NCBI GenBank assembly: GCA_024654575.1
Contig: JANLHG010000020.1
Coordinates: forward strand, 1-53,990
DNA from: Patescibacteria group bacterium
Lineage (GTDB): Bacteria > Patescibacteriota > Minisyncoccia > Phycocordibacterales > PALSA-1337
Direction: 5' to 3'
Length of the DNA stretch: 53,990 bases
The notes beneath the pieces were generated by a model. That model made no database searches. It saw only the letters and a list, made by a program, of their open reading frames with translations, and had not been told where the DNA came from. The translations under genes and the position numbers were made by a program. Below are positions 1 to 53,990 of this stretch, one piece after another. Position 1 is the first letter of the stretch; each line of letters starts with the position of its first letter.

Positions 1-1589
1 CTATTTCTGATGATGAAATTGTTTATAAAGAAAATAAAACAAAACTTTATACGTTCAAGTATTGGAAGGACTTCCCTATCTCCATCGCTACGACTCGTCC
101 TGAAACAAAACTTGGTGACACTGGTATTGCTGTAAATCCAGAAGATATTAGATATAAAAAATATATTGGGAAAGAATTTGAGGGTAATTTCGCTGGTACT
201 AATCTTAAGATAAGAATTGTTTCTGATTCTTCAGTTGATCCAGAATTTGGTACTGGTGCCGTTGGGATTACTCCTGCTCATAGTATGATTGACTACGAAA
301 TTGGCGAAAAAAATAATTTACCAGTTATTCAAGTTATTAATGAATACGCAAGAATATCAATAGATAACCCAGAATTTAAAGATAAAAAAACTACCGAAGC
401 AAGAGATCTTATTATTGAATGGATTAGAAAAGAAAATTTACTTGAAAATGAAGAAGAAATAACTCAAAATATTGCAACTGCTGAAAGAACTGGTGGTGTT
501 GTTGAACCGTTACCTAAATTACAATGGTTTGTAAATGTTAATAAACCAATTCCAGAACGAGATAATAAAACTCTTAAAGACATAATGCGATATGCTGTAC
601 AAAGTAAACAAATAAATATTTTACCAGAATATTTTGATAAAACTTATTTTCATTGGATTGATAATTTGCGTGATTGGTGTATTTCTAGACAAATATGGTT
701 TGGACATCGTATACCAGTTTGGTATAAAGGCGATGAAGTATATTGCGGTATTGAAGCACCAAAAGAAAATGGATGGGAACAAGATGAAGATACACTTGAT
801 ACTTGGTTTTCTTCTGGATTATGGACATTTTCTACACTTGGTTGGCCTGAAAAAACAAAGGATTTGGAATTGTATCATCCCACGAGTGTACTTGAAACTG
901 GTTATGATATTTTATTTTTCTGGGTAGCTAGAATGATTCTTATGTCAGGATATCTTCTTGGCACCGTTCCTTTTAAGACGATATATCTCCATGGTATTGT
1001 TCGTGATGAAAAAGGTCGAAAAATATCAAAATCCCTAGATAATAACGCTGATCCCGTTGATCTTGGTAAAAAATATGGTTCAGATGCTGTCCGTTTAGGT
1101 CTTATTATTGGTACTGGTCCGGGTAATGATTCAAAAATTAGTGAAAATAAATTAAAGGGTTATAAAAATTTTGCCAACAAAATTTGGAATATCGCTCGGT
1201 TTATTTTAAGCACTAATGAAAACGTAGAATATGATGAAAAGTTTAGTGAATATACTGATGAAGATAAAAAATTAATAAAAGATCAGAGTAATTTATTATT
1301 GGAGATTACTAAAGAAATGGATGAGTATAAATTTTATTTAGTAGGTGAAAAGATATACCACTATGTATGGCATACGTTTGCTGATATCATTATTGAAGAT
1401 AGTAAAAATATTTTTGCAGGAATTGATAATTATGCAATTTTATCTAGAAAACAACTCTTATTTCATTCTCTCGGCTTTATTTTAAAAATACTTCATCCTT
1501 TTATGCCGTTTATTACTGAAGAAATTTGGAGTTTATCACCACTTAATAAAAATAAAACACTGCTTCTTGTGGAAAAGTGGCCAATTTAA
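1..1589 (+). CDS. valS: Valine--tRNA ligase (5' part outside window)
   Basis: Frame is open from base 3 (ISDDEIVY...IATTRPET). Motifs DWCISRQIWFGHRIP, DTWFSSGLW, GYDILFFWVARM and KISKS. Ends without the C-terminal coiled coil. Confidence 0.97.
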   Translation, partial: ISDDEIVYKENKTKLYTFKYWKDFPISIATTRPETKLGDTGIAVNPEDIRYKKYIGKEFEGNFAGTNLKIRIVSDSSVDPEFGTGAVGITPAHSMIDYEIGEKNNLPVIQVINEYARISIDNPEFKDKKTTEARDLIIEWIRKENLLENEEEITQNIATAERTGGVVEPLPKLQWFVNVNKPIPERDNKTLKDIMRYAVQSKQINILPEYFDKTYFHWIDNLRDWCISRQIWFGHRIPVWYKGDEVYCGIEAPKENGWEQDEDTLDTWFSSGLWTFSTLGWPEKTKDLELYHPTSVLETGYDILFFWVARMILMSGYLLGTVPFKTIYLHGIVRDEKGRKISKSLDNNADPVDLGKKYGSDAVRLGLIIGTGPGNDSKISENKLKGYKNFANKIWNIARFILSTNENVEYDEKFSEYTDEDKKLIKDQSNLLLEITKEMDEYKFYLVGEKIYHYVWHTFADIIIEDSKNIFAGIDNYAILSRKQLLFHSLGFILKILHPFMPFITEEIWSLSPLNKNKTLLLVEKWPI

Positions 1590-1592
1590 TTT

Positions 1593-2291
1593 ATGTCTTC
1601 AATTTCACTAATTTATGCACTTTTGGCTAGCATCGTTCCAGTTTTCTTGTGGCTTTGTTTTTGGTTGAGAGAAGACCGTCTTCATCCAGAACCACGTTTA
1701 TTTATTTTCCTCGCTTTTTTAGGTGGAATGTTAGCTGTTCCAATAGTTTTACCTATTGAACAGTTTGTGAATAATCATTTCAGTGATACCTCAACAATTC
1801 TTTTCTTGTGGGCATTTACTGAAGAATTTACAAAGTACTTTATAGGGTTTGCTTTTGTTTTAAGGAGAAAATTTGTTGATGAACCGATTGATGTAATTAT
1901 ATATATGATTACGATAGCACTTGGTTTTGCAGCGTTGGAAAATACTTTTTTTATATTAAAACCAATTTTAGAAGGAGATGTCGTTCGTACTATTATTACT
2001 AGCGATATGCGTTTTATGGGTGCTACTTTGCTTCATGTCGTATCGTCAGCTATTATTGGTTCTGCTATAGCTCTTTCATTTTTTAAAAATAAAATTATTA
2101 AAATATTTTCGCTGTCTTTCGGTATTATTTTAGCTACTTTTTTTCATATGATATTTAATTTTTTTATCACAAAAGGACAAGTTTCAGATGCTTTCACTGT
2201 GTTTGTGTCTGTCTGGGTTGCTTCAATAATTCTATTGTTGATTTTTGAGAAAGTGAAGTTATTCACACCTGTGCAAGAATCAAATGTGTAG
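1593..2291 (+). CDS. PrsW-family intramembrane glutamic protease
   Basis: Multi-TM protein with EExxK (TEEFTKY), GFAALEN, LLH and FHMIFN motifs. Confidence 0.88.
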   Translation: MSSISLIYALLASIVPVFLWLCFWLREDRLHPEPRLFIFLAFLGGMLAVPIVLPIEQFVNNHFSDTSTILFLWAFTEEFTKYFIGFAFVLRRKFVDEPIDVIIYMITIALGFAALENTFFILKPILEGDVVRTIITSDMRFMGATLLHVVSSAIIGSAIALSFFKNKIIKIFSLSFGIILATFFHMIFNFFITKGQVSDAFTVFVSVWVASIILLLIFEKVKLFTPVQESNV

Positions 2292-2318
2292 TATACTATA
2301 AACATAATAATCTAATTT

Positions 2319-2783
2319 ATGTCAAAAGAAAAAATATCATTTTTTGAACGTCTAACTGGCTCAGTAAAAGCTAGTGATGAAATTGAGGAAAAAGCCTCAA
2401 AAGTAAAAAATAGTTCGAATTGGAGTTTGGAAGAAGAGGAAGAAGAAAAAGATGGGCAACTTACTGTTGATGTTTATCAAACACCTGATGATATTATAAT
2501 AAAAACTATGGTTGCTGGAGTAAAACCGGAAGATTTAGATATTTCTATTACTAGAGACATGGTAACTATCAAAGGAAAGCGAGAAGAAGAAAGAGGTATC
2601 AGAGGAGATGATTTTTTTACGAAAGAACTTTACTGGGGTACTTTTTCTAGAGTTATTACTTTACCTCAAGAAATAGATGTGGAAGAAGCTGAAGCACTCG
2701 AAAGACACGGTCTACTCATAGTTCGTCTTCCAAGAATAGACAAAGGTAGACAAACGAAACTGAAGGTTAAATCAAACGGCTAA
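2319..2783 (+). CDS. Hsp20/alpha-crystallin family protein
   Basis: VDVYQT...AGVKPEDLDISI...VTIKGKR...FSRVITLP...GLLIVRLPR. Confidence 0.93.
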   Translation: MSKEKISFFERLTGSVKASDEIEEKASKVKNSSNWSLEEEEEEKDGQLTVDVYQTPDDIIIKTMVAGVKPEDLDISITRDMVTIKGKREEERGIRGDDFFTKELYWGTFSRVITLPQEIDVEEAEALERHGLLIVRLPRIDKGRQTKLKVKSNG

Positions 2784-2789
2784 TTAATT

Positions 2790-2864
2790 TGGTGCCTGGG
2801 GGCAGAATCGCACTGCCGACCTGTCCCTCTTCAGGGGAACGCTCTACTACTGAGCTACCCAGGC
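2790..2864 (-). tRNA. tRNA-Phe(GAA), CCA encoded, with atypical A18 and G55
   Basis: Reverse complement GCCTGGGTAGCTCAGTAGTAGAGCGTTCCCCTGAAGAGGGACAGGTCGGCAGTGCGATTCTGCCCCCAGGCACCA folds as a cloverleaf; anticodon loop CTGAAGA. Confidence 0.93.
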
Positions 2865-2869
2865 AATTT

Positions 2870-3100
2870 TTATTTCAATATATCTTCAATTCCTGTTCCG
2901 CTATAAATCGCCGTGAGTTGATTTACATATGGTTTTATTGCCACATAAGCACCAAAGGAAAACAAAATAATAACAATCCAATATCCGTATTGCATCACTC
3001 TTCCCCACCGCGCCGAACGTTGCATTTTTTTTAAAATGACATTATTCTCTTTTGCAAGAGAAGCGGTTTCTTCTAAAATTTCTCGTTCTTCTGGAGTCAT
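2870..3100 (-). CDS. Small single-TM hypothetical protein
   Basis: 76-aa ORF with one hydrophobic helix; a TATACT -10-like box lies just upstream of the ATG. Confidence 0.75.
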   Translation of the reverse strand: MTPEEREILEETASLAKENNVILKKMQRSARWGRVMQYGYWIVIILFSFGAYVAIKPYVNQLTAIYSGTGIEDILK

Positions 3101-3146
3101 AGAAATAGTATAACAAAAAACGAAAAAAATGCTATAGTTTTTATAT

Positions 3147-3218
3147 GCTCTTGTAGTTCAACGGATAGAACAACCCCGTCCTAAGGGGTAGATGTCAGTT
3201 CAATTCTGGCCAGGAGCA
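3147..3218 (+). tRNA. tRNA-Arg(CCT)
   Basis: GCTCTTG acceptor pairs with CAGGAGC; anticodon arm ACCCC-GTCCTAA-GGGGT; T-loop TTCAATT. Confidence 0.93.
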
Positions 3219-3221
3219 CAA

Positions 3222-3458
3222 TTATTTTATCCCTAATGTTGTAGAGAGTTTCTCTTTATCAAAGCCGATAGTGATATCCCCATCAATATCAATAACAGGT
3301 ACACCCATTTGTCCGCTTTTTTCTATCATTTCTTTTCGTTTTTCTGTATCTTCACCTACATTATATTCCGTATATTGAATATTATTTGTCTTAAAAAATT
3401 CTTTAGCTTGATTACAATATGTACAAGTTGGTGTTGAATAAATTGTTACATTTTTCAT
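3222..3458 (-). CDS. Glutaredoxin/NrdH-like redoxin
   Basis: YSTPTCTYC (CxxC) and GQMGVPVIDIDG...GFD. Confidence 0.92.
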   Translation of the reverse strand: MKNVTIYSTPTCTYCNQAKEFFKTNNIQYTEYNVGEDTEKRKEMIEKSGQMGVPVIDIDGDITIGFDKEKLSTTLGIK

Positions 3459-3471
3459 ATGATTTATTTTT

Positions 3472-3711
3472 TTATCTTTTAATATCTGACATTATACCAT
3501 TATATGCGTTGGCTACGCTTTCTTTGATAAATATCAGCGGACTGTTTCCTTCGGCTACATCTTTTGGTGCATCAATGGAAGCGAATTCCATTTTTATAAA
3601 TGAAAGCCAAATCACAAAAATAATTCCAGTGATCGCTAATGATACCGAAAAAACAACAGTTTTTTTATGGTGATCTGATTTTTTTCTCAAATTTTCAATA
3701 ATTTTACTCAT
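3472..3711 (-). CDS. Small single-TM hypothetical protein
   Basis: 79-aa ORF with one TM, tightly spaced with its neighbours. Confidence 0.7.
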   Translation of the reverse strand: MSKIIENLRKKSDHHKKTVVFSVSLAITGIIFVIWLSFIKMEFASIDAPKDVAEGNSPLIFIKESVANAYNGIMSDIKR

Positions 3712-3716
3712 AATAT

Positions 3717-4328
3717 TTATTGATTAGCTAAGAGAATTACAACGTCCCCTTCTTTACCATCCAAATCTTTTTTCTTGATAGTTAATTTATCAAGTGGTTC
3801 CGACTTTTCTCCGCTCTCTTTTACGAAAATTTTTAAAGAAGCATCATCGTAATACATAGGAATTATTATTTTTGGTTCAAGTGATACTGCGAATTTATAT
3901 GATTCTGAGGGTGAAAGTATTTCGTTGTTCACTGGTGTAAAAAGAATGTCAATTTCCTCTAAAGCTTCTTTCGTGGAGTTTATTAGGTTGATATCTTTTA
4001 AAGCACCCAAAAAACAAATATTCATACCTTCAAGGGATACTAAATAAATAGTATTAATTCGTTCTTCAACTGATTTTGATAAAAATCCTCTTATAAACAC
4101 CCCTTTAGTTTCATATTCTCCTGGGCCAGAAATAACAAAGGGTTTGGCCTCTCCATGGGATACTTGGTCAATACCATTAAAATCAGGATGATTGGTCGTA
4201 ATAAGAGCAATATCTGCTCCAAAACGACTTGTTTTTAATTTTGAATCTTTGGAAATTGGATTAAAAGCCAATGTCGTATTACCGAATTGTACCTTAAAGA
4301 ATTCTCCACCTTGATATGTAATAATCAT
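3717..4328 (-). CDS. MBL-fold (Lactamase_B_3-like) protein with a degenerate metal motif
   Basis: ADIALITTNHPDFN, GPGEYETKGVFIRG, LEPKIIIPM; the HxHxDH motif is only partly retained. Confidence 0.82.
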   Translation of the reverse strand: MIITYQGGEFFKVQFGNTTLAFNPISKDSKLKTSRFGADIALITTNHPDFNGIDQVSHGEAKPFVISGPGEYETKGVFIRGFLSKSVEERINTIYLVSLEGMNICFLGALKDINLINSTKEALEEIDILFTPVNNEILSPSESYKFAVSLEPKIIIPMYYDDASLKIFVKESGEKSEPLDKLTIKKKDLDGKEGDVVILLANQ

Positions 4329-4463
4329 AAAATAGATTATAGCATTATTTTAAAACTAGACAAAATCAATATTTCCCCATATACTTGAGCACGTTATTAG
4401 TCACATGCAAGATAACCACGCAAATTGTTTTATTATTAAAAAGCGGAACTTGCGTATAAAAAT

Positions 4464-5597
4464 ATGTTAAAAAAAATAAAAGAAAAGATTTTGGGTGAGC
4501 ATAAAAATGTGGTACAGGCAGAAGTTGAAAAAGAGTCCATAATGACTAAGTTTTTTAACGATTCTTTAACTCCTCCAAATGCTGGAGATGTTGTAGAAGG
4601 TCCCGTTATTGGTATTGAAAAGAGTGTTGTTTACGTTGACCTTAATCCTTACGGGACTGGTATCATTTATGGTAGAGAATATATAAGTGCTAGAGATATT
4701 ATTAAAAAAATTAACATTGGAGATAGTATTGCAGCTAAAATTGTTGATACAAATAATAAAGATGGATATATTGAGCTTTCTCTAAAAGAGGCACGTCAAG
4801 CATTGATTTGGAATGAGGCGGAAAAAGCTATTAATGAAAGAAAAATTCTTGAATTACCTGTTGTTGAAGCTAATAAAGGAGGATTACTTATAGAATGGCA
4901 AGGAATTATTGGTTTTCTTCCAGCTTCTCAATTAAAAACAGAGCATTATCCGCGAGTGGCAGATGGAGATAAAGATAAAATTCTTGAAGAGTTAAAGAAA
5001 TTTGTGGGACAACGAATTGCTGTTTCAATAATTTCTGCTCTTCCCAAGGAAGGTAAGCTTATTTTCTCTGAAAAAAATCCAGTTGAAAAAGATAAAGAAA
5101 AAATTATTGGTCATTATAGCGTAGGCGATACAGTTGAAGGTTCCATAACTGGAATTGTTGATTTTGGTATTTTTGTGAAGATTGAAGATGGATTAGAAGG
5201 ACTTGTTCATATTTCTGAAATTGATTGGTCACTTGTAGAAGATCCTCGCCTATTTTTCAAAGTCGGTGAGAAAGTTGATGTGAAAATCATTGAAATAAAA
5301 GATGGTAAAGTTTCGCTTTCAATTAAAGCTCTTAAAGAAAATCCATGGGTTCATGCAGTCGGAAAATATGAAAAAGAAAAGGTGGTTGAAGGTGTGGTCA
5401 TAAAATTCAATAAACACGGTGCTTTAGCGTCTATAGAAGAAGGTATTGCTGGACTTGTTCATATCTCAGAGTTTGGAAGTGAGGCAAAACTTAGAGAAAA
5501 ACTAGAGCTTGGTAAAAAATATAGTTTCAAAATTACTCTTTTTGACCCTAAGGAACAGAAAATGGCTCTCTCGTTTGTTGATAAAGAGAAGAAATAA
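4464..5597 (+). CDS. rpsA: 30S ribosomal protein S1 (four S1 repeats)
   Basis: Repeated S1 domains (GFLPASQL, FGIFV...EGLVHISEI, GLVHISEF). Confidence 0.9.
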   Translation: MLKKIKEKILGEHKNVVQAEVEKESIMTKFFNDSLTPPNAGDVVEGPVIGIEKSVVYVDLNPYGTGIIYGREYISARDIIKKINIGDSIAAKIVDTNNKDGYIELSLKEARQALIWNEAEKAINERKILELPVVEANKGGLLIEWQGIIGFLPASQLKTEHYPRVADGDKDKILEELKKFVGQRIAVSIISALPKEGKLIFSEKNPVEKDKEKIIGHYSVGDTVEGSITGIVDFGIFVKIEDGLEGLVHISEIDWSLVEDPRLFFKVGEKVDVKIIEIKDGKVSLSIKALKENPWVHAVGKYEKEKVVEGVVIKFNKHGALASIEEGIAGLVHISEFGSEAKLREKLELGKKYSFKITLFDPKEQKMALSFVDKEKK

Positions 5598-5600
5598 AAC

Positions 5601-6128
5601 TTACTTATTAAACTCAGTCATTGCTTTTTCACGACCTTCGGCGATTATCATTTCAATCGCTTGAGTAACTCTTTTAGACACTTTTTTCAATTCGACTAGT
5701 TCGGATGGTTTAAATTTACCTAAAATAAGTTCTTCAATTCCCTTTCCATCTTTTGGAAGTTTTAGTTTACCTGAACTAGTTGTTGGGCAAATTCCAACTC
5801 TTATCCTTATGAACTCCTCAGTTTTTATGGTTTTGATTATTGATTCAACTCCCCTATGTCCACCAGCACTTCTGTTGAATGAAATTTTAAACTTCCCTAT
5901 CGGAAAATTGAAATCATCGTGAATGACTATTAATTTTAAAGCTTTCTTTTTATTAGTGATAATTTTTTTTAGAGCCAAACCAGATTTATTCATAAAAGTA
6001 TCAGGAGCAATCAGAGTCATCCCTTTATTTTTTATTTTTTCCAGGCCCTCAAGCATAATACGTCCAGTATTATGCCTAGTATTTACATATTCTTCTCCGG
6101 GATTACCAAGTCCAACAATATACCACAT
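5601..6128 (-). CDS. pth: Peptidyl-tRNA hydrolase
   Basis: IVGLGNPGEEYVNTRHNTG, TFMNKSG, IHDD, GGHRGV. Confidence 0.96.
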   Translation of the reverse strand: MWYIVGLGNPGEEYVNTRHNTGRIMLEGLEKIKNKGMTLIAPDTFMNKSGLALKKIITNKKKALKLIVIHDDFNFPIGKFKISFNRSAGGHRGVESIIKTIKTEEFIRIRVGICPTTSSGKLKLPKDGKGIEELILGKFKPSELVELKKVSKRVTQAIEMIIAEGREKAMTEFNK

Positions 6129-6186
6129 AAAATTAAAATTAATTGTTGACTTATTATACTACAAAAGATAAAATCTAAACAATATT

Positions 6187-6762
6187 ATGGAAGTAGAACA
6201 TAAATTTGAGAATAAGAGTCAATTTTTGAAAGAAGTTATACAATTTGTTCTCATTGTTCTGATTGTTGTCCTTCCAATCAGATTTTTTATTGCTCAACCA
6301 TTTGTTGTTAGTGGAGAATCTATGGATTCAACATTTAATAATGGTAATTATTTGATAGTAGATGAATTGAGTTACAGATTTAGTAATCCTAAGCGTGGAG
6401 ATGTGGTAATTTTTAAGTATCCATATGATCAAAAACGGTATTTGATTAAACGATTAATTGGTTTACCTCTTGAAACTGTCAAAATGAAAAGTGGAATTAT
6501 TACTATAGAAAATCAAGATGGTGAATTCGTTTTGTCTGAACCTTATATTGACTCTAAAAACAATCTTTTGTATGGAGATTTGGAAGTTATTCTTCAAGAT
6601 GATGAATATTTTGTTTTAGGAGATAATAGAATAGCTAGTTCTGATTCTAGAATCTGGGGTAATCTTTCAAAAAATCTTATTATTGGAAGGCCGATTATCC
6701 GCCTTTTTCCTTTTAATAGTATAGAAGTTTTGCCTGGTTCATACAATAAATATGTCCAATAA
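6187..6762 (+). CDS. lepB: Signal peptidase I
   Basis: N-terminal TM, SGESM (catalytic Ser), IKRLIGLP (Lys), GDNRIASSDSR. Confidence 0.96.
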   Translation: MEVEHKFENKSQFLKEVIQFVLIVLIVVLPIRFFIAQPFVVSGESMDSTFNNGNYLIVDELSYRFSNPKRGDVVIFKYPYDQKRYLIKRLIGLPLETVKMKSGIITIENQDGEFVLSEPYIDSKNNLLYGDLEVILQDDEYFVLGDNRIASSDSRIWGNLSKNLIIGRPIIRLFPFNSIEVLPGSYNKYVQ

Positions 6763-7930
6763 AAATTTAAATGAATCTGCGGAGATAGCTGTTTATTATG
6801 GTTTTAGTCCAATAGAAACTCCAGAAATTAAAAAAGTAGATATTAATAATTGTAAAAATCTATTTTATGATGACGTTGTTGAAGACGAAGGTGAAGAGAC
6901 CGAAACAGTATTACCTCTACATGTTGAAGAAAAATCTTCAATCTTAAGAATCTATGTTGAAAAAAAAATGGATTCCTTACCTCAACCTGTATATTTATAC
7001 ATAAAAGGTAATTTTAAAAATAGCTTAAAGAAAAAAAATAGTTCTTATTCTAGATATTGTGATTTAGAAATAGTTGGCGATTCAAAAAGTATTTCTGAAG
7101 CCATTCTCATTCAGACATCAATAGTTATCTTGGCGAATGAGGGATATAAGGATGTATGTGTAGAAATAAATTCTATTGGAGATAAGGATTCCCAGGCTCG
7201 TTTTCTGAAAGAATTAAATCAATACTATCGAAAAAATGCAAACCAAATACAACCTTGTTGTAAGGAAGCATTAAAGAGTGATGTATTTGAGTTACTTCAT
7301 TGTAAAAATGAAAAATGTCATTTGTTAAAAATGTCTGCACCTAAAACAATCGCCTACCTTGGAGAAGCTAGTCGAGAACATTTTAAAGAAGTTCTTGAGT
7401 ATTTGGAAGCTTTAGATATCCCTTATAGAATAAATAATAACCTTATTGGTAATAGAAAATATTGTTCAGATACGATATTTGAAATTATTGATATGGATAG
7501 TACTTCAAAAGTAAAAAAAACACTTGCGGTTGGTGTCAGATATGATGGATTATCAAAACGTCTTGGTTTTAAAAAAGAGGTGGGAGGAGTCGGTATTTCC
7601 CTACTCATTAAAAGAAAAGCAAAAGAAATTAAAAGAAAAATAAAAACTCCAACACTATATTTTATTCAATTAGGGTTTGAAGCAAAATGTAAAAGTTTAC
7701 AAATTATAGAGATGTTGCGACAAGCTAAAATAGCAGTTTATCACTCACTTGGTAAAGATAAAATGACTGCTCAGATGAATGTATTGGAAAAATTAAAAGT
7801 GACTCATACTTTGCTTATGGGTAAAAAAGAAGCAATAGAAAAAACAATAATAGTAAAAGATATGACAAAACGATCTCAGGAAACAGTTCCTATTAATAAA
7901 CTTGTTGCATATTTAAAAAAAAGGTGTTAG
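6752..7930 (+). CDS. Degenerate histidyl-tRNA synthetase-like protein with anticodon-binding domain
   Basis: YGFSPIETP (motif 1), HFKEVLEYLEALDIPY, GVRYDGL (GGRYD-like) and a C-terminal HGTP anticodon-like domain; motif 2/3 arginine signatures are not recognisable. Confidence 0.8.
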   Translation: MSNKNLNESAEIAVYYGFSPIETPEIKKVDINNCKNLFYDDVVEDEGEETETVLPLHVEEKSSILRIYVEKKMDSLPQPVYLYIKGNFKNSLKKKNSSYSRYCDLEIVGDSKSISEAILIQTSIVILANEGYKDVCVEINSIGDKDSQARFLKELNQYYRKNANQIQPCCKEALKSDVFELLHCKNEKCHLLKMSAPKTIAYLGEASREHFKEVLEYLEALDIPYRINNNLIGNRKYCSDTIFEIIDMDSTSKVKKTLAVGVRYDGLSKRLGFKKEVGGVGISLLIKRKAKEIKRKIKTPTLYFIQLGFEAKCKSLQIIEMLRQAKIAVYHSLGKDKMTAQMNVLEKLKVTHTLLMGKKEAIEKTIIVKDMTKRSQETVPINKLVAYLKKRC

Positions 7931-7941
7931 CATAGCCAAAT

Positions 7942-8193
7942 ATGATAAATGTAGAAGTCAGCAGAAATAATAATGAAAATAGTGTAAGTATAATTCGCCG
8001 ATTTACCAAAAGAGTACAAGGTTCAGGTGTACTCCCTAGGGTTAGAGGTATTAGATATGCTTCTAGAAAACTTTCTTATTATAAAACAAAAATGAAAACC
8101 TTGAAGTCTATCAAGAGAAAGTTGGAAATAGAAGAATTGATTAAACTTGGGAAAATGCAAGAAAAACCGAGTAAATTTATTAAAAAGAAATAA
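7942..8193 (+). CDS. rpsU: 30S ribosomal protein bS21-like
   Basis: Small basic protein, VEV...NENSVSIIRRFTKRVQGSGVL...R...Y. Confidence 0.75.
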   Translation: MINVEVSRNNNENSVSIIRRFTKRVQGSGVLPRVRGIRYASRKLSYYKTKMKTLKSIKRKLEIEELIKLGKMQEKPSKFIKKK

Positions 8194-8579
8194 TGATTGA
8201 AGAGTCTTTTACTTTAAATAAATCTCTAAAAGGCAAGCTCCCACGCTTGCCTTTTGAGTTAATAAAAAATGAAATATTAGGTAAAAAATACATTCTCACT
8301 CTTAATTTTGTATCTAATGATGAATCTCAAAAATTAAATATGAAATATAGAAACAAAAATGAGCCGACTGATATTTTGAGTTTTCCTTTAAGTGATAAAG
8401 AAGGAGAAATATATATTGATCTAGCATCAAGTAAAAAAGAGATGAAAAAATTTGGGAGAAAATTTGATAATTTTATAGGTTTTCTTTTTATACACGGATT
8501 AGTTCACCTTAAAGGATTTGATCATAGTGATAAAATGGAAAAAGAAGAAATTAGATATAGAGCACTTTTCAACATATAA
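8193..8579 (+). CDS. ybeY: rRNA maturation RNase YbeY
   Basis: LNMKYRNKNEPTDILSFP, GEIYI, HGLVHLKGFDH. Confidence 0.95.
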   Translation: MIEESFTLNKSLKGKLPRLPFELIKNEILGKKYILTLNFVSNDESQKLNMKYRNKNEPTDILSFPLSDKEGEIYIDLASSKKEMKKFGRKFDNFIGFLFIHGLVHLKGFDHSDKMEKEEIRYRALFNI

Positions 8580-8613
8580 AAAATTAAATATGCGTTATAA
8601 TAGATATATATCT

Positions 8614-9762
8614 ATGTCTACGAATATTATTACAGGAATTGATGTCGGCACACAACAGATAAAAGTTGTAGTGTGTCAACGTGCTGGAGAGAATGAAAAA
8701 ATGCCTAAAATTATAGGTATGGGAGTTGTGGAAACCAGAGGATTACGTCATGGTTATATTACTGATCAAGGTGAAGTTGTAAAAAGTATAAAGATGGCTA
8801 TTGCTCAGGCGGAAAAAACAGCAAAATTAAAAATTAGAAAAGCTTTTGTTTCTATTGGTGGTATTGGACTTAGTAGTATTGTGTCACAAGGTTCAGTTAT
8901 TATTACTCGTGCGGATTTAGAGATAACAACTTTGGATATCAAGAAAGCTTATGAATCTAGTGAACATGAAATTCCTTCAACTTATATTCAAAATCGAAAA
9001 ATTATTCACACTATTCCATTAAGTTACAAAATTGATGGTAAGGTAGCAATGGGTAAACCGGAAGGAATGAAGGGTGCTAAATTAGAGGTTAAAAATCTTT
9101 ATATTACTTGTTTTGAACAACACTTAAATTTTATGATATCTGCTGTTGAAGATGCTGGAATAGAGGTTGAAGATGTTATGGCGTCCCCTATTGCTGGAGG
9201 TTTAGTGATTCTTTCTAAACAACAAAAAACAGCAGGTTGTGTTTTAGCTAATATTGGAGCAGAAACAGTTTCTATTGTTGTGTTTGAAAATAACATTCCA
9301 ATTTCACTTGAAATTTTTGAGATAGGTTCTACTGATATTACAAACGATATTGCCTTAGGGTTGAAAGTTTCTTTGGAAGAAGCTGAACAAATTAAAGTTG
9401 GTTCTATAACTACTACTTCATATCCTAGACGTAAACTTGAAGAAATTATAAATGCTCGTCTATCGGATATTTTTGAATTAATAGAAACACATTTGAAAAA
9501 AATCGGAAGAAGTGGTCTTCTACCTGCGGGGATTATAATTACAGGTGGAGGCTCTGGTATTAATATGATTGAAGATTTCGCAAAATCTTCATTAAAATTA
9601 CCTTCAAAAATTGCTATGAGAGATTCACCGTGGGTGATTGCGTACGGACTTTGTGTTTTTGGATTCACGGCTGAAGGTGAAGGTACTATAAATATACATT
9701 CAAAGATTTTTAATAAAACTAAAAATAAATTTATGGGGTGGGTAAAATCACTTCTTCCTTGA
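8614..9762 (+). CDS. ftsA: Cell division protein FtsA
   Basis: GIDVGT, GLRHGYITD, TNDIALGLK...AEQIK, ITGGGS; lies directly before ftsZ. Start moved to the ATG at 8614. Confidence 0.95.
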   Translation: MSTNIITGIDVGTQQIKVVVCQRAGENEKMPKIIGMGVVETRGLRHGYITDQGEVVKSIKMAIAQAEKTAKLKIRKAFVSIGGIGLSSIVSQGSVIITRADLEITTLDIKKAYESSEHEIPSTYIQNRKIIHTIPLSYKIDGKVAMGKPEGMKGAKLEVKNLYITCFEQHLNFMISAVEDAGIEVEDVMASPIAGGLVILSKQQKTAGCVLANIGAETVSIVVFENNIPISLEIFEIGSTDITNDIALGLKVSLEEAEQIKVGSITTTSYPRRKLEEIINARLSDIFELIETHLKKIGRSGLLPAGIIITGGGSGINMIEDFAKSSLKLPSKIAMRDSPWVIAYGLCVFGFTAEGEGTINIHSKIFNKTKNKFMGWVKSLLP

Positions 9763-9851
9763 TTGAGAATTAGAGCATAGTTTAATTATTTCACAAGCTT
9801 TCCCTTTTGCTCTTCTTTTTGCTATTATGTACCCACTAATCCTTAATAAAT

Positions 9852-11024
9852 ATGCCTAATATCACCCCTGAAATAGAAACATTTGCAAGAATAAAAGTCC
9901 TAGGAATTGGAGGTTCTGGAAAGAATGCTACTAATCATATGATAACTTCAAAAGTGAAAGGTGTTGATTTTGTTGCTATAAACACTGATGCTCAAGATTT
10001 ACATTACTCTCTTGCGAAAAAGAAAATTCATATTGGGAAAAATTTGACTCGTGGTCTAGGTACTGGAATGAATCCAGATTTAGGCAAAAGAGCGGTTGAG
10101 GAAACCAAAGAAGAAATTCAGGATGCTATAAAAGGTGCGGATATGATATTTATCGCTTGTGGTTTCGGTGGAGGTACCGGCTCTGGTGTCTCACCAATTG
10201 TTGCACGTACCGCTAAAGAACTCGGTGCACTAACAGTTGCTGTTGTTACCAAACCTTTTTTCTTTGAAGGTACTCAAAGAATGAAAATAGCTGAAACTGC
10301 CCTTGAAGAAATGAGGAAGGAAGTAGATGCTATTATTGTTATTCCAAACGATCGTCTCCTAACTATTATTGATAAAAATACAACGGCTAAGAATGCTTTT
10401 TCGTTATGTGACGAGATTCTAAAACAAGCAGTTGAAGGTATTTCTGACCTTATTACTACTCCCGGTATAATAAACATCGACTTTGCCGATATTCGTGCAG
10501 TTATGGAAAATGCAGGTTCCGCTCTTATGGGTATAGGTTCTGCGATTGGGGAAAATAGAGCTATAGAAGCGGCAAAATTAGCTATTAATTCCCCACTTCT
10601 TGATCTTTCTATAAATGGTGCGAAAGGTGTTTTGTTCTCAATTGCTGGCGGTGAAGATTTAACTATGTTTGAAATTCAGGATGCCGCAAAAGTTATTACA
10701 GAATCAATTGATCCAAACGCAAAAGTTATTTTTGGTACAGTTCGTGATGATAAATTAAAGAAAAATGAAGTTAGGGTAACTGTCATAGCTTCAGGATTTC
10801 CAGATAATGGAGAAAAGAAATCACTTTTCCAAGAAGATACTAATGAATCAGGTAGAATTTTTAATAGTATTCCAACTGGTCCAGTTGTTCAGGTAAAAGA
10901 AAAGACTAGCGATGTCTCTAATCAAGCGGTAGAAAAAAAGATAGAAACAAAAGACAAAGATGAAGATGAAGATTCTGATTGGGGTGCAGTTCCAGCATTT
11001 TTAAGAAGGTCTAAATTGAAATAA
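9852..11024 (+). CDS. ftsZ: Cell division protein FtsZ
   Basis: GGGTGSG tubulin motif, NIDFAD, C-terminal VPAFLRR. Confidence 0.99.
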   Translation: MPNITPEIETFARIKVLGIGGSGKNATNHMITSKVKGVDFVAINTDAQDLHYSLAKKKIHIGKNLTRGLGTGMNPDLGKRAVEETKEEIQDAIKGADMIFIACGFGGGTGSGVSPIVARTAKELGALTVAVVTKPFFFEGTQRMKIAETALEEMRKEVDAIIVIPNDRLLTIIDKNTTAKNAFSLCDEILKQAVEGISDLITTPGIINIDFADIRAVMENAGSALMGIGSAIGENRAIEAAKLAINSPLLDLSINGAKGVLFSIAGGEDLTMFEIQDAAKVITESIDPNAKVIFGTVRDDKLKKNEVRVTVIASGFPDNGEKKSLFQEDTNESGRIFNSIPTGPVVQVKEKTSDVSNQAVEKKIETKDKDEDEDSDWGAVPAFLRRSKLK

Positions 11025-11027
11025 TAT

Positions 11028-11951
11028 ATGATTTACGACTTAGCAATTATTGGTGGCGGTCCGGCAGGAGTATCTGCTGGTGTTTATGCTGCTAGAAAAC
11101 GATTGAAGACTGTTTTTATCACTAAAGATTTTTTGGGACAAAGTTCAGTTTCTGATGGTATTGAAAATTGGATAGGAACAATAAAAATATCTGGAACGGA
11201 ATTGTCTAAAAATTTAGAGAATCATTTGAAAGCGTACGCGAGTGATGTTGTGGAAATTAAGGAAGGAGAAAATTGTGAGAATGTTTCAAAAATATCTGAA
11301 GGTTTTTTAATAAAAACAAAAACACAAGAGTTTCAAGTAAAAACAGTTCTTATTACCGCTGGAAGCAGAAGAAGAAAACTAGAAATACCAGGTGCGAAAG
11401 AGTTTGATAATAAAGGACTGACCTACTGTGCTACTTGTGACGGTCCACTTTTTGCGGATAAAGATGTCGTTGTTATTGGTGGTGGTAATGCTGCTTTTGA
11501 AACTGCTGGACAATTATTGGCTTACTGTAAAAGTGTCACTTTATTAAATAGAAGTGAAATATTTAAAGCAGATGAAGTAACAGTTAAAAAAATTCTTTCT
11601 AATCCAAAAATGAAAGCTGTTATCAATGTAACTCCGGTAGAAATAAAAGGAGATAAATTTGTTAACGCTATTGTTTATCAAGATGCCAAAACAAATGAAA
11701 AAATTGAATTAAAAACAGACGGGATTTTTGTGGAGATAGGACTTTTGCCTAACACCGATTTTATAAAAGATGTAGTTAATCTTAATCAGTACAATCAAAT
11801 TATCGTTGACCCTAGAAATCAGCGCGCCTCTACGTCTGGTATTTGGTCTGCTGGAGATTGTACAGATGGACTTTACCATCAAAACAATATCGCTTCTGGC
11901 GATGCCGTCCGCGCCCTTGAAGACATTTATACTTATTTGCATTTGCAGTAA
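11028..11951 (+). CDS. trxB: Thioredoxin reductase / AhpF-like FAD oxidoreductase
   Basis: GGGPAG, CATCDG, VIGGGN, AGD motifs. Confidence 0.88.
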   Translation: MIYDLAIIGGGPAGVSAGVYAARKRLKTVFITKDFLGQSSVSDGIENWIGTIKISGTELSKNLENHLKAYASDVVEIKEGENCENVSKISEGFLIKTKTQEFQVKTVLITAGSRRRKLEIPGAKEFDNKGLTYCATCDGPLFADKDVVVIGGGNAAFETAGQLLAYCKSVTLLNRSEIFKADEVTVKKILSNPKMKAVINVTPVEIKGDKFVNAIVYQDAKTNEKIELKTDGIFVEIGLLPNTDFIKDVVNLNQYNQIIVDPRNQRASTSGIWSAGDCTDGLYHQNNIASGDAVRALEDIYTYLHLQ

Positions 11952-11958
11952 TTATTTT

Positions 11959-12342
11959 ATGCAAAAAGATTTTGATAAGTGGAACAAAAGAAAAAAGGAA
12001 ATTAATGAAGAACAGCCAAATTTCTACCATGCGAGAGATATTCGTTGGTGTTCTCTTGGTGTTAATATAGGATTTGAACAGGATGGAACAAGTGAAGCAT
12101 ATCGTAGACCTGTTTTGATTATTAAAGGATTTAGCCGTCATGTTTGTTTAGTTGTACCACTTACGACATCCATAAAGAGAAATCCATATCATATTAATGT
12201 GGGCGTGGTTGAAGGTAAGAAAGCGTTTGTTATTTTATCTCAAATAAGATTAATTGATACGAAACGATTACATGATCGACTTGCTATTTTAAATAAAGAA
12301 AAGTTTGAAGAAATAAGAAAAGCCATCAGAGTTTTAATCTAA
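11959..12342 (+). CDS. PemK/MazF-family endoribonuclease toxin (orphan, 127 aa)
   Basis: MQKDFDKWN...WCSLGVNIGFEQDG...RPVLII...VVPLTT...LSQIRLIDTKRL. The real start is the ATG at 11959, not 11806. Confidence 0.9.
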   Translation: MQKDFDKWNKRKKEINEEQPNFYHARDIRWCSLGVNIGFEQDGTSEAYRRPVLIIKGFSRHVCLVVPLTTSIKRNPYHINVGVVEGKKAFVILSQIRLIDTKRLHDRLAILNKEKFEEIRKAIRVLI

Positions 12343-12399
12343 TGGCTATTTCTTTGTTCTCTCCGATTTTCATCGGAGGACGGCCCGAAGGCATTTGTA
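12310..12399 (-). ncRNA. Candidate small structured RNA convergent on pemK (copy 1)
   Basis: Minus strand reads UACAAAU, GCC-UUCG-GGC, CUCCGAU-GAAA-AUCGGAG, AGAA, then hairpin AGCCAUUAGA/UCUGAUGGCU and a U-tract. The same layout occurs at 44395-44479. Confidence 0.65.
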
Positions 12400-12404
12400 A
12401 TTAA

Positions 12405-12433
12405 AGATTAGCATAGATAATTAAATCTTGCAA
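12405..12433 (-). promoter_or_regulatory. Sigma70-type promoter for candidate RNA copy 1
   Basis: TTGCAA-17 nt-TAATCT with an extended -10 TG. Confidence 0.6.
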
Positions 12434-12668
12434 CTTTGAGGATCTAAAAGATTTTGCTGATGAAGTAGTTGTCACTACTTTTCCCTCAGAATCTGATAAC
12501 CGTCACGGCAGAAGGTCTCCTTTTGTTAGGGTATTTTTCGAAAATCAACAAGAAATGGAAAACTGCAAACAGATTCTTTCTCGGGTTCCAAACCTGTATA
12601 AGGTTTGCTTCGACGTTGAGTTTGTGCAGGTGAAAGCTTTTTGCAGTTTTCCACCAAAGACGGTATGA
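12417..12668 (+). pseudogene. Start-less ORF remnant and/or structured RNA
   Basis: Open frame EDLKDFADEVVVTTFP...VEFVQVKAFCSFPPKTV* with no start codon near its 5' end (first ATG at 12555); also contains nested long stems. Confidence 0.4.
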
Positions 12669-12688
12669 TTCGACAAAATTTATTTTCC

Positions 12689-12725
12689 CCGCGAATGTTG
12701 GAAACATTCGCGGTTTTTTCTTTTT
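12689..12725 (+). terminator. Intrinsic terminator
   Basis: CCGCGAATGTT-GGA-AACATTCGCGG followed by TTTTTTCTTTTT. Confidence 0.8.
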
Positions 12726-12731
12726 ATAGAA

Positions 12732-13709
12732 TTACTTCCAATGTGTTTTGATATATTCCTCTGCTTCACTCATGGAAAAAGGTTGAGTTGAATTCCCTAC
12801 TCTGACGAAAAATTCCTCCTTTTTATCACTATTACGCAAGTAAGCTGGTTTATGACTTTCTCTGATTGAAATAACACAAACCTCAAAATTTTTCACTTTT
12901 TCAAATTTTACATCCACATATTTTGTGAATGGTAAACCTATCATTGTTTTTACTAGTGTATTGAGATGGTTTTCAAATCCATCCCTATTTTTCTTTGGTA
13001 ATGTTTTATAATCATCTTCCAGTCCCACAACTTCTCCTTCATCATTTACACCTATTATTAAAATTCCACCATTGGTATTAAGAAAAGAAACAATTGTTTT
13101 TAAAATAGTGTGTTCTATTTCCTTACTCACTTCTTTTTTACGGATATCAAAACGCATTGTTTGTTTAAATTCCATAAAACTGCTTTCGCCATCTTTAATT
13201 AAAGATAAAATATTTTTATTTGTTGATGAACGTGTTAATGAATTATGTGCTAATTGTTTTATGATATGTACATATTCGTCAACATTATTAGCGTTTTTTA
13301 TTTTTGTAACTCTATTATTTCCATGGACTATAGTGATAGTTGCGTGATTCATTAATTTACTTAAAAGCGATTGATAGATTTCAACTGATACCACATTAGT
13401 CAAACTTACTGCTTTTTTATGGCGGAAAAATAAACCGAATTTTTTAACAATTTCTTTTTCAGTTATTTCGTAATGAGAAAAATACCAATTAAGAAAAAGT
13501 AGTGATACGTATATTAATTGAAAAAGAGAGAATCCTAGTATTAAAAAAATCTGATAGCGTATAATTTTTGTTAGTCCCCAACTTTGGTAAAGCATCTCAT
13601 AATTGGCCAAAAATGATATGGAATACAGAAAAATTGCTGCCAATGTTTCCATAATAAGAACATCTCTTAGGAAAACCAATGGTCCTTCTTTGATAATTAT
13701 CCGTCTCAT
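12732..13709 (-). CDS. Membrane protein: 2 TM + bacterial PH-like domain + Schlafen/AlbA_2 domain
   Basis: Two TMs, then YEITEKEIVKKFGLFF...VSVEIYQSLLSKLMNHATITI (bPH_2-like), then GESSFMEFK...IVSFLNTNGGILIIGVNDEG...FVRVGNST (AlbA_2). Confidence 0.82.
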   Translation of the reverse strand: MRRIIIKEGPLVFLRDVLIMETLAAIFLYSISFLANYEMLYQSWGLTKIIRYQIFLILGFSLFQLIYVSLLFLNWYFSHYEITEKEIVKKFGLFFRHKKAVSLTNVVSVEIYQSLLSKLMNHATITIVHGNNRVTKIKNANNVDEYVHIIKQLAHNSLTRSSTNKNILSLIKDGESSFMEFKQTMRFDIRKKEVSKEIEHTILKTIVSFLNTNGGILIIGVNDEGEVVGLEDDYKTLPKKNRDGFENHLNTLVKTMIGLPFTKYVDVKFEKVKNFEVCVISIRESHKPAYLRNSDKKEEFFVRVGNSTQPFSMSEAEEYIKTHWK

Positions 13710-13735
13710 ATTAACTACATATTAGCATAAAATAG

Positions 13736-13825
13736 TGGCGGAAAGGGGGAGATTTGAACTCCCGAGACCCTTACGAGTCCGCTGGTTTTCGAAACCAGTG
13801 CATTAGACCACTCTGCCACCTTTCC
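13736..13825 (-). tRNA. tRNA-Ser(CGA), CCA encoded
   Basis: GGAAAGG acceptor, anticodon arm CTGGT-TTCGAAA-ACCAG, long variable arm, TTCAAAT T-loop. Confidence 0.96.
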
Positions 13826-13869
13826 CTATAGCTATTATATGCTATATTATATCTGTTATTTAACCAAAT

Positions 13870-13941
13870 GGCCCTATCGTCTAATGGTTAGGACAGCAGG
13901 TTTTCAATCTGTTAACCGGGGTTCGACTCCCCGTAGGGTCA
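13870..13941 (+). tRNA. tRNA-Glu(TTC)
   Basis: GGCCCTA/TAGGGTC acceptor, GCAGG-TTTTCAA-TCTGT, TTCGACT T-loop. Confidence 0.95.
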
Positions 13942-13986
13942 CAAAATTGGACTTTTTTAGGTTTTTTTGTTTTAATTACACCTCAT

Positions 13987-15735
13987 ATGGAAATACGAAA
14001 TATTGCTATCATAGCTCACGTTGACCACGGCAAGACCACTCTTACTGATGGGATTATGCGTCAAACTGGTTCAGTAATGGAAGGTAGTATGGATTCTAAT
14101 GCTTTGGAGCTTGAACGAGGTATTACTATCTACGCTAAAAATACCTCTATAAACTACAAAGGAACTAAAATTAATATTGTTGATACTCCCGGACATGCTG
14201 ATTTTGGTTCAGAAGTTGAAAGAGTGCTTCGTTCAATTGATGATGTTCTTCTTATCGTTGATGCTCAAGAAGGCCCTATGCCTCAAACTCGTTTTGTGTT
14301 GAAGAAATCTTTAGAATTAGGGTTAAAACCGATTGTTGTGATAAATAAGATAGATAAGCCAGCCGCTAGACCAGAACAAGCTCACGAGGAGGTTTTAGAG
14401 CTTTTTATGGAGCTTGGAGCGAATAATGAACAATTAGATTTTACGACTGTTTATGCGATTGGACGAGATGGTATTGCAAAAATGAAACTTACTGACGAAA
14501 GTAAAGACTTGACTCCACTTCTAGATACTATTCTTGAAAAAGTACCACCAGCAAAAGCAGATGTTAATGCTAAACTGCGAATGCAAACATTTAACTTAGG
14601 GTATGATAATTTTCTTGGTCGTCTGGCTGTCGGTAGAATTTATGATGGTACCATAAAAACCGGAATGAATGTTTTTGTTAAAAAATCAGATGGAGAAACG
14701 AGACAGGGAAAAATTACAAAAATATTTACATTTGAAGGTATTGCTAGAAAAGAAGTATCGGAAGCTCAAGCTGGAGATATTATAATGATTGCTGGACTTC
14801 CAGATATTTATATCGGTGAGACAATTTGTGATGACCAAAATACAGAACCAATGCCGTCAATTAAAATAGATGAGCCAACAATTGCCCTTAATTTTTTGGT
14901 TAATGATTCCCCATTTGCTGGACGAGAAGGAAAATATGTCACAGGACGTCAAATTAGAGAACGACTAGAAAAAGAGTTGGAAATAAACGTTGGATTGAAG
15001 GTAGATTTTACTGGTGAATTTTTTAAAGTTTATGGTAGAGGTGAGCTTCATATTGCAATTCTTCTTGAAAATATGCGTCGTGAAGGATATGAATTACAAA
15101 TTTCTCAACCACAAGTAATTATTAAAGAGGAAAATGGAGTAAAAATGGAACCATATGAAGAAGTTATAATTGATGTTCGTCCAGAAGTCTCAAGTATAGT
15201 TATTAAAACTCTTACAGAACGAAGAGGTATTTTAATGAACATGAAAGAAGAAAATGGGATAAGCCGAATGACTTTTGAATGTCCAACTCGCGCTCTTTTG
15301 GGTTATCGTGGTCAATTTACTATTGATACTAGAGGTGAAGGTATTATGTCATCACGATTTGTTGGTTTTAGAGAATATGCAGGAGAAATAAAAAGACAAG
15401 ACCTTGGTTCAATGGTCTCAATGGAAACAGGAAAAACTGCTGCCTTTGCTTTGGATAATTTGCAGACTAGAGGAGTGCTTTATGTTGGAGCAGCTGTTGA
15501 AGTTTATGAAGGAATGATTATTGGTAATGTTAGTAAAGGAAACGACCTGACAGTCAATCCAATTAAAGGAAAACAACTTACAAATATGCGACAGAAAGCG
15601 TCTGATGGACTGACAACTTTGACACCAGCTTGGGAAATTACAATTGAAAGAGGAATGGAAGTGATGGCGGAAGATGATTATTTGGAAATTACTCCAAAAA
15701 ATACACGGTTGAGGAAGAAAGTGTTGAGGAAGTGA
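13987..15735 (+). CDS. typA: Translational GTPase TypA/BipA
   Basis: [44 protein letters not shown]. Confidence 0.97.
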
Positions 15736-15739
15736 GGTG

Positions 15740-17386
15740 TTATTTAATAGTTGCCTTTAAAAACTCCGTAAAAAGTGGATGAGGAGAAAGTGGACGAGCT
15801 AGAAATTCGGGATGAAATTGGACACCTAGGAAAAATGGATGAATAGATTTTGGCAATTCCGCAATTTCCATTAGCTTTCCATCTGGAGATGTTCCAGAAA
15901 ATATCAGTCCCGCTTTTTCTATTTCTTCTATGTATTTTGGATTTACTTCATATCTATGACGATGTCGTTCAATAATTTTTTCTTTTCCTCCATATGCTTT
16001 GTGAGCAATTGTATCTTTCTTTAAATTAGCTTCATAACTTCCTAATCGCATTGAATTACCATAATTATTTTCTTCAAGTTTTTTCTTTTGGTCTAACATA
16101 ATATCAATCACTAAATGAGAAGATTTCGGATTAATTTCAGTAGTGTTTGCATCTTTCCAGTTTAAAACATTTCTAGCATACTCAATAATCATCAGTTGCA
16201 TACCATAACAAAGTCCGAAATAAGGAATTTTATTTTCTCTAGCGAATCTAATAGTTTCAACCAGTCCTTCAATCCCCGCTTCTCCAAATCCTCCCGGTAC
16301 TAAAATACCATCATATTTTTTAAGAGTATTTATTTTAAGATTACCTTTTTCAAAATCTTTTGAGTTTATACAGTGTATTTTGGGTTTTTTACCGAGTGAA
16401 TAAGCTGAATATTTTATAGCTTCAAGTACTGAAATATAAACATCAGAAAGAACAAAATCTCCAGAATCAAAATATTTTCCAACTACTGCGATATTAACTT
16501 CTTCGTTTAGATTTTTTGATTTAGCAATAAACTTTTTCCAGTCAGAAAGATTGGTAACTTGATTTTTAGTGGAAATATTTAATACTTTGCAAAGTTTTAT
16601 ACCTAAATTATCTTTTTCAAAATTAACAGGTACATCATAGATGCTATCCACATCTGGTGCAGAAATAACATTTTCGTGGTCGATATTACAAAATAAGGCA
16701 ATTTTATCTTTTCTTTTATTATCAATTAACAACTCGCTACGAGCTACGATAATGTCAGCTTGTATGCCCGCACCGTTGAGAGTTCTAGCTGCGTATTGTG
16801 TTGGTTTAGTCTTCATTTCTCCTATTTTTGAGGGCATCGGTAGATAACTAACCATCACAAAAGCCACATCTTTCGGATATTTTGTTTTTAACATTCTGGC
16901 GGCTTCCAGAAAAATAATATTTTGATATTCGCCGATAGTACCGCCAATTTCAATAATCGTGATATCTGAATTTGCTATATCACTAGCTTTTTCAATTCTT
17001 TTATTAACCTCAATTGGAATGTCTGGTACTACCTCAACATTTTTACCTTTATATTCTAAATTTCTTTCTTTTTTTATCACTTCAAGATAGACTCGGCCGG
17101 TTGTCATATAGTTTGTGTGAGTAAGGTCAATGTCCAAAAATCTTTCATAATTACCCATATCCTGATCTGTTTCATCTCCGTCGCTAAGAACAAACACTTC
17201 CCCGTGTTCTGTGGGGTTCATAGTACCAGCGTCAACATTGATATACGGGTCAATTTTAAGTGCTGTGACATTAAAACCACGTGCTTTGAGTATTGTACCA
17301 ATAGATGATGAAGTAATCCCCTTACCCACTCCAGACATCACTCCACCAACTACGAAAATATATTTATGTTTTTTCTTTTTTACCAT
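15740..17386 (-). CDS. pyrG: CTP synthase
   Basis: GGVMSGVGKG, DPYINVDAGTM, PGGFG, GLCYGMQ, QFHPE. Confidence 0.98.
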   Translation of the reverse strand: MVKKKKHKYIFVVGGVMSGVGKGITSSSIGTILKARGFNVTALKIDPYINVDAGTMNPTEHGEVFVLSDGDETDQDMGNYERFLDIDLTHTNYMTTGRVYLEVIKKERNLEYKGKNVEVVPDIPIEVNKRIEKASDIANSDITIIEIGGTIGEYQNIIFLEAARMLKTKYPKDVAFVMVSYLPMPSKIGEMKTKPTQYAARTLNGAGIQADIIVARSELLIDNKRKDKIALFCNIDHENVISAPDVDSIYDVPVNFEKDNLGIKLCKVLNISTKNQVTNLSDWKKFIAKSKNLNEEVNIAVVGKYFDSGDFVLSDVYISVLEAIKYSAYSLGKKPKIHCINSKDFEKGNLKINTLKKYDGILVPGGFGEAGIEGLVETIRFARENKIPYFGLCYGMQLMIIEYARNVLNWKDANTTEINPKSSHLVIDIMLDQKKKLEENNYGNSMRLGSYEANLKKDTIAHKAYGGKEKIIERHRHRYEVNPKYIEEIEKAGLIFSGTSPDGKLMEIAELPKSIHPFFLGVQFHPEFLARPLSPHPLFTEFLKATIK

Positions 17387-17393
17387 TTTATAA

Positions 17394-18452
17394 TTATCCG
17401 ATTAAAGCTATGGTAACACCAACAACTGCGCATACTAGAGAGATAATCCAATAACGCATAGTTATTTTATATGTTGGCCAACCTCTTGCTTCAAGATGAT
17501 GATGAAATGGCGCGACTAAAAACACTTTTTTCCCGTTTCTAAATTTTTTTGAAAGTACTTGAATTACTGCTGATAATGAAGTAAATAAAAGTGGAAATGC
17601 AATAATTGGAAGGACAATAACGCCATGTCCTTCACCTAATGTATCTGTCATAAAAGCAACAATGGCTAAAGTGATAGTTAAAGCCATAGTTCCAGTCTCA
17701 GACATATAATAACGAGCTGGTGGAATATTGAACCATAAAAACGCTAGTATTCCTCCGACAACCACTGCACAAAAAGCTGCTAGATTTATTTGTTGTAAAT
17801 AAAATGCGATACCTGCGTAAGCACTAAACATGATAGCGAACACTCCACCAGCTAAACCATCAACACCATCTATAATTCCTCCAGAATAAAGAGCTAAAGT
17901 TACTAACATAAAAAAAGGAATAAATAACCATCCTAAATATAATTCTCCGAAAAATGGTGTTCCTATACCCGTGACGTCAAGTTTAAAATAAAACCACAAT
18001 GCAGATAAAAATGAAATAATAGTGACAACTAGAAGTCGTTTTTTTAAAGAAAGTCCGCCGATACCTCTCACTTCCAATAAATCATCAATAAAACCGACTA
18101 TACCTCCAAACATTAAAGATAAAAGAGGAATCCATGTTTGATTTCTACTAAGTATGTCTAATTTTTGAGCTAAAGCGGTTGGAAATAAATGACCAATAAA
18201 CCATAGAAGTGCTACAGTAATAAGTGTTGAAAGCCAAATAATCAAACCACCCATTCTTGGCGTACTAATTTCTTTTTCTTTATGTAATTCGTTAAATACT
18301 AAAGTAGCATTACCTTGCATATCAATTTTACCAGCCTTTTTTTTCCACAATCTATATTTATACAGGTAATGAGATATTATAGATGACAAAATTATACCGA
18401 TAATGAAGGCTAGGGTGCTTGGTATAAATACTTTCACAACATCTATAATCAT
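17394..18452 (-). CDS. mraY: Phospho-N-acetylmuramoyl-pentapeptide transferase
   Basis: TPRMGG, GFIDD, DGVDGLA, APFHHHLE; multi-TM. Confidence 0.94.
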   Translation of the reverse strand: MIIDVVKVFIPSTLAFIIGIILSSIISHYLYKYRLWKKKAGKIDMQGNATLVFNELHKEKEISTPRMGGLIIWLSTLITVALLWFIGHLFPTALAQKLDILSRNQTWIPLLSLMFGGIVGFIDDLLEVRGIGGLSLKKRLLVVTIISFLSALWFYFKLDVTGIGTPFFGELYLGWLFIPFFMLVTLALYSGGIIDGVDGLAGGVFAIMFSAYAGIAFYLQQINLAAFCAVVVGGILAFLWFNIPPARYYMSETGTMALTITLAIVAFMTDTLGEGHGVIVLPIIAFPLLFTSLSAVIQVLSKKFRNGKKVFLVAPFHHHLEARGWPTYKITMRYWIISLVCAVVGVTIALIG

Positions 18453-18457
18453 AATAT

Positions 18458-19390
18458 TTAGTCAGTGTAATATTTTTCTGTAGCTTTTACAAGGGTTAAC
18501 ATATCTGTAAAACGTCCTTCATTTGTAGAACCCATCACAACAATAATGACAGGATGATTTTCTTTTGGAATAAATTTTATGATTAAATTTCCCCCAGCCA
18601 ATTCACTAAGTCCAGTTTTTGAAGCTATAACATTTGGAATTTCACTGATTATTTTATTAGTGTTTGAACCGTAATGAGTTATGTTATTTAAAGAAATAAA
18701 TGATTGGTTTTTTTCTTTTGTGACACTAAATAAATATGGATATTTTGACACGGCATAATCAAACATTTTTGCTACGTTTTCAGCCGTTCCATATCCACCA
18801 GAAACTCCCCCGCTTATATCAAGTCCTGAACCATTCATAAAATAAGTGTTTGATAATCCTATTTTTTTAGCATTTTCATTCATCATTCCCAGAAAACCTT
18901 CTTTCATGTGAGCAAGTTCGTACGCTCCGTCGTTTGACGATACTAGTAATGTAAATCGTATAAGATCATCTAGTTTCCATTTTTCCTCTATATGCAAACC
19001 ATTGTCTCCTTCTGTTCGTAAAGCATCTTTACTAATGCTGATCTCAGTATTTTCTGGATTCAATTCTTTTGCAGTGATAATGGTCATTATTTTAGTTAAT
19101 GAAGCCATAGGTAATTGTTTTTTGGAATTCATCTCAAAAAGAACATCATTTTCCGTAATGTCTAAAATATAAGCGCTTTTTGCTTTAATTTTGATATCTT
19201 TGAAGGGATTATTTTTTAAGACAACAGGGGTAGGTTTAGAGAGCGAGACATTAGCTACTATTTCAATTGGTTTTATTTGGTTATAATCAGCTTTTGTTCC
19301 TTTGAAAAACAAAATTGCTAGTAGACAAAGTCCAACGACTGCTATCGTTGTTTTAATCATATTTAGATTTTCTTTTTTATTGGGCTCCAT
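18458..19390 (-). CDS. D-Ala-D-Ala carboxypeptidase (peptidase S11)
   Basis: ASLTK (SxxK), SSN (SxN), KTG; N-terminal signal or TM segment. Confidence 0.92.
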   Translation of the reverse strand: MEPNKKENLNMIKTTIAVVGLCLLAILFFKGTKADYNQIKPIEIVANVSLSKPTPVVLKNNPFKDIKIKAKSAYILDITENDVLFEMNSKKQLPMASLTKIMTIITAKELNPENTEISISKDALRTEGDNGLHIEEKWKLDDLIRFTLLVSSNDGAYELAHMKEGFLGMMNENAKKIGLSNTYFMNGSGLDISGGVSGGYGTAENVAKMFDYAVSKYPYLFSVTKEKNQSFISLNNITHYGSNTNKIISEIPNVIASKTGLSELAGGNLIIKFIPKENHPVIIVVMGSTNEGRFTDMLTLVKATEKYYTD

Positions 19391-19910
19391 TTTTAAAATT
19401 TTCTATTTCTTCACGGATTTTTTGATAATTTGGAGCGTCTTTCGTTTTTGAAATTCCGAGATATTGCAGAAGTTCAAAAGTGGGACGATACATAAAACTT
19501 CTGGCATCTTTTGGATTAATAATTTTTTCAACTAATCCCCTAATGAGTAGATTTCGTAATATCAGATTTGAATTGACTCCGCGGATGTAATCAATTTCAC
19601 CTCTAGTTATTGGACCTTGATAAAGAACAATTGAAAGTGTTTCAAGTCCTGCTTTTCCTAATTCACGATTAAGTTCTTCTTTGGTTAATTCTTCAATAAA
19701 AGATGACATTTCTGGATTTGCACCAAGTATTATTTCGTCATCTTTATGAATTAATACTAATCCCCTATCTTTTAATTTTTCTTCAAGATTAATTATAGCA
19801 TCCTCAATTTCCTTAGATTCTTTTTTAAAAATCATCGCCAGTTTTTTAATAGAAAGAGATTCACCTTTCCAAAAAAGCATTGCTTCAACTTGTGCATCAA
19901 GAGTTATCAT
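19377..19910 (-). CDS. scpB: SMC-Scp complex subunit ScpB
   Basis: LETLSIVLYQGPITRGEIDYIRGVNS. Confidence 0.95.
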   Translation of the reverse strand: MITLDAQVEAMLFWKGESLSIKKLAMIFKKESKEIEDAIINLEEKLKDRGLVLIHKDDEIILGANPEMSSFIEELTKEELNRELGKAGLETLSIVLYQGPITRGEIDYIRGVNSNLILRNLLIRGLVEKIINPKDARSFMYRPTFELLQYLGISKTKDAPNYQKIREEIENFKNGAQ

Positions 19911-19925
19911 TTTAATATTATATCA

Positions 19926-20657
19926 TTATTCGTATCTTGGTATTCCAACATCTATCGTTTCCATAAAAATGTCGTTTTTATGAGATTCTTGATTCACTAA
20001 AATCACTCCGCGTTTTACTAATTCTAGCATTGCTAGAAAACTGACAATAATATTAACTTTTTCTTGTTTACCGATTGATGAAAAGTCTTTGAAGTTCATT
20101 TTTAGACTTGACTTTATTCTTGTCGAAAGATTTTCTATCACTTCTTCAAGATTTATCATCTTTTTTACAATGGCTTTTGGTAAAATATTATTTTTAGGTA
20201 AGTTTTGTAGAATATCATTTATATTAGTAATTAAATTATCAATCGTAATATTTTTACTTGGAGAAAAAATTGGGTTTATTTCTTGTAATTTTGTTGAAGT
20301 GGCACTAAAAATTATTTTTTTACCAAATATCTCTTCTACTGATTTTCCAGCATTTCTGATTTGTTCATAAATTTTTAATCGTAATTGTAAATCTTCAATA
20401 CTACCCTGTTCTTCTTCACTCAATGTTAGATTAGGTAAAAGTGATTTTGATTTTATCAGTAAAAGAGTTGAAGCAATTAATATAAAGTTAGCACTATCGC
20501 CTATCGGAAACTTTTCAAGTTTTTGTATATATTCAATATAATCATCTGCTACTTTTGCAATAGATATATCATTAATAAAAAATTTCCTTTTTTCTATTAA
20601 AGAAAGTAATAAATCTAATGCTCCTTCAAAGCTTTGTTGCTTGATTACAAATGACAT
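19926..20657 (-). CDS. scpA: Segregation/condensation protein A
   Basis: FEGALDLLL...LLLIKSKSLLP...FLAMLELVK; adjacent to scpB. Confidence 0.95.
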   Translation of the reverse strand: MSFVIKQQSFEGALDLLLSLIEKRKFFINDISIAKVADDYIEYIQKLEKFPIGDSANFILIASTLLLIKSKSLLPNLTLSEEEQGSIEDLQLRLKIYEQIRNAGKSVEEIFGKKIIFSATSTKLQEINPIFSPSKNITIDNLITNINDILQNLPKNNILPKAIVKKMINLEEVIENLSTRIKSSLKMNFKDFSSIGKQEKVNIIVSFLAMLELVKRGVILVNQESHKNDIFMETIDVGIPRYE

Positions 20658-20669
20658 ACTGTCATTATA

Positions 20670-22085
20670 CTATTTCACAAGCTTTATCCCCAATTCTTTT
20701 AGTTGTTTTTCACTAACAGTGGATGGAGCATTCATCATTAAGTCTTTACCTTCACCATTTTTTGGATACGCAATAACCTCACGAATATTCGGTTCATTCA
20801 TCAAAATCATTACAATTCTATCAACGCCAGGAGCAAAACCACCATGTGGTGGTGCACCATATTTGAATGCTTCAAGCATATGGGCAAACTTTTTTTGTTG
20901 TTCTTCTTCTGAAATACGTAAAAGTTCAAAAACTTTCTTTTGCATATCAGATTTATGAATTCTTATGCTACCTGAAGACAGTTCATAGCCATTTAATACT
21001 AGGTCATAAGAATTAGCACGAATGTTAAGTAAATCTTCTCCATTCATAAACTTCTCCACATCCTCATCTTTGATTGAACAAAATGGATGGTGTACTGCTT
21101 GTATGTTTCCCTGGTCATCTTTTTCAAACATTGGAAAGTCAATTATCCACGCAAATGCTAGTTCATTTTTGTCATTTTTATCTTTTCTCAAATCTGGTTT
21201 ATCTGAACCATATTTTTCAACGCATTCTGCATATTTTAGACGAGGAAAAGGCACAAAAGTTATTTTTTTTTCTGGAAACATTGTTTGAACGAGTTCGATA
21301 AACATCGCTTCTGTAAAGTTTAGTACATCTTCTTGAGTAGTAAATGACATTTCATAATCAAGCTGAGTAAATTCTGGTTGGCGGTCACCGCGTAAATCTT
21401 CGTCTCTCATACAACGAGCAATTTGAAAATATCTTTCAAATCCGGCTACCATAGAGAGTTGTTTGAATTGTTGAGGTGATTGCGGTAGAGCATAAAATTT
21501 TCCATTTTCAAGTCTAGATGGTACTAAATATTCGCGTGAACCTTCAGGTGTACCTTTCATTAAAATAGGAGTTTCAATTTCTACAAAATCGTTTTTGTGC
21601 ATGTAATCTCGAAAAAAAGAAATAATTTTGTCTCTCATTCTGATGTTTTTTTGCAGACGAGGTCTACGCAAATCAAGGTAACGATATTTTAGTCGTGTCT
21701 CTTCGTTTATTTCGTATCCATCATTTGAAATATCAAAAGGTGGTGTTTCTGATTCATTAAGTACAATGATATTTGTGATTTCTATTTCAATACTGCCATT
21801 TTCCTCATCTTTATTCACCATCTTTTCTGGTCGTTTATTAACCTTTCCATGTACTTCAATCACCCATTCTGGACGAACAGTATTGGCGATAATGTGAGCT
21901 TCTTTATGATTAGGTAAAGCTACCATTTGCACTTTTCCTGACATATCTCTTAAATCAATGAAGATTATTTTTCCATGGTCACGCCTAATATCCACCCAAC
22001 CTTTGAGTATTACTTCCTTGACCGACCCGTCAGGGTTTAGGTCTTCTTCTACTTTTAAATTTTTGATTAAAGTTCTATTTTTCAT
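20670..22085 (-). CDS. aspS: Aspartate--tRNA ligase (short form, GAD domain absent)
   Basis: OB fold, RYLDLRR, LPQSPQQFKQ, RDED...RQPEFTQLD, HHPF, GAPPHGG. Confidence 0.96.
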   Translation of the reverse strand: MKNRTLIKNLKVEEDLNPDGSVKEVILKGWVDIRRDHGKIIFIDLRDMSGKVQMVALPNHKEAHIIANTVRPEWVIEVHGKVNKRPEKMVNKDEENGSIEIEITNIIVLNESETPPFDISNDGYEINEETRLKYRYLDLRRPRLQKNIRMRDKIISFFRDYMHKNDFVEIETPILMKGTPEGSREYLVPSRLENGKFYALPQSPQQFKQLSMVAGFERYFQIARCMRDEDLRGDRQPEFTQLDYEMSFTTQEDVLNFTEAMFIELVQTMFPEKKITFVPFPRLKYAECVEKYGSDKPDLRKDKNDKNELAFAWIIDFPMFEKDDQGNIQAVHHPFCSIKDEDVEKFMNGEDLLNIRANSYDLVLNGYELSSGSIRIHKSDMQKKVFELLRISEEEQQKKFAHMLEAFKYGAPPHGGFAPGVDRIVMILMNEPNIREVIAYPKNGEGKDLMMNAPSTVSEKQLKELGIKLVK

Positions 22086-22124
22086 ATTTTAATAATACCA
22101 AAAATATAGCTCCGTGAATAGTCA

Positions 22125-22145
22125 GGATAAGGTTTAACCTTGTCC
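22125..22145. repeat. Short REP-like palindrome
   Basis: GGATAAGGTT-T-AACCTTGTCC in the divergent intergenic region. Confidence 0.45.
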
Positions 22146-22154
22146 GGGATATAC

Positions 22155-22183
22155 TTGACTTTTTAAACTACTTGGTATATAAT
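22155..22183 (+). promoter_or_regulatory. Near-consensus sigma70 promoter
   Basis: TTGACT-17 nt-TATAAT. Confidence 0.8.
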
Positions 22184-22262
22184 ATATATAGAATAGAAAA
22201 CCCACTAAAGTAGTGTGTTTCGACTGTTCTTAAAAATAAACAAATAAGGAAAGACTGATCCT

Positions 22263-22967
22263 ATGAATAATACAGAGATCGGTAGTGTTCCGAGTTCAGT
22301 ACTTGGAATGCTTGCAGACTTGAATCTTAAACTCAAACACGGGAGTATCACTCCGATCAATTTGGAGAGATTTTTGAAAGGGCAAAACCCATTTATAGTT
22401 GCCTCACCCGAACAATTCTCCACCGAATCCCAACTCCAAAGTTGGACACTCTTCTACCGCGAAGAATTCAACCAAACCCTCGACTTCTCAGTAATACAGA
22501 TTCCCGAAAAGCGAGAAGGTTTCAACCGTCTCATCATCGTCCCCAAAGGAATGACGATGAATCGAGCATACAAAGCATGTGAAAAACACTTTCCGTGCTG
22601 GCGCTACAACAACGATCTGGACACAGCGGTCCCCACAAACGATCGCACACCATCAGAATCATACGCTATCTGGGTCAGGGACCGGGTGGAGGCAGACGAG
22701 GAATTGAAAAAACTCTCTGCCAACGATCTTGTGGAACAGAAAGTGGGTGGTATCACCTTACTGGAACGTATTCTCTTGGAACTCAAATACTTCCGAGAAA
22801 CCGGCAAGCACCTGGACATCAAAAATGTCACTCTTTGTTCAGGTTCACGCGATGCCGATGGTTCTGTTCCGGATGCGTTCTGGCTTGGCGGTGAGTTCGG
22901 GGTGCGTTGGGGCTATTGCGACTTCCGGGGCTCGGACTTGCGTTCTCGCGAGGCAGTTTCCCTTTGA
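22263..22967 (+). CDS. Probable DGR target protein (C-terminal variable region, CLec-like fold inferred)
   Basis: Higher-GC gene ending ...LCSGSR.DGSVP.A.W...F.V.W.....R.SDLRSREAV; only 7 A in 22861-22960; followed by a hairpin. Confidence 0.72.
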   Translation: MNNTEIGSVPSSVLGMLADLNLKLKHGSITPINLERFLKGQNPFIVASPEQFSTESQLQSWTLFYREEFNQTLDFSVIQIPEKREGFNRLIIVPKGMTMNRAYKACEKHFPCWRYNNDLDTAVPTNDRTPSESYAIWVRDRVEADEELKKLSANDLVEQKVGGITLLERILLELKYFRETGKHLDIKNVTLCSGSRDADGSVPDAFWLGGEFGVRWGYCDFRGSDLRSREAVSL

Positions 22968-22987
22968 CCTTGTACCTTGTTCTATTC

Positions 22988-23015
22988 ATTCCCCGCTTTG
23001 CAAAAAGCGGGGAAT
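22988..23015. terminator. 12-bp hairpin with GCAA loop (bidirectional terminator and/or DGR cis hairpin)
   Basis: ATTCCCCGCTTT-GCAA-AAAGCGGGGAAT between convergent genes. Confidence 0.75.
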
Positions 23016-23019
23016 TATT

Positions 23020-24027
23020 TTAAAAATAATTTATTTTAATGACTTTTTTTACTTCTTCAACAGTTTCTCTTGCTGTTTTTTGAGCTTTTTCAGTTCCTTC
23101 TTTAAGTAAATTCATTACATATTTAGGGTCTTTAGCTAGCTGTTCTCGTCGTTCACGAATTGGTGTGATAATCTCTTCAAGAACTCCGATTAAATGTTTT
23201 TTAATAGTGACATCACCTAGTCCTCCTTTTTTGTATTGATTTTTCATTTCTTCAACACCATTTTTATCTTTATCAAAAATATCAAGATATGAAAAAACAA
23301 CATTTCCTTCAACATTTCCTTTATCTTCTACACGAATATGTTTGGGGTCGGTATACATCATCATTACTTTTTTTTCAATTTCTTCAGCAGAATCAGCAAG
23401 ATATATTGCGTTATTTGATGATTTTGACATTTTAGAATTACCGTCAATTCCCATAAGTCGTGGGGTTGTAGAAATAATTGGTTTTATTTTTGAAAAAGTT
23501 TCTCCGTAAATACTATTGAATTTTTGAACAATTTCATTAGCTTGTTCAATATGAGGTAGCTGGTCTTCCCCCACAGGAATTATATTGGCTTTGAAAGATA
23601 AAATATCAGCGGTTTGACTTATTGGATAGACGAGAAAACCAGTATTAACATCTTCTCCATAACCTCTTTGTTTCATTTCGTCTTTGACCGTTGGATTGCG
23701 TTTCAGTCGAGCTAGAGTAACTAGATTTAAAAAGAAAATAGTTAATTCAGCAATTTCTGGAATTTGCGATTGAATAAGAAAAGTTGTTTTTGTTGGGTCA
23801 AGTCCACAAGCTAGATTATCAAGAGCGACTTCTATGACATTGTTTCTAACTTTTTCTGGATTATCAAAATTATCAGTCAACGCTTGAATATCGGCAATCA
23901 TATAAAAACAGCTATCGTGTTGTGATTGTAATGACACACGATTTTGAATTGAACCAATATAATGTCCCAAATGAAGACGCCCCGTAGGTCTATCTCCTGT
24001 GAGTACAATGTCTTTAAATTTTGACAT
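23020..24027 (-). CDS. trpS: Tryptophan--tRNA ligase
   Basis: TGDRPTGRLHLGHY, YPISQTADI, PVGEDQ, KMSKS. Confidence 0.97.
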   Translation of the reverse strand: MSKFKDIVLTGDRPTGRLHLGHYIGSIQNRVSLQSQHDSCFYMIADIQALTDNFDNPEKVRNNVIEVALDNLACGLDPTKTTFLIQSQIPEIAELTIFFLNLVTLARLKRNPTVKDEMKQRGYGEDVNTGFLVYPISQTADILSFKANIIPVGEDQLPHIEQANEIVQKFNSIYGETFSKIKPIISTTPRLMGIDGNSKMSKSSNNAIYLADSAEEIEKKVMMMYTDPKHIRVEDKGNVEGNVVFSYLDIFDKDKNGVEEMKNQYKKGGLGDVTIKKHLIGVLEEIITPIRERREQLAKDPKYVMNLLKEGTEKAQKTARETVEEVKKVIKINYF

Positions 24028-24039
24028 ATGATAATTATA

Positions 24040-25131
24040 TCATATCCCCTCTTTTTTTAATTCTTCAATAAGTTTGATGGCGGATTTTGATAGTTTTCGT
24101 GGAAGGTTGATACTTATTTTTATCATCAAATCACCTCGTCTGTTTTTATCAATCGGCACCCCCTTTCCTTTAACTCGCAAGATCTCTCCATGAGAAACAC
24201 CTGCAGGGATTTTAACATTAATATCTCCGTCTAGAGTTTTTATTGATACTTCTTCGCCTAAGATAGCACTTGAAAGTTTGATATTCATATCCATAACGAG
24301 ATTATGTCCTTCTTTGTAGAATGTATTGTGTCGTTTTACATGAATTTTGATATATAAATCACCGGAAGTGCCATTTGATACTGCTTCACCAGCACCAGTT
24401 AAGCGTATCATTTCCCCATTATTTATGGCTGATGGAATTTTTACTTTTATTTCTTCTTGTTTTCGAGTAATTCCCGCTCCTCTACAGATTGAACATTTTT
24501 CTTTAGGAATTTCTCCAATTCCATTACAAGTAGTACAAGTTCTTACAGTAGAAAAATTACCCATGAAAGATTTTCTAGCTTCGTGAATTTTTCCTTTACC
24601 ATTGCAAATATCACAAGTTTTCATTCCAGAACCGGGTTTTGCACCATTTCCTTTACAAGTATCACATTTTGCATTTTTTGAGAGTAAAATAACCCTTTCT
24701 GTGCCAAAAACAGCATCTTCAAATGAAACCTCTATATCAATAGAAATATCTCTACCACGAGCCGTTTGTCGCGAACCAGCACCATTAGAGCGACCACCAA
24801 AGAATTCTCCAAATATATCGCCTAGGTCAAATTCAAAACCATTACCACTTCCATTTTGAGTAAATTGAGAAAAATCAAAACCACCAAAACCTTGACTATT
24901 TTGGTCAAAGCCTTGAGAGCCATCAAAATTACTTCCATAGGCATCATACTGTTTTCTTTTTGATTCATCCGATAATACCGTATATGCTTCATTTACTTCT
25001 TTAAATTTGGCTTCATTACCGCTTTTTTTATCTGGATGATATTCGTGTGCTAACCTACGGAACGCCTTCTTTATATCGTCTTTTGAGGCGCTTTTTTCAA
25101 TTCCTAATATAGAATAATAATCTTTTGCCAT
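24040..25131 (-). CDS. dnaJ: Chaperone DnaJ
   Basis: J domain with HPD, G/F region, four CxxCxGxG repeats. Confidence 0.98.
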
Positions 25132-25171
25132 TACAATTAAAGTATATAGTTAACTATAACGCTGTCAAATA

Positions 25172-25903
25172 TTATTGAACGTCAGATGTTTCAGGTGTTG
25201 TAGAGGATGTTCTTCCTTTCTCTCTTATAGATTTTATAATGTCTCCAACATTTTTTCTAGCTCCTCTAATATCCTGAGCTCCTACCCTTAATTTTTCTCT
25301 TGCATCTTTTAGAACTTGTCTATTTGCTTGCATTTTTGTTTTATCACCTTCATCTGGCACAAGTGCAGATACAGATGAAACTACTGCGTCAACTTGATTT
25401 TTTGCGTCTTCAATTTTTGAATTAAATTCGGCAAATAAAGTTTCTTGTTCAAGAGTTATTTTTGCTTGAATTTTCGTACTAAGTCCCATCATGATATCAA
25501 TCAAGGAAGATAGTTTGTCTGCTTGAGCAATAATTTGTCCTTGTGGAATAATCAGAGAGTAATTTTTATAAGAATCAGTAACTGCCTTTACATCTTCTTT
25601 AAGTCCACTTTCATTTTCTCTATTATTTTCAATTTTTACTTTTAGAACTCTAAGAGGATTGATTTGTTCTTGAAGCGCTGATTTTATAGTTTCTTTTTGA
25701 TTATCATCAATATGCTTCATATTATCTATTCTCTCTACAAGTTTATTTAGATTAGTTACTCTTCGTTCCACCTCTTGAGTTCCTCGCATTCTCATTTTTT
25801 CTGCCTGTGCTGTCATTCTAGGACTTGTTGAAGAAGTTTGAGCAAAAACTGGTAAAGCTACCACAATAAGAGCAAGAGCAATTATTATTTTTTTATTCAT
25901 CAT
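25172..25903 (-). CDS. Secreted helical/coiled-coil hypothetical protein
   Basis: Signal peptide (...ALPVFA), charged helical body. Confidence 0.8.
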   Translation of the reverse strand: MMNKKIIIALALIVVALPVFAQTSSTSPRMTAQAEKMRMRGTQEVERRVTNLNKLVERIDNMKHIDDNQKETIKSALQEQINPLRVLKVKIENNRENESGLKEDVKAVTDSYKNYSLIIPQGQIIAQADKLSSLIDIMMGLSTKIQAKITLEQETLFAEFNSKIEDAKNQVDAVVSSVSALVPDEGDKTKMQANRQVLKDAREKLRVGAQDIRGARKNVGDIIKSIREKGRTSSTTPETSDVQ

Positions 25904-25920
25904 AATTTAATTATCAATTA

Positions 25921-26157
25921 TTATTGAGTAATAGGTGTGTCATTTATGGCTTCATCTACGCTGGCCATTCCTTCGTCGAATGAGTTTAGTTGAGCATCAA
26001 CAGAAGCTATATCTTCGTCTATTGAAGTCACAGCAGTAGTTGTTTCTACTGGTACGCTTGGAGTTGGAACAGTATTATTCCCTCCATACCAGAACCAAAC
26101 CATTGCGAGAACTATGATAACCGCTACTATAAGGACTATTTTTGGTGTATTAGTCAT
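25921..26157 (-). CDS. Small membrane-anchored hypothetical protein
   Basis: N-terminal TM, P/T linker, acidic helix. Confidence 0.75.
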   Translation of the reverse strand: MTNTPKIVLIVAVIIVLAMVWFWYGGNNTVPTPSVPVETTTAVTSIDEDIASVDAQLNSFDEGMASVDEAINDTPITQ

Positions 26158-26189
26158 ATTCTTATTTAATTAACTACTAATATCTAATA

Positions 26190-26444
26190 TTAAGAAAGAT
26201 GCTTTGAAACGAGTTTTGTCATTTCAAACATATTTACTACATCTTTACCGCCAAAAACTTTCTTTAGTTTTTCATCAGCGTTAATATTTCGCTTGTTTGC
26301 TGGGTCCTGAAGATTATTCTTTTTTATATAAACCCAAAGTGCTTTAACAACCTCTGAACGAGGCATAGGTCCTTTACCTACCACCGCCGCTAGTTCGTCG
26401 CTAACAGTCATTGGCTTCATAAATGCAGAGTTTGAATTCGCCAT
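26190..26444 (-). CDS. Stand-alone SWIB/MDM2 domain protein
   Basis: SDELAAVVG...PRSEVVKALWVYIKKNNLQDPANKRNINADEKL...MFEMTKLVSKHL. Confidence 0.93.
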   Translation of the reverse strand: MANSNSAFMKPMTVSDELAAVVGKGPMPRSEVVKALWVYIKKNNLQDPANKRNINADEKLKKVFGGKDVVNMFEMTKLVSKHLS

Positions 26445-26523
26445 ATTTTTTAAATTAACTTTTAATACTTGTAATCATATCACTCATACAAAACTTTGGG
26501 AAGCAACTCTAAAGGGGGATAGT

Positions 26524-27264
26524 TTATTTCTTAGCTAAACCATCAAGTGCTCGGAGAGCCTCAACTGGAAGCATAAATACCACAGTATTACTTTGGTCTG
26601 ATGACATATCGTTAACTGATTGCAATGTTCTCAAATGTAACGCTCCTGGGACTTGAGCCAACATAGATGCAGCTTTAGCAATATTTTCAGAGGCCGCTAA
26701 TTCTCCTTCAGAATTGATTATTACAGCTCTTTTTTCTCTTTCAGCTTCGGCTTGTTTACCTATTGTTCTTTCCATATCTGGTGGCAAACTCACATCTTTG
26801 AGTTCAACATTTTGAACTTTTAAACCCCAAGCGTCAGTTTCTTTATCTACAATTTCTCGAATTTTCTCCGCAATCTTATCTCGACTAGAAAGTAATTCAT
26901 CTAGAGTGACTTCTCCGACGATGTTTCGCATTGTTGTTTGTGCATATTGAGAAATAGCATAACGAAAATCTTCAACTTCTATAATGGCCTTGTTAGCATC
27001 GCTTACTTTATAGTAAATAACGGCATTGACTTTAACTGTCACATTATCTCTAGTGATTGTATTTTGGTCTGGAACATCTACCGCTTTTACTCTGATGTCT
27101 ACTTTTTGATAACTTTGAACGATAGGCCACACGATTCTCCACCCAGGTTCCATAATAGAAGTGAACTTACCAAGGGTAAATCTAACTCCTCTTTCGTATT
27201 GATTAATTTGACGAATACTTCTAATCAAAATAGCTAAAACTATCGCCGATATTGTATATTCCAT
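26524..27264 (-). CDS. SPFH/band-7 (slipin) protein
   Basis: QYERGVRFTLG, TRDNV, AQTTMRNIVG, QAEAEREKRA. Confidence 0.94.
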   Translation of the reverse strand: MEYTISAIVLAILIRSIRQINQYERGVRFTLGKFTSIMEPGWRIVWPIVQSYQKVDIRVKAVDVPDQNTITRDNVTVKVNAVIYYKVSDANKAIIEVEDFRYAISQYAQTTMRNIVGEVTLDELLSSRDKIAEKIREIVDKETDAWGLKVQNVELKDVSLPPDMERTIGKQAEAEREKRAVIINSEGELAASENIAKAASMLAQVPGALHLRTLQSVNDMSSDQSNTVVFMLPVEALRALDGLAKK

Positions 27265-27341
27265 ATTAAATTATTGTATTAATAGTAATTAGTTTCTGTA
27301 GTGTATTATAGCATGTTTTACATGAAATATTTATTTACGAC

Positions 27342-27449
27342 CTACTTTGCTATTTCAAAAATTTTTTCTACTAATTTTGGCCTAGCATAAAAAGCTCTTG
27401 TAGTTGAATTTTTTGATCCTTTTGTTCTAGCCTGTATCCATTTTACCAG
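27342..27449 (-). pseudogene. C-terminal remnant resembling a MutH/Sau3AI-family endonuclease
   Basis: Out-of-frame segment KWIQARTKGSKNSTTRAFYARPKLVEKIF*; the Q.RTKG...RAFY.R pattern resembles the MutH/Sau3AI C-terminus. Confidence 0.55.
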
Positions 27450-27709
27450 CCAATTCTCATTTCTTCAAGAAAACCTTTTGACATTAGCTTGAGGGTTTTT
27501 TCATCTAAATTTTGTAAATTTTCCCAAAGCTGAAATGTTTGATATATATCATCCTCTTTAATATTTTCCCATTCGTTGGGTTCAATTTCGACAAAGTCAT
27601 TATCTTCAGGAGTGTACTCTTGATTCATAACCAAAAATGGAAAATAAAAATCTGTATGTTGATCCAAATATTTTAATATTTCTATAGCCAATTTTCTACT
27701 TATATCCAT
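27443..27709 (-). CDS. Hypothetical protein (possibly N-terminal part of an internally deleted gene)
   Basis: 88-aa ORF whose end overlaps the MutH-like remnant in another frame. Confidence 0.55.
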   Translation of the reverse strand: MDISRKLAIEILKYLDQHTDFYFPFLVMNQEYTPEDNDFVEIEPNEWENIKEDDIYQTFQLWENLQNLDEKTLKLMSKGFLEEMRIGW

Positions 27710-27743
27710 ATCTGATCTTTGATCAAATATAAAATAAAGTCAA

Positions 27744-28761
<1,018 letters not shown>

Positions 28762-28779
28762 CTAAATTATATCATATTG

Positions 28780-29292
28780 TTAGTAAAAGGCGTCAGGAAC
28801 AAAATATAACGCTACAGAATTCATACAAAATCTCTTACCTGTGGGTTGTGGACCGTCATCAAAAACATGTCCAAGATGTGAACCACAAGTATCTAAGACT
28901 TCTATCCTATCATCTAAAAGTCCAGTCTCTTTGCGAAGTACCAGCACATCTTCAGATAGTGGAGCCCAGAAACTTGGCCAGCCAGTGCCCGAGTCGTATT
29001 TTTGTTCTGATCGAAAGAGTGGTTTGTCACAGCCCACACTGTAATATGTTCCTTTTCGTTTCTCGTGATTGAGAACACCGGTAAATGGAGTTTCTGTACC
29101 CGACTCCCTTAAAACATGATATTGCTCAGGGGTTAGGATTTCTTTCCAATGGTCCTTAACCACGACGGTGTCAGGTACTTTTTGCAGAGAAGAAAAGGTT
29201 TTGTGTTGGTAATACGCGAAACCAAATACAAACAAACAGACTAACAATATGACAGCAATTGTTTTATAAAATTGATGTATAAAATCATACAT
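28780..29292 (-). CDS. msrB: Membrane-anchored methionine-R-sulfoxide reductase
   Basis: N-terminal TM, GTETPF, KYDSGTGWPSF, HLGHVFDDGP, RFCMNS. Confidence 0.93.
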   Translation of the reverse strand: MYDFIHQFYKTIAVILLVCLFVFGFAYYQHKTFSSLQKVPDTVVVKDHWKEILTPEQYHVLRESGTETPFTGVLNHEKRKGTYYSVGCDKPLFRSEQKYDSGTGWPSFWAPLSEDVLVLRKETGLLDDRIEVLDTCGSHLGHVFDDGPQPTGKRFCMNSVALYFVPDAFY

Positions 29293-29293
29293 A

Positions 29294-29782
29294 TTATTTT
29301 AAATAGCTATCAAACCATATAGCATGACAAGTATAACTTGTTGGATTTTTCTGTAGATAATCCTGATGGTAGGCCTCTGCTTTGTAAAAAGTTACAAGTG
29401 GCTCGAGCGTTGTCACTACAGGGTCTGTCCAGCGTTTTGATTTGTTTACGATATCAATAAATTCTTCTCCCTCTTTTCTCTCCTCCTTGTTTCCATAGAA
29501 AATAGCCGAACGATAAGATGTCCCCCGGTCATTTCCTTGCTGATTGAGAGTAGTAGGGTTGTGAATCTGAAAGAAAAAGTCGAGAAGGTTTTTGTAGGAT
29601 GTTTTCGATGGATCGTATTCAATCTCAACCGCTTCGGCATGACCAGGGTGATTTTCATATGTTGGGTCTTCATTTTCTCCGCCAGTATAGCCAACTTCAG
29701 TTGCAACAACACCAGGCTGTGTCCTGATCAGATCCTCAAGTCCCCAAAAACATCCACCAGCTAATACAATTTTTTTATTCAT
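29294..29782 (-). CDS. msrA: Methionine-S-sulfoxide reductase
   Basis: [25 protein letters not shown]. Confidence 0.96.
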
Positions 29783-30140
29783 TTGATTTACCCGGAATAA
29801 ACTTCATTGATATTGAATTTACACAATGACGAATATTCTTTTCTGTTAGTCCTTCACCTGTAAACAGGTGGCCTAGGTGCCCACCGCATTTTTCACAAGT
29901 TATTTCTGTACGCATACCATCTTTATCTATACTTTTATGAATTGCTCCGGGTATTTCATCGTCGAAACTAGGCCAGCCACAAGTAGACTCAAACTTACTA
30001 TGCGAATCATATAATGGGGCATCACATTGTCTACAAACATAAACTCCATTTTCCTTGTTGTTTACATACTCACCTTTAAATGGAGCTTCTGTGCCCTTAT
30101 CCAGAATCACTCTTTTTTCTTCTTCATTTAATTTATTCAT
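29775..30140 (-). CDS. msrB: Methionine-R-sulfoxide reductase (Zn-type)
   Basis: [32 protein letters not shown]. Confidence 0.95.
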
Positions 30141-30171
30141 ATATTGATATCTAGATAATAATGAAATTATT

Positions 30172-31896
30172 TTACCCGAAAGTAAACGTAAATGCTTGTA
30201 ATCCAGCTTTTGGTATCACTATCTTAAGGGTGTGTTTGCCATAATCTGCATCTTGGATGAGTGAATATAATGTTTCATCTTTGATGGTTATCTTTTTTAC
30301 AAACTCATCGTCTTTGTAAATTTCAACCTCAATTCCTTTCGCTGATCCTGCGGTTATGTAGACATTTTTTGCTTCGTAGTTAAAGACAATACTTCCAACA
30401 GTTATATTTTCGGCATATTCAGAAGTTATATTCCATGTACCACCAAGATAAAGTTTATTGGAAGAAATTGAGGGAGGAACTAAAAGAATTTGCTCACCCG
30501 TACGACCTGCGATACCGTTTGCAAGGTATTCATTTCTCGCTGATCCAAAATATACTTCTGGACTTTTCACCTTTCCAGATTCCACGGATACAACATTTTC
30601 GGGCTTTGATATATTTGAGGACACCTCCAAATTCATATCTAACCTGTCAGCCCGCTCTCTAAGAGCTTTTTGTATCGCAACTTCTGCTTCTTTGTATTGA
30701 CCCTCTCCTGCGTGGTCATAGACGATATATCCGTCAATATCTATCAGATATTTTCTAGGCCAATACTGATTGTTATATGCATTCCATGTGGAAAAATCAT
30801 TATCAAGTACCACGGGATATTTTATACCAAAGTCTTTTACAGCCTTTTCTACATTCTTTTGAACTTTCTCAAAAGAAAATTCCGGAGTGTGAAGACCGAT
30901 AATGACTAGTCCTTCGTCTTCATATTCTTTATACCACTCGTTTAGATACGGAATGGTGCGTTGGCAATTTATACAGCTATAAGTCCAAATGTCTAATAGT
31001 ACAACTTTTTTGCCTTTAAATTCGTTTATAGTTATGGGTAAATTGTTTGTATTTATGAAACCATCGGGAGTGCTGATGTCAGGCGCTAAAATAAACTTTC
31101 TGCCCTTCTCTTCAATACTTAGAAATGACCCTGTATTTGAATCACTATTTATACTTGTATTATTTTTCTCATTTTTTTCTAACAATTTTTGTTCAATTTT
31201 TGTAACATCTAAGAATCCCGCGTCAAGCAAATTAATTTGAAGTTTCTTATCATATCCAGAAATAATAGCGATTGCTACTAAAATGAAAATAACGCCAAAT
31301 ATTTTTTTAAACCATCCTCTAGGATCTGAAACTTTCCCGATTTTCGCCATAATACGTTCACCTAAAAGAGCGACGACTATAAGGGCAAGCGATAATCCTA
31401 AAACATAAGTAAAAAGATAGACGATTCCTAAGAAAAACGAAACGGGTAAGACTGTCGCTAAGATAACAAAGTATGTCGGACTACAAGCAGAAAAAATAGG
31501 TCCAAGTGACGCGCCTATGATCACATCTCCCCAAACACTATTCTTTTGATATCCTTTTGTTAATACTTTATTTGATTTAATACTTAAAGTATTTGCAAAA
31601 GAAAATTTTTCCCATAGATTTGGAAAGACCATAGTTAGACCAAACAAGAAAATAATTCCGCCGGAAATCCACTTCCAAAAATCTTGAGGAATATCAATTA
31701 GCAAAGAACTTGCTTTGAGAATAAGCGTGAATAGTATGATCGAAATCCCAAGCGATGCCACAACCACAAAGAGTCTCTTCCTGTTTGGAGTAATGTCTGT
31801 GATAGAGTGTCCAATAATCACAGGGAGGAGTGGCAGAATACACGGAGCAAGTATTGTTAGCACTCCAGCGATAAATGAAATTAGGAGAAGCAACAT
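30172..31896 (-). CDS. DipZ-like protein: CcdA/DsbD TM domain + thioredoxin domain + C-terminal beta domain
   Basis: [40 protein letters not shown]. Confidence 0.9.
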
Positions 31897-31897
31897 G

Positions 31898-32401
31898 TTA
31901 TTTCACTTCTGCTACCAGCGCAATGAGAGTTGGGCTACCACTCCATTTTTTAATAAGGTTTCCGTCTTTATCAACTTGCACAAATGTATGTTGGTAGGTA
32001 ACGCCATATTTTTGCTTGAGTGCAGTAGAATTGTCATAATTGACATCAAGTATTGCTAAGCTTGAAGGGATTTTCGAAAGATTAGCCTTAATATCCGCAT
32101 CCACCGCCCTACAAGTCGGACACCAGCTTGCTCTGAAAAACAAAACTACGTCGTGAGTAGCGGAAGCCAATGCAACTTTTTCTGGTGCGTACGCTTCGTA
32201 TGACCCTGCCTTCATCATCAACTCCCCGTCATCCACTATCATTTCGTCTACACCTTCGTATCCTGGAACGGGCACCATCATGCTTTCTCCCTCTTTATTT
32301 TTCATCAACGCATCATTTTTGCTATTCATTGATGCATATACTCCTCCTACTACGACCACCAATGCAATAACCCCAATAATAATTCCTGTGTTTTTGTTCA
32401 T
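31898..32401 (-). CDS. Membrane-anchored thioredoxin-fold protein
   Basis: N-terminal TM, Met-rich linker, FFRASWCPTC, YGVTYQHT. Confidence 0.88.
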   Translation of the reverse strand: MNKNTGIIIGVIALVVVVGGVYASMNSKNDALMKNKEGESMMVPVPGYEGVDEMIVDDGELMMKAGSYEAYAPEKVALASATHDVVLFFRASWCPTCRAVDADIKANLSKIPSSLAILDVNYDNSTALKQKYGVTYQHTFVQVDKDGNLIKKWSGSPTLIALVAEVK

Positions 32402-32447
32402 AAAAATTTATTAATTAATAATGATAATAAATAAAGTGTACACAATA

Positions 32448-32485
32448 ACAAAACGAATGTAAAGCTCACTTTACATTCGTTTTGT
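32448..32485. promoter_or_regulatory. Perfect 17-bp inverted repeat; candidate XRE operator and/or terminator
   Basis: ACAAAACGAATGTAAAG-CTCA-CTTTACATTCGTTTTGT; its 20-bp core matches 33101-33120 at 17 positions. Confidence 0.65.
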
Positions 32486-32498
32486 GGATAACCACATT

Positions 32499-32864
32499 TT
32501 AAAGATTTTTATCACTCCAAATTCTCGTAACGATTTTGACAACTATCATCATAATTAAAGCAACAACCAACCATGGATCTACAGAGTGTGAATATCCCTG
32601 TACTGCAATGCCGAACATAAGAATTGCTGATCCGGCGAGAAATGCGTTTCGTCCGGCAAGTGAACGATTCACATCATCACGTTCATCAAACGCTCTTTCT
32701 TTCAAAATAAAACTTGCAAATATACCAAAGAGAACTAGAAGGATGGCAAGCATTCCCATCACCATCATGTCCGGCATCCAAAAATGAAAAGGGTTAAGAA
32801 GCAAAATCGCCAGGACAATCAGTGTGAGAGGTACAATTATTTCTTTTGTGATTTTATTTTTCAT
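32499..32864 (-). CDS. 4-TM membrane protein coupled to the XRE regulator
   Basis: Four hydrophobic helices and a DERD...AGRNAFL loop; ATG at 32864 overlaps the end of the XRE gene. Confidence 0.8.
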   Translation of the reverse strand: MKNKITKEIIVPLTLIVLAILLLNPFHFWMPDMMVMGMLAILLVLFGIFASFILKERAFDERDDVNRSLAGRNAFLAGSAILMFGIAVQGYSHSVDPWLVVALIMMIVVKIVTRIWSDKNL

Positions 32865-33066
32865 AAGAAATTTTAAATATATTTTCAACTGGTAACTTAA
32901 AGAAACTGGCAATTTTCAGAGCGAGCAATACTGACGGTGTGTAATTGCCTTTCTCAATCGCAATAATCGTCTGTCGGCTCACCTGCAATTTTTCTGCTAG
33001 CTCTTCTTGCGTAACACCCTTTTTGTTTCGCAATGTATTCACTTCATTTGAAATATATTCTTGCAT
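32854..33066 (-). CDS. XRE-family HTH transcriptional regulator
   Basis: TQEELAEKLQVSRQTIIAIEKGNYTPSVLLALKIA. Confidence 0.95.
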   Translation of the reverse strand: MQEYISNEVNTLRNKKGVTQEELAEKLQVSRQTIIAIEKGNYTPSVLLALKIASFFKLPVENIFKISYEK

Positions 33067-33100
33067 GATTCGTAATGTAAGTTTACATAACCGTACTCAA

Positions 33101-33120
33101 ATGTCAATCTGACTTTACAT
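33101..33120. promoter_or_regulatory. Candidate XRE operator (second copy)
   Basis: ATGTCAATCTGACTTTACAT versus ATGTAAAGCTCACTTTACAT at 32457-32476. Confidence 0.55.
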
Positions 33121-33627
33121 CTTTCGGCTATCATACGCCCAGTGCAGAACCGCTTGCCTTTGCGTCGGCCGGCAAATTAAATCTTTCGGCCGACAATTCT
33201 TTTGGATCTGCGATATATGCCGGCGAATAGCTCTCCAACGCTTGATCTGCCGTTCGTCTTCAACCGGAAGCCGTCTGCCCATGTAGTAACGACAATACCA
33301 CTGGAACCAGCCACGAGGGTCGTGCTCTTCGTTGATCCAACCCTTCTCAATCCAGACTTTGAGCGGTTGGCTGGCGTGTTTATGGAAAAAGTTGAGGGTG
33401 TCGTCGTGATATTCAGGCGAAAGTTTGGCGCGGGTAAACCAATCTTTTGGAAACTCCTTTTTGCAATCGGTCATATACTTGCCGCCAAAAACTCCGAGCG
33501 CGAGCATTTGTTTTGGCGTAAGCTCCGGCTTGAAATCCGGATGAAAATTCCGTCCCACCGGTTCGGTAAGCTGGTATGTGTAACCTGTTTGGAATTTGTC
33601 GTTTACTTTGACAGTTTTTTTTCTCAT
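33115..33627 (-). CDS. Conserved hypothetical protein
   Basis: 170 aa, FKPELTPKQMLALGVFGGKY...DPRGWFQWYCRYYMGRR...QRQAVLHWAYD; function not assignable. Confidence 0.8.
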   Translation of the reverse strand: MRKKTVKVNDKFQTGYTYQLTEPVGRNFHPDFKPELTPKQMLALGVFGGKYMTDCKKEFPKDWFTRAKLSPEYHDDTLNFFHKHASQPLKVWIEKGWINEEHDPRGWFQWYCRYYMGRRLPVEDERQIKRWRAIRRHISQIQKNCRPKDLICRPTQRQAVLHWAYDSRKM

Positions 33628-33665
33628 AGATGCGTTATTCCCAAAAATCCATGAATATCAATAAT

Positions 33666-34319
33666 TTATCTTACCCCTATCTGCACCTCACTCCTAAGCA
33701 TAAATGGTATTGTCCAAGGTACGTTATAACGCGCCACATTGACGGCTCCCACGATTTCAACGCCATCACGCCTAAGTGCCTCCAAAAGTTCTGTCTCATA
33801 CTTTTTAAAAGCTGATTCACTGGTCGTCCAACTGAACCTCCGCACTGCCACCTTATGCGCTGGCACTTCACGCAACTCTATCCGCTTATCATTTGGCTCA
33901 GGCAAAGTCTCGAGCGTGTATTTACTTGGCATGACAAAAGAGATCTTGTATGCGCCACTACCTGCTTCTTCTTCAGTATTAACTGGCACCGTCATGGCGA
34001 TCTTCTCTGAAATACTCTCTTCGGTATTAACCGGCACGGTCATAGCAATCTTGTCTTTTTTTGTATTGTCACCAAAGATATAGCTGGCGATTATAGGAAA
34101 ACCTTTTCTTGCCGCCTCGTCTTTGTTCTCTGCACCGCTAACAGTAGTTTCAGCGACAATGTAAGATGCATATTCTCGTATCTCATAGCCACTTGCCTCA
34201 CTCACAACCGTATACTTTGGTTCTTCAATATTTCGCACTGGAAGCCAGCTGTATAAAAACCAGCCAACCAAAATGACTCCGATAATTATTAATGTAATAT
34301 TCATAGTTTTTTTCTTCAT
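33666..34319 (-). CDS. SOUL heme-binding family protein
   Basis: IEEPKYTV...YEIREY, GF...YIFGDN, KIAMTVPV (twice), FVMPSKY, ARYN.PWT. Start at ATG 34319 after TGGTATAAT. Confidence 0.92.
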   Translation of the reverse strand: MKKKTMNITLIIIGVILVGWFLYSWLPVRNIEEPKYTVVSEASGYEIREYASYIVAETTVSGAENKDEAARKGFPIIASYIFGDNTKKDKIAMTVPVNTEESISEKIAMTVPVNTEEEAGSGAYKISFVMPSKYTLETLPEPNDKRIELREVPAHKVAVRRFSWTTSESAFKKYETELLEALRRDGVEIVGAVNVARYNVPWTIPFMLRSEVQIGVR

Positions 34320-34434
34320 ATTTTTATTATACCATTTTTTTAAAAAAATACTCTCTCGTTCGAGTGTGCGCAAAACTGCGTTCGCACTTGTCCGCTTCTG
34401 GAGGAAGGATGAGAGGGGGTGCGAGCGGGACTCC

Positions 34435-34827
34435 CTAGGTAGTTTGTTCTAAGAATATTGCTAGTTCTCGAAGTGGTCTTCTTTCGTTATCCCAAAAATG
34501 AGTTTTGATACCGATAGATTGAGCACTTTTTACTGCTTCGGGATTATGCTCGAAATAAACAACATCTTCCGATTTTAAATTAAAATGCTCAAGCATTTTT
34601 TTGTAATATTCGGGGTTGGTTTTTTCGGGGTCGTGCTTGAGTGTAAAAACTTCGTATGGCATTTTATCCAATCCAAATTTCTTAAACTGCTCGTCATTTG
34701 CACCAGTGAGAATTATCTTAGTATTTGGAAACTCATCAAGCATTTTTCGCATTGGCTCAAAAATCTCAAAACCATTTTCGGTTTCTACAACAAACGTATC
34801 TACGGCATCAACAAGAATTGTTTTCAT
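34435..34827 (-). CDS. HAD-superfamily hydrolase
   Basis: ILVDAVDT (motif I), KTNPEYY, VVYFEHNPEAVKSAQSIGI. Confidence 0.82.
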   Translation of the reverse strand: MKTILVDAVDTFVVETENGFEIFEPMRKMLDEFPNTKIILTGANDEQFKKFGLDKMPYEVFTLKHDPEKTNPEYYKKMLEHFNLKSEDVVYFEHNPEAVKSAQSIGIKTHFWDNERRPLRELAIFLEQTT

Positions 34828-34831
34828 ATTA

Positions 34832-34990
34832 TTATTTTATTAAAATTCTCGCTTCTTGTAAAATTGCCGTATCTCTTGGAACGATATAGGCACTACCCTC
34901 GATATTTGTCGCCTTACTTTCAGATAACACCTTCAATGCTTCATCATAAGGCAACCACACCTGTTCAAAACCATTTTCTTTTTCCTTGTC
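34832..34990 (-). pseudogene. C-terminal remnant, probably of a NUDIX hydrolase
   Basis: KEKENGFEQVWLPYDEALKVL...YIVPRDTAILQEA* with no start codon; cut off at a GC-rich palindromic element. Confidence 0.5.
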
Positions 34991-35035
34991 CGCCGTAGCT
35001 TTAGCAAAGGCCTGGACCCACCCTTCCGTTCGCGC

Positions 35036-35077
35036 GCAACATCCCCGCCGTGGGAAAAAGAGGAGACGGCGGGGATG
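35036..35077. terminator. GC-rich long hairpin after the defence operon
   Basis: CATCCCCGCCGT...ACGGCGGGGATG, 12-bp arms. Confidence 0.55.
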
Positions 35078-35090
35078 CTCCCTTAAATTG

Positions 35091-37805
35091 CTATTTAATA
35101 TTCAATTTTTCTCCTCTTTTTTCAAATGCTTCTTTTCCGCCTTCAAGTTTAAGCAATTCTTCTCTGTTTTTTGTGTCCTCGATCGTTGTTTCGATAACTT
35201 CCGTCTGTCCAGATTCATTTTTCAAAATGAAAATTTTCTCTGCATCTCCATTGATTACAAAATTGGCATTGTGCGTAGCAAAAATAATTTGGCGATCTGA
35301 TTTTTTCTCTTTCAGCAAAGGCACGAGATAGTTCGCAATCAACGAGCTATCAAGATGAGCCTCTGGCTCATCAATGATTAACGGATAATTACCGAACAAG
35401 AGCAAAATCACAACTACCGCCGTACATCTTTGTCCGAAAGACGCTTGTTCAACATCTCGATCGTCATATTTAACCTGAATTATCTTGTTTGATTTTACAT
35501 CATACAAATGCTTATCCCTAATTGCTTGAAAAATTTGAAAATTCTTTTCGTCCTTGAATACCTCGTCAAGAAATTTAATGTATTGTTTGTCATTTTTTTG
35601 AGATTGCTTAACAGCCCTTTTAATATCCTCTAAATTTTTTGATGAGAATATTTCCTTACTATCCGCAATATAATCACATACATATTTTCCCTTTTCGGAA
35701 TCCTTAAAGGCTTCTTTGAACTTCTCGTAAAATTCTTTTGCTAAAGCATTCCACGCCCGATTTTCGTCAAAAGAGTACTCTAAAGAAATCTTTTTAATAT
35801 CTTTGCCCTTGTTATTCTCAAACTGCGTTTTTAGCAATTTTTGTAACGGATCGACTATTGTTTTTATTTTATTTTCATAGCCTTCTTTATCAGTTTTCAA
35901 TTTCGTAACAGTATCACTAAGAGTTGCTATAATTTTGTTTTTGCCTTCGATTTGAAAAATAATTTGTTCAATTTCTCGCTCCAAGGCAACAATTTTCTGA
36001 GGTGCTGATTTTATTTGCTCAATATTATCTTCTGAAAAATTGCCTTTATTGAGTAATTTCTTTAATTCTTCTTCCAATAGCACCAAATTATCTTGATGTA
36101 ATTTTTCTTCTTTTTTAGCTTCATCAAAATTCTTGTCTTCAAGAAATGCAATAGCTTCATTTGCCTTACTTATTGCTAATAAGAAAGATTCCTTGTACTT
36201 AATTTGATCATTATTTCCATCAAGAACTTTCGAATAAAATTCAATCGTGTCGCTCAACTGCGTTTTTAACAAATACACCTCATTAGACCATTTTTTGTGT
36301 ACCTGTAATTTTTGCGTCAATTCAGATATTGAATCTGTGAGTTTCTTGTAGTCCTTGCTCTCAATTATGTTTTTCGTGTTCTCTAATGATCTTTTTTCTT
36401 TTTCTTTTGTCTTTTGTTGTGCGTATAATTCTTGCGAACTAAAAACTGCCTCGATAATTTTATCTAGATCATTTTGATATTTTAAAATATCATCCTCAAA
36501 TTTCTGCAAAATCTTACTGGGACCATTCGCCCTGTCGTAAATTGCTTGTGTAAATTTTACCTTATCTCTTGCAAAGGTTTCTATCTCACTTTGGGCTAGA
36601 AATTCAAAAATTTCTGTTCCACCGAAAGAAAAAACTGCATTATCGTTTGGATCAAATCCAGATGGATTCAATCCTTTTTTATCTTTACCGTCGCCAAACC
36701 AAAATAACTTGGAAGAATCAGGGTTGTTTGAATGTAAGCCAAGAAAATTCAAAATAGTGCTTTTCCCAGAACCTCTTCCGCCGATGAAGCAATTAAAATA
36801 TGGGCTTAAACTATAAGAGTAATTATTCCCAGCAAAACAAAATTTATCTTCGCCAACTTTTGCGTCAGCTGGAATTTTTAGAGTGATTGAATCAATTGTG
36901 TTTATCGGTTTTTTGGGTTTCCTCTCGCCAATAAAAATTCTTGTTTCTGGTTCATAAACAATCTGCTTCAATCCCTCAAATGTTGGGTCGGCTTTAATCC
37001 ATGTAATATCTTTTTCAACCACCTCAACATTTTTAATAGTTTTAACAACTCTTTTGCCAAGCCAATTATCTAAATCATCAAAAGAGTGCGCGTCGCAACC
37101 ACCAGCGACAGGTTTCTTTTTTGCAATCTCATTATCTTCATAACGATCAGTCTTAAGATAATATTCAACATTTTGTTGTCCACCAAAGAAACCGTCGCAG
37201 ATTTTATCAATCTCATCAGTAATATTGAGTTTTCTTGGAGAGTTGTTATCTGGACGAAGTCCGGCGTTGTTTGAAGCACCAAATATTAAATAACACTCAT
37301 CATCACCAAAAATTTCTTTCAATTTTTTCTTAAGAATCTTATAGTCAATTCCCGCACTTTTACAATCTGCTTGCGTGGAAATATCTTTGCAAGAAACACA
37401 AGCACCGTTTTTACTGATATTCGTATCTAGTTTTGAAAGGAAAGATTCGATTTTATCCTTTTCGGTCTTATCACTAAAAATAATGTGTAAATTCACTTCT
37501 TCGGCATTTTTGTTTACAGAAACTTCTAAACGAAGCTCTAAATTTGAAAAAAACTTCTTTTTTGATTGAGGATATTTTATCTTAAACTTTTCTATAAATG
37601 TAAAATAATTTTCTGCGGAAAAATAATCGGTTATACCAATAACATCAACATCTGATTTTTCTATTGATTCACAAAACTTATTCCACAGATTAGTTCCTTT
37701 TGTAGATTTAAAATTATCGCTCAATTTGGTATTTGGAGTATGCACATGCAAGTCCCATTTCCTCCATTCAGAGCCGATATTCTGTTTTGTAATTTCTGTA
37801 CTCAT
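35091..37805 (-). CDS. PHP phosphoesterase + SMC/ABC-type ATPase (TrlF/Ppl-like defence protein)
   Basis: WRKWDLHVHTP, GITDY, GCDAH, TWIKADPTFEGL, Walker A GGRGSGKS, coiled coil, SFGQR, IIDEPE, ATHN. Confidence 0.88.
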   Translation of the reverse strand: MSTEITKQNIGSEWRKWDLHVHTPNTKLSDNFKSTKGTNLWNKFCESIEKSDVDVIGITDYFSAENYFTFIEKFKIKYPQSKKKFFSNLELRLEVSVNKNAEEVNLHIIFSDKTEKDKIESFLSKLDTNISKNGACVSCKDISTQADCKSAGIDYKILKKKLKEIFGDDECYLIFGASNNAGLRPDNNSPRKLNITDEIDKICDGFFGGQQNVEYYLKTDRYEDNEIAKKKPVAGGCDAHSFDDLDNWLGKRVVKTIKNVEVVEKDITWIKADPTFEGLKQIVYEPETRIFIGERKPKKPINTIDSITLKIPADAKVGEDKFCFAGNNYSYSLSPYFNCFIGGRGSGKSTILNFLGLHSNNPDSSKLFWFGDGKDKKGLNPSGFDPNDNAVFSFGGTEIFEFLAQSEIETFARDKVKFTQAIYDRANGPSKILQKFEDDILKYQNDLDKIIEAVFSSQELYAQQKTKEKEKRSLENTKNIIESKDYKKLTDSISELTQKLQVHKKWSNEVYLLKTQLSDTIEFYSKVLDGNNDQIKYKESFLLAISKANEAIAFLEDKNFDEAKKEEKLHQDNLVLLEEELKKLLNKGNFSEDNIEQIKSAPQKIVALEREIEQIIFQIEGKNKIIATLSDTVTKLKTDKEGYENKIKTIVDPLQKLLKTQFENNKGKDIKKISLEYSFDENRAWNALAKEFYEKFKEAFKDSEKGKYVCDYIADSKEIFSSKNLEDIKRAVKQSQKNDKQYIKFLDEVFKDEKNFQIFQAIRDKHLYDVKSNKIIQVKYDDRDVEQASFGQRCTAVVVILLLFGNYPLIIDEPEAHLDSSLIANYLVPLLKEKKSDRQIIFATHNANFVINGDAEKIFILKNESGQTEVIETTIEDTKNREELLKLEGGKEAFEKRGEKLNIK

Positions 37806-37808
37806 GTT

Positions 37809-39701
37809 TTAGTATTTCCAGAGTTTCCCGATAATTCCTTCTGTTTCAGTCTTTAAGGTTTCAATTTTTTGAGAATACTCTGAAATGAATTTTTTCTTCT
37901 CTTGTATTTCTTTAATTATTTTCTGCTGTTCTTCAATTGGCGGTAGTGGTATTTTTTGATCAAGAAATATTTTTTCATCTAAATACCGTCTATTGGTCAC
38001 TCCCGCACTGGACAATGTACAGATTTTCTTAAATTCATCAGAAAAAAGTAAATAATTGAGGTAGTTATTATCTAAACCTACATCCGTTTTAATATCGTAT
38101 GCCCAAAAGTTGCCAGTAATGATAGCCCCTTCAATTTCCTCTGGTACTATTCCAAATGCTCCATTCCTAGCGTCAATTTTAGATAACAAAAGCTGACCTT
38201 CGGAAACTGTGAATTGTTTTTTTGTCCCAATCTTTTCACCCAAAACCTCATCCCTTAAACATATTCCTTTCCCATGCATTTTTATCGTAACTCGTTTATA
38301 TTTTTTTGAATCTTTGATCTCTATTTGCGTTTTGTTTCTAACCAAAACATTTCGTAGTGAAATGCTATTAACATGCGTTCTGGTATTTTGTGAATTCTCG
38401 TATCTCCCGAAAAAGAAATCATAGTTTTTGTTTTTTGCTATGTCCGATTTTTTTATTAACCTTGTTTGAGTATTTCCTGCTTTTTTTCCTTCTGTTCGAG
38501 CAAGTAGGATTTTCTGTATTTCTGGCAAATCATTCTTTGATATAGAGTTTCTTTGTAGTCCTAAATCAAAACCATCAAATAAAACTTCGGCGAATATAAT
38601 CTCATCGCTTTTCTTTGCAATATTTTTATCTATAAATAGAATATTCGTCTTCGCGTCGGTATATGGATTAAAGACACCTTGTGGGAGAGATAACACTGCC
38701 CATAAGTAATTATTGTCAATCAACTTTTTTCTTAATGCTTTAGCTTTTGTGTCAAAAATAATACCCTCTGGCACAATAACTCCCGCTCTACCTGATAGAT
38801 TCAAATGATCTAAAATATAATCAACAAACAAAATTTCTGCTTTGCTCGATTGAATACTAAATCTTTGATGTGGAGTAATTCCACCCTTCGGTGTCATAAA
38901 TGGAGGATTAGCCATAATCACATCGTACATTTCGTCCCATTTTTCCTCGCTTGAAAGAGTGTCGTATTCAAAAATTTTTGGCTCGGCGAAGCCGTGCAGA
39001 TACATATTTACTTTTGATAATTTCACCATATCTGGCGAAATATCATAACCGACTAAGTTATTCATTAACTTTTTCTTTTCATCGGGAGTAAGTGGTCTAT
39101 CTTTTTGCTGTTTTAGGATATGTTTGTATGCTGAAATTAAAAATCCAGCCGTACCGCACGCAGGGTCTAAAATAGTATCGCCTTTCTTTGGGTCTACAAC
39201 TTCAGCAATAAAATCAATAATATGTCTTGGTGTGCGGAATTGTCCTGCATCACCTTGAGAGCCAAGAATAGAGAGCAAATATTCAAAAGCATTTCCTAAA
39301 TCTTCACTGTGGTCATAAGTAAAGCCATTAATTTCTTTCAGAAATAAAGTCAAAGTTTCAGGGCTTCGGTATGGAAGAAAAGCATCTTTGAAAATATCGC
39401 GGAATAATTGCGGTATGTGCGGATTTTGAGACATTTTAGCAACGGCTTCGCCGTAAAGTTCCAAACGCTCGTGTCCTCCGAGCTTCTGGTCAAGTAATTT
39501 TGTCCACGCATATTTTTCAAAACCTTTCGTAAAAAATCTTGCCTTTCCACCAAGCTCAATGGCTTCTTTGTCCATATCGTCCATAAACTTGTAAATCAAA
39601 GCTGTTGTGATTTGCTCAACTTGGGCTTTTGGATCTGGGACTTTACCAACAAGGATATTGCGGGCGGAGTCAATTTTTCGTTTTGTTTCTTGAGTAAGCA
39701 T
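37809..39701 (-). CDS. hsdM: Type I R-M N6-adenine methyltransferase fused to a single specificity (TRD) module
   Basis: GQFRTPRH, DPACGTAGFL, ANPPF; the C-terminal ~190 aa is HsdS-like and ends IPLPPIEEQQKI. Confidence 0.9.
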   Translation of the reverse strand: MLTQETKRKIDSARNILVGKVPDPKAQVEQITTALIYKFMDDMDKEAIELGGKARFFTKGFEKYAWTKLLDQKLGGHERLELYGEAVAKMSQNPHIPQLFRDIFKDAFLPYRSPETLTLFLKEINGFTYDHSEDLGNAFEYLLSILGSQGDAGQFRTPRHIIDFIAEVVDPKKGDTILDPACGTAGFLISAYKHILKQQKDRPLTPDEKKKLMNNLVGYDISPDMVKLSKVNMYLHGFAEPKIFEYDTLSSEEKWDEMYDVIMANPPFMTPKGGITPHQRFSIQSSKAEILFVDYILDHLNLSGRAGVIVPEGIIFDTKAKALRKKLIDNNYLWAVLSLPQGVFNPYTDAKTNILFIDKNIAKKSDEIIFAEVLFDGFDLGLQRNSISKNDLPEIQKILLARTEGKKAGNTQTRLIKKSDIAKNKNYDFFFGRYENSQNTRTHVNSISLRNVLVRNKTQIEIKDSKKYKRVTIKMHGKGICLRDEVLGEKIGTKKQFTVSEGQLLLSKIDARNGAFGIVPEEIEGAIITGNFWAYDIKTDVGLDNNYLNYLLFSDEFKKICTLSSAGVTNRRYLDEKIFLDQKIPLPPIEEQQKIIKEIQEKKKFISEYSQKIETLKTETEGIIGKLWKY

Positions 39702-39704
39702 AAT

Positions 39705-42191
39705 TTACATATAAGTATTTACGGACACATAATCTTTGACATATTCCGGTATCACTTCGCGGAAGCCGTTTAGCTCTTTGAAATCTCCCATTGATACTTT
39801 CGGATTTGTGGCAAAGCGACCATATTCTTTTGATTCCACAATCTCACGAATTTCATTATCAGTTATGTATGCTTTCAGGAAATTTTTGATTGGATAGTAA
39901 TATTTGCTATCGGGCTTGTAGATAGATATGAACTTTTCAAATTCTTCTTCCAAAAGCTCGTCTTTGTTTTTGAATTTATCGAGGCGACCAAAAATTTTAT
40001 CTATGACTTCTCGTAGGGAAATGCGACGATCAACCTTTGCTGATTTTCGGAGTTTTTCAAGGTTATAAAATTCCTGCGGTTTATCAAAAATTTCTGTCTT
40101 TACATATTCCTCAACAGCTTGCATATCGCCCTGTTCGTATTTCTCTTTGATAAATGAATCAGCTTTGATTGTGTCCTCAAATTTCTCAAAGAGTTTTCTA
40201 TCAACTTTCATTCCCTCAACGCCTACGGCTTTTTCGTTGAAAGTTTTAAGTGGGTCAGGAGTTCCAATAATTATTTCGTCAATATCAACTCCGCCACCGC
40301 CTGTACCACCAGTACCAAGTTTGGGAATTTTTAGAACCTCGTCATAGTTAAACTTTTCCTCAAAATATTCACAGTTTGCAAAGAAATCAAAAAGTTTAAA
40401 CTTATCTTTTTCAGTATTAGTTTTGTCGCCATCATTTTCAAAGGAAAAAACATATTTTCGCGTACCGCGCCCTTTGATCTGAATAAAATCAGTTGGCGAG
40501 AAAATCGGGCGCATAAGTCCGAGATTTAATATATTTTGGCAATCATAGCCAGTAGTCATCATGCCAACAGTTACGCAAACTCTCGTTTTGCTTGATTTGT
40601 ATCCATCAAGCCATTTTGTGTGTCCATTGAGATTATCGTTTGAAAAATTGATTGTGAATTGCTGGGCATCGCTAATATTTGAAGTAACTTGAACAGCAAA
40701 ATCGGAATTGTATTTATTCGGGTAGTGTTTATCAGCTAACTGATTAAGCATTTGCGTAATCTTTGTCGCATGATTTTGACTAACGCAATAAATAATACTT
40801 TTACCTATTTCTCCGCTCACTGGATCAACAAGGGCGTTCTTGAGAAAAGTTTCGCAAAAAATCGTGTTTGTTTTATCCGAGAAAAATTTCCTTTCAAAAT
40901 CCTTTTGGTAAAAAGTTTGTTCCTCTTTTCCTTCTTCCGTATCAACGAGCAAAGAATATCCCTCATCAGACAAAAGCTGTGTCGTTATTTCTGTTCGAGC
41001 ATCCGCAACGATAGGATTTACCAAAAAGCCCTCTTTCACTCCGTCTAACAAGCTGTAACGAAAAGTAGGCTCGCTGTTTTCGCAACCAAAAGTAGTGTAA
41101 GTATCAAGAAGTTGCCTACGCTCCCAAGCTCGCGGGTCTTTCTCGCCTAGTTTTACAGGGTCAATGCCTTTGAGATAATTTTTCGGTGTAGCAGTAAGCC
41201 CAAGTTTATAACCGACAAAGTATTCAAAAACTGCTCGGCTATTCCCGCCAATTGAGCGATGTGCTTCGTCTGAAATAATAAGGTCAAAATCTGTCGGCGA
41301 GAAAAGTTTTTGGTATTTATCAGAAATGCTTTGAATCGTGGTAACGACAATTTCAGCTTTTCTCCAATCATCACGATTTTCTTTGTAAATAACTGTCGTG
41401 TAATCTTTTGAAAGCCACTTTTTGAAATTTTTCGCTGCTTGATCTTCAAGTTCTATGCGGTCTACTAAAAACAAAACTCTTTTTGCATTTCCAGTTTTAA
41501 GAAATAGTTTTATAACGGCGGCGCAGGTAAGAGTTTTACCTGTTCCAGTCGCCATTTCAAAAAGATAACGATCTTTTCCACCGCTTGCCCAAGTTTGCAG
41601 AGCTTCAATCGCTTTCAATTGATACGGACGCAAAAACTTTAGGTCGTATTCTTTTACAAGTTCTGATTTTTTGTCGTCATTCCATCGTGGGTCTTTTTGG
41701 TAAGTAGGATTTTGTGTTAATGCAATATAATCGGCGGTCAATTTTTCATCCGCAAGTTTTGCTGGGTCAGGTTTGAAAGATTCAAAATGTTTCAGAGATT
41801 CTTGTGCTGGAAAAACTGTAATTATTTGCGGATTACCTCGTTCTAAATCCCAAAAATAATGTATGTTGCCGTTTGAAAGAATTACGAAGCGAACATTCAG
41901 TGATTGAGCATATCTACGAGCTTGCTCTTTTCCGTTCAAAGGGTCTTTATCCTCTGATTTTGCTTCCAAAACTAAATATGGAAAACCTTTTTCATCTAGC
42001 AAAAGAAAATCAACAAAGCCGTCTTTTGTTTTATCAAAATCATTACCAAGTTCATCAACTGCATTTTTTGTTAGCTTTACATTGTTTTCTAAAGTAATGT
42101 TTGCCGATCCTTTTTCGTCGTCAAAAAACCTCCAGCCAGATGTTTGGAGTAAATTATTGATTTTGATTCTGGCTTTGGCTTCTTTTTGCAT
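39705..42191 (-). CDS. hsdR: Type I restriction enzyme R subunit
   Basis: VDF...LEAK nuclease motif, MATGTGKT, DEAHRS, LTATP, MMTTGYD, QIKGRGTR. Confidence 0.92.
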   Translation of the reverse strand: MQKEAKARIKINNLLQTSGWRFFDDEKGSANITLENNVKLTKNAVDELGNDFDKTKDGFVDFLLLDEKGFPYLVLEAKSEDKDPLNGKEQARRYAQSLNVRFVILSNGNIHYFWDLERGNPQIITVFPAQESLKHFESFKPDPAKLADEKLTADYIALTQNPTYQKDPRWNDDKKSELVKEYDLKFLRPYQLKAIEALQTWASGGKDRYLFEMATGTGKTLTCAAVIKLFLKTGNAKRVLFLVDRIELEDQAAKNFKKWLSKDYTTVIYKENRDDWRKAEIVVTTIQSISDKYQKLFSPTDFDLIISDEAHRSIGGNSRAVFEYFVGYKLGLTATPKNYLKGIDPVKLGEKDPRAWERRQLLDTYTTFGCENSEPTFRYSLLDGVKEGFLVNPIVADARTEITTQLLSDEGYSLLVDTEEGKEEQTFYQKDFERKFFSDKTNTIFCETFLKNALVDPVSGEIGKSIIYCVSQNHATKITQMLNQLADKHYPNKYNSDFAVQVTSNISDAQQFTINFSNDNLNGHTKWLDGYKSSKTRVCVTVGMMTTGYDCQNILNLGLMRPIFSPTDFIQIKGRGTRKYVFSFENDGDKTNTEKDKFKLFDFFANCEYFEEKFNYDEVLKIPKLGTGGTGGGGVDIDEIIIGTPDPLKTFNEKAVGVEGMKVDRKLFEKFEDTIKADSFIKEKYEQGDMQAVEEYVKTEIFDKPQEFYNLEKLRKSAKVDRRISLREVIDKIFGRLDKFKNKDELLEEEFEKFISIYKPDSKYYYPIKNFLKAYITDNEIREIVESKEYGRFATNPKVSMGDFKELNGFREVIPEYVKDYVSVNTYM

Positions 42192-42193
42192 AA

Positions 42194-42946
42194 TTATTTT
42201 CTGGTTATCAAATCATACGCCAAGCTAGCCAGCGAGATGTAGTGAATAGCCAAGTTTTTATCAAGATCACGCGCTGGCGTATGTGCCTTTTCATTTCTCA
42301 AAAATTGGATCGACATGTGTAAAAACTTTACACCCTCAAAAAAGTCACTTTCCACATCGTCTACAGGCTGATGCCCGAAAATCTTTTCGTAATTTGAATT
42401 ACTAAAAGCATCTGTTGCCTTTTCTTTTCCTGTTATGTCTTTTAGTTTTTTTCTAACGATTTTGTACGCTTCTTCTACTGCATTAAAATAGTGTCCGCTG
42501 TTCAGCAATTTTTGCACATGATCAAAAACCTCTTTTTGTAGAGTGATACTAATATTTCCGTTTTTGAATGTCGCTTTAGATTTACTTTCTTTTGTTTCAA
42601 TTTTTTTACCAGACAACTTTTCAGCAATTTCCCTGCTAGCGTTTATTCTGTCGGCTGGAAAATCTTCTCGCTTGAGATTATCTATCAAAATTTGACTCTC
42701 AATATATTCAATAAGTTTCAAAATTGTTTTAGCAACTGTCTTGTCGTCTGATTTCAACCACAAACCCTTCAAACGATTTGCCTTTGATCCGCTGGAGTAA
42801 TTATATTTTTGCGTATAAATATCAATGCCGACATCGTCTCTAAAAAATTCGCCCATTGTCCGGTCAGAGAAATTCAAAACATAGCCTCCTCCCATTTGGA
42901 AATTTTTCTCAAGTATTTGTTTTTCTATTGTGTTTAAATTTGCCAT
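42194..42946 (-). CDS. TIGR02391-family protein with an AbiJ-NTD-like N-terminus
   Basis: GGYVLNFSDRT...SGSKANRL N-terminal domain; GHYFNAVEEAYK...LRNEKAH (RxxxxH) C-terminal domain. Confidence 0.8.
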   Translation of the reverse strand: MANLNTIEKQILEKNFQMGGGYVLNFSDRTMGEFFRDDVGIDIYTQKYNYSSGSKANRLKGLWLKSDDKTVAKTILKLIEYIESQILIDNLKREDFPADRINASREIAEKLSGKKIETKESKSKATFKNGNISITLQKEVFDHVQKLLNSGHYFNAVEEAYKIVRKKLKDITGKEKATDAFSNSNYEKIFGHQPVDDVESDFFEGVKFLHMSIQFLRNEKAHTPARDLDKNLAIHYISLASLAYDLITRK

Positions 42947-42948
42947 GA

Positions 42949-43110
42949 TTATTTCAAAAGTTCGCTACTGGAAATTCTCAACGCATTAGAAATTTTTTCC
43001 AAAGTCGAAAGAGTAGGGTTCATACGACCATCAATATCGCCTTGTGTAATACCTTTCTCTGTTCGAATACGCTTTAGATTCTTGCCTAATTTCGTAGATT
43101 CACTTTTCAT
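42949..43110 (-). pseudogene. XRE/controller-like HTH regulator with an internal in-frame deletion (53 aa)
   Basis: MKSESTKLGKNLKRIRTEKGITQGDI^DGRMNPTLSTLEKISNALRISSSELLK; the usual helix 2-3 segment is missing. Confidence 0.75.
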
Positions 43111-43157
43111 ATCCACAGTATAGCACTAACATTTACATTATACACCAATCTATTTTT

Positions 43158-43231
43158 TGGCTGCGGGACTTGGAATCGAACCAAGATTCACGGCTTCAAA
43201 GGCCGCTGTACTACCATTATACGATCCCGCA
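43158..43231 (-). tRNA. tRNA-Gln(TTG), CCA encoded
   Basis: TGCGGGA/TCCCGCA acceptor, GCGGC-CTTTGAA-GCCGT, TTCGATT T-loop. Confidence 0.96.
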
Positions 43232-43457
43232 ATATTATTTCTTTTTCACGCCTACAATCTTTCAACTTTCTCTCATACGTTCTTGCCTCCTTTTCTGAAT
43301 TAAAATCCTCAGTATATACAAGGATGAATGGAACATAATGTTTTGTTGATCGTACCTTTCCATCATTATGTTCCTTGACCCTTTCTCTAATTCTATTAGT
43401 ACTTCCTACATAATACCACTTCTTTGCTAAACTTTTTATTATATATACTTTCCACAT
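43188..43457 (-). CDS. GIY-YIG nuclease (89 aa) overlapping tRNA-Gln
   Basis: MWKVYIIKS...YYVGST...ERVKEHN.G...ST...EARTYERKLK; the stop codon lies inside the tRNA. Confidence 0.9.
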   Translation of the reverse strand: MWKVYIIKSLAKKWYYVGSTNRIRERVKEHNDGKVRSTKHYVPFILVYTEDFNSEKEARTYERKLKDCRREKEIILRDRIMVVQRPLKP

Positions 43458-43461
43458 AAAT

Positions 43462-43506
43462 GCTGTACTACCATTATACCTGCCTGCGCAGGCAGGCGAT
43501 CCCGCA
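43462..43506 (-). repeat. Duplicated 5' 27 nt of tRNA-Gln interrupted by an 18-bp perfect palindrome
   Basis: TGCGGGATCG[CCTGCCTGCGCAGGCAGG]TATAATGGTAGTACAGC is identical to 43231-43205 apart from the insert. Confidence 0.92.
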
Positions 43507-43602
43507 AAATTTTTAAAATACAATTATAAAATACTATAAAAATACTATAATATCAATACCTTAAATTCCATCACGTATGACATATGGTATTATTAAATAA
43601 TT

Positions 43603-44040
43603 ATGAAAAAAACATTGTTTATACTTTTTATTGTTTTACTTATCGCGACTTTTGGTATTGTCTGGTGGCTTTCAAAGAATGAAGTACAAAAACCTATTAT
43701 AACCACAAATGAAAACATTCACCTCACTTCTCCTCGCCCAAACGCAACCATCAAAAGCCCGCTTACTATCACTGGTGAAGCTAGAGGGAATTGGTTTTTT
43801 GAGGCGAGTTTTCCAGTAGTGCTCACAAATTGGGACGGGTTGATTATTGCACAAGGTATCGCACAAGCAAAAGGAGAATGGATGACGACAGATTTTGTCC
43901 CGTTTGAGGCCACATTTACTTTTACGGTAGATAAAAATGTATACAGTAACAAAGGTTCGCTGATATTGCAAAAAGACAATCCATCTGGGTTACCAGAATA
44001 TGATGACGCACTAGAAATTCCGATCGTGTTTTCGGATTAG
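43603..44040 (+). CDS. Membrane-anchored Gmad2 Ig-like domain protein
   Basis: TM, then SPLTITGEARGNWFFEASFPV...WMTTDFVPF...LQKDNPSGLPE. Confidence 0.85.
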   Translation: MKKTLFILFIVLLIATFGIVWWLSKNEVQKPIITTNENIHLTSPRPNATIKSPLTITGEARGNWFFEASFPVVLTNWDGLIIAQGIAQAKGEWMTTDFVPFEATFTFTVDKNVYSNKGSLILQKDNPSGLPEYDDALEIPIVFSD

Positions 44041-44097
44041 TAAGGTAGAAGAAATAATTCGCTAGTTTAATCAAAATGATATAATTATTGTGTTAAT

Positions 44098-44429
44098 ATG
44101 CAAAAAGATTTTGATAAGTGGAATAGTAAGAAAAAACAAATAGACGTTAAGAATGAAATTCCTTTTTTTAAGGAGAAGAATTTATGCGACCAATTTTGAT
44201 TATTAAAAAATATAATCAATATTCTTTTCTTGCTCTTCCATTGAGTACTTCATCTAAAACAAATAAGTATCGTATTCCAATTGGAGTGGTTGATGACAAA
44301 AATGCTCTCGCTAATTTGTCTCAAATAAAAAATATAGATAGTAAAAGACTTATCAATAAAGTTGGTTATATAGAACATGACAAATTGAAGGTTATAAAAG
44401 AAAAAACTAGCCGAATTAATTTTGGCTAG
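44098..44429 (+). pseudogene. PemK/MazF toxin pseudogene (internal deletion plus frameshift)
   Basis: MQKDFDKWNSKKKQID...PFFK in one frame and GEEFMRPILIIKK...LSQIKNIDSKRL in another; the WCSLGxNIGFEQDG segment is missing. Confidence 0.88.
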
Positions 44430-44479
44430 TTTTTTCACTTTCTCCCTCTTACGAGGGCGAGCCCGAAGGCCATCTGTAC
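44395..44479 (-). ncRNA. Candidate small structured RNA convergent on pemK (copy 2)
   Basis: Minus strand reads GUACAGAUG, GCC-UUCG-GGC, CCCUC-GUAA-GAGGG, AGAA, then hairpin ACUAGCC/GGCUAGU and a U-tract. Confidence 0.65.
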
Positions 44480-44484
44480 ATAGA

Positions 44485-44513
44485 AGTATATCAGGTAAGC
44501 TTAATCACCGCAA
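44485..44513 (-). promoter_or_regulatory. Sigma70-type promoter for candidate RNA copy 2
   Basis: TTGCGG-17 nt-TATACT with extended TG; overlaps the end of dnaX. Confidence 0.55.
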
Positions 44514-45519
44514 GTTCTAATGGAAGCTCTTCTATATACGACTTTCCTATAAGGTCGTAAGTATTTAACATTTCTACAAGCACGGCGGAATTGATTTTGG
44601 AATCTTTGGCTTCAGCTAGGTGTTTTAGAAAAACGAAGTCCTCTTCAGAAGTTTCTTTCATTATCTGACCTTCCATTTCTTTGGCGTTTTTTAAGATAAG
44701 AACATTACGAAGTTTTGCTAAAATAAGTTTTAGATAGATTTTCATATCAACATTATTTTCTTTCGCTTGTGTGATAGCTCTTAAACCTTTTGTTTTATCA
44801 CCAGAATTAAGAGCTACCACAAAATCATTAACTATATTTCCTCTCGGTGCACCAGTAACCATTTCAATATCTTCTAAATCAATTTTCTTTTTATTATTTG
44901 AGCTTATGACTTTATCTAAAATACCATGTGCATCTCTAAAAGAACCATCTCCTAAAATAGCAATTAGTTCTGCCCCATTATTTTCTATGACGTAACCTTC
45001 TTTTTTCGCAGTATCAATAATAACTTTTTTAAGAACTTTAATGGAAGGTTTTTTGAAAGAAAATGTCTGACAACGAGAAATAACTGTTTCTGGAATTTTT
45101 TGATTTTCAGTAGTGGCGAGAATAAAAATGACGTGTTTCGGTGGTTCCTCTAATGTTTTTAAAAGGGCATTGAAAGCATCTTTGGAAAGCATGTGAACTT
45201 CATCAAGAATATATACTTTATAAGGTGATTCAAAAGGGAGGGTGCTAACGGATTCTTTTAATTGACGAATATCTTCAATTCCCCTATTTGAAGCGGCGTC
45301 TATTTCATAAAGATCATTGGGCGTACAACCGATTGCACTAGCGAAAATCCTAGCAACGGTGGTTTTACCAGTTCCTCTCGTACCAGAAAAAAGATAAGCG
45401 TGAGAAATATTACCGAGTTTAATGGAACCTTCCAAAACTTTAACGATATGGTCTTGTTCTATAACATTAGAAAATTTCTGTGGGCGATATTTTCTATATA
45501 ATGCGATTGATTCTTTCAT
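44491..45519 (-). CDS. dnaX: DNA polymerase III subunit gamma/tau
   Basis: LYRKYRPQ.F, GTRGTGKTT, EIDAASN, DEVHML, NALLKTLEEPP, SRC. Confidence 0.97.
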   Translation of the reverse strand: MKESIALYRKYRPQKFSNVIEQDHIVKVLEGSIKLGNISHAYLFSGTRGTGKTTVARIFASAIGCTPNDLYEIDAASNRGIEDIRQLKESVSTLPFESPYKVYILDEVHMLSKDAFNALLKTLEEPPKHVIFILATTENQKIPETVISRCQTFSFKKPSIKVLKKVIIDTAKKEGYVIENNGAELIAILGDGSFRDAHGILDKVISSNNKKKIDLEDIEMVTGAPRGNIVNDFVVALNSGDKTKGLRAITQAKENNVDMKIYLKLILAKLRNVLILKNAKEMEGQIMKETSEEDFVFLKHLAEAKDSKINSAVLVEMLNTYDLIGKSYIEELPLELAVIKLT

Positions 45520-45533
45520 AATGGCATTATACC

Positions 45534-45564
45534 AAAAAAAGTGCGATGGTAAACCACCGCACTC
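45534..45564 (-). terminator. Intrinsic terminator
   Basis: Minus strand AGTGCGGTGG-TTTA-CCATCGCACT followed by a T run. Confidence 0.7.
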
Positions 45565-45584
45565 TGTAACACACGAAGAAAGCT

Positions 45585-45896
45585 TTATATTTTTCTCATT
45601 CTAAACAATCTCAAGAGGCGGTCCATTAATGATGATGTTTGAACGGACACCGACGAGTTGCATAAACCAGAAATAAAATCTTCCCTTTTTCCAAAGTTGT
45701 TTATTCTTGAAAAATCTTCAAAGAACGACTCCGTTATTTCTGTTTTACCAGAATGAGTGATAATGAAAGTACCTTCATCACGAAACACCACATTTTGATG
45801 AGATAAGTTCAGTAGTGACAATGTACGTAATAGAAGACTAATTTCCTCTTTACGTTGCGGGAACCGACTTTGCAGACGATGAATTAGCTGAGACAT
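45585..45896 (-). CDS. Hypothetical protein (ORFan-like)
   Basis: 103 aa with TGCTATAAT and an AAAGGA SD upstream and a terminator downstream. Confidence 0.65.
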   Translation of the reverse strand: MSQLIHRLQSRFPQRKEEISLLLRTLSLLNLSHQNVVFRDEGTFIITHSGKTEITESFFEDFSRINNFGKREDFISGLCNSSVSVQTSSLMDRLLRLFRMRKI

Positions 45897-45918
45897 GATA
45901 ATTCCTTTCTATTTTTTA

Positions 45919-46875
45919 TTATAGCATACTAATTATTTTTTCTACTTCTTTAGCATTATTAGTTTCCATAAGTTTAGTTCGTAATTCTGATGCACCTGAG
46001 AAGCCGTTTATGTAAGCTTTGAAATGTTTCTTCATTACAGAAAAGTTTTTTGTCTCGCCGAGAAATTTTTCAAACAATTTTGTATGTTCAATTAAAACTT
46101 CTAATTTTTCTTTTGTTGTAGGTTTTTTTTCAGAAAAAAGCCATGGATTGCCAAAAATAGCTCTACCTAACATCACTCCATCTGCACCACTTTCTTTAGC
46201 TTTCATGTGTGCATCGGCAAGGTCTTTAACATCACCATTTCCGAATATTAATGTTTTTGAACCGAGTTTATTTCTAATTTCCACAGCTTCTTTAATGTAC
46301 CCCCATTGAGCTGGTACTTTTGACATTTCTTTTCTTGTCCGAGCGTGAATGGTTATGACAGCAGGTTCCTCGGCTAAAAGTTCTGGAAGCCATTTAGTAA
46401 GTTCATTTTTTGAGTAACCGACTCTAGTTTTAACTGAGACTGGAATTTGCCGATTAACGGATTTCGCACCTTTTTTTGCTGATTTAATTATTTCTCTAGC
46501 TAATTTTGGATTTTTAATATGAGCAGCACCAGCACCCTGTTTTTCAATACTTTTATCAGGACACCCCATATTTATATCAATTCCGTCAAAGCCGAGTTCT
46601 AGTGCTAAAGCCGAAGCTTTCTCAATTATTTCTGGTTTAGCTGAAAAAAATTGAGCCACAATCGGTCTTTCTTCTTCACTAAACTGTAAATCCTTCATTA
46701 GTTTCTTTTTTCCTTTTTCATTAGCTAACATCAAACCATCAGCAGAAACGAATTCTGTCCACATTACATCTGGTTTTCCATATTTAGCAATTATTTGACG
46801 AAACGCACAATCAGTTACGTCCGCCATTGGTGCTAACACCATAATTGGTCGTTTTAATTTTTCCCAGAAATTCAT
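45919..46875 (-). CDS. dus: tRNA-dihydrouridine synthase
   Basis: LAPMADVTD, DINMGCP, SVKTR, IHART, GNGDV, GVMLGRA..GNPW. Confidence 0.95.
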   Translation of the reverse strand: MNFWEKLKRPIMVLAPMADVTDCAFRQIIAKYGKPDVMWTEFVSADGLMLANEKGKKKLMKDLQFSEEERPIVAQFFSAKPEIIEKASALALELGFDGIDINMGCPDKSIEKQGAGAAHIKNPKLAREIIKSAKKGAKSVNRQIPVSVKTRVGYSKNELTKWLPELLAEEPAVITIHARTRKEMSKVPAQWGYIKEAVEIRNKLGSKTLIFGNGDVKDLADAHMKAKESGADGVMLGRAIFGNPWLFSEKKPTTKEKLEVLIEHTKLFEKFLGETKNFSVMKKHFKAYINGFSGASELRTKLMETNNAKEVEKIISML

Positions 46876-47825
46876 TATTTTAAATATTTATTTTTATTGG
46901 CCACATGTTGATCGTGCGTTTCTGCATAATGCATTACACCGTTTTTATCAGATAAATAATATAAATATTTCGTATTTACTGGGTTTAAAGTAGCAATAAT
47001 AGAATCAAGTCCGGGATTATTTATTGGCCCAGGTGGAAGACCTTTATTTTTATAAAGATTGTATGGAGAGTCAATTTCTAAATCATTATAATATATTTTA
47101 GGAGTATTTACTCCGTATATATATGAAAAAGTCACATCTACTTGAAGTGGCATTCCTATTTTTATTCTTTTCCACAAAACTCCAGCGATTATTTTTTTGT
47201 CTTCAATTTTAGATGCTTCTTTTTCAACTATTGAAGCCATCGTTAGGACTTCTTTCAGTGGTTTTCCAAATGCATTTATTTGATATTTTATTGAAGCAAT
47301 TTTTTTATCAAAATTATCAGTCATAATTTTGATTACTTGTTCTTCATTGGTATTTGGAAAAAGTAAATATGTATCGGGAAATAGATAACCCTCCTTACCT
47401 TTAGTTAATCTCAAGAAATTGTTTTTATTGAACTTTGTCAATTGACTTTCAAATTTATCAGCCATTTCCGCTAAGGTACTTCCTTCAAAAATGACTATTC
47501 TCATTGACGCAAAGCCATATTTTCCGTGAGTAATACGAAAAGCTACATCACTAGCACTAGTTTTTTCTTGAAATAAATAATCACCCTCTATTACTTTTTT
47601 CTCTCCCCCATTAGCAATGATGAATATCCTAAAAAGAAACGCTGAATTAATTATTTTTTTGTCTTCCAATAGTGTAGAAATGGTTTTTAATGTGGCTCCT
47701 TTATCTAGACTGATGGTTATTTCTTTCGGAAAATCTCTCGGGGGATGATTATACCAACCGTAAAAAATTATTAGAATAGCAATAAATGATATAAGTACTT
47801 TTAATATAAGTATTTTTATTTTCAT
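46875..47825 (-). CDS. mltG: Endolytic transglycosylase MltG
   Basis: EGYLFPDTY, ASIVEKE, LQVD, SPYNLY...GLPPGPINNPG. Confidence 0.95.
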   Translation of the reverse strand: MKIKILILKVLISFIAILIIFYGWYNHPPRDFPKEITISLDKGATLKTISTLLEDKKIINSAFLFRIFIIANGGEKKVIEGDYLFQEKTSASDVAFRITHGKYGFASMRIVIFEGSTLAEMADKFESQLTKFNKNNFLRLTKGKEGYLFPDTYLLFPNTNEEQVIKIMTDNFDKKIASIKYQINAFGKPLKEVLTMASIVEKEASKIEDKKIIAGVLWKRIKIGMPLQVDVTFSYIYGVNTPKIYYNDLEIDSPYNLYKNKGLPPGPINNPGLDSIIATLNPVNTKYLYYLSDKNGVMHYAETHDQHVANKNKYLK

Positions 47826-47827
47826 AA

Positions 47828-49021
47828 TTAAATAGGTAAATTTGAAGGAGCTTCCGATTTTTTTGAAGGAATACGAGTAAGTGTTGGAGTCGCTGTAACT
47901 CTGCCTGGAAAATGAAATACTGAAGCTAATTCCTCGTTATTCATAATAAATTTCGTGCCTATGAATGGAGGGTAGAAAAAAGAGCGACGTTTATAAGCTT
48001 CTAATCCTTTTTTTCGTGTTTTGTTTTGCTTTCTGTTTTTGAAATCCTGCCAAGGATAATCAAAATTATCAAGCCAACCGGTGCTTTTAAAACTATTTAA
48101 ATGAGGAGCGGTATAAGATTGCAACATGGATTTTAATCCACCTATCTGATTTTTATCAAAACTTTCTTGAGCGCCAAAATAGATTGCACGCATTCCAACA
48201 TCGAAGGGGATTTTTGATGTTTGTCTTTCTATAGCAGCAATTCGTTCTAGTTGTCCTTTGGTAGGATTTGGGAAACGTAATGACTCTTTATTTTCACTTT
48301 TAGGAATTGCCTCTTTTTGTATTTTTTCAATTTCTTTTTTAGCACCATCTTTCCATGGGTCAGGTTTAGCTTTATGAGCACGAATAATAATTTGTAACCA
48401 TACTTGTTGGTCCTTTCCTATTGACCCCATAAATTCAATAAGCTGATTTATTGGGTCAACTTTATTTTCTTCTTCTAGTTGATCTTTAGTATCTATGTTG
48501 TAATCTGCATAAGTTTTTATTGGATAAAAATCTTTCTCAGCTTTTTTAATATCAAAAACATGCAAACCCATTTTGTCTGGATTGAAATGTACCGACTTTG
48601 AGTAATCTTGAGCTAGATGTATTTCAATTCCAGGATATTGAGCATAAAGACCGTTTTCAATCAGACCTTTGAATTTTTTTTGAGCAAAAATATAAAATTT
48701 AACATCACCTTCAATTGAAACAATTTCAAGAGAAAAACTAGCGCGCATTTGACCTTTCCAGTATCTATCAATAAAGGTTGATTCACCTCCCTTTTGACTT
48801 AGGACCATTAAAAATGTTTCCATTGCCTGTGGAGATTTTAATATTTCTTGAGGTAATTTTATTTCTAATAATATATTATCTAAATTAGCAAAAAAATCCG
48901 CTTGAACATAATTTATCCAAGTTTTCCAGAAAATTATTATTAGAAATATCGGTAACCAATATGCGGAGTAATCAATCGTGAATTTAACTGCCTCGTAGAT
49001 GAGTTGGTCGATTAATGACAT
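47828..49021 (-). CDS. Conserved membrane-anchored hypothetical protein
   Basis: N-terminal TM; LLEIKLP..., FSLEIVS.EG, YPIKTY, NNEELASVFHFP, KKSEAPSNLP. Confidence 0.8.
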   Translation of the reverse strand: MSLIDQLIYEAVKFTIDYSAYWLPIFLIIIFWKTWINYVQADFFANLDNILLEIKLPQEILKSPQAMETFLMVLSQKGGESTFIDRYWKGQMRASFSLEIVSIEGDVKFYIFAQKKFKGLIENGLYAQYPGIEIHLAQDYSKSVHFNPDKMGLHVFDIKKAEKDFYPIKTYADYNIDTKDQLEEENKVDPINQLIEFMGSIGKDQQVWLQIIIRAHKAKPDPWKDGAKKEIEKIQKEAIPKSENKESLRFPNPTKGQLERIAAIERQTSKIPFDVGMRAIYFGAQESFDKNQIGGLKSMLQSYTAPHLNSFKSTGWLDNFDYPWQDFKNRKQNKTRKKGLEAYKRRSFFYPPFIGTKFIMNNEELASVFHFPGRVTATPTLTRIPSKKSEAPSNLPI

Positions 49022-49030
49022 ATGTCACTA

Positions 49031-50083
49031 TTATACAACCTTTTCTTTGTTTTGAGTAATAGAATATTTACCGTCTTTTCCTTTTGTGAAGAATTTAGGA
49101 TTTTGTAAATTAACCATAATAGTATTTTCTTTGACGTATCTTTCTTTTAAGACTTTTTCGATTATTTCTTCTTTGTTTAGAGTTCCATTTTTTTCAAGAA
49201 TTTTTTTGATAACATCTTTAACTACTCCGCTCATATAACCCCATTCAGAAAGTGCATAAAGTCCTCTTCCTACCAAAACAAATCGTGGATCTTTGATAAG
49301 TTCGTTGTGACAAGTAGCAATATGAGCTTTTTTCTTGAAAACTTGTTCTATACTTTTTGCTACTTCTTTAAAGTGGATTGGAGAACCGTGTTTTCGTATT
49401 ACGAGGAATGCATAATCACGCATACCCTTAGTTTTTATGTTTGGAGAAGTAGAAATACCCCATTCGCCAAGAGGATTTTTACCGATATTTTTTGAAATAC
49501 CAAGCCATCGTTTTACGATTTCTTGATTTTTGTATTTTTCAGAAACATCTTTAAGATGCTCTAAAAATGTTGAAACAATTTCGCTTTCAAGAACTAAATC
49601 CTTGTCTGTTAGTCCATTGTATAGTTTTCTAAGTGCTTCATGAACATCTTTGGCTAATTTTTCATTAACATGCCATCGATGACGAAATTCATCATCTTCT
49701 TTTTCTTTTTTGAATGCGTCACCAAGTACCAAAAGAAGATTTAGATGATTTTGTATGTTTTTATCTTTTGAAAAATGATTAAGAATATCGTCTTCTAAAA
49801 CAATACCTCCTAAAGAATGAAGAAGTTCTTCAATTTCATCAAAAGATTTTTTTTCTTGCTTATAAATTTCTGATTTTCTGATGTTATTAAGAGCGTAATT
49901 TTCAATTTGGCGTACTCTTTCTCTAGTGATTCCATAAAGCTTACCGATAGCTTCTAGAGTCATTTTATTGGTGTTTTTACCTAAGCCATAACGGCTGGTA
50001 ATGATTTCTTTAGCTCGGTCAGGTAGAACCGATAAAAGTTTCTTTGTTACTTGCTTTGGTTTAAGTTGTAATTCTGATGGCAT
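49031..50083 (-). CDS. Sigma70 region 4 + C-terminal winged-HTH (HARE-HTH-like) protein
   Basis: RYGL...TLEAIGKLYGITRERVRQIE; C-terminal CHNELIKDPRFVLVGRGLYALSEW. Confidence 0.85.
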   Translation of the reverse strand: MPSELQLKPKQVTKKLLSVLPDRAKEIITSRYGLGKNTNKMTLEAIGKLYGITRERVRQIENYALNNIRKSEIYKQEKKSFDEIEELLHSLGGIVLEDDILNHFSKDKNIQNHLNLLLVLGDAFKKEKEDDEFRHRWHVNEKLAKDVHEALRKLYNGLTDKDLVLESEIVSTFLEHLKDVSEKYKNQEIVKRWLGISKNIGKNPLGEWGISTSPNIKTKGMRDYAFLVIRKHGSPIHFKEVAKSIEQVFKKKAHIATCHNELIKDPRFVLVGRGLYALSEWGYMSGVVKDVIKKILEKNGTLNKEEIIEKVLKERYVKENTIMVNLQNPKFFTKGKDGKYSITQNKEKVV

Positions 50084-50126
50084 ACTCTATTTGTATCACT
50101 ATTATAATTTAAAGTCAAATGTTAGT

Positions 50127-52493
50127 TTATTCTACAACGAAGTTAATTAATTTGTTCTTTACAAAAATTGTTTTTTTAATATCTTTATCTTCTACCCATT
50201 TAATAATGTCTTTATTTTTCAAGGCTTTTTTAGTAATTTCCTGTTCTTCCATATTAGATTCAACTTCCATTAATGTTCTGATTTTTCCATTCACTTGAAC
50301 AACCATCTTCACTTTTTCATCTTTTATTTTGTTCTCGTAGTAAGCTGGCCAAGTGTCTGTGTGTATAGATTTAGTGTGTCCTAATTCGTACCATAATTCC
50401 TCAGTAACATGTGGTGCAAATGGGCAAAGAATTTTTAAAAATAATTCATACAAACTTTGATTAATTTTCTCTGCTTTTTCCATTTCATTTGCGAGTATCA
50501 TCATATGAGAAATAGATGTATTGAAGCTCATTGTTTCTATGTCGTCTCCTATTTTTTTGATTGCCTGATGAACCTTCTTTTCAAGATTATTTTCCACTGG
50601 AACATCACTTATTTTATCTTTTAACTTCCAGATTTTTTCAATAAATCGGCGTGGACCAATAATACTCTCTGTTTTCCAAGAAAATTCCTGCTCAAATGGT
50701 GCTGCAAACATTTCATAAACTCTTAAAGTGTCTGCGCCGTATGTTTCAATTATTTGGTCTGGATTAACCACATTTCCACGGGATTTTGACATTTTTTCTC
50801 CATTTTCAGCTAAAATAAACCCATGTGAAGTTCTTTTTTGATAGGGCTCGCTTGTCGGAACAACTCCTATATCAAATAAAAATTTGTGCCAAAAACGAGA
50901 ATAAAGAAGATGTAGAGTAGTATGCTCCATTCCACCGTTGTACCAATTCACTGGAGTCCAATATTTAAGTTTTTCAATATCTGCAAGCATCTGATCATTA
51001 TTTGGGTCTATATAACGAAGATAATACCAAGAAGAACCTGCCCAATTTGGCATTGTATCAGTTTCTCTTTTTGCACTACCTTTACATTTTGGACATTTAG
51101 TATTAACCCAAGAATCTATTTTGGAAAGTGGTGATTCTCCTGTATCAGTTGCTTTGTAATTCTCTACTTCTGGCAAAATTACAGGCAAACTTTCTTCTGG
51201 TACCGGCACCCATCCGCATTTAATGCAATTAATCATTGGTATCGGCTCGCCCCAGTATCGTTGTCTAGAAAAAATCCAATCACGAAGTTTGAAAGTAGTT
51301 ACCATTTTTCCACCGACAGTTTCAGTCATTTTTTTTCTACCTTCTTCGGTATCATTTACTTCAATTTCTTTAATAGGTAAATTGTATTTTTTAGCAAATT
51401 CAGAATCTCTTTCATCATGTGCTGGTACTGCCATTATCGCTCCTGTACCATATGAAGCGAGTACATAATCAGCTATCCAAATAGGTAATTCTTCGTTGTT
51501 CGCTGGATTTATAACTTTTACACCTTTTAATTCAACTCCAGTTTTTACTTGCACTGAGCCCGTCGAAGTGTTTGTAGTTCTTTGAATTTCTGTTTTATTT
51601 TTTGTTTGTGCAATATAGTTTACAATGTCATCCCAATTTGTAATTTCAGGTTTTAGTTTTTCAATCAGTTCATGTTCTGGAGCTAAAACAACATAAGTTG
51701 CCCCCAAAAGAGTATCTGCTCTAGTGGTGAAGACTTTTAAGGAGCCAGGCTCCTGTGGGAGCCTGGCTCCTACAAGTTTAAACTCAATCTCCGACCCCTC
51801 ACTTTTTCCTATCCAATTTCTTTGTTGAATTTTTATTCTATCTAAATAATCAACTTCATCTAAATCTTTATCTAATCGTTCAGCATATTTTGTAATAGCA
51901 AGCATCCATTGTTCTTTTTCTTTTTTTTCTACAGAAGTTCCACATCTTTCACATTTTGAATCCACAACTTCTTCATTAGCAAGGCCAATTTTACAAGATG
52001 GACACCAATTGATTGTCATCTTTTTTTTGTATGCTAGATTATTTTTAAAAAATTGCAAAAAAATCCACTGTGTCCATTTGTAATATTGGGGGTCAGTGGT
52101 ATTTATTTCTCTTGACCAATCAAACGAAAAACCTGCTGATTTAAGTTGTTTTCTAAAATTATCAGTGTTTTGTTTAGTCACAACCGCTGGATCAAGACCC
52201 ATTTTAATAGCGTAATTTTCCGTTGGGAGTCCAAAAGCATCCCAGCCAATTGGATAAAGGACATTAAATCCTTGCATTCGTCTTTTACGACAAATGATAT
52301 CCATTGCTGTGTTGCTTCGTAAATGGCCGGTATGCATTCCATCACCTGATGGATATGGGAATTCTATTAGTCCGTAAAATTTTTGTTTCTCTTGTCCTGA
52401 GGAATTCGAAGGGTTTTTTACCTCATATATTTTGTCTTCTTCCCATTTTTTTTGCCATTTTTCTTCTATTTCTTTATGATTGTAGTTTTTCAT
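50127..52493 (-). CDS. leuS: Leucine--tRNA ligase
   Basis: FPYPSG.GMHTGH, GWDAFGLP, GTGAIMAVPAHDERD, SRQRYWG, KMSKS. The real start is the ATG at 52493 (MKNYNHKEIE). Confidence 0.98.
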   Translation of the reverse strand: MKNYNHKEIEEKWQKKWEEDKIYEVKNPSNSSGQEKQKFYGLIEFPYPSGDGMHTGHLRSNTAMDIICRKRRMQGFNVLYPIGWDAFGLPTENYAIKMGLDPAVVTKQNTDNFRKQLKSAGFSFDWSREINTTDPQYYKWTQWIFLQFFKNNLAYKKKMTINWCPSCKIGLANEEVVDSKCERCGTSVEKKEKEQWMLAITKYAERLDKDLDEVDYLDRIKIQQRNWIGKSEGSEIEFKLVGARLPQEPGSLKVFTTRADTLLGATYVVLAPEHELIEKLKPEITNWDDIVNYIAQTKNKTEIQRTTNTSTGSVQVKTGVELKGVKVINPANNEELPIWIADYVLASYGTGAIMAVPAHDERDSEFAKKYNLPIKEIEVNDTEEGRKKMTETVGGKMVTTFKLRDWIFSRQRYWGEPIPMINCIKCGWVPVPEESLPVILPEVENYKATDTGESPLSKIDSWVNTKCPKCKGSAKRETDTMPNWAGSSWYYLRYIDPNNDQMLADIEKLKYWTPVNWYNGGMEHTTLHLLYSRFWHKFLFDIGVVPTSEPYQKRTSHGFILAENGEKMSKSRGNVVNPDQIIETYGADTLRVYEMFAAPFEQEFSWKTESIIGPRRFIEKIWKLKDKISDVPVENNLEKKVHQAIKKIGDDIETMSFNTSISHMMILANEMEKAEKINQSLYELFLKILCPFAPHVTEELWYELGHTKSIHTDTWPAYYENKIKDEKVKMVVQVNGKIRTLMEVESNMEEQEITKKALKNKDIIKWVEDKDIKKTIFVKNKLINFVVE
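51547..51570. repeat. REP-like element inserted in frame in leuS
   Basis: ACTTGCACTGAGCCCGTCGAAGTG; shares CTTG..CTGAG-N4-TCGAAG with 52391-52413. Confidence 0.6.
51740..51771. repeat. GC-rich perfect inverted repeat within leuS
   Basis: AGGAGCCAGGCTCC-TGTG-GGAGCCTGGCTCCT (14-bp arms, each arm itself palindromic). Confidence 0.85.
52391..52413. repeat. REP-like element inserted in frame in leuS
   Basis: CTTGTCCTGAGGAATTCGAAGGG, encoding PSNSSGQ. Confidence 0.6.
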
Positions 52494-52522
52494 TAAATTA
52501 ATCTTACACCATTTTTGTCTAT

Positions 52523-52554
52523 AAAAAAAGCGCTTTGATGATCCACCAGAGCGC
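52523..52554 (-). terminator. Intrinsic terminator
   Basis: Minus strand AGCGCTCTGGTG-GAT-CATCAAAGCGCT followed by a T run. Confidence 0.7.
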
Positions 52555-52578
52555 TGTGTGTTAAAAACATACTTTTTT

Positions 52579-53508
52579 CTATTCATTCCATTTTTGTTCC
52601 AATTCTTCGAAAAAAACAGACAGTCCAACAAGACACGCGAGCGCTTGCGCCGGATTGTCCATATTATGACAACTGACGTCGCAACCCCTTTTTTCAGTGT
52701 CTCTTCTACTATTTTCGTTGATTGTATAAACGCCGGCGGCATCACCAGGAATCGTAAGACAAAGGTTTGCATCCTCTCGGATTTCTGCTCGTAAATAATG
52801 ACAATTGTAATCATTATTTTGTTTTTTCATCATATAAAACCACGAATGTTTCAGTGCGTCTGAAATCTTATTTTCTAATGCAACACAACAATTTTTTCCA
52901 GTTGCGATTACATCTCGTAATAGAATTAAACCATCTTTACTTAAATGGCCACTCATGGAACTGCCATGCATATTACGTTCAGCACAGATACTAAGACTAA
53001 ACAGTTGTGGTAATACATCTTTCGACATTTCCACTTCTAATCCCATATTAAGAAGATTAAATAGGATTTGTAGGCTTTCAGTAATCGTATATGCATTGTC
53101 CCATTGATACACCATTTGATTTTTTGAACCATTACAATGCGGGCATTGACGATTGTTATATTCACCAGTGTTGTTACAGTTTTGACATGACAACCCTGTG
53201 GATATATGAATACGAGGTAAACTAATCGAAAATACCACAAATTTAGTTTCCGGAATCACGCATTTACGAAAAATACTTTCATTAAAACCGAAAAAATCTT
53301 TCGTGAGGTCAAAATTAAAAGAAGAAAATAAATTTTCAGATATTTTTTTCTTTGCATACTGCATTAACCCTGAATCCTTAGGGATTGCTGGCACTGCTTG
53401 AATGTATGCTTCCGATATATGGATTTCCAACTTATTTTGGACTGGCTTCCATCGAAGTTTATACCAAGACGGTATCGTGTCAAAAAGCAGAAATTTTTTA
53501 TCGCTCAT
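52579..53508 (-). CDS. Hypothetical protein with a DnaJ-type Zn-finger-like segment
   Basis: 309 aa; CQNCNNTG...CPHCNGSK; AAAGG SD-like sequence upstream. Confidence 0.75.
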   Translation of the reverse strand: MSDKKFLLFDTIPSWYKLRWKPVQNKLEIHISEAYIQAVPAIPKDSGLMQYAKKKISENLFSSFNFDLTKDFFGFNESIFRKCVIPETKFVVFSISLPRIHISTGLSCQNCNNTGEYNNRQCPHCNGSKNQMVYQWDNAYTITESLQILFNLLNMGLEVEMSKDVLPQLFSLSICAERNMHGSSMSGHLSKDGLILLRDVIATGKNCCVALENKISDALKHSWFYMMKKQNNDYNCHYLRAEIREDANLCLTIPGDAAGVYTINENSRRDTEKRGCDVSCHNMDNPAQALACLVGLSVFFEELEQKWNE

Positions 53509-53570
53509 TATTTACCTTTCGTTGATTGTTCTAAATTAAAGGTATTATATTAAATTTGAGAAGTCAATTT

Positions 53571-53990
53571 TTAGTTATTCTTAAACTTTTTTATCGCTAC
53601 CCAGACTAAAATAGCTAAAGCAATTCCTAGAATGATTACTTTAACCAGATTATCTGCAGAACTCCAATATCTCATTGAGGCGATAATAAAAGATAAAACT
53701 CCAGCTAAAGAAAGTGCTGTACTAATTAACATATTTCCTGAAAAAAAGTTTCCGATGGCCACAATAATAGCACCTAAAATTACTAAAGTAATAAAGACAT
53801 TTCTATCATAAACTTTCCGTGCGGTTTCAAAATCATTTCGACAAGTGAATTGTAGATCACAATATCCAATTGGTCTTATTTCGCCAATTTGTACTGGTTT
53901 TGAATAATAATTATCATTAGTCCACTGTCCGCCTTTATCTACACAAGCTTTTTGATTATCTGGAATTGTCACTACTTGTGAAGTGTTAGG
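53571..53990 (-). CDS. Membrane protein (5' part outside window)
   Basis: Frame is open to the window edge; Cys-containing loop followed by three TM helices. Confidence 0.75.
   Translation of the reverse strand, partial: PNTSQVVTIPDNQKACVDKGGQWTNDNYYSKPVQIGEIRPIGYCDLQFTCRNDFETARKVYDRNVFITLVILGAIIVAIGNFFSGNMLISTALSLAGVLSFIIASMRYWSSADNLVKVIILGIALAILVWVAIKKFKNN

Follow-up and report, generated by a model that had tools for sequence, protein, structure and literature searches.

A toxin gene and a convergent small RNA gene share a terminator hairpin

The window analyzed here, the whole 53,990-nt stretch of Patescibacteria DNA, contains two loci at which a gene of the pemK family is followed on the opposite strand by a predicted small RNA (sRNA) gene (Table 1). 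At the first locus, an intact pemK (copy 1) starts 7 nt past the stop codon of trxB (11951), a spacing given in the initial annotation and borne out both by direct reading of the sequence and by the open reading frame. The minus-strand order described there, of promoter, tail, hairpin 1, hairpin 2, linker and terminator, was likewise recovered by direct reading. Transcription of the sRNA would start at the A at 12398, giving the RNA the 5' tail ACAAAUG. The sRNA is complementary to the toxin mRNA through its terminator hairpin, which includes the final codons and the stop of the toxin gene, and the toxin stop falls 50-62 nt into the sRNA in 18/18 sites.

The promoter proposed for copy 1 stands in its position, which is conserved in relatives, and less so in its sequence, since the hexamers are weak (7/12 matches) and a generic promoter scan is silent. 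We accept it as real because of the conserved position. A TAnnnT box is found at the promoter position in 81/84 relatives, and in 70 of these 81 it ends 6 nt ahead of the A in ACA; among the same 81, the -35 element has at least five of six matches to TTGACA in 62 and the TG extension is present in 53. Judged by sequence, the predicted sRNA promoter is near-consensus in most relatives.

The identical order of elements that had been noted at a second site, with hairpin 2 reading CCCUC-GUAA-GAGGG, is indeed present in the sequence (44396-44513, minus strand). The accompanying pemK, which had been taken for a second toxin gene, proved otherwise: its frame is broken and, compared with the toxin alignment, it has lost about 21 codons, including the invariant G-N-G-E-G block.

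Table 1. Features of the two pemK-sRNA loci in the window
Feature	Position	Strand	Remarks
pemK copy 1, intact toxin gene (predicted)	11959..12342	+	127-aa ORF; PF02452
sRNA copy 1, ~85-89 nt	12310..12398	-	R1 63.4 bits; fold -33.5 kcal/mol, z -5.9
Promoter, sRNA copy 1	12405..12433	-	Direct read; position conserved in relatives
-35 TTGCAA, sRNA copy 1	12433-12428	-	Followed by 17-nt spacer
TG-extended -10 TAATCT, sRNA copy 1	12410-12405	-	Direct read
Tail TACAAAUG, sRNA copy 1	12399-12392	-	Direct read
Hairpin 1 GCC-UUCG-GGC, sRNA copy 1	12392-12383	-	Direct read
Hairpin 2 CUCCGAU-GAAA-AUCGGAG, sRNA copy 1	12378-12361	-	A-rich linker follows
Terminator hairpin, sRNA copy 1	12347-12321	-	One U.G pair, then U tract; terminator scan, minus strand only
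Shared hairpin (sense/antisense overlap)	12321..12347	both	Holds pemK stop (12340-12342) and last ~8 codons
pemK copy 2, pseudogene	44098..44429	+	Stop after 33 codons; remainder from 44184 in other frame
sRNA copy 2, intact	44396..44477	-	R1 79.1 bits; fold z -5.2
Promoter, sRNA copy 2	44485..44513	-	17-nt spacer
-35 TTGCGG, sRNA copy 2	44513-44508	-	Within final dnaX codons
TG-extended -10 TATACT, sRNA copy 2	44490-44485	-	Immediately past dnaX stop
Tail ACAGAUG, sRNA copy 2		-	Direct read
Hairpin 1, sRNA copy 2	within 44461-44470	-	
Hairpin 2 CCCUC-GUAA-GAGGG, sRNA copy 2	44444-44457	-	
Terminator, sRNA copy 2	44407-44429	-	

The toxin belongs to a PemK subfamily that appears to have no protein partner

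MazF/PemK toxins are textbook type II toxins, encoded with a protein antitoxin. In the product of pemK copy 1, the PF02452 match (E=7e-15) begins at residue 27, and the N-terminus forms a helix with the signature FDxWNxxKK that is specific to the subfamily. The AF2 model (pLDDT 85.8) places this helix at residues 5-16; it is basic and aromatic, with W8 and K12 invariant and K3 and F5 at least 90% conserved, and is missing from canonical MazF. The nearest solved structures are those of S. aureus MazF and B. subtilis EndoA, and the top Foldseek matches are YdcE/MazF structures (probability 1.00). In an alignment with relatives, R50-P51 is unchanged in 26/26 sequences, P67-L68 is at least 90% conserved and positions 69-71 are mostly T/S. 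Because R50-P51 is invariant, the P-L-(T/S) block is largely kept and the fold is MazF-like, the toxin is likely to be active. The subfamily thus has the fold of type II MazEF and PemIK toxins and matches them at the catalytic Arg and Thr/Ser; it differs from those systems in the extra N-terminal helix and in having neither a MazE/PemI-type nor any other recurrent neighbor protein.

The absence of an antitoxin ORF, already remarked for copy 1, was upheld on a wider scale. No recurrent ORF family of at least 35 aa was found on either side of pemK, in 75 loci compared upstream and 72 compared downstream, the largest unrelated ORF cluster beside the gene spanning only 3-4 loci, and no MazE (MazE_antitoxin) Pfam match above cut-off was found in the genome. 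A cluster of small ORFs downstream of pemK loci was discarded as mere translation through hairpin 1, and PADLOC returned no match for the pemK module. A whole MazF/PemK subfamily therefore appears without a protein partner and tied instead to a structured small RNA, and the automatic label of "type II toxin" on such pemK genes is misleading.

The sRNA accompanies this subfamily across the Patescibacteria

All four PemK paralogs of the 686-kb genome have a convergent RNA gene of about 85 nt past the stop codon, each with its own promoter, the 5' tail ACAAAUG, hairpin 1 (short, G+C, mostly with a UUCG loop), a covarying hairpin 2, and a terminator containing the toxin stop. The motif had been expected to be enriched beside pemK and not to be a dispersed repeat, and in its own genome the core motif is indeed found only at the four pemK loci. 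Of the order's 201 genomes (G000 among them), 14 carry this 17-18-nt core, at 18 sites in all, compared with 0 sites for the reversed control. Of the 201 genomes sampled from the order, the window's own included, 56 encode the PemK subfamily; one database search returned 943 proteins of the subfamily, with up to nine copies per genome of less than 1 Mb. The modules are placed in variable gene neighborhoods.

To extend the comparison, a covariance model (R1) was built from 9 RNAs of similar stem length, a MAFFT alignment of all 18 having misplaced hairpin 2, and relatives were scanned locus by locus with a toxin alignment narrower than the 26-toxin set, which was too diverse. R1 matches 80/80 PemK loci of other Patescibacteria (the best 80 of 282 relatives). 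Within the order it is strong at 21/29 loci, the other eight carrying a variant recognized by eye, and 39 of 40 further paralogs that it missed have the tail-hairpin plan, again by eye. A descriptor combining promoter and hairpin 1 detected 142/152 loci on the antisense strand versus 8/152 on the sense strand, which served as control. A few paralogs, namely the second gene of locus L115, the first gene of L134, and L183, have no standard RNA.

Covariation and strand asymmetry support a structured RNA

In the covariation alignment, which was fitted to the R1 model and consists of related sequences, 97.5% of cells are paired and double changes occur at 18/18 pairs (236 cells); 0/500 shuffled controls reach this level, and slid registers collapse. 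Compensatory changes are found in both hairpins outside the terminator. The assignment of the RNA to the minus strand, made initially from the sequence of the two copies, is retained on the evidence of promoters, loop types and G.U excess, because folding is about as good on one strand as on the other (z of -5.9/-5.2 vs -4.4/-6.4) and fold energy lends it no support. The hairpin-1 loop is UUCG in 74/84 cases, UUCG or GNRA-type loops are confined to the sRNA strand, and cells with G.U outnumber those with A.C by 91 to 9.

These data bear directly on the possibility that there is no functional RNA at the locus, only a bidirectional terminator and a downstream remnant moving with a mobile pemK cassette. 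Such a remnant would be in keeping with the good folding of both strands, the variable neighborhoods of the module and the weak hexamers of the copy 1 promoter. It is at odds with compensatory changes outside the terminator, with a promoter at a fixed distance in 81/84 relatives, with loop classes and a G.U excess that are strand-specific, and with the persistence of the element after pemK loss; we regard it as scarcely credible. Together, the comparative evidence supports the view that the sRNA gene is genuine, that it is structured and specific to one strand, and that it is strictly linked to this PemK subfamily.

To our knowledge, almost nothing is known about the small RNAs of the Patescibacteria. 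The comparison of the motif with Rfam proposed in the initial annotation matched no family: at gathering score, only five tRNAs were identified in the whole window, and with E up to 10 the best hit over the element reached 20.9 bits, where the cut-off is 59. The element would therefore add an RNA family with strong covariation that lies outside Rfam. An SRP RNA, a riboswitch and a small peptide were also considered and rejected, there being no conserved reading frame; the AUG of the sRNA leads into frames that differ in phase and length between copies 1 and 2. A "pemK motif" is said to figure in Weinberg et al. 2017; the word pemK is absent from the main text of that article.

RNAs outlast their toxins

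Among 151 genomes, R1 yielded 39 matches, 28 of which adjoin an intact pemK, 4 a broken or truncated pemK and 7 no pemK. An intact RNA with a broken or deleted toxin is hence seen in 11/39 matches, copy 2 of the window among them. The seven solo sRNAs mostly retain a C-terminal pemK remnant inside the terminator, and the promoter is kept in 6/7. Intact toxins without an RNA are rare. Because RNAs outlast lost toxins while intact toxins seldom lack an RNA, this asymmetry of decay points to an RNA antitoxin, and the sRNA most likely substitutes for the usual protein antidote of PemK.

The same counts weigh on the proposal that the RNA is not an antitoxin but a cofactor, guide or substrate of the nuclease, or a regulator of other genes. 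Strict linkage alone would be equally compatible with such roles, and a third molecule could be the target of the conserved tail and hairpin. A cofactor, however, should vanish with or before its protein, whereas 11/39 RNAs outlast the toxin and the reverse is rare, and an active MazF-fold RNase that is not neutralized would be hard to keep at up to nine copies per genome. We consider a role of this kind very improbable.

A related arrangement on Campylobacter plasmids

Members of the same toxin subfamily are found in the Campylobacterota on conjugative or small plasmids and prophages, such as pVir of C. jejuni 81-176. The PemK-family protein of pVir aligns with the Patescibacteria family over its full length, including the FDxWNxxKK helix (BLASTP 3e-17, hhalign 99.5%), and past the stop of its gene lies a convergent unit with a TG-extended promoter, hairpins and a terminator. 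Other plasmid copies of the subfamily in this phylum also have a predicted convergent small RNA. A toxin-antitoxin (TA) pair named cjrA/cjpT was reportedly described by Shen et al. 2016 (Mol Microbiol 101:909). Passages in two articles place cjrA/cjpT of C. jejuni pVir among the type I systems, an antisense RNA serving as the antitoxin (PMC7826846, PMC10470494). Because the PemK-family gene is the sole toxin-like gene annotated on pVir, we infer that it is cjpT.

The view that this arrangement had not been described is weakened by these passages, given that pVir, for which cjrA/cjpT is reported, shares both the toxin subfamily and the convergent small RNA; the Patescibacteria arrangement has probably been seen once before, on a Campylobacter plasmid. 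As far as those passages go, what the two systems would have in common is a toxin that is a protein and an antitoxin that is a non-coding antisense RNA. The two differ in setting, Campylobacterota plasmids and prophages in one case and Patescibacteria chromosomes in the other, and cjrA and the sRNA described here resemble each other in architecture only: with filters off, R1 found nothing significant at five Campylobacterota loci, scoring at best 13 bits at the expected place. The main text of Dugar et al. 2013 lists no pVir sRNAs, leaving only its supplements. A single observation on a Campylobacter plasmid is now linked to a large unrecognized family, and the pemK-sRNA module would constitute a new and widespread variant of a rare, known kind of TA system.

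Antisense pairing as the probable mode of control

We assign a probability of roughly 0.7 to a two-gene TA module in which a MazF/PemK-fold toxin is held in check by the convergent ~85-nt sRNA, acting as antitoxin and likely pairing with the toxin mRNA at its 3' end. The toxin would be an endoribonuclease of the subfamily with the extra FDxWNxxKK helix and without a protein antitoxin, and the sRNA would be transcribed convergently from its own promoter, ending at the hairpin that holds the last codons and stop of the toxin gene. Pairing with the mRNA 3' end, the most likely mode, would lower toxin synthesis, for example by way of cleavage by RNase III, in analogy to 3'-overlapping type I systems and to what is reported for cjrA/cjpT. 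Sense and antisense overlap by about 45 nt where the sRNA has three hairpins; where it has two, and the toxin strand lacks a U tract past the hairpin, the overlap comprises the entire sRNA. The sequence comparisons establish the RNA gene and its structure, its tie to the toxin, the missing protein partner and the uneven decay; from them we infer that the sRNA is expressed, that PemK is toxic and that the sRNA neutralizes it, as well as the mode of neutralization.

Two observations count against pairing as the sole mode of action. Very stable hairpins lock the overlap region on both RNAs, and a pure antisense model leaves the conservation of the sRNA unexplained, because its best-conserved part, tail and hairpin 1, lies outside the overlap. 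This near-invariant part probably adds a second function, such as providing stability or a contact site for the toxin or a different factor. Par-like pairing of the sRNA 5' part with the toxin translation-initiation region was rejected, as no cognate signal was found (cognate minus non-cognate pairing of -0.53 kcal/mol, p=0.69, 78 loci).

The 3'-overlapping type I systems of the Firmicutes include txpA/RatA and bsrG/SR4, as well as par, whose RNA I and RNA II share a bidirectional terminator; their toxins are small hydrophobic peptides. The module resembles them in its convergent toxin mRNA and sRNA, overlapping at their 3' ends, and in its strong sRNA promoter, and RNase III is likewise available, being encoded in the genome of the window. 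It differs in that the toxin is a soluble 127-aa protein, a predicted MazF-fold RNase and not a small hydrophobic peptide, and in that the overlap is short and mostly one hairpin; in contrast to par, no dispersed 5' complementarity was found. A precedent for a type I toxin that is a fairly large protein cleaving RNA, as opposed to a membrane peptide, is found in SymE/SymR of E. coli, although SymE has an AbrB-like fold and the overlap of SymR is with the 5' end of the symE mRNA, whereas here it is at the 3' end.

Possible binding of the sRNA to the toxin

Type III antitoxins (ToxIN, CptIN, TenpIN, AbiQ/antiQ) are tandem-repeat RNAs encoded upstream on the same strand and processed by the toxin, and the module would resemble these systems in pairing an endoribonuclease, of a fold class related to theirs, with an RNA antitoxin and in doing without a protein antitoxin. 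In a comparable mode, the sRNA would bind PemK, tail and hairpin 1 filling the RNA groove, perhaps via the N-terminal helix, and the 3' overlap would be a mere consequence of the shared terminator. We consider this unlikely, and the evidence falls on both sides. In its favor, the most conserved part of the sRNA lies outside the antisense overlap, and within one genome the four paralogs have near-identical tails and first hairpins but differing terminators in the overlap; the subfamily carries a basic and aromatic N-terminal helix that canonical MazF lacks; and the solo sRNAs, with intact promoter and structure, fit protection in trans against paralogous toxins. MazF-type enzymes often recognize ACA, and the predicted +1 at ACA would resemble the 3' product of such a cleavage.

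Against type III-like binding, TRF detected no tandem-repeat arrays in 11500-12900, the single-copy sRNA gene is downstream and convergent instead of upstream, the toxin belongs to PF02452 and not to a ToxN-type family, and more distant family members carry other 5' tails. Nor do the pemK coding sequences, 145 of which were compared, avoid ACA or UACA (ratios 1.04); the words depleted in them are palindromes. The suggestion that the RNA acts as a decoy presenting UACA loses ground on these last two points, and also on the predicted start at the A of ACA, which would leave the U untranscribed. Finally, the only experimentally studied relative is described, in the passages cited above, as type I (PMC7826846, PMC10470494).

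A more specific and equally doubtful form of protein binding would make the sRNA a new, single-copy convergent antitoxin, distinct both from repeat arrays and from purely antisense RNAs. Its primary transcript, with ACA as its very first letters and the UUCG hairpin next, would be recognized through the N-terminal helix and plug the PemK dimer as an uncleavable mimic of product or substrate. If so, the 5' module common to the paralogs could allow one RNA, solo copies included, to cross-protect against several toxins, and up to nine copies in genomes of less than 1 Mb could sense transcription shut-off and act in phage defense. A short-lived RNA transcribed at a high rate, the same logic as in type III systems, could serve that purpose. 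Patescibacteria cells are host-dependent and exposed to phages, and a dense set of putative RNA-controlled RNases would provide them with a regulatory or defense system that can be tested. The module measures about 0.5 kb.

Convergent structured RNAs adjoin pemK in the window and its genome

The elements of a structured small RNA (sRNA) lie past the stop codon of pemK copy 1 on the minus strand, and direct reading of the sequence agrees exactly with the element list of the initial annotation. The start of this gene is separated by 7 nt from the stop of a thioredoxin-reductase-like gene, and a terminator scan called the sRNA terminator on the minus strand only. The claim that a second pemK is followed by the same plan holds for the order of elements and the pairing hairpin 2, but not for the gene itself, which is broken, with a stop after 33 codons, the remainder in another frame and ~21 codons missing, including the family's invariant G-N-G-E-G block. 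The promoter of the second sRNA overlaps the end of dnaX.

pemK copies and sRNA elements in the window
Feature	Position	Strand	Description
pemK copy 1	11959..12342	+	127-aa ORF; Pfam PemK_toxin match over residues 27-126 (E=7e-15)
sRNA copy 1 promoter		minus	3' of pemK copy 1; TTGCAA, 17 nt, TG-extended TAATCT, then six bases to ACAAAUG
sRNA copy 1 hairpins		minus	GCC-UUCG-GGC, CUCCGAU-GAAA-AUCGGAG, then A-rich linker
sRNA copy 1 terminator	12347-12321	minus	27-nt hairpin and U tract; holds the pemK stop codon
Second sRNA site	44396-44513	minus	Same element order as copy 1; hairpin 2 differs in sequence and still pairs

The ~250 nt between the copy 1 sRNA promoter and the next gene (12434-12720) contain no convincing ORF, the longest encoding 54 aa (12469-12633, + strand), and are closed by a strong plus-strand terminator (12689-12713; 11 pairs and a T run); this stretch may be another small transcription unit. 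Elsewhere, a 111-aa ORF (43188-43523, minus strand), which by eye we take to resemble a small GIY-YIG-type nuclease, overlaps the 5' side of tRNA-Gln (43158-43231, minus strand).

In the genome containing the window (686 kb, 25 contigs), tblastn with the toxin recovered three intact pemK paralogs and, as two separate pieces, the broken one; the only other match was weak and unrelated. A convergent-strand element with a -35/-10 pair is present at all four pemK loci, and the hairpin 2 stems of the four sRNAs all differ and all pair. The 8-nt hairpin 1 core occurs 15 times in the genome, with the surrounding plan at only the four pemK-linked occurrences. A covariance model (R1), built from the RNAs of nine relatives with a structure written by hand, matched the four pemK-linked places on the RNA strand (48-79 bits), and its remaining matches were only four weaker terminator echoes on the other strand. 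Rfam returned no match to the sRNA.

Structure and strand of the sRNA

When 84 RNAs are aligned by fitting to the model, pairing holds in 97.5% of cells and both-sided changes occur at all 18 modelled pairs (236 cells); given the bias of this alignment towards the model and the relatedness of its sequences, these figures overstate independence. The observed pairing values were reached by none of 500 shuffles, and sliding the partners by 1-3 columns reduced pairing to 31-56%. Hairpin 2 alone presents many unrelated stems within single genomes.

Thermodynamic folding gives no strand choice, and the strand was hence assigned on promoter position, loop types and the count of G.U and A.C cells. A TAnnnT box is present in 81 of the 84 RNAs, and in 70 its end lies 6 nt ahead of the A of ACA; 62 of the 81 match TTGACA at five or more of its six positions and 53 carry a TG extension. 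The hairpin 1 loop is UUCG in 74/84 RNAs, the commonest hairpin 2 loop is GCAA, and the terminator stems contain 91 G.U versus 9 A.C cells. Judging from sequence, the first transcribed base would be the A of ACAAAUG.

Distribution across relatives

Among 201 genomes of the order (the window's genome included), 14 contain a 17-18-nt core pattern, at 18 sites in total, and none contains its reversed control. Promoter, two hairpins, linker and terminator are present at all 18 sites, where the convergent PemK ORF ends 50-62 nt into the RNA; these ORFs are intact at 14 sites, broken at one (copy 2 of the window), reduced to C-terminal remnants at two and cut by a contig end at one. The toxin subfamily is present in 56 of the 201 genomes (again counting the window's), with up to nine matches per genome. 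Among the 29 best toxin loci of the order, a strong R1 match adjoins the gene at 21, and the remaining eight (five weak matches, three without) carry a variant RNA by eye. Variant RNAs often have hairpin 1 swapped to GGC-UUCG-GCC, and many adopt a two-hairpin form: here the second hairpin is long, is bounded by a conserved CCGAGA...UCG and itself precedes the U tract.

Species-representative genomes were also scanned, and the best 80 of the 282 relatives found were kept; in 80/80, an R1 match lies on the minus strand directly 3' of the gene. Among these best 80 of 282, labels were of Patescibacteria type with the exception of one contig labelled Chitinophagaceae. This locus (L082; contig CBDFFM010000020.1, 330 kb; R1 86.9 bits) reflects either mis-binning or a module outside Patescibacteria. 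Forty further paralogs that R1 had not reported were fetched, of which 39 present, by eye, a convergent promoter, an A-Y-A-type tail, hairpin 1 and a second hairpin, the other (locus L183) having a longer, different RNA-like unit. By-eye judgement was replaced by a descriptor (TTGnnn, 16-18 nt, TAnnnT, then within 9-23 nt a 3-4-bp G+C hairpin), which was positive on the antisense strand at 142 of 152 distinct loci and on the sense strand at 8. Most of the ten negative loci have looser variants of the RNA unit, and one is an ORF running past the usual stop. The standard RNA is absent at three loci (the second gene of L115, the first gene of L134, and L183).

Two or three pemK-like genes stand in tandem at L067 (1474-2911), L115 (255-1369) and L134 (130-1118). 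The extra divergent paralogs of these arrays (e.g. L067 1903-2409, L115 887-1372) begin just past the sRNA promoter of the first module, and the standard RNA was not seen for them. At L155, L162, L170 and L187, two tandem sRNA-like units, some without a clear promoter, lie downstream of one pemK and are candidate duplicated antitoxins.

The toxin and its neighbourhood

The neighbouring ORFs (minimum 35 aa) in the ~450 nt preceding pemK at 75 loci and in the ~550 nt following it at 72 loci form no recurrent family. Their largest clusters span three to four loci and correspond to an ABC ATPase, to paralogs of pemK or to frames translated across the sRNA. Neighbourhoods vary between loci, and the mobile unit is therefore pemK plus RNA. 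The window's genome returned no MazE-type match over the cut-off.

Across 26 diverse toxin members, R50-P51 is invariant, P67-L68 is nearly so and positions 69-71 are mostly T/S; in alignments, these positions match the catalytic region of MazF from S. aureus and B. subtilis. The AF2 model adopts a MazF fold (pLDDT 85.8), and the toxin looks functional by these predictions. A subfamily-specific N-terminal helix contains invariant W8 and K12. The most depleted 4-mers in the pemK coding sequences of 145 relatives are the palindromes ACGT, GATC, TCGA and TTAA (ratios of 0.59-0.85 versus synonymous shuffles), which looks like restriction-site avoidance.

The RNA outlasts the toxin

Of 151 genomes of the order (that of the window included), 26 gave R1 matches, 39 in all, which were compared with toxin matches and fetched regions. 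Intact pemK adjoins 28 of them and a broken, truncated or remnant pemK another four, while at seven pemK is undetectable with the family HMM. In most of these seven sRNAs the terminator still includes the final few codons of the toxin, and six keep the promoter; the highest R1 score overall (99.4 bits) belongs to an orphan sRNA, at L013 (G140:C2). At most, a few of the 152 loci have an intact toxin without RNA. That the RNA persists once the toxin is lost, and that the opposite almost never occurs, is as predicted for an antitoxin, and is predicted neither if the RNA were a cofactor nor if it were a passive remnant. The association of pemK with the sRNA is real and general, and on sequence grounds it is best read as a module in which an RNA antitoxin accompanies a MazF-fold toxin. 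The module is widespread in Patescibacteria, where it is mis-annotated as type II.

At L013, the final ~9 codons of the lost pemK continue in frame with an unrelated ORF, giving an open frame of 155 aa, and at L009 (G017:C7) a comparable remnant forms the end of an open frame of 55 aa.

Possible mechanism

Linker, shared hairpin and U tract together give ~45 nt over which complementarity between sRNA and toxin mRNA is guaranteed. On the toxin strand of the two-hairpin form, no U tract follows the hairpin, so that the toxin mRNA would be expected to run through the entire RNA gene. The window's genome encodes RNase III, and a 3' overlap combined with RNase III resembles the arrangement of 3'-overlapping type I systems. 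A purely antisense role, however, does not account for the best-conserved part of the RNA, the tail and hairpin 1, which lies outside the overlap, is common to paralogs with differing terminators and has no cognate complementarity to the toxin start region. The tail and hairpin 1 may serve RNA stability, or make contact with the toxin or some other factor. The initial annotation had proposed a decoy presenting UACA, for which the analysis gave no support: transcription probably begins downstream of the U, the tails of distant members are different, and no avoidance of ACA/UACA was found in 145 toxin genes (a weak test).

Relatives in Campylobacterota

The literature searched contains no description of such a pair in Patescibacteria, nor of the sRNA family. 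tblastn against plasmids located the toxin subfamily, N-terminal helix included, on 12 records (six Helicobacter, four Campylobacter jejuni and two Nitratiruptor), among them pVir of C. jejuni strain 81-176, and the subfamily is also present in seven Campylobacter phage or prophage records. At each of the five plasmid loci read, a TG-extended promoter and a terminator, together with two or three hairpins, lie in convergent orientation immediately beyond the stop codon of the toxin. R1 does not detect the Campylobacterota plasmid RNAs. The Helicobacter RNAs covary between plasmids, and their hairpin-ACCAGAG-hairpin junction recalls the CCGAGA of the Patescibacteria two-hairpin form.

Passages of two articles citing Shen et al. 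2016 (PMC7826846, PMC10470494) describe a type I system on the 81-176 plasmid pVir, with cjrA as its antisense RNA antitoxin. The PemK-family gene is the only toxin-like gene annotated on pVir, and it is quite likely to be cjpT, the toxin paired with cjrA. The Patescibacteria module is probably related to this single studied Campylobacter case.
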